IMG/VR virus record: IMGVR_UViG_2703718798_000010 | Coordinates: 1-20,193 of that record | Direction: 5' to 3' (one strand) | Source: a virus | Taxonomy: Duplodnaviria; Heunggongvirae; Uroviricota; Caudoviricetes | Length of the DNA: 20,193 bases | Part shown: positions 1 through 20,193 of the stretch, piece by piece | How the letters are laid out: every line of letters begins with the position of its first letter | Numbering within the stretch: the first letter of the stretch is position 1 | Program-made: the position numbers and the translations under genes | Notes under the pieces: model-generated | Told to the model about the DNA's origin: nothing | What the model saw: only the letters and a program-made list of their open reading frames with translations | The model's database searches: none

Positions 1-558
1 TTAAAGTCGCATCAGCCTTTCTACCAGTTGCTCCTTACGGGTAACGATCCAGCCGTGCTGCTCCAGATAAAACTTAAAACGCTCCAGAGTACACACCATC
101 GCATCGGCAGGCACTTTTTCCGTGAACTCGACCTGTCCGTAGTTATTGAAATGGATCAGTAATGCGCATCCGTCGTTTTCGATGGGGGATTTTTGTGTGG
201 CTGGTGGTTGTTTCTGGCTGAAATAACTGTCTTCCAGTTTTTCGAAAACTTCCCATGCCTGATCTGTTTCGAGCATTTTTGCATGACGGGCAGCCCCGCG
301 TTCTGTCCAGAGAATGAGGGAGCGGGTTTTGGGCGAGATTTGTAACTGACTTATTGTCAGTCGCAAATTTTTAAGCTCTTCGCCCACAACCTTGAAGAAA
401 TGTTTACCTTCAATAAAATGCTCTGAATTGCGCTTATGGTTTTGCTGAATACTATTCACATCCGCACCATAAAGATGCGCCAATAACTCGGTGGTTATGA
501 CAGGAATCTGGTTGTGGGCAATCGGGGAAAGAGTTTCAACAGGAATTTGAGTGGTCAT
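1..558 (-). CDS. ORF6N/KilA-N-like domain protein (phage antirepressor-like); may lie outside the prophage
   Basis: Complete 194-aa ORF, stop at position 1-3; start chosen at internal Met (MTTQIPVETL) preceded by GGAGGG; domain call from recalled family features only. Confidence 0.5.
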   Translation of the reverse strand: MTTQIPVETLSPIAHNQIPVITTELLAHLYGADVNSIQQNHKRNSEHFIEGKHFFKVVGEELKNLRLTISQLQISPKTRSLILWTERGAARHAKMLETDQAWEVFEKLEDSYFSQKQPPATQKSPIENDGCALLIHFNNYGQVEFTEKVPADAMVCTLERFKFYLEQHGWIVTRKEQLVERLMRL

Positions 559-720
559 ATTGACGCCCTCCGGTTGATGTTTCAAAACATCACCACCTTC
601 AGGTTCCTAATCATCGGGTGGCGAGACGTACAGGGTTAGGAACTACCGGATCAACCAACCGGCGAGCCTTTCGGCTCCCCCATACGCCCCACCATTATTC
701 AGATGTGCGTGCGCTTACGA

Positions 721-747
721 CAATAAAAAACACGCTCGCGGCGTGTT
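721..747 (-). terminator. Rho-independent terminator downstream of int
   Basis: 7-bp stem AACACGC/GCGTGTT (729-735/741-747) with A-run 722-730 on + strand, giving a U-tract after the hairpin on the minus-strand transcript. Confidence 0.5.
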
Positions 748-834
748 CTGTCGCGGTTGAATATCCGGGGTTCCTAATCCCGACGCCAGATTTTGCTGGC
801 GTGCGCAGACTATAATCCCGGACGGTTATTTTTG

Positions 835-1953
835 TCAAATAACCAACTTAACCCATTCCTGACCCCGAGTATCGTTATAGCGATCGGTGGTTGCCTGGAC
901 TTTATGTCCTAGTAATGTTTTTGTATCGATACCCTGTGCACGGTACAGCCGTTCTGATAGAGAGCGTTGTTCATGAAATGTTGGCGGAGTTTTTCCTGCT
1001 GGTGGAATTATCCCAGCCAGATCCCGTGCTTTGGCAAAGTAGTCGCTCAGGTTGTCTTTACTCATCGGCTTCGGTTGTTTCTGGTGCCGACTATGGATTA
1101 GATATGGACTTAATATTCTGTCTCGGCACCCATCAATAACTTCTTTTAACGTTATCCCAATGGCATCACAGCGTAGTGTAAGCGGTAACGCCAGACGCAT
1201 TCCGGTTTTTCCCTGGGTGATATGCAAGTGTTCGTTCCACACATCTGAAAAACGCATGTGGCAAATGTCATCACGGCGCTGACCAGTAACAATCGCAAGA
1301 AGCATTGCGTTACGGATAAAGTGTTTTTCAGGCGTTGCATTGTAAATTTTTTGCCAGTCTTCCATGGTGAGCCTGGCTCTGGTTACTTTAGGGATCGGTT
1401 TACGGGTAGCCTCCGGAGGATTCCATCCAGGAGGAACTTCCCCTGCATGCTGTGCTTCTTTATAAATATCAACCCATAATCCACGATTTACTCTCGCTGT
1501 GCTGACCATGTCTTTATCCAGCCACTCATCCAGTATTAATGCAAAGTCTCTTACTTCCAGTTCTTTCAATGGGTGGTTTCCCAGACGGGAAACCAGGTAT
1601 GCAGCCATTCGGGTTTTTTCTTTGTGAGTTGTAGCTGCAATATCTCCATTTTTCAGTCGCGTGTCCTGTATTTTCAGATATCGATCAACCCATGCCTTTA
1701 ATCTGATACCCCGACGTTTTGTTGCTGACGGACTTTCATCAATTTTGCGCATGAAATATTCAGCTTCTGCTGCAGCTATTCGCTGATTGGCTGTGGAAGC
1801 GATTTTTTCTGCCTTACCTTTGTCTGTTCCGAGTCCGTGAAATTTTCCAGTCACAGGATTTTTATACTGGTAGTAAACTCTGCCAGTTCTGCGATCAAAC
1901 TTTTCGTAAAGACCGGCTACGTCAGTGCTGTTTTTTCGTGGCCTCGGTGACAT
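835..1953 (-). CDS. int: Tyrosine recombinase, lambda-family integrase
   Basis: 372-aa ORF; C-terminus PTFHEQRSLSERLY...LLGHKVQATTDRYNDTRGQEW matches my recollection of the lambda Int catalytic C-terminus including the Tyr. Confidence 0.9.
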   Translation of the reverse strand: MSPRPRKNSTDVAGLYEKFDRRTGRVYYQYKNPVTGKFHGLGTDKGKAEKIASTANQRIAAAEAEYFMRKIDESPSATKRRGIRLKAWVDRYLKIQDTRLKNGDIAATTHKEKTRMAAYLVSRLGNHPLKELEVRDFALILDEWLDKDMVSTARVNRGLWVDIYKEAQHAGEVPPGWNPPEATRKPIPKVTRARLTMEDWQKIYNATPEKHFIRNAMLLAIVTGQRRDDICHMRFSDVWNEHLHITQGKTGMRLALPLTLRCDAIGITLKEVIDGCRDRILSPYLIHSRHQKQPKPMSKDNLSDYFAKARDLAGIIPPAGKTPPTFHEQRSLSERLYRAQGIDTKTLLGHKVQATTDRYNDTRGQEWVKLVI

Positions 1954-2197
1954 GAGTTAAAATCTCCTTCAGTGCATCATCATCGCCAGTATGAATTTCC
2001 GGCGCAATTCCCGTTTCACCAGGCCCAACAAATACTGCTCGGCGATCTATCAGCCAACGCCCACGAATTTTTTGTGGTCTTGGAACGATGTATCCTAGTT
2101 TTCCGTATTTCACCAGGGTAGTGTTTGTTATTGGGAGACTGAACCGCTTAGGTTTCCACTCGTCGAGCGTAATCAGGTACTGTTCGCTCATGACCAT
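1922..2197 (-). CDS. xis: Excisionase-like protein
   Basis: Small ORF overlapping the int start as in lambda; ITLDEW motif resembles lambda Xis LTLQEW; start at internal Met with GGAG upstream (alternative start 2191). Confidence 0.5.
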   Translation of the reverse strand: MVMSEQYLITLDEWKPKRFSLPITNTTLVKYGKLGYIVPRPQKIRGRWLIDRRAVFVGPGETGIAPEIHTGDDDALKEILTHVTEATKKQH

Positions 2198-2252
2198 CAC
2201 TCCGGAACGCGCCAGTTGCAGAATACCAACCACAACCGGCGACGGTTGAACA

Positions 2253-4796
2253 TTAAAAATCAGCCTGATTCGGGAACAGTTTTTGCCAGATAGCTGAAAC
2301 GTATTTTGCCTGGTAACGGGCGTCATCAAGTGCATTATGGCGCTCACCTTCGAATGGAATAGCCGTTCTGGCATCGAAGTCTATGGCTTTCCCCAGCTCA
2401 ACGATTGTGCGTACATCGCGATCGTTGTAGTAACGCCACGGGCAGGGGATCCCCTGCCGTTCGTATGAACGGCGCAAAATCGTGTTGTCGAAGTTGGCTC
2501 CATTTCCCCAGACCTGAACAAAAAATTCACCGGAGTTTTCGTCGATAAATTCCCGCAATTGTAACAGTGCATCATCTAACGGGATTTCATCGGTCATAAT
2601 GGCAGATTGCGCTTCGCGTGATTGCTTAAGCCACCATTTAATGGTGTCCCGATCAATGACTCCGCCAGCAGTTTCCAGATCGATAGTCTTACTAAATTCC
2701 GGTCCCATATCTCCGGTTTGCGGATCGAAAAATATTGCACCTATTGAGATGATCGGGGCATCAGGATTTTTTCCCATGGTTTCAAGGTCGATCATTAGAT
2801 GGTCACACGTCCTGCTGGTGGATGTGATTTCACGATGACCGTTCACCTTAATTAAGAGATTGGCTGTCTCGCCTGTTTCATTATTGCCATTGGCATGTTG
2901 ATCGCCTTCGGTGCACTCCTTGTTCGGGAGTCCGGCACTTTCCATTTCCTCCGGATCTTTTTCCCGGGCTTCATCCTGGCTTTCTTCGTTGAATGTCTCC
3001 TGGTATGTTGCGTCGCCCATCACCGCGCCACAGTCAGGACAGTTGCCGCCGCCGGTCTGACCGCAGGCTGTGCAGACTTTTTCCGGTTCCTGTTGCGCTA
3101 CTGGTTCAGGCTGTTTCGTTTCTGGCTCGTTTTGTTGCGCATTTGGACTGTGTTGTTCCGCTTTATGGCCTTTCTGTTCCGTTTCTTGCTGGTTATGGTT
3201 CACCGAATCGCGGGTTTCAATCCCCTTCACCCATTTTGGATCATTCGGGTCGCTAATCCCTTCAACAAATTCTCCGTGAGAAGCAGCCAGTAATTTATCT
3301 GCATCGACAGGATTTTTGGGTGGAATGTTTTTCCTGGCTTCATAGAGTTCTGCACGCAGTTTCTGATATTTCGCATCAACAGAATTTATCTGTGGCTGAG
3401 CATCCATCGACTGCGTGTCCTGATTATGTTCAGTTGTATCCGGTTCCACTGCTTCAGTCGTTGCCTGTTCATCTGCCATTGCGCCAGATGGCTGCGGTTT
3501 TTCTTCATCATCCTGTTTTCCTTCTTTTGTTACACGCTGCGGGATAGGGGCAGAGGAGCGACCGCAGGCAATATCCACGATTTCCGGATAAGGGTTGGCA
3601 TGATCGGTTTCGGTCAGTACTTTGTTCAGATATTCGGTAACACGGTGGGGAGTAGCCTCGATACCAATTGGTGCTTCTTTCACGGACGCAACTACTATCG
3701 CGCGGGAATAATCCAGGTGACCAGGCATGGCGATGAATTTGTCACGAAAAACAGAAAAGGGCGGCTTATTCTCTGAAACGATTTCTTCAATGCGTTTGGC
3801 GTGTGCCGGATGTGGATTGTAAATATCGATGTCCATTGAACGGGCCAGAACGCCAGCGGCAACGTCACGTTCCACTGACGCATCATCGTGGACAAAACCT
3901 TCACCGCGATCGGTAAGAATTCCTCCGCCAGCATTAGCGCCGGACGGGGTGCGATTGATTTCAGATACGCAATTTCCCTTTGCCCACTCTTTTGTCAACA
4001 GCCCCTGATCAAGGTAGTCAGTCTTCATCCAGGTGGAAATGAACTTGTCGAATTCTGCCGGGCTGATACGGCGTGTTGTTGCGTGAGTGAATGCCTTTTC
4101 CACCGAATGCGCCAGTCTTCCAAGATGATGGTTTGTCAGCTTATCCAGCTCAGGATGCGAACGTACTGCAGTAAGCAGGCTCTGTATGTTTCCATCTTCC
4201 ATATCCATTTCGATGCGGATCACGTCCTTGCGTTGTTCTGGTGTGGCGTGATGTTTGTATTTCTCGTCGAACTCCTGACCAAAGAAGTAGAGGTGCAGGA
4301 AGCGATGGGTAAGACTCAGGGTGGAGACGGGGATTTCACATTCAGGGCAGTCATCGTTGCTGTCCGGGGATTCGCTTTTATCTGCGTTCTCTGTCTGAGA
4401 GTCACTTTGTTCATCGCAGTCACGGCTGACACCTGTAACAGCTTCGCCGCTGGTATTGTCAGTGCTGGCTGGTTTGTCCTGAACTGAGGGGGAAGGCGCT
4501 ATAAATATCATTGTGATGCCATCTTCTCCGCCTTTTTCATAGCGGTTGCAGAATTCGGTATCAAACACACCTTCAGGCGGCAGGTCATTAACAATGGGCA
4601 AATTCACGCGAACAGGTTTTTTGAAATCCTCTTCGTCAAATCCAGCATCGTCCATTGCGACAACACCCCGTGATATTGCAACCGATAATTTTTTTGCTGT
4701 GCGCCAGTAAAAACCGCCTTTAATCCCAAGGCGTTTTCTGACTTTGTCATTTTTGGCTTCGTAATACAGTGCAATTTCTTCTTTATCAGTGCTCAT
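2253..4796 (-). CDS. RecE-like (exonuclease VIII-like) protein with a DnaQ-like DEDDh 3'-5' exonuclease C-terminal domain
   Basis: 847-aa ORF with GAGG RBS; N-terminal and central regions resemble Rac RecE as I recall it (GLLTKEW.KGN...[43 protein letters not shown]); C-terminal ~190 aa carry DEDDh motifs ([27 protein letters not shown]). Confidence 0.8.
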
Positions 4797-4888
4797 TGAT
4801 AAACCTCATAACTATTTTAAGGTTGTACGAATCCCTGCCATTGCTGGCATACTTAATCAACGGGTATGGTGTTAATATGGCTGGCGGG

Positions 4889-5083
4889 TTATCCAGCCGG
4901 TATTTCGTTATTCAGGTACAGCGATACTTTGTTTAACGGGAGACATTCACCGGAAATTTTTTGCTCGTCTCTTGCCTGATGGCAGGATTCTTTACTGGCA
5001 TAAATTCCGGTAATCACATTCTGTGATTCACCCGTTATAAGAAAAACCGTCATCACCAGTGCAAATGCTGAAGTCATTGACAT
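4889..5083 (-). CDS. Hypothetical small protein with hydrophobic N-terminus (early-left operon)
   Basis: 64-aa ORF; start overlaps the stop of the upstream ORF (ATGTCAATGA), suggesting translational coupling. Confidence 0.4.
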   Translation of the reverse strand: MSMTSAFALVMTVFLITGESQNVITGIYASKESCHQARDEQKISGECLPLNKVSLYLNNEIPAG

Positions 5084-5262
5084 TCTCCGAAAATACCAAG
5101 TTCAAGAAGGGCAATTCTGGAGAGTATGGAATTATCATTGAGAAGATAAGGCTCATATTTTCTCATCTTAATGGCATCTTCAGTAAACTCCCGGTTACTG
5201 AGCAGAATACCAATATCAAAACACCCTTCAGACGTATTAACGTTTGGTAGTGACGTTTCCAT
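5074..5262 (-). CDS. Hypothetical small protein (early-left operon)
   Basis: 62-aa ORF on the early-left strand, coupled to the downstream small ORF. Confidence 0.4.
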   Translation of the reverse strand: METSLPNVNTSEGCFDIGILLSNREFTEDAIKMRKYEPYLLNDNSILSRIALLELGIFGECQ

Positions 5263-5651
5263 TATCGCGTCCTCAACAATGAATTTTGTTGATGCGGCGC
5301 CTGGTGCCTCCAGGTGACGTTAACCAGTTAACAATTAACGTCGGAATACAGAAGGATGCCCGTTGCGCCCCGTAAAATACCACTTTACGGTTTTAACTGT
5401 TCCGCGTGCGCATAGCCGCATTCACCGCATCACAAAATTCACTTTAAAAAGGGCGGACATCAGTCAGCAACAAACCGATGCCGCCAATGGGTACACCACG
5501 AGGTTGCACTGGCTACACAACCGGAAGCGCACGGTCGAAGAAATTTAACGACAAGACTTATATGCAAAGAAACCTCTCCGTGCGCTTTCGTGTTATGCCA
5601 TGACTTTTCAGGGTACATTAACCTGTGGAAACCTGTTTTTACTGGCGCTAA

Positions 5652-5891
5652 TCAGTTGGCGTTTCTTGCTAACCAGCGACGCGCGCCAGCTTCCGTTTTA
5701 AACGTTTTGCTTCTGGTATACGTCATCGCGGTAAACGTGCCGTCCAGGTTGGGGAATACTCCACATAGCAGAGATTCGTTGTTGCCAAGCTCGATAGTAT
5801 CCATGCTGACCTCATTTCCCCTTAACGCCGGGGTAGCGGAACTAAAAACCTGCTGCGCTGTTATATAAAGTGTTCCCGCCGTCATGTTCAT
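5652..5891 (-). CDS. Hypothetical protein, first ORF downstream of the leftward promoter
   Basis: 79-aa ORF with GAGG 3 nt before the ATG; no recognisable family. Confidence 0.3.
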   Translation of the reverse strand: MNMTAGTLYITAQQVFSSATPALRGNEVSMDTIELGNNESLLCGVFPNLDGTFTAMTYTRSKTFKTEAGARRWLARNAN

Positions 5892-5983
5892 ACGCCTCGG
5901 GCTGGCTACTTAACCCCTGACCACTGCCGGGTAACTCGAAGTATTGCCTGGCGTTCTGTGGGGCGGGGTGGGGTAGTGGAAAT

Positions 5984-6013
5984 AATCTACAATTAAAAAC
6001 TGTTTTGTGTCAA
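5984..6013 (-). promoter_or_regulatory. Candidate leftward early promoter (pL-like)
   Basis: Minus-strand TTGACA (6013-6008) lies in the spacer of the operator palindrome; candidate -10 TAGATT 18 bp downstream (5989-5984). Confidence 0.4.
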
Positions 6014-6027
6014 CAGTTTTTAATTGT
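5989..6027. promoter_or_regulatory. Operator-like palindrome (OL-like)
   Basis: Perfect 16-bp inverted repeat ACAATTAAAAACTGTT / AACAGTTTTTAATTGT with 7-bp spacer; same half-site as the palindrome at 7027-7061. Confidence 0.55.
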
Positions 6028-6037
6028 TGTGTTGGGC

Positions 6038-6064
6038 AAAAAAAACTCCCTCGAATGAGGGAGT
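6038..6064 (-). terminator. Rho-independent terminator ending the repressor/TA transcript
   Basis: 8-bp stem ACTCCCTC/GAGGGAGT with GAAT loop; A8 run on + strand gives a U-tract on the minus-strand RNA. Confidence 0.7.
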
Positions 6065-6080
6065 GTGAAAATTGTTCAGT

Positions 6081-6368
6081 TCAGATAGGGAAGGGAAATT
6101 GTCGGCGGGCATGCACAATATTTGCAATTTCAATGCTTGAAGCTGCTACTCGGTACAAAACGATATAATTAGGGTGAACCACAATTTCCCGCAAACCGGA
6201 TACTCGATCACTTGGCGGATATAGATATGGATGCTCAGAGAGGGCTAAAACAGACGTTTCAATCCGTATTTTTAGTCTGCGTGCTGCAGGAATATTTTCC
6301 TTAGCAATATAGGCTACGATCTGACGGAAATCATCGCGAGCAGATGGTAGCCACAAAATGGGTAACAT
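6081..6368 (-). CDS. Type II toxin, RelE/ParE family
   Basis: 95-aa ORF; start overlaps the antitoxin stop (TAATG); family assignment from overall resemblance to ParE-like toxins. Confidence 0.7.
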   Translation of the reverse strand: MLPILWLPSARDDFRQIVAYIAKENIPAARRLKIRIETSVLALSEHPYLYPPSDRVSGLREIVVHPNYIVLYRVAASSIEIANIVHARRQFPFPI

Positions 6369-6559
6369 TACTCGCTCCTGTTAGTTACAGCAATTTGAGC
6401 AATAAGATTCTCCATTTCAGCCATTACCTCATCATGTGGAATTGAGGGACGAGGGTCTGCAAGGCTTGACGCCACTTTAGCGCGTAACCATTCGTTGTAA
6501 CTGTTTTCTTGTTCGGTAGTTTCGAATTCTGAAACTATCGGAGAAAGGGCTGTACTCAT
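6368..6559 (-). CDS. Putative antitoxin partner of the ParE/RelE-family toxin
   Basis: 63-aa acidic ORF immediately upstream and coupled to the toxin; GAGGAG RBS 7 nt before ATG; family not identified. Confidence 0.55.
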   Translation of the reverse strand: MSTALSPIVSEFETTEQENSYNEWLRAKVASSLADPRPSIPHDEVMAEMENLIAQIAVTNRSE

Positions 6560-6586
6560 GGCATAACTCCTCTTCTTGTACTGTGG

Positions 6587-6988
6587 TCACGCCCGGCGGC
6601 TTTTTTGTGCCGCCAACCACCGGGCAATGGTTTCTTCCATTGATTTTTTCTTGTCTTTGATTTCTTGAAGCATTTTTTCTTGGTCTTCCTCTGGAAACGC
6701 ACTAAAAGCCTGGAGCAGTTCGCGTTGACGAGGACCAATTTTCATCGTGTCAGGGGTGAAAATTTGCTCCCCCTCTTCAGGAGGCAATAAAAACCAATGC
6801 AATGGATGCCCTGTAACCTCAACCAGTTTATCCAAACTTGAGGCTTTAGGTGTAGCCTTACCGCTGACCCATTGTTGAACAGTTTGTTGTGTCACACCAA
6901 TTCTACGGGCAAGCTCAGCCTGGCTCCATCCAGTTTCCTGAAGAAGCTTGCTGATTCTGTACATAGATACTTCTAGGGCGTTCATCAT
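6587..6988 (-). CDS. HTH XRE-family prophage repressor (DicA/RacR-like)
   Basis: 133-aa ORF with N-terminal HTH (WSQAELARRIGVTQQTVQQW) and a C-terminal segment resembling DicA; divergent from a cro-like gene. Confidence 0.8.
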   Translation of the reverse strand: MMNALEVSMYRISKLLQETGWSQAELARRIGVTQQTVQQWVSGKATPKASSLDKLVEVTGHPLHWFLLPPEEGEQIFTPDTMKIGPRQRELLQAFSAFPEEDQEKMLQEIKDKKKSMEETIARWLAAQKSRRA

Positions 6989-7026
6989 TATTCAATTTTA
7001 CAGGTAAATACTGTTAAAAGCATCAC

Positions 7027-7061
7027 AATAAAAAACTGTTGATCGTGTACAGTTTTTTATT
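7027..7061. promoter_or_regulatory. Operator-like palindrome (OR-like) in the divergent repressor/cro intergenic region
   Basis: AATAAAAAACTGT(T) ... (A)ACAGTTTTTTATT inverted repeat; shares AAAAACTGTT half-site with 5989-6027; extra half-site AAATACTGTT at 7007-7016. Confidence 0.5.
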
Positions 7062-7097
7062 GTAGGCTTTGCTTATAGTTTTTTAGAGGAGAGCAAA

Positions 7098-7370
7098 ATG
7101 CTAGATAGCACTCGCGAAAAAATTAGGCAGAAATACACTCAAGCTGAAATAGGTCGTTATATGGGGGTCGCTCAACAGACTGTTTGGCAATGGTTTAGCT
7201 TTGACGTTCCCCCAAAGCAGGTAATTCCGTTATGTCAGCTAATGAAGTGGGAAGTTACCCCGCATGAAATTCGCCCTGATATTTATCCTAACCCAACCGA
7301 TGGTTTACCTGTTGGATTCAAGGTTAACACATCAAATGCACCGGAGTTGATTCATGAAAATCAAGCATGA
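7098..7370 (+). CDS. Cro-like HTH regulator, YdaS-like
   Basis: 90-aa ORF with GGAG RBS; HTH segment and an ELRPDI-type motif as in Rac YdaS; divergent from the repressor. Confidence 0.7.
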   Translation: MLDSTREKIRQKYTQAEIGRYMGVAQQTVWQWFSFDVPPKQVIPLCQLMKWEVTPHEIRPDIYPNPTDGLPVGFKVNTSNAPELIHENQA

Positions 7371-7779
7371 ACACATCCGCATGGCGATGAATGTCTGGGC
7401 GCATCCGGACGGCGAAAAAGTACCGGCTGCGAAAATTACCAAAGCGTATTTCGAGCTGGGAATGACGTTCCCGGAACTGTATGACGACAGCCATCCGGAA
7501 GCCCTGGCCCGTAATACCCAGAAAATTTTCCGTTGGCTGGATAAAGACACCCCTGATGCTGTTGAAAAAATGCAGGCTCTGTTACCGGCGATCGAAAAGG
7601 CGATGCCGCCTTTGCTGGTGGCCCGTATGCGCAGTCACAGTTCTGAATATTACCGGGAGATCGTCGAACGACGGGATCGGCTGGTGAAAGATGTGGATGA
7701 TTTTGTCGCTGTAGCGATCGCCTGGGGCACCCTGACTAACAGTGGTGGTCAGCCTGGTAATGCTGTTGTTGTGCATTGA
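7354..7779 (+). CDS. YdaT-like protein (CII-position regulator of Rac-type prophages)
   Basis: 141 aa; begins MKIKHEHI and ends VVVH, matching my recollection of Rac YdaT; overlaps ydaS-like by 17 nt. Confidence 0.75.
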   Translation: MKIKHEHIRMAMNVWAHPDGEKVPAAKITKAYFELGMTFPELYDDSHPEALARNTQKIFRWLDKDTPDAVEKMQALLPAIEKAMPPLLVARMRSHSSEYYREIVERRDRLVKDVDDFVAVAIAWGTLTNSGGQPGNAVVVH

Positions 7780-7847
7780 CCAACAATATTTATACCGGAT
7801 TTCTTCCGGAAGTTCGTGGGTAAAGTTCGGTATCAGAAGAGGTGAGT

Positions 7848-8885
7848 ATGGCTAATGCCTGGCTCAGATTGTGGCATGACATGCCAAATGACCCCAAGTG
7901 GCGAACGATTGCCAGGGTATCAGGACAGCCAATCGCAACAGTGATGGCAGTGTATATCCACCTTCTGGTGAGCGCGTCACGAAATGTCACGACATGTCAC
8001 GGCGTGTCACTACGTGGTCACATTGATGTCACGACGGAAGATTTAGCAAGTGCGCTTGATGTGACGGAAGACGTAATTGATTCAATTTTGCATGCAATGC
8101 AGGGGCGGGTTCTGGATGGTGACCTTATTTCCGGATGGGAAAAACGTCAGGTGCTGAAAGAGGACAATGGTAACGTTTCGCAAACGGCAAAATCCCCGGC
8201 AGAGCGCAAGAGAGCGCAGCGGGAGCGCGAAAAGCTGCGGAAATATGATGCTGATTGTCACGATGAGTCACGACGTGTCACGCATCTGTCACGACAAGTC
8301 ACGACAGATAAAGATACAGATACAGAATTAAACCCCACACATAACGCGCGCATGCGCGAGAGTGCTCCAACCGGTGAGTCGCATGGTGCGCCGTTGCAGA
8401 CAGCCGAACCTGAATACCTGGACGGCCTGAGCGAACCGATCGGGAAATTTTCGATGACTACTGTCTGGCAGCCGTCGTCGGATTTTCGACAACGGGCAGC
8501 AGTGTGGGGTATGGCTCTGCCTGAGCCGGAATTTACACCTGCAGAGCTTGCCGCATTCCGGGATTACTGGATGGCGGAGGGGAAGGTTTTCACACAGGTT
8601 CAGTGGGAGCAGAAATTTGCCCGCCACGTGCAGCACGTCAGGACACAGGTAAAACCAGTCAGCAAGGGGGTAAGCCATGCAGCATCAGGTGGCACGGCAT
8701 CACGGGCAGTTCAGGAAATCCGGGCAGCACGCGAACAGTGGGAACGAGACAACGGATTTATCAGCAACGGAAATGGCCTGGAAGCTGTGGGAGCTTATGG
8801 GGGAGGTGTATTCGAACCGCTGGACCCAGAAGAACGGGGCCGCACCTTCGAAGCTCTGGATTGCCCAGATTGGCGCGATGACTGA
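7848..8885 (+). CDS. Replication initiator, O-like; 3' end uncertain
   Basis: ATG at 7848 after GAGGTGA; two iteron arrays lie inside the reading frame as in lambda O; last ~209 nt overlap the next gene. Confidence 0.65.
   Translation: MANAWLRLWHDMPNDPKWRTIARVSGQPIATVMAVYIHLLVSASRNVTTCHGVSLRGHIDVTTEDLASALDVTEDVIDSILHAMQGRVLDGDLISGWEKRQVLKEDNGNVSQTAKSPAERKRAQREREKLRKYDADCHDESRRVTHLSRQVTTDKDTDTELNPTHNARMRESAPTGESHGAPLQTAEPEYLDGLSEPIGKFSMTTVWQPSSDFRQRAAVWGMALPEPEFTPAELAAFRDYWMAEGKVFTQVQWEQKFARHVQHVRTQVKPVSKGVSHAASGGTASRAVQEIRAAREQWERDNGFISNGNGLEAVGAYGGGVFEPLDPEERGRTFEALDCPDWRDD
7976..8032. repeat. Iteron array 1: six GTCAC(G) repeats at 10-11 bp periodicity
   Basis: GTCAC at 7976, 7986, 7996, 8006, 8017, 8028. 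Confidence 0.7.
8257..8302. repeat. Iteron array 2: five GTCACG repeats at 10-11 bp periodicity, followed by an AT-rich tract
   Basis: GTCAC at 8257, 8267, 8277, 8288, 8298; AT-rich GATACAGATACAGAATTAAA follows. Confidence 0.7.
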
Positions 8886-9339
8886 ACAGCAAATCCGGCT
8901 GGTCTGCCGTCAGTGCATGGACCGCTGCCGGGCGGGTGAAACGTGGCCCCCGGACCTGGCTGAGTTTGTTGCGCTGATTTCGGAGAGTGGGGCAAATCCA
9001 TTTGGTCTTACGGTGGATGCCGTGATGGAAGAGTACCGGCGCTGGCGCAATGAATCCTGGCGATACGACGGGAGTGATAAATACCCGTGGCCTCAGCCTG
9101 TGCTGTACCACATCTGCCTCGAAATGCGTACCAGAGGGATTGAGCGCCAGATGACGCAGGGTGAGTTAAAACGACTTGCGGAACGGCAACTGACGAAATG
9201 GGCAAAGCATGTTGGTAACGGGATGAGTGTTCCGCCAGTGCGACGACAACTGGAAGGGGCGAAACACCCGCAAGGGCCAACGCCAATTGAACGGCTGAAA
9301 CAGGAATACGAACGCCGGAAGGCAGCTGGTTTTATTTGA
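8677..9339 (+). CDS. Replication protein P-like (helicase-loader position)
   Basis: 220-aa ORF with AAGGGGG RBS; central region weakly resembles lambda P (YPW motif); no Walker A, so not DnaC-type. Confidence 0.55.
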   Translation: MQHQVARHHGQFRKSGQHANSGNETTDLSATEMAWKLWELMGEVYSNRWTQKNGAAPSKLWIAQIGAMTEQQIRLVCRQCMDRCRAGETWPPDLAEFVALISESGANPFGLTVDAVMEEYRRWRNESWRYDGSDKYPWPQPVLYHICLEMRTRGIERQMTQGELKRLAERQLTKWAKHVGNGMSVPPVRRQLEGAKHPQGPTPIERLKQEYERRKAAGFI

Positions 9340-9372
9340 GTCTGAGAAACGATTTTGTCGGAGGAAATTTTA

Positions 9373-10089
9373 ATGGAAACCGTATTTGACGCACTGAAAG
9401 CACTGAAAAGAGCCTCTTCACAGGTAGTGGCGGCCCGCCTTGGAATCAGCCGTGAAGATGCGGTCAACGAACTGTGGAAACTGAAGCGCCGCGGTGAAGC
9501 GGATAACAAGGGTTCGATGTGGTGGCTGATTCAGGCTGGTGAAAGTGAACCGGTGTCACCGGTACCGAAAGTGACAGCGCAAATGCTGACTGAGGCGATT
9601 GAACAACATGGCCCACAAACGGCGGATGAGCTGGCACTGATGTTCGGGATTACCTCCCGCCGGGCGAATTCATCGCTGGCCATGGCAATCAGCAAAGGGC
9701 GTCTGATTCGCGTGAATCAGGGTGGTAAATTTCGTTACTGCATACCGGGCGCTGATTTACCGGCAGAGCCGGAAGCTGCATCCGTAGCGGAAACCGATGG
9801 TAAAGCCTTTCCTCAGCCAGCAGGTGTTGCGTTACCAGTACAGGAAATGATGGCACAGGAAGAAATGAAAACAGAAATCGTGGAAGACATTGTGAGGTTA
9901 CAGCCATCGATCACCGAAATGAAAGCAGATGACCTGATTCTACCATCGCTGCATGTGGCTAACCGCGAGCTGCGCCGGGCGAAAAGTGATGTCCAGAAGT
10001 GGGAGCGAGTCTGTGCTGCGCTGCGGGAACTGAACAAACACAGGGATATTCTCCGGGATATTACCGCCACCAGAGAGCAGCAGCGGTGA
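9373..10089 (+). CDS. Hypothetical protein with two winged-helix-like segments
   Basis: ATG at 9373 after GGAGGA (track ORF uses an upstream TTG); segments [24 protein letters not shown] and [26 protein letters not shown]. Confidence 0.55.
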
Positions 10090-10403
10090 GTGGCTGGAAG
10101 AAGTGGCGCTGGGCTGAAATCCTGATACTCCGGCAGTGTGCGGGAACGATGAGAGTCGAAAGCATCGGTTATCTGATTGGTCGTAGTGAGTCAGCCGTCA
10201 GGACGAAAGCGCGGGAACTGGGTATCAGCATGATTTTACGGGGTGATTTTCACCCGTCGGCAAAATATTCACAGCGTGATATTGAGCTGGCGCGGCAACT
10301 GCATCAGCGTGGCGTACCCCGACGGGAAATTGCCGAAAAGTTTGGGATGAAGTTGGGCGCAGTGAATAACTACGTTTATTTCGACAGGAGGGTTCAGGAG
10401 TGA
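10086..10403 (+). CDS. Hypothetical HTH protein (tandem GcrA-N-like helix-turn-helix segments)
   Basis: GTG start overlapping upstream stop (GTGA); ATG alternative at 10148. Confidence 0.45.
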
Positions 10404-10702
10404 GGGTGAGGATTTATATCGCCGGTCCGATGACGGGATATGAAAATTTCAACCGCGAGGCGTTTCACAGGGCGGAAGATGCGCTGAAACGGGAAGGGCA
10501 TACCGTTTTAAACCCGGCAGTACTTCCGGACGGGCTGACTCAACCACACTACATGGATATTTGCATGGCAATGCTCCGTTGCGTGGATGCGGTTTACATG
10601 CTGAAAGGCTGGCAGCAGTCGGCAGGTGCAAGGGCTGAGCTGGCACTGGCGGAGAAACTGGGCCATGCGGTGATTTTTCAGGAGGTGGGCAGTGAATATT
10701 GA
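10400..10702 (+). CDS. DUF4406-like protein (nucleoside 2-deoxyribosyltransferase-like fold)
   Basis: 100 aa starting [13 protein letters not shown]; GTG start overlapping upstream stop, GGAGG RBS. Confidence 0.7.
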   Translation: MRVRIYIAGPMTGYENFNREAFHRAEDALKREGHTVLNPAVLPDGLTQPHYMDICMAMLRCVDAVYMLKGWQQSAGARAELALAEKLGHAVIFQEVGSEY

Positions 10703-10910
10703 CCCGGCGATAACGATTGATATGGCCCTGAACACCGGCCTAGCACTTCTTGGTTATCTCTACATCATGTTCTGCAGCGGACGATGGCTGTCACTGTTGT
10801 TCAAAAATGGAATAAACGCCGTAAGCAGGAGCAACGCCAGAAGGCAATGGATGCATTTTTCGAAGCCTTCGGGATTGACAGCATGGAACCAGGGGATCCA
10901 GCTCGCGTAA
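10692..10910 (+). CDS. Small membrane protein, possibly frameshifted
   Basis: 72-aa ORF with hydrophobic N-terminal half; GTG start overlapping upstream gene; see finding on the alternative frame 10784-10942. Confidence 0.35.
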   Translation: MNIDPAITIDMALNTGLALLGYLYIMFCSGRWLSLLFKNGINAVSRSNARRQWMHFSKPSGLTAWNQGIQLA

Positions 10911-10958
10911 TTAGCAGAGGTGACGTTGTAATTCTTGTATAACGGAATGAAGAGAAAA

Positions 10959-11507
10959 ATGAGCGAGATTAACTATCAGGTACTGCGTGAAAAGGCAGAG
11001 AAAGCAACTAAAGGAAGCTACATCGTAGGGCATACATCTGTTAACCAACACGGCAATTTAACAGGAGTTTTTGTTTGTCAAAAATGGAAAGGAGAACCCG
11101 GTGGCGTGATTGCGGAATGTCATATTAACTGCCTGATTGAAACAGATGCTCAGGCTTATGCAAACGCTGAATTCATAGCAGAGGCTAACCCGGCTACCGT
11201 GCTGGCACTACTGGATGAACGGGAAAGGAACCAGCAATACATCAAACGCCGCGACCAGGAGAACGAGGATATTGCGCTAACGGTAGGGAAGCTGCGCGTT
11301 GAGCTTGAAGCAGAAAAACAGCGGGCAAAAGTTCTATTTATGGAAAATGCTCGGCTTAAGTCAGGCATAGCCGGTCTGATACACCTCGGTATTCGATATG
11401 CAGATGTTGAGGTCATGAAAATTGCTGGAGATGCCCAGCTTTCTACCCCATGCACTGACAGCATCATAAACAGCATTGCAACGGGCATTCGCATCAAAGG
11501 AGAGTGA
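10959..11507 (+). CDS. Ead/Ea22-like family protein
   Basis: ANPATVLALLDERE motif typical of Ead/Ea22-like prophage proteins as I recall them; start choice among 10947 and 10959 uncertain. Confidence 0.55.
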   Translation: MSEINYQVLREKAEKATKGSYIVGHTSVNQHGNLTGVFVCQKWKGEPGGVIAECHINCLIETDAQAYANAEFIAEANPATVLALLDERERNQQYIKRRDQENEDIALTVGKLRVELEAEKQRAKVLFMENARLKSGIAGLIHLGIRYADVEVMKIAGDAQLSTPCTDSIINSIATGIRIKGE

Positions 11508-11508
11508 T

Positions 11509-11700
11509 ATGAACGGACAAATCTCAATTGTTCGACCGGGAGCATGTGACGATCGCGAGATACGAATGATTATTCGTCTGGCGATGGGGAGAACAATAAC
11601 AGCTCTCATTACTCCAGAAAATCTCGCATTAGCTTTAACCGGAAAGTCAGAACTGCCAGTGGAGCTAAAACTGCGAAATGTTGAGATTAAGGTGAAATAG
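11509..11700 (+). CDS. Hypothetical small protein
   Basis: 63-aa ORF with AAGGAGAG RBS, start 2 nt after the upstream stop. Confidence 0.5.
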   Translation: MNGQISIVRPGACDDREIRMIIRLAMGRTITALITPENLALALTGKSELPVELKLRNVEIKVK

Positions 11701-11702
11701 CT

Positions 11703-12503
11703 ATGACCACTATTACCAAAGAACGTATTGAATTGTTCATTAAAAATCCGCTTGAAAACGGGCTTACTCGTGGCGAACAAATGGAACTGGCACGAATTGC
11801 ACTGGCATCACTGGAACGCGAACAGATTCGCCACGAGCATGCCAAATGGTCTGACTCCACATTTGGCTGCGTTGGCCCCATTGGTCCACTGAAACACCTC
11901 TCAAAAGAGGCACTGGAAGCCGCAGCCGAACCAGACGATCTTAGCGAGTGGGCTGATATGCAGTTTCTGTTGTGGGATGCACAGCGCCGTGCTGGCATCA
12001 GCGATGCTGAAATTACCGCTGCTATGGAAGATAAATTGAAGATCAACATGGAGCGCCAGTGGCCTGAGCCAAAAGATGGTGAGCCTCGCTTGCACATTAA
12101 AGAACCCGGCAACTCTCCGGTAATTCCGGATGGTTTATCCACGGTATGCGCTGAGGCTTATCAGGTTGTAGGAGTTATGGCAGATGCGCTTGGTGTATTC
12201 GGTGATGCAGCAGTACAGAAAGTTCTGGATAACCTGTCACAGCAAAAACTTGTTCACAGAGATGTGCTGCCGTTCTCGCTTCCGGTAACTCCGGATGGTT
12301 GGATAAGCTGTAGTGAGCGAATGCCGGATGATGGTCAGCACGTAATTATTTTATGTGATGGCGCATTCGTTCTTTATGCGCAATATCGAGACGGTGAGTT
12401 TTTTGATGTAGTCCGTAATGGTGATGAATTTTTCGAAACACAGAGCCGCAATGTAACCGACTGGATGCCGTTACCAGAACCGCCGCAGGAGGTGCGCCAA
12501 TGA
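11703..12503 (+). CDS. DUF550/DUF551-like protein (MazG-like dATP/dGTP pyrophosphohydrolase N-domain plus C-terminal DUF551)
   Basis: 266 aa with AAGGTGA RBS; C-terminal RMPDDGQ...DWMPLPEPP resembles DUF551. Confidence 0.65.
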   Translation: MTTITKERIELFIKNPLENGLTRGEQMELARIALASLEREQIRHEHAKWSDSTFGCVGPIGPLKHLSKEALEAAAEPDDLSEWADMQFLLWDAQRRAGISDAEITAAMEDKLKINMERQWPEPKDGEPRLHIKEPGNSPVIPDGLSTVCAEAYQVVGVMADALGVFGDAAVQKVLDNLSQQKLVHRDVLPFSLPVTPDGWISCSERMPDDGQHVIILCDGAFVLYAQYRDGEFFDVVRNGDEFFETQSRNVTDWMPLPEPPQEVRQ

Positions 12504-12583
12504 TCTGGCCTGAAGCATTTGCAATTACAGGCGTTGCTATGGCTATCGCTTTTTTAGTATATGTTATTTGTCGGTGTGGGTAA
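12500..12583 (+). CDS. Putative 27-aa hydrophobic peptide
   Basis: ATG overlaps upstream stop (ATGA) with GGAGG 8 nt upstream; peptide MIWPEAFAITGVAMAIAFLVYVICRCG. Confidence 0.3.
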   Translation: MIWPEAFAITGVAMAIAFLVYVICRCG

Positions 12584-12968
12584 AAGCGTTCGCCGGGATT
12601 AACACCAAAGGAGGGAATGTGTCGGATGATATCTCACTGGCAATGGAAGGTGCGCTGGCTGTTATTGCTGTTGTGGGTGTTTACTGCCTGGTTGTGTTTT
12701 TGATGGATCGACTAGGGAACTGAATTCATTACGATATGGGAATTCCCATATCGGGTAAAAACGGTTTGCGGTAAAGCGAGAGTTAAGTAGAATTGCTGCG
12801 GGTGCTTGAGGCTGTCTGCCTCGGGCATGCCACCGTAAGGCAGACAGATAAAAGCCCCAGTTAACATTATGCGTCTTGCAGGACGCTTAACATTAATCTG
12901 AGGCCAATTTCATGCTAGTCACATGTAGGTTAGCCTCTTACACGCCGAAAGGCAAGGAGAAGCAGGCT

Positions 12969-13124
12969 ATGAAGCAGCAAAAGGCGATGTTAGTCGCCCT
13001 GATCGTCATCTGTATTACCGTCATTGTGACGGCACTGGTAACGAGGAAAGACCTCTGCGAGGTACGAATCCGAACCGGCCAGACGGAGGTCACTGTCTTC
13101 ACAGCTTACGAACCTGAGGAGTAA
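12969..13124 (+). CDS. hok: Hok/Gef-family type I toxin; in-frame mok-like extension from 12912
   Basis: MKQQKAMLVALIVICITVIVTALVTRKDLCEVRIRTGQTEVTVFTAYEPEE closely matches HokC/Gef as I recall it; the 70-aa upstream-extended frame resembles MokC. Confidence 0.8.
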   Translation: MKQQKAMLVALIVICITVIVTALVTRKDLCEVRIRTGQTEVTVFTAYEPEE

Positions 13125-13194
13125 GAGACCTGGCGAGGGAGAAATCCCTCGCCACCTCTGATGAGTCAGGCATCCTCAACGCACCCGCACTTAA

Positions 13195-13219
13195 CCCGCT
13201 TCGGCGGGTTTTGTTTTTT
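13195..13219 (+). terminator. Rho-independent terminator of the hok transcript
   Basis: CCCGC-TTCG-GCGGG hairpin followed by TTTTGTTTTTT. Confidence 0.75.
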
Positions 13220-13291
13220 CCTGGCATTCTGGTTTACAATTCGCACGCCAGCCTGAACAACTGGCACCTGCTGCGCCAGCAGAGACAACCG

Positions 13292-13570
13292 ATGGCGCAC
13301 GATACCAAATTATACAATTCTGATAATTCAGCCGTCTTTGCCAGCAGGCACGGGCGGCGTTCTCATGCATTCAAATCTGACAGGTTACAGCACGCCCCAT
13401 GCACTGAAGAACAGGCCGAATGGCTGATTCAGAACTACCGCAGACGTGGGTATGAGTTTAGGAAAACCCTCAGCCTCGATTATCGTCACTGGATAATCTC
13501 CGTCAGGCTTCCTTACTCTGAACGCCCACCGCGTCCGTCCCGCACATTCCAGCAACGCATCTGGAGGTAA
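13292..13570 (+). CDS. Hypothetical protein
   Basis: ORF with first ATG at 13292 (track start is TTG inside the hok terminator); weak RBS. Confidence 0.35.
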   Translation: MAHDTKLYNSDNSAVFASRHGRRSHAFKSDRLQHAPCTEEQAEWLIQNYRRRGYEFRKTLSLDYRHWIISVRLPYSERPPRPSRTFQQRIWR

Positions 13571-13571
13571 C

Positions 13572-14618
13572 GTGCGGGTATTACTTCGACCTGTTCTGGT
13601 ACCGGAACTCGGGCTGGTGATCGTTAAGCCGGGCCGTGAATCCATGCCGGTATTCCACAATACCCGGGTACTGGTGGAGCCGGAACCGAAAAGCATGCGT
13701 AATCTGCCGTCCGGAGTCGTTCCTGCCGTTCGACAGCCGCTGGCAGAGGATAAAACATTACTGCCATTTTTCAGCAACGAACGGGTGATTCGTGCTGCGG
13801 GTGGCGCTGGTGCACTGTCTGACTGGTTATTACGTCACGTGAAATCCTGCCAGTGGCCACACGGTGATTATCATCACAGTGAAACCGTCATACATCGTTA
13901 CGGTACCGGCGCGATGGTGTTGTGCTGGCACTGCGACAACCAGCTGCGTGACCAGACTTCCGAATCACTCGGGCAACTTGCTCACCAAAACCTGTCAGCA
14001 TGGATGATTGACGTCATACGCCATGCAATGAATGGCACGCAGGAGCGGGAATTATCGCTGGCTGAATTATCCTGGTGGGCTGCCTGCAATCAGGTGGCGG
14101 ACGCGCTACCGGAGGCAGTATTGCGTCGTTCGCTGGGATTACGTGCGGAAAAAATCCGCCCGGTGTACCGCGAAAGCGACATCATACCGGGAGAACCGAC
14201 CGCCACCAGCATACTGAAGCAGCGCACAAAAAATCTTGCGCCGCTGCCTCACGCCCACCAGCAAAACCCGCCACAGGAAAAGACGGTGGTCAGCATTGCT
14301 GTTGATCCGGAGTCTCCGGAATCTTTAATGAAGCGACCTAAACGTCGCCGTTGGGTAAATGAGAAATATACGCGCTGGGTAAAGACACAGCCGTGTGCGT
14401 GTTGTGGTAAGCCTGCTGACGATCCGCATCACCTGATTGGTCATGGTCAGGGGGGAATGGGGACAAAGGCCCACGATATTTTCACGCTACCGTTGTGCCG
14501 GGAGCACCACAACGAACTTCATGCAGACCCGCTGGAGTTTGAGAAAAAGTACGGCTCTCAGATTGAGTTAATTTTTCGTTTTCTTGATCACGCCTTTGCG
14601 ACTGGCGTGCTCGGGTAA
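13572..14618 (+). CDS. DUF968-like protein (Qin YdfU-like)
   Basis: 348 aa; Cys/His-rich C-terminal motif CACCGKPADDPHHLIGHGQGG...CREHHNELH; GTG start after GGAGG. Confidence 0.65.
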   Translation: MRVLLRPVLVPELGLVIVKPGRESMPVFHNTRVLVEPEPKSMRNLPSGVVPAVRQPLAEDKTLLPFFSNERVIRAAGGAGALSDWLLRHVKSCQWPHGDYHHSETVIHRYGTGAMVLCWHCDNQLRDQTSESLGQLAHQNLSAWMIDVIRHAMNGTQERELSLAELSWWAACNQVADALPEAVLRRSLGLRAEKIRPVYRESDIIPGEPTATSILKQRTKNLAPLPHAHQQNPPQEKTVVSIAVDPESPESLMKRPKRRRWVNEKYTRWVKTQPCACCGKPADDPHHLIGHGQGGMGTKAHDIFTLPLCREHHNELHADPLEFEKKYGSQIELIFRFLDHAFATGVLG

Positions 14619-14630
14619 AAGAGGTGACTG

Positions 14631-14993
14631 ATGCTCATAGATTTGGTTTTACCTTACCCGCCGACGGTGAACACTTACTGGCGACGCCGTGGCAGCACAT
14701 ATTTTGTATCAAAAGCCGGGGAGCGTTATCGCCGGGCAGTGGTGCTTATTGTTCGCCAGCAGCGACTGAAATTAAGCCTGTCCGGACGGCTGGCAATAAA
14801 AATTATTGCAGAGCCACCGGATAAGCGTCGTCGTGACCTGGACAATATTCTGAAAGCACCACTGGATGCGCTGACGCACGTGGGGTTGTTAATGGACGAT
14901 GAGCAGTTTGATGAAATCAATATTGTACGTGGCCAGCCAGTATCTGGTGGACGGCTGGAGATAAGAATTACAGAGGTGGGTGTGCATGAATAA
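14631..14993 (+). CDS. rusA: Holliday junction resolvase RusA
   Basis: 120 aa; DKRRRDLDNILKAPLDALT and GGRLEIRITE match RusA catalytic motifs; GAGGTGA RBS. Confidence 0.85.
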   Translation: MLIDLVLPYPPTVNTYWRRRGSTYFVSKAGERYRRAVVLIVRQQRLKLSLSGRLAIKIIAEPPDKRRRDLDNILKAPLDALTHVGLLMDDEQFDEINIVRGQPVSGGRLEIRITEVGVHE

Positions 14994-15675
14994 CCAGTAT
15001 TTACAGTTTGTTCGTGAGCAACTCATGATTGCCACTGCAGATCTCAGTGGGTCGACAAAATGCCAGCTGGAAGCCTGGCAGGAAAATGCCCTGTTCGATA
15101 CAGGGCGTTACAGACGCAAAAAAATTCGTTACCGCGATGAGGTAACCGGAAAAATGATCACGCGGGATAATCCCCCGATCCAGGGTAAACAATCACTGGC
15201 GAAAGGCTCATCAATTGCGCTGGTCAGTCCTGTTGAGTTTGCAACATCATCGTGGCGGCGTGCCGTTCTGGAACTGGAAGAACATCAGAAGGCGTGGTTG
15301 TTGTGGTGTTATGGCGGAAACATTTGCTGGGAGCATCAGATCGCGATAACGCAGTGGGTGTGGAGTGAATTTAAAACTCAGTCCGGCTCCAGAAAAATTG
15401 CAGTGAAAACGCTGGAGCGTGTGAAGAAGTTGATCTGGCTGGCGGCACAGGATGTCAGAGGATGGGTTACCGGGTGTGAGGTCTACCAGAGACAGGAGCT
15501 TGCCAGACTGTGTGGAGTTAAGCCTGATAACTGGAGCCATAATTATGCGAACTACTGGCGTGAGATGTGCGATATTTTTAAGCGCCTCGATAGAGAATCC
15601 TTGATTTGCTCCGTGAAAATAAGAGCGCAACAAAAAGCGACCTTTTCACGACGAGATATTGCAAAAGTCAATTAA
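14986..15675 (+). CDS. Putative late-gene antiterminator Q
   Basis: 230-aa ORF directly after rusA and directly before a strong terminator, the canonical Q position; call is positional, sequence family not verified. Confidence 0.55.
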   Translation: MNNQYLQFVREQLMIATADLSGSTKCQLEAWQENALFDTGRYRRKKIRYRDEVTGKMITRDNPPIQGKQSLAKGSSIALVSPVEFATSSWRRAVLELEEHQKAWLLWCYGGNICWEHQIAITQWVWSEFKTQSGSRKIAVKTLERVKKLIWLAAQDVRGWVTGCEVYQRQELARLCGVKPDNWSHNYANYWREMCDIFKRLDRESLICSVKIRAQQKATFSRRDIAKVN

Positions 15676-15735
15676 ATCGCGTATGTTTCGTATAAATCTG
15701 ATATTTTGCCGATTTTGTACGTGATGGCAAAGTAA

Positions 15736-15765
15736 GAAAAAACCACCGCCAGGTGGTTTTTTTTA
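15736..15765 (+). terminator. Strong bidirectional intrinsic terminator (tR'-like)
   Basis: 7-bp stem AACCACC/GGTGGTT with GCCA loop, A-run upstream and T9 downstream. Confidence 0.75.
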
Positions 15766-15888
15766 TGTCCGAAAATCGCGTCAGTACAGTAAACGCGCTG
15801 GTGGCGGTGAATACCTGTCTTTCAGCTTGCTGGCTTTTTCGACAAGAGTTATTGGTGTGTCACGTTAACCGGAAAAGGGAAAAAGACA

Positions 15889-16097
15889 TGCTGAAACAGC
15901 AGGATATGACCGAAACCGCCAGAGTGGTGTTTAATGAATTAAGTGCCACCGAACCGGCGACAGTCGGGGAGATTGCGCAGAATACTTACCTTTCACGTGA
16001 ACGCTGCCAGTTANNNNNNNNNNNNNNNNNNNNNNNNNNNNNNNNNNGCAAAAGCAGAATGAGCCTATCAGAGACAGGCTTAATGATCCATGCTTAG
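15889..16097 (+). CDS. Small putative winged-helix protein, interrupted by the assembly gap
   Basis: ATG at 15889; frame continuity across the N-run cannot be verified. Confidence 0.3.
16014..16047. other. Assembly gap (34 N)
   Basis: Run of N in the sequence. Confidence 1.

Positions 16098-20193: not shown

Follow-up and report, generated by a model that had tools for sequence, protein, structure and literature searches.

The 847-aa exonuclease encoded in the window (the whole 20,193-nucleotide stretch of viral DNA analyzed here) couples a RecE-type N-terminal and central scaffold to a C-terminal head of the DEDDh family, and we posit that its head is probably a DexA-like 3'-5' DNA exonuclease, exchanged into the RecE scaffold at a conserved hinge, and that the enzyme works without an annealase. 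An earlier note on this DNA had proposed that the protein probably puts a distinct activity on a scaffold shared with RecE, and the evidence assembled here is best read in that way. Its implication that the architecture is unusual did not survive: the hinge-to-DEDDh junction was found in 3967 of 5426 complete E. coli genomes (73%), with up to seven copies per genome, making it more than twice as common as the canonical RecE nuclease head (1730 of the same genomes) and the standard form in common prophages. This scaffold::DEDDh architecture is already known and annotated and is not a new kind of system. The PF06630+PF16473 combination is the precomputed architecture of all 120 relatives listed, which NCBI names "exonuclease", "3'-5' exonuclease" or "3'-5' exoribonuclease"; the gene has its own PHROG families; and the RefSeq entry identical to the window protein, WP_000102188.1, is named "exonuclease".

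The open reading frame is present exactly as first noted, and its parts are given below with reference to three alignments: scaffold versions including Rac RecE (A1), the head with T4 DexA (A2), and 50 homologues (A3).

2253–4796, minus strand, stop codon included: exonuclease gene, RecE-type scaffold plus DEDDh head, 847 aa (open reading frame list; identical annotated coding sequence in NZ_CP015240 and other genomes)
4209–4631, minus strand: Pfam Exonuc_VIII (PF06630), residues 56–196 (E = 1.1e-12, 48.7 bits against a cutoff of 25)
2850–4625, minus strand: Rac RecE-homologous region, residues 58–649, equivalent to RecE 50–591 (BLASTP, 56% identity)
2850–3305, minus strand: conserved hinge, residues 498–649, then a Glu-rich stretch, residues 600–665 (A1; linker composition)
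3030–3074, minus strand: CxxC-x7-CxxC motif, C575, C578, C586 and C589 (all four invariant in A1, Rac RecE included)
2286–2801, minus strand: predicted DEDDh (DexA/Rv2179c-like) 3'-5' exonuclease domain, residues 666–837 (PF16473, structure model and Foldseek)
2781–2789, minus strand: Exo I, D670-x-E672, in MIDLETMG (invariant with T4 DexA in A2; codons checked)
2487–2489, minus strand: Exo II aspartate, D770, in VWGNGANFD (invariant in A2 and A3)
2322–2339, minus strand: Exo III, H820-x4-D825, in a ten-residue segment (invariant in A2 and A3)

Over its N-terminal and central regions the protein follows Rac RecE (exodeoxyribonuclease VIII, K-12 b1350), as the earlier note had proposed, with the Exonuc_VIII domain, the central region and the Cys4 hinge in common. 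Identity to Rac RecE is much higher from about residue 260 onward, and BLASTP found nothing significant after residue 649 (RecE residue 591). The NCBIfam RecE equivalog, NF007259, matched residues 1–649 through profile positions 1–602 of 877, scoring 871.9 bits and so missing the equivalog cutoff of 1269, and the nucleotide homology to recE (80% over window positions 2869–4027) ends at 2869, at about codon 643. The breakpoint between scaffold and head is clean, at approximately residue 643–649. As a reference, a review assigns residues 564–866 to the RecE nuclease domain, and the breakpoint falls after the start of that region (PMC11611040). The hinge, with dense invariant columns from 498 to 649 common to every version in A1 including Rac RecE, is the probable site of head exchange, and its cysteine pattern may possibly form a zinc ribbon. 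When the whole protein was modeled with AlphaFold from its single sequence, the mean pLDDT was 34, too low for a scaffold fold to be read from it.

Mosaicism extends to the N-terminus. Compared with the 812–823-aa "exonuclease" of Qin-like prophages and of phages mEp460, Tritos and vB_EcoS-689R5, the window protein shows approximately 90% amino-acid identity over residues 498–847, and both have the dicB-ydfD-exonuclease-xis-int layout and no recT; at the nucleotide level, the 92% identity to phage Tritos starts at window position 3305. In contrast, the N-terminal third of the mEp460/Tritos/ydfE type is another mosaic variant, whose alignment with the window protein is poor up to about residue 260, and the window protein carries a 26-residue acidic insertion (approximately residues 129–154) relative to the other four aligned sequences. 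The K-12 gene ydfE, a pseudogene overlapping IS2E, is a truncated copy of the 823-aa type and matches its N-terminus at 99% identity.

Beyond the breakpoint, the C-terminal PD-(D/E)XK 5'-3' nuclease of Rac RecE is wholly replaced by a DEDDh domain, with no PDDEXK or DUF3799 match found in the 847-aa protein, whereas the Rac RecE control matched DUF3799/PDDEXK at residues 615–850. The DEDDh motifs lie where the earlier note had seen them, and both the profile search and the structure prediction it had proposed agreed with its reading. The profile PF16473 (Rv2179c-like 3'-5' exonuclease) matched residues 666–837 at E = 2e-67 (226.7 bits against a cutoff of 27, profile positions 2–177 of 177), and the head was modeled with an RNase H-like DEDD fold at a pLDDT of 86.5 and a pTM of 0.83. 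In Foldseek searches with this model, T4 DexA (8KEL) ranked first (E = 1.6e-11) and RNase T, a DnaQ domain, REXO2 and Orn came next, all five with a probability of 1.00, and all 50 fold matches listed were DEDDh-type enzymes. The head belongs to the DEDDh (DnaQ-like) family, in the DexA/Rv2179c-like subfamily (PF16473), and keeps all five catalytic residues, which are invariant across the 50 homologues in A3.

Among solved structures, the closest to the head is T4 DexA (exonuclease A; 8KEL, 8KEN), with a sequence match at E = 1.5e-6, a fold TM of 0.72 and a match to the clade profile at E = 1.3e-15. This DNA exonuclease was also the sole significant sequence relative among solved structures, and no PDB chain named Rv2179c reached E ≤ 1. 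DexA and the head have the same five DEDDh catalytic residues, at an overall identity of 21–26%; unlike the head, DexA stands alone as a 227-aa protein, has additional loops and comes from a lytic phage.

The genomic context is that of a lambdoid early-left region, with the following neighbors.

835–1953, minus strand: lambda-type tyrosine integrase, int (Arm-DNA-bind_1 and Phage_integrase)
1922–2197, minus strand, from start M60 (2191 from start M62): excisionase, xis (Pfam Exc, phrog_629, PGAP annotation of the identical locus)
4889–5083, minus strand: ydfD-like DUF1482 gene, immediately upstream of the exonuclease gene (PF07358, E = 4e-15; position of ydfD in Qin and phages)
5074–5262, minus strand: dicB homologue (62% identity to K-12 DicB, E = 9e-22)
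5451–5499, minus strand: DicF-like RNA, sub-threshold (RF00039, 29 bits against a gathering score of 48, E = 4e-4)

This layout is that of dicB-ydfD-ydfE in Qin and is shared with E. coli PSJ-07 and phages, and Rac recE has a similar slot, with xis and int downstream of it in the leftward early operon of its own lambdoid prophage. Directly downstream are xis and int, as first described, and the gap of 55 bp reported there was reproduced with M60 as the xis start (61 bp with M62, the PGAP start at the identical locus). A promoter-like site was found for the putative early-left operon, and the same prophage encodes a RusA resolvase. Unlike the Rac recE locus, the window has no overlapping recT and neither ralR nor rcbA.

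The claim that no RecT-like annealase is encoded also held, with no RecT, Erf or Rad52 family match among the window open reading frames scanned from int to antiterminator Q. More broadly, tblastn found RecT near the DEDDh-head gene at none of 80 species-level loci, and a Pfam census of 104 open reading frames flanking 27 fusion loci returned 26 integrases, 13 members of excisionase families and no annealase families; both searches address Pfam families and RecT, and a novel or highly diverged annealase could escape them. Head type goes with partner: RecT is absent alongside the DEDDh head in the window, at a 100%-identical locus, in three Escherichia phage records, in Citrobacter phage Chris1 and in E. 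coli PSJ-07, whereas RecE-type heads are annotated with recT in all five E. coli records listed and in Klebsiella phage 5 LV-2017.

Functionally, we suggest that the RecE-type scaffold leads through the conserved hinge, with its Cys4 motif and Glu-rich stretch, to a DEDDh head that would digest nucleic acid from free 3'-OH ends through a two-metal mechanism involving D670, E672, D770, H820 and D825. The substrate would most probably be DNA, although DEDDh enzymes often act on RNA too. As the gene that closes what appears to be a repressor-controlled early-left operon of the dicB type, ahead of xis and int, the exonuclease would be made on prophage derepression, a timing suggested by gene order, by the promoter-like site and by analogy with the Qin dicB operon. 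Since it would need no phage annealase, the enzyme would not be a RecET- or Red-type single-strand-annealing recombinase, and its likeliest role would be to trim or degrade the 3' ends of host DNA, phage intermediates or competing DNA.

Four other readings of the protein were weighed against this one. That it serves as an HREX-type anti-phage nuclease, degrading the 5-hydroxymethylcytosine DNA of T-even phages and so protecting the lysogen, seems unlikely to us, even counting in its favor the link between the neighboring dicB and phage resistance. The model for such a role is the E. coli DexA homologue EcD, which stands alone and has been reported to cleave T4 DNA and to protect against T4 (PMC12153337); an EcD-like 189-aa protein, recovered with the reported Ala78, shares the PF16473/DexA family with the head and is 38% identical to it (E = 2e-37). 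Yet EcD has no fused scaffold and occurs as a standalone protein in E. coli and viral contigs, and the residues differ where they would matter: the proposed 5hmC-recognition positions, Trp and Glu in EcD and W152 and D169 in DexA, are Tyr790 and Ala804 in the head, at odds with the criteria of that study (PMC12153337), and the tetramer-forming DexA D90 position, Ala in EcD, is kept as Asp742, these three assignments being uncertain because the alignment with DexA has only 21–26% identity. The operon would, moreover, be expected to be repressed in the lysogen, and PADLOC returned only a weak generic "DEDDh, Cas-associated" match (1.7e-5), so the gene is not a catalogued defense gene. As a separate point, the idea that EcD might be the 847-aa protein itself was considered and rejected: the termini deduced from primers, together with the 189-aa protein recovered, indicate a homologue that stands alone and is 38% identical.

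Activity on RNA is a rather unlikely alternative, in which the head would process or degrade operon transcripts (the DicF-like RNA or the xis-int mRNA) or host or competitor RNAs. Pfam takes the name of the domain from the M. tuberculosis exoribonuclease Rv2179c, the head strongly resembles RNase T, Orn and REXO2 in structure, and the gene lies downstream of the DicF-like RNA and just upstream of xis-int; additionally, a 2026 preprint describes sequence-distinct bacterial DEDDh nucleases of mobile elements that defend against RNA phages (PMC13344964). Against this, the DNase DexA is the closest of the characterized proteins in sequence, profile and fold; the head stands in the place of a DNA nuclease, on a scaffold whose other links are to DNA recombination proteins; and standalone relatives adjoin DNA methyltransferases and SSB. 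A role in recombination, with the exonuclease resecting DNA ends together with a host pathway or a trans annealase such as the RecT of a co-resident Rac prophage, would fit the operon slot, scaffold and hinge held in common with RecE, the RusA resolvase in the same prophage and a possible Rad52-like annealase head on some scaffold relatives, as well as the intron-homing role ascribed to DexA in PMC12153337. We nevertheless regard it as quite improbable: the RecE nuclease domain is absent from the 847-aa protein, and an annealase was never adjacent in the 80-locus tblastn search or the 27-locus Pfam census. RecE and RecT work together through a specific interaction, and resection in the 3'-5' direction produces 5' tails, which suit neither RecA loading nor Red/RecET exonuclease-annealase coupling. 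Finally, lambdoid early regions are highly mosaic and the K-12 copy is a pseudogene, as might be expected if the fusion were a decaying, non-functional product of illegitimate recombination in a defective prophage, but this reading is highly implausible and effectively refuted by conservation, given an intact 847-aa reading frame, catalytic residues invariant across 50 homologues, and the same architecture in isolated phages and many genera at 30–60% divergence.

Evolutionarily, a DexA-like DNA exonuclease on the RecE scaffold appears to have been maintained. The isolated lambdoid phages mEp460 and Tritos carry the gene in dicB-ydfD-exonuclease-xis-int order, and the same architecture recurs in many enterobacterial genera; because the gene is intact with its catalytic residues kept across these, we infer that it is under selection. 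Literature searches found no functional study of any scaffold::DEDDh fusion, and phage records still often label the gene "exodeoxyribonuclease VIII", which implies RecET-type recombination, a process almost certainly beyond the 847-aa protein. The finding that the head on the RecE scaffold is mostly a nuclease of predicted opposite polarity without an annealase corrects this widespread annotation habit and explains the K-12 pseudogene ydfE. It also presents an abundant and easily testable phage function, and draws attention to the role of the RecE N-terminal region.

As for that region, we speculate, with considerable reserve, that it could be a general delivery platform for exchangeable DNA-end heads, namely PD-(D/E)XK with RecT, DEDDh without an annealase, and possibly a Rad52-like type. 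If so, the DEDDh version, the commonest in E. coli, would do an annealase-independent task at the same cellular target, for example by blocking intermediates of recombination or replication in the host or in rival phages. A Rad52-like annealase may be this third head on some relatives of the scaffold, of the phrog_2489 type: it scored 19.0 bits against Pfam Rad52_Rad22 (cutoff 20.3), fell below significance by hhalign (E = 0.037, probability 1.4%) and had no PDB sequence match. Among scaffold tails that remained unassigned, a small HMM of the largest group gave no significant match to the RecE head; by eye and by its PHROG labels, this group resembles a diverged PD-(D/E)XK nuclease.

Structurally, the 847-aa exonuclease is a fusion of a RecE-type scaffold to a DEDDh head, an anatomy that an earlier note had proposed and that was borne out in all particulars by Pfam, BLASTP, alignment and a model of the head. 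At the N terminus, Exonuc_VIII (PF06630) matched residues 56–196 (Pfam, E=1.1e-12, above the curated cutoff), and the scaffold, residues 1–649, matched profile positions 1–602 of 877 of the RecE equivalog NF007259 (NCBIfam), scoring 872 bits; the final third of the model goes unmatched, which keeps the score under the cutoff of 1269. Window residues 58–649 align to K-12 Rac RecE 50–591 at 56% identity (BLASTP), with no significant alignment past window residue 649, and DNA homology to recE spans window 2869–4027, ending at about codon 643. Whereas Rac RecE continues into a PD-(D/E)XK domain (DUF3799, its residues 615–850), RecE-specific homology in the window protein ends at residue ~649, where the head joins, with the Rv2179c-like 3'-5' exonuclease family (PF16473) matched at residues 666–837 (Pfam, E=2e-67, 226.7 bits versus a cutoff of 27). 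A 2023 review calls RecE residues 564–866 the nuclease domain and the N-terminal domain one of unknown function (PMC11611040); the junction, at RecE 591, falls past the start of that nuclease domain.

The three DEDDh motifs read from the sequence correspond to D670/E672, D770 and H820/D825. None of these five residues varies when T4 DexA and homologues from enterobacteria are aligned with the protein; over a set of 50 homologues the same holds for D770, H820 and D825, with conservation of 90% or more for D670 and E672. A confident model of residues 649–847, built with a homologue alignment (pLDDT 86.5, pTM 0.83), had T4 DexA as its best match among solved structures (8KEL, E=1.6e-11, TM 0.72), followed by RNase T, a DnaQ domain, REXO2 and Orn, with no PD-(D/E)XK protein among the 50 matches listed. 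When a profile of the DEDDh-head clade was searched against solved structures, T4 DexA alone reached significance (E=1.3e-15), and no chain named Rv2179c matched at E≤1. The modelled head thus shows an intact DEDDh active site on a predicted DexA-like fold, and T4 DexA, a 3'-5' DNA exonuclease, is its closest characterised relative.

The rarity that the earlier note had implied for this architecture did not hold. The hinge-to-head junction (301-base probe) occurs in 3967 of 5426 complete E. coli genomes (6874 places) versus 1730 (1827 places) for the Rac-type PD-(D/E)XK head, making the fusion the standard and majority form in E. coli, an outcome that the earlier note had itself named as refuting. 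DNA of the DEDDh head (598 bases, coverage of at least 80%) was found in 4065 of the same genomes, at 8141 places and up to seven per genome, while the exact gene, at ≥99% identity, is in 14. One exact fusion sequence lies on 989 contigs, a precomputed PF06630+PF16473 architecture exists for all 120 full-length relatives listed (784–847 aa), and PHROGs holds full-length families of the fusion, e.g., phrog_2082. Public databases already contain the sequence, its domain architecture and a name that is broadly right, near-identical genes (≥99%) being annotated as “exonuclease” or “3'-5' exonuclease”. The order dicB-ydfD-exonuclease (812–823 aa)-xis-int recurs in phages Tritos and mEp460 and in the partial-genome record vB_EcoS-689R5, whose exonucleases are often named “exodeoxyribonuclease VIII”, a common label in phage records that is misleading. 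K-12 itself retains ydfE, a Qin pseudogene overlapping IS2E (4079–4999 of the Qin locus, L007) and a match at 99% identity to residues 1–255 of an intact 823-aa fusion that occupies the same rspB site in strain PSJ-07 (3277–5748 of locus L008).

Evolutionarily, the window gene is a patchwork: its 5' end is ~75% identical in nucleotides to vB_EcoS-689R5, its middle 80% to Rac recE, and everything from the hinge onward 92% to Tritos. When the window protein, three phage versions and Rac RecE were aligned, the N-termini were mosaic, the hinge (residues ~498–649, including C575, C578, C586 and C589) nearly invariant, and the C-terminal heads mutually exclusive. None of the other four, not even the closely related vB_EcoS-689R5 copy, has the acidic 26-residue insertion ending in CPEC that the window protein carries (about residues 129–154; 4329–4406, −, residues ~131–156). 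Residues 1–649 had just 224 matches among 1.84 billion representative proteins, and the scaffold family is therefore small; the best 150 matches include 15 with a DEDDh head and 20 with a RecE-type head. Scaffold fusions (641–851 aa) make up 31 of 80 species-level DEDDh-domain loci, in Escherichia, Enterobacter, Citrobacter, Kluyvera, Klebsiella, Pluralibacter, Buttiauxella and other genera, the remainder being mostly standalone proteins of ~180–300 aa.

Features around the exonuclease gene in the window
835–1953 (−), lambda-type integrase, downstream of exonuclease and excisionase
start 2197 or 2191 (−), excisionase, downstream of the exonuclease, gap 55–61 bp
2253–4796 (−), exonuclease ORF, 847 aa (ORF list)
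4889–5083 (−), ydfD-like DUF1482 gene, upstream of the exonuclease
5074–5262 (−), dicB homologue, 62% identity to K-12 DicB
5451–5499 (−), DicF-like RNA, under the Rfam gathering score (29 versus 48 bits, E=4e-4)
upstream of the exonuclease (−), DUF1391 gene
5984–6027 (−), sigma-70-like promoter TTGACA-18-TAGATT, overlapping a 16-pair inverted repeat, ACAATTAAAAACTGTTGACACAAAACAGTTTTTAATTGT
6081–6559 (−), PaaA2-ParE toxin-antitoxin pair, between repressor and early-left operon
upstream (−), beyond the PaaA2-ParE pair, CI-type repressor gene
12800–13124 (+), hok/sok-type toxin-antitoxin locus in a nin-like region (sok RNA 116.9 bits, 70-aa Hok/Gef ORF)

Excisionase and integrase do lie directly downstream, and the claimed lack of a RecT partner stands, with no RecT, Erf or Rad52 annealase family in any window ORF scanned. 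Rightward are YdaS/YdaT-like regulators, replication proteins with DnaT and lambda-P domains, Ea22 and a dATP/dGTP pyrophosphohydrolase, then hok/sok, DUF968, RusA, Q and a DNA methylase. From this gene content the window is the int-proximal half of a lambdoid prophage, with an early-left operon arranged like the “dicB operon” of Qin. The DicF-like RNA may be a diverged dicF, and the promoter-like site with its inverted repeat is a candidate early-left promoter and operator for the exonuclease operon. A partial STnc100-like match (5285–5439, −) lies just 5' of the dicB homologue, and a terminator-like hairpin at 6045–6064. Just past the integrase (614–815 and 1–585, −), IsrK and C4 antisense RNA with its a1/b1 targets adjoin an ORF6N-domain antirepressor-like gene; this stretch looks like a P1/P7-type c4-ant immunity module, which points to a further mobile element, or a moron, next to the prophage. 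At the other end, the stretch 3' of antiterminator Q (a stretch at 16090–17989, +) has the DNA methylase, three tRNA genes (17189–17434) and a full-length STnc100 sRNA (17777–17989), followed by a 660-aa ORF (18211–20193, +); we take this to resemble the Q-to-late-gene region of Stx-type phages, and it contains no stx-sized ORF.

Annealase presence tracked head type in every case examined. Within 7 kb, all 80 DEDDh loci lacked both RecT (Rac or Gifsy type) and a RecE-type nuclease, whereas the Rac-type head was annotated alongside recT in all five records listed, and in a Klebsiella phage RecT is encoded immediately downstream of a protein that joins the scaffold to a RecE-type head. A scan of 104 ORFs flanking 27 of the fusion loci gave matches to 17 families, with no annealase among them; Phage_integrase matched 26, Rrf2 regulators 14 and excisionase families 13. 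Neighbours of standalone copies included integrase (22), DNA methyltransferase families (12) and SSB (4), again with no annealase among the 25 of 59 families listed. The Rrf2 (IscR-like) genes come from fusion loci outside Escherichia (L014–L070); in Citrobacter phage Chris1 one (L010 4428–4799) sits directly upstream of the exonuclease, in the E. coli dicB-ydfD slot.

From the intact DEDDh site, the DexA-like fold and the kinship to DexA, we infer a Mg-dependent 3'-5' exonuclease that would degrade DNA from its 3' ends, probably being made on derepression of the early-left operon and working without an annealase. RNA is a possible substrate, since promiscuity is frequent among DEDDh enzymes and the domain carries an exoribonuclease name; against it, scaffold, neighbours and closest homologue are all DNA-related. 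A 3'-5' polarity leaves 5' tails and there is no partner to load, so that, going by what is established for Red and RecET, RecET-style single-strand-annealing recombination by the fusion appears unlikely; recombination with an annealase supplied in trans is possible. Also possible, though not favoured, is an HREX-type defence nuclease: EcD, a DexA homologue that stands alone in E. coli, is reported to cleave T4 DNA and to protect cells (2025, PMC12153337), and an EcD-like 189-aa protein, recovered via the published primers and carrying the stated Ala78, is 38% identical to the window head. At three criterion positions of that study, assigned through a low-identity alignment, the two differ, namely at the equivalents of DexA W152 (Trp in the EcD-like protein, Tyr790 in the head), D169 (Glu, Ala804) and D90 (Ala78, Asp742). 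A decaying gene was rejected because the gene is conserved. As a DNA 3'-5' exonuclease, the fusion might trim ends, scavenge DNA or exclude DNA that competes with it, and the RecE N-terminal region is possibly a platform for interchangeable DNA-end heads.

Eight scaffold relatives (P0246, P0265, P0308, P0321, P0328, P0330, P0358 and P0365) have neither nuclease head and belong to phrog_2489 or phrog_7838, labelled “exonuclease”. They share a C-terminal tail (e.g., P0265 ~540–740) with the Rad52-type annealase-like motifs GTSIN..YM.M.ATE.FGP.G.GWG and DGEA.KKSLTDA.KKALS.LGF, and may carry an annealase fused to the RecE scaffold, i.e., a third, Rad52-like head. Two tails were compared with Pfam, and Rad52_Rad22 came out best for each (E=0.0014 and 0.16; 19.0 bits versus a cutoff of 20.3), and hhalign placed the tail against human Rad52 in a plausible register (E=0.037, probability 1.4%).

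Follow-up and report, generated by a model that had tools for sequence, protein, structure and literature searches.

The presence of a toxin-antitoxin pair between a prophage repressor gene and its leftward operator raises the question of whether the pair belongs to the immunity circuit and which function it serves there. The window, which is the whole stretch of 20,193 nucleotides that was analysed, was found to contain such a pair, very probably within the region that governs immunity and the lysis/lysogeny switch in a lambdoid prophage of the DicA/PaaR type; with the paaA-parE pair inside its repressor operon, the locus is most likely a three-component paaR-paaA-parE system with the immunity type of CP-933M (paaR1). 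The region appears from its sequence to carry a sister immunity type of CP-933P, and the functional reading of the CP-933M/paaR1 type given below is a transfer from CP-933P experiments. The minus strand was found to contain the repressor gene, followed by the genes of a PaaA2-family antitoxin and a ParE toxin and by an intrinsic terminator; two near-identical 39-bp palindromes flank this set, and ydaS and ydaT diverge from it to the right (Table 1). The initial annotation had compared the topology with OL-rexAB-cI-OR of lambda, and OL/pL, terminator, toxin, antitoxin, repressor, OR and a cro-like gene were indeed found in order; the DicA-like repressor, the coupled antitoxin and toxin (TAATG) and the terminator which it had placed on one strand were all present, with small corrections. 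The arrangement is ordinary, because the same arrangement has already been published for E. coli O157:H7 prophages; both the architecture and the reading of the pair as a replacement of rexAB are in print, with the explicit statement that the pair 'replaces rexA and rexB'.

Table 1. Features of the immunity region and their coordinates in the window.
Feature	Position	Strand	Details
ydfA-like DUF1391 gene, first of the leftward (pL) operon	5652..5891	-	PF07151, E=2.1e-27
Leader of predicted pL transcript	5892..5977	-	Conserved across heteroimmune relatives; its right end delimits the immunity region on the left
pL promoter, predicted	5984..6013	-	-35 TTGACA 6013-6008, 18-nt spacer, -10 TAGATT 5989-5984
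OL operator palindrome, predicted	5989..6027	.	ACAATTAAAAACTGTT-N7-AACAGTTTTTAATTGT; 16-bp perfect arms, 7-nt spacer
Intrinsic terminator of repressor-antitoxin-toxin transcript (timm analogue), predicted	6037..6064	-	Stem 6064-6045, then seven T
parE toxin gene, 95 aa	6081..6368	-	PF05016, E=2.5e-15, 57.3 bits (cutoff 23)
paaA antitoxin gene, 63 aa	6368..6559	-	PF21217 PaaA2, E=1.1e-21, 76.9 bits (cutoff 27); no DNA-binding domain
paaR-type (DicA-family) repressor gene, 133 aa	6587..6988	-	HTH_3, E=1.7e-13; N-terminal HTH and conserved C-terminal domain
pRM -10 TAAAAT, predicted	6995..7000	-	Read from the sequence; 6 nt upstream of repressor ATG
Extra half-site AAATACTGTT inside pRM spacer	7006..7015	+	9/10 arm match; candidate weak OR3-like site
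OR operator palindrome, predicted	7025..7063	.	ACAATAAAAAACTGT-N9-ACAGTTTTTTATTGT; 15-bp perfect arms, 9-nt spacer
pR promoter, predicted	7039..7068	+	-35 TTGATC 7039-7044, 18-nt spacer, -10 TAGGCT 7063-7068; palindrome register as at pL
ydaS-like Cro analogue gene, 90 aa	7098..7370	+	PF15943, E=1.6e-09; divergent from repressor gene
YdaT operator TTGATT-N6-AATCAA	7347..7364	.	ydaS/ydaT junction, PRE region; exact match to the CP-933P footprinted site
ydaT gene, CII analogue, 141 aa	7354..7779	+	PF06254; PDB 8bt1 YdaT of CP-933P, E=4.9e-83

The repressor was found to be a DicA-family HTH regulator, co-oriented with the toxin-antitoxin genes and lying upstream of them. Its Pfam matches were of the HTH type alone, with no match to the S24 peptidase that would mark a domain for RecA-stimulated autocleavage, and PaaR2 has likewise been reported to be free of this domain. 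The NCBIfam DicA subfamily was matched over the full length (residues 11-130) with a score below the family cutoff. The protein was 98% identical to that of the second O157:H7 copy (locus L002) and 35% identical to PaaR2; in the latter comparison the C-terminal domain was conserved (30/48 residues), whereas the N-terminal, DNA-binding domain was unrelated (13/75, 17%). The PDB sequence search returned 434-repressor-like HTH domains and no PaaR structure, and generic HTH defence regulators were the only matches of the repressor in PADLOC.

The repressor stop was found to be followed after 27 bp by the paaA ATG, and the paaA stop and the parE ATG overlap by one base (TAATG), which places a PaaA-type antitoxin gene immediately upstream of the toxin gene. 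PaaA matched the PaaA2 structure (PDB 3zbe, E=1.5e-22) and shared 90% identity with the second O157:H7 copy and 65% with PaaA2, whereas the corresponding values for ParE were 85% and 66%, with a match to ParE2 (PDB 5cw7_B, E=3.9e-37). The initial annotation would have been overturned by a 95-aa protein unrelated to ParE/RelE; the protein belongs to the ParE family, and the ParE2 to which it is 66% identical is a crystallised one. Toxicity and neutralisation have been published for ParE1/PaaA1 and ParE2/PaaA2, with no cross-neutralisation between them, and the toxicity of the present ParE and its neutralisation by the cognate PaaA are putative by analogy. No promoter-like site was found in the gap between repressor and paaA, and one terminator was found after parE. 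The sequence is compatible with a single transcript for paaR, paaA and parE, as suggested by the paralogue, for which the operon and co-transcription from the paaR promoter have been published.

On the rightward side, the repressor and ydaS genes were found to diverge from a 109-bp intergenic region (6989-7097) that contains the OR palindrome, followed by the presence of the CII-type activator gene ydaT with a predicted binding site for a leftward establishment promoter. Residues 2-119 of YdaT were nearly identical to 8bt1, and divergence was seen in its last ~20 residues.

The two palindromes had been noted earlier from a common arm. A motif search of the window gave an exact match to AAAAACTGTT-N7-AACAGTTTTT at 5995-6021 and a second one, with a single mismatch, at 7031-7057; the window contained no further match, and matches occurred in 0/100 dinucleotide-preserving shuffles. 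The palindromes lie far above chance expectation. The earlier extent of the left palindrome (5989-6027) was retained, whereas that of the right one (7027-7061) was widened to 7025-7063. The palindromes were 79% identical over 39 nt, the register that fits both was AAAAACTGT-N9-ACAGTTTTT, and the operator consensus was found to be ACAAT(A/T)AAAAACTGT-N9-ACAGTTTTT(A/T)ATTGT. Within each palindrome lie the -35 hexamer and 18-bp spacer of a promoter directed outward (pL or pR), and OL/pL and OR/pR together form a 41-nt inverted repeat with 80% complementarity, the second operator copy being located at the leftward early promoter past the repressor operon. The pL promoter was the sole sigma-70-like site reported by the scan in 5850-7450, with 10/12 consensus matches; its -35 hexamer, which had been described earlier as a leftward TTGACA overlapping the palindrome, lies within the OL palindrome spacer and was invariant in relatives. 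The pR promoter is inferred, because the site lies below the scan threshold; its -10 hexamer is weak, and nearly all relatives were found to keep TTGAT and all of them TAGNNT.

The predicted pRM -10 hexamer was found to be invariant in 19 distinct relatives, followed by the presence of 6 variable nucleotides, and its closeness to the repressor ATG predicts an mRNA with no leader. CP-933P was found to share the spacing of 6 nt between -10 and ATG, and there the 5' RACE start is at the ATG and paaR2 is leaderless like cI (Jurenas 2021, PMC8630535). The half-site AAATACTGTT in the pRM spacer was also invariant in relatives. Three tandem operators per side of the lambda type, which provide cooperative and ordered occupancy, were looked for, and a single full palindrome was found on each side together with the conserved half-site at 7006-7015. 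A symmetric model of four half-sites (7006-7015, the palindrome and 7074-7083), with a span of 78 bp like the PaaR2 footprint, was dropped because the right outer site at 7074-7083 varies among close relatives, and the left half-site alone was kept.

The terminator, which had been placed earlier at 6038-6064, was found on the minus strand ~16 nt past the parE stop, with a stem of 8 pairs (5 of them G-C) followed by the T run (TTTTTTTGCC). Among close relatives its stem was conserved and its loop variable, and loci L003 and L004 were found to contain hairpins at the same position with different stem sequences. Beyond pL, the leader of the predicted leftward transcript hardly varied among 5 loci that represent 3 immunity types, and the identity to the CP-933P-type locus was 96% at 5900-5959 and fell to 48% from 5960. 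A structured RNA of the put or nut kind was considered for this leader and rejected, with no Rfam match and an unremarkable fold (z=-0.95). The DUF1391/ydfA gene was found at the same position in the O157:H7, O104:H4 and Qin loci.

The search for the motif across related prophages, which the initial annotation had proposed, retrieved 37 IMG/VR contigs with two palindromes, and this repressor was found between them in 37/37. The OL-OR spacing was 1034-1037 bp, with both paaA and parE present, in 35 of the 37 contigs, whereas the other two (L032 and L041) were found to contain a 683-bp spacing and an internal deletion that joins the 5' part of paaA to the 3' part of parE. The latter two were considered as an ancestral state with this repressor and no pair, which was rejected because they show the remains of a deleted pair and not an intact empty site. 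As the IMG/VR contigs were retrieved with a pattern that contained the core arms, part of the invariance of these arms reflects ascertainment; the OR outer arms, which lay outside the pattern, were also invariant in 41 sequences (40 contigs and the window), and 5 of the 9 spacer positions vary. The 22 IMG/VR matches with a single site were found to contain no homologue of any module gene and were treated as chance. Across three immunity types, the operators were found to change with the repressor DNA-binding domain, and the flanks and the repressor C-terminal domain were conserved. Sequence and comparison together indicate that the palindromes are specific to this repressor type, and the comparative evidence points to the toxin-antitoxin pair and the repressor C-terminal domain as a probable conserved core, while operators and DNA-binding domain would be exchanged together. 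Locus L004 was considered as a fourth immunity type and rejected; it contains two tandem repressor genes and an OR resembling that of CP-933P, and for these reasons it was not counted as independent.

The literature on the CP-933P-type system (Hallez 2010, Jurenas 2021, Prolic-Kalinsek 2023) includes EMSA, footprints, 5' RACE, reporter fusions and plasmid stabilisation on the paralogue. The CP-933P architecture was established by experiment as PL/OL, parE2, paaA2, leaderless paaR2, OR, ydaS and ydaT; PaaR2 and YdaS bind the OR region and both repress PL933P, which contains three predicted operators OL1-3 (Jurenas 2021, PMC8630535), and YdaS acts like Cro. The present region was found to be identical to CP-933P in the order and strands of its elements (pL/OL on the ydfA side, parE, paaA, repressor, OR, ydaS, ydaT) and in the YdaT operator, with 93-96% nucleotide identity in ydaT and the pL leader. 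In contrast, besides the unrelated DNA-binding domain, the Cro analogue was different, a clear intrinsic terminator was found after parE, and a single 39-bp palindrome was present on each side where CP-933P contains several repeats of the GTTTAGTAA type (the CP-933P operator consensus). The closer relative, L002, was assigned to paaR1-paaA1-parE1 (CP-933M according to Jurenas 2021, PMC8630535) by elimination, since each O157:H7 genome contains two copies and the other is ParE2. It was found to contain the same layout, identical OR palindrome arms and an OL palindrome, whereas its parE allele was divergent, its OL spacer was 1 nt longer and three OR spacer bases differed. A gene of the 'ECs1072 family' adjoins the L002 locus.

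The likeness to lambda lies in the OL-rexB-rexA-cI-OR-cro-cII topology, in operators overlapping the outward pL and pR, in a terminator before OL, in a predicted leaderless repressor mRNA and in accessory genes that would be co-transcribed with the repressor in lysogens. The region differs from lambda in showing no sequence homology to CI, RexA or RexB, in a repressor without the S24 autocleavage domain, in one palindrome per side instead of three operators, and in a cargo that is a ParE/PaaA pair and not an ion-channel exclusion system. The OL-OR distance is about 1.04 kb here and about 2.3-2.4 kb in lambda. The dicC-dicA-(ydfABC-dicF-dicB) region of the E. coli K-12 Qin prophage was found to contain a short DicA-family repressor with a similar C-terminal motif, a divergent cro-like dicC, and the repressor gene followed by the promoter of the ydfA operon; it differs in the lack of a toxin-antitoxin pair between dicA and ydfA (166 bp apart), in a repressor of 25% identity and in its operators.

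A mechanism can be proposed from the CP-933P experiments and the geometry. The 133-aa repressor would bind both palindromes and block pL and pR, and its C-terminal domain, common to the octameric PaaR2, may bridge OL and OR in a loop of ~1,035 bp. The leaderless pRM transcript would run from the repressor through paaA and parE and stop at 6064-6037, so that repressor, antitoxin and toxin would be expressed together in lysogens. The Cro analogue of the YdaS kind would compete for the sites of the repressor, and YdaT would activate the leftward PRE. Labile PaaA would neutralise ParE; in a cell that has lost the locus, the toxin would be released and cause death, so that prophage and immunity region would be stabilised by an addiction module.

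The operator reading has to be weighed against the palindromes being RNA hairpins or terminators, or boundary sequences for recombinational exchange of the immunity module. The OL palindrome was flagged by the scan as terminator-like as well, and both palindromes are close to mosaic breakpoints of the region; however, neither falls within the predicted main transcripts (they lie upstream of the pL, pR and pRM starts and downstream of the terminator), A-T pairs dominate their stems (3 of 16 pairs are G-C), a -35 hexamer lies inside each of them in the same register, their sequences change together with the repressor DNA-binding domain, and PaaR2 and YdaS leave footprints on the equivalent regions of CP-933P, which makes such a role scarcely credible. 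It is also very unlikely, though somewhat less so, that the pair is an autonomous self-regulated cassette with its own promoter beside the repressor gene and outside the immunity circuit. The PaaA-ParE complex has been reported to partially repress the promoter alone, and the parE allele recombines independently (71-76% nucleotide identity to the CP-933M-like contig, compared with 96-100% for the repressor), but the missing DNA-binding domain of PaaA, the short and promoter-free gap upstream of paaA, the published co-transcription of the paralogue and the constant location of the pair in the 35 contigs argue for membership in the repressor operon.

Within that operon, the pair could serve as a functional analogue of RexAB: transcribed from pRM in lysogens, it would respond to an infecting phage by abortive infection or superinfection exclusion, instead of or besides addiction. 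The position between repressor gene and OL, the expected co-expression with the repressor and the defence against phage by other RelE/ParE-superfamily modules such as higBAC are consistent with this role, and the pair behaves as optional cargo because related prophages with other repressors are without it. However, the equivalence to rexAB is positional, both proteins being of the PaaA2 and ParE families with no RexA or RexB homologue in the slot; neither toxin nor antitoxin matched a PADLOC defence model, and the literature search found no report of phage defence by PaaA-ParE. The published assays on the paralogue concern plasmid stabilisation and post-segregational killing, and ParE2 activity was undetected in either switch state (Jurenas 2021, PMC8630535). 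A defence role is thus improbable, the phage-exclusion function hinted at by the initial annotation found no support, and the published data favour addiction for the pair. Similarly doubtful is a broader proposal, according to which the pair either truly acts in superinfection exclusion or abortive infection or stands guard over the immunity region, killing cells in which a heteroimmune recombinant has taken the place of that region; a minimal switch of two operators, with an oligomeric repressor joining single palindromes 1,035 +/- 2 bp apart, would tie the expression of the pair to lysogeny.

The discovery value of the region is small. New but minor are the operator consensus, the register of operator and promoter, the fixed OL-OR spacing, the change of operators with the repressor DNA-binding domain, and the two natural deletion derivatives without the toxin-antitoxin pair. 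The consensus is of practical use for the paaR1/CP-933M immunity type, for which no published operator analysis was found in the literature search, and the promoter and operator registers together with the inferred leaderless start could guide experiments. [quoted passage not shown] Among 5,426 complete E. coli genomes, the same immunity type was found in 510 (about one in ten), and the paaA-parE pair was present in about one sixth.

The module of the window is a paaR-paaA-parE three-component toxin-antitoxin system of the kind reported by Hallez (2010), as summarised in PMC4803016 and PMC5086665, and we infer that, among the published paaR-paaA-parE immunity modules, it belongs to the CP-933M/paaR1 type, an assignment that follows that of the second O157:H7 copy (L002). 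The antitoxin and toxin genes were found to overlap by one base in the TAATG, and the matches of their products to PF21217 and PF05016 bear out the coupled antitoxin/ParE-RelE-family toxin pair of the initial annotation. Among solved structures, the 95-aa toxin was matched to the E. coli O157:H7 protein ParE2 (5cw7_B, E=3.9e-37), the antitoxin to PaaA2 (3zbe, E=1.5e-22) and the repressor to generic 434-type HTH domains only. The nearest NCBIfam family of the repressor was DicA, over the full length yet under the family cutoff, in line with the DicA-like repressor first proposed. The rightward genes were identified by domain search as YdaS-like and YdaT, the latter matching the solved CP-933P YdaT (8bt1, E=4.9e-83). 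The left side of the module contained lambda-type integrase, excisionase-like, exonuclease, DUF1482 and DUF1391 (ydfA) genes and the right side contained DnaT-like O and lambda P-like replication genes; judged by this gene content, the surroundings are those of a lambdoid prophage. A near-identical module was found in E. coli IHE3034, within a prophage adjoining a tRNA-Ser gene.

One exact copy of the motif AAAAACTGTT-N7-AACAGTTTTT lies at 5995-6021 and a copy with a single mismatch at 7031-7057. There was no further occurrence in the 20-kb window and no match in any of 100 dinucleotide-preserving shuffles, so the two palindromes of shared arm said to bracket the module are both present. The limits of the left palindrome stood as first given, whereas those of the right palindrome were corrected from 7027-7061 to the positions in the table. 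The two palindromes are 79% identical across 39 nt and contain the common register AAAAACTGT-N9-ACAGTTTTT, and OL/pL and OR/pR were found to be one unit in inverted orientation (41-nt inverted repeat, 80% complementary). The -35 elements of both pL (TTGACA) and predicted pR (TTGATC) lie inside the palindrome spacer, an overlap with the leftward one having been noticed before, and the -10 elements (TAGATT and TAGGCT, respectively) each take the final palindrome base as their first. Protein binding to the arms would mask the -35 and the entire promoter spacer at OL and OR. The terminator expected between the toxin gene and the leftward promoter was recovered by the scan and, in the aligned loci of relatives, was found to be kept at the post-parE position despite differing hairpin sequences.

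Positions of the immunity-region features and of the prophage integrase in the window
Feature	Position	Strand	Description
Prophage integrase	835-1953		
pL promoter	TTGACA 6013-6008; TAGATT 5989-5984	minus	18-nt spacer; promoter/terminator scan
OL palindrome	5989-6027		16-bp perfect arms, N7
Intrinsic terminator	stem 6064-6045	minus	followed by seven-T run; directly past toxin gene; scan
Toxin parE	6081-6368	minus	95 aa; ParE family PF05016, E=2.5e-15
Antitoxin paaA	6368-6559	minus	63 aa; PaaA2 family PF21217, E=1.1e-21
Repressor	6587-6988	minus	133 aa; HTH_3 regulator
Predicted pRM -10 TAAAAT	7000-6995	minus	6 nt, then repressor ATG (6988)
OR palindrome	7025-7063		15-bp perfect arms, N9

A natural OL variant, present in L002 and seven IMG/VR loci, contained one additional T in the spacer (N10, not N9), by which the pL spacer becomes 19 nt instead of 18. 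A terminator-like plus-strand hairpin with a T run was also found by the scan at 6625-6642, antisense to and within the repressor C-terminal coding region; it may be due to chance or may be a stop for rightward read-through.

Four lines of sequence evidence, namely geometry, co-variation, distribution and footprint, were found to agree on the palindromes as putative operators. Alignment of loci from three immunity types showed a left flank near-invariant up to GGGGCGGGGTGGG, with the divergence starting at the operator. L002, of the same repressor type, was found to retain the palindrome on both sides; the relative L003, with another DNA-binding domain, contained a different OL palindrome (AATACCACTACTATTTA / TAAATAGCAGTGCTATT) and a related motif in OR, and the CP-933P-type loci contained GTTTAGT/ACTAAAC repeats. 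When 2.9 million viral contigs were scanned for exact matches to the pattern AAAAACTGT-N8-10-ACAGTTTTT, 63 loci were obtained; the pattern by itself guarantees the invariance of nine core bases per arm and so limits the distribution and footprint lines. Two sites were present in 37 of these loci, all 37 with a window-type repressor (98-100% identical) between them; in 35/37 the sites lay 1034-1037 bp apart and both paaA and parE were present. The 22 single-site loci contained no homologue of any module gene and were counted as background. In 41 sequences (40 contigs and the window), the outer arm bases of OR, which lie outside the search pattern, were invariant and five of the nine spacer positions were variable, followed by the presence of TAGNNT directly past the palindrome in all 41; the pR -35 TTGAT was present in nearly all, one containing TTTAT. 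The pRM -10 and an additional half-site AAATACTGTT (7006-7015) were invariant among relatives. A mirror-image half-site candidate at 7074-7083 was variable among relatives and was discarded.

In phage Evi (LR597642), ParE2 was found at 100% identity, together with a repressor starting with MQKKE, the N-terminus of PaaR2 by experiment. This PaaR2-type repressor is 35% identical to that of the window (13/75 residues over the N-terminal DNA-binding part and 30/48 over the C-terminal domain); L002 is 98% identical to the window in the repressor, 90% in PaaA and 85% in ParE. Because exactly two O157:H7 copies are present in the literature, one of them ParE2, L002 is taken by elimination as paaR1-paaA1-parE1 of CP-933M. 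Of 5,426 complete E. coli genomes, 510 contained the repressor-plus-OR segment of the window and 633 the PaaR2 type; the paaA-parE pair was present in at least 842 complete E. coli genomes.

The parE of a CP-933M-like relative (L022) was 71-76% identical to that of the window at the nucleotide level, the adjacent paaA 5' half and repressor gene being 96-100% identical, which suggests recombination or diversifying change inside the toxin gene. E. coli OkiPb01713 (L004, 3936-4799) contained two repressor genes in tandem upstream of paaA-parE. The one adjoining a CP-933P-like OR looked PaaR2-like when its alignment row was translated by eye; the other (153 aa) contained a DNA-binding domain 52% identical to that of the window and an altered C-terminus overlapping paaA. 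This arrangement looks like the scar of a recombination between immunity types.

The same architecture has been published for CP-933P, of which the paaR-paaA-parE copy was placed in the prophage immunity region by Jurenas et al. 2021 (PMC8630535). There, PaaR2 is the CI analogue, the 97-bp paaR2-ydaS intergenic region is footprinted by PaaR2 and YdaS, PL933P past parE2, with the predicted operators OL1-3, is repressed by PaaR2 and by YdaS, a PRE-like promoter is activated by YdaT, and the locus is bistable (PMC8630535). Prolic-Kalinsek et al. describe the toxin-antitoxin pair as replacing rexA and rexB. The YdaT operator was defined by the same authors as TTGATT-N6-AATCAA, and an exact match was found at 7347-7364, at the ydaS/ydaT junction of the window. 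As the architecture is already in print, the lambda-like topology with a toxin-antitoxin pair in the rex slot, as read in the initial annotation, is a correct independent rediscovery: the analysis confirms the observation and supports the interpretation, but the architecture was known. Small additions are the operator consensus with its register to pL, pR and pRM for the CP-933M/paaR1 immunity type, the constant OL-OR spacing of about 1,035 bp, the co-variation of the operators with the DNA-binding domain and the natural deletion derivatives.

The geometry of pRM matches that of the CP-933P paaR2 start (GATAAT, 6 nt, ATG), where the mRNA was proved to be leaderless by 5' RACE and N-terminal sequencing (Jurenas et al. 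2021, PMC8630535), and by this analogy the pRM transcript of the window would be leaderless. The gap from the repressor stop to the paaA ATG is only 27 bp, with no promoter-like site inside it in the promoter/terminator scan, and the sole minus-strand terminator of that scan follows parE; repressor-antitoxin-toxin co-transcription has been published for the paralogue only.

The nucleotide identity to the CP-933P-type locus was 96% at 5900-5959, fell to 48% at 5960 and was back at 93-96% from 7340, the YdaT operator; therefore, the exchangeable immunity region extends from the pL start to the cro end. The identity was 30-48% over the operators, DNA-binding domain and cro, whereas the repressor C-terminal domain and the toxin-antitoxin pair reached 55-83% in places. 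The pair and this C-terminal domain form a semi-conserved core flanked by two operator sets, both of which must fit the repressor DNA-binding domain. The leader of the predicted pL transcript (5892-5977, minus strand, about 85 nt) was near-invariant across heteroimmune prophages with unrelated operators and repressors; it matched no Rfam family and its predicted fold was not unusual, a nut/put-like site, a recombination hotspot and a protein-binding site being possibilities.

In the related elements Qin dicA, phage Tritos and phage vB_EcoS-689R5, which have other repressors, the interval from the repressor gene to the ydfA-side promoter was found to lack the pair. The pair is optional cargo in its slot, as rexAB likewise is in lambda. 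The analogy with the rex slot had hinted at a phage exclusion function of the pair. This is unlikely, as the pair matched none of the PADLOC defence models, no paper reporting defence by PaaA-ParE was found by literature search, and the published assays describe ClpAP/ClpXP-dependent post-segregational killing and plasmid stabilisation (the latter for the CP-933P pair, PMC8630535), with toxin activation in neither switch state. The authors of that work proposed that the pair guards the immunity region from rearrangement or replacement. Two IMG/VR contigs, L032 (7960-8176) and L041, contained the same repressor and both palindromes at an OL-OR spacing of 683 bp, the pair being lost by an internal deletion of about 352 bp, after which the 5' end of paaA runs straight into the 3' end of parE; the repressor, the terminator and both operators are spared. 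Such joint loss of toxin and antitoxin function is one that an addiction module would permit.

The minus-strand stretches 614-815 and 1-585 gave Rfam hits for the C4 antisense RNA, its a1/b1 targets and isrK, side by side with an ORF6N-domain (antirepressor-like) ORF that runs past the left end of the window. As this region lies left of the integrase, it is probably part of an adjacent element whose immunity control is of the P1/P7 c4-ant style. The sok antitoxin RNA of a hok/sok type I toxin-antitoxin locus was found at 12800-12974 (plus strand, Rfam 116.9 bits), and the prophage therefore contains a second, unrelated addiction-type module; IHE3034 contained hokD at the equivalent place. A phage-borne cluster of three tRNA genes, Met-CAT, Arg-TCG and Arg-TCT, was present at 17189-17437 (plus strand), followed by the presence of the sRNA STnc100 at 17777-17989 (plus strand, 147 bits).
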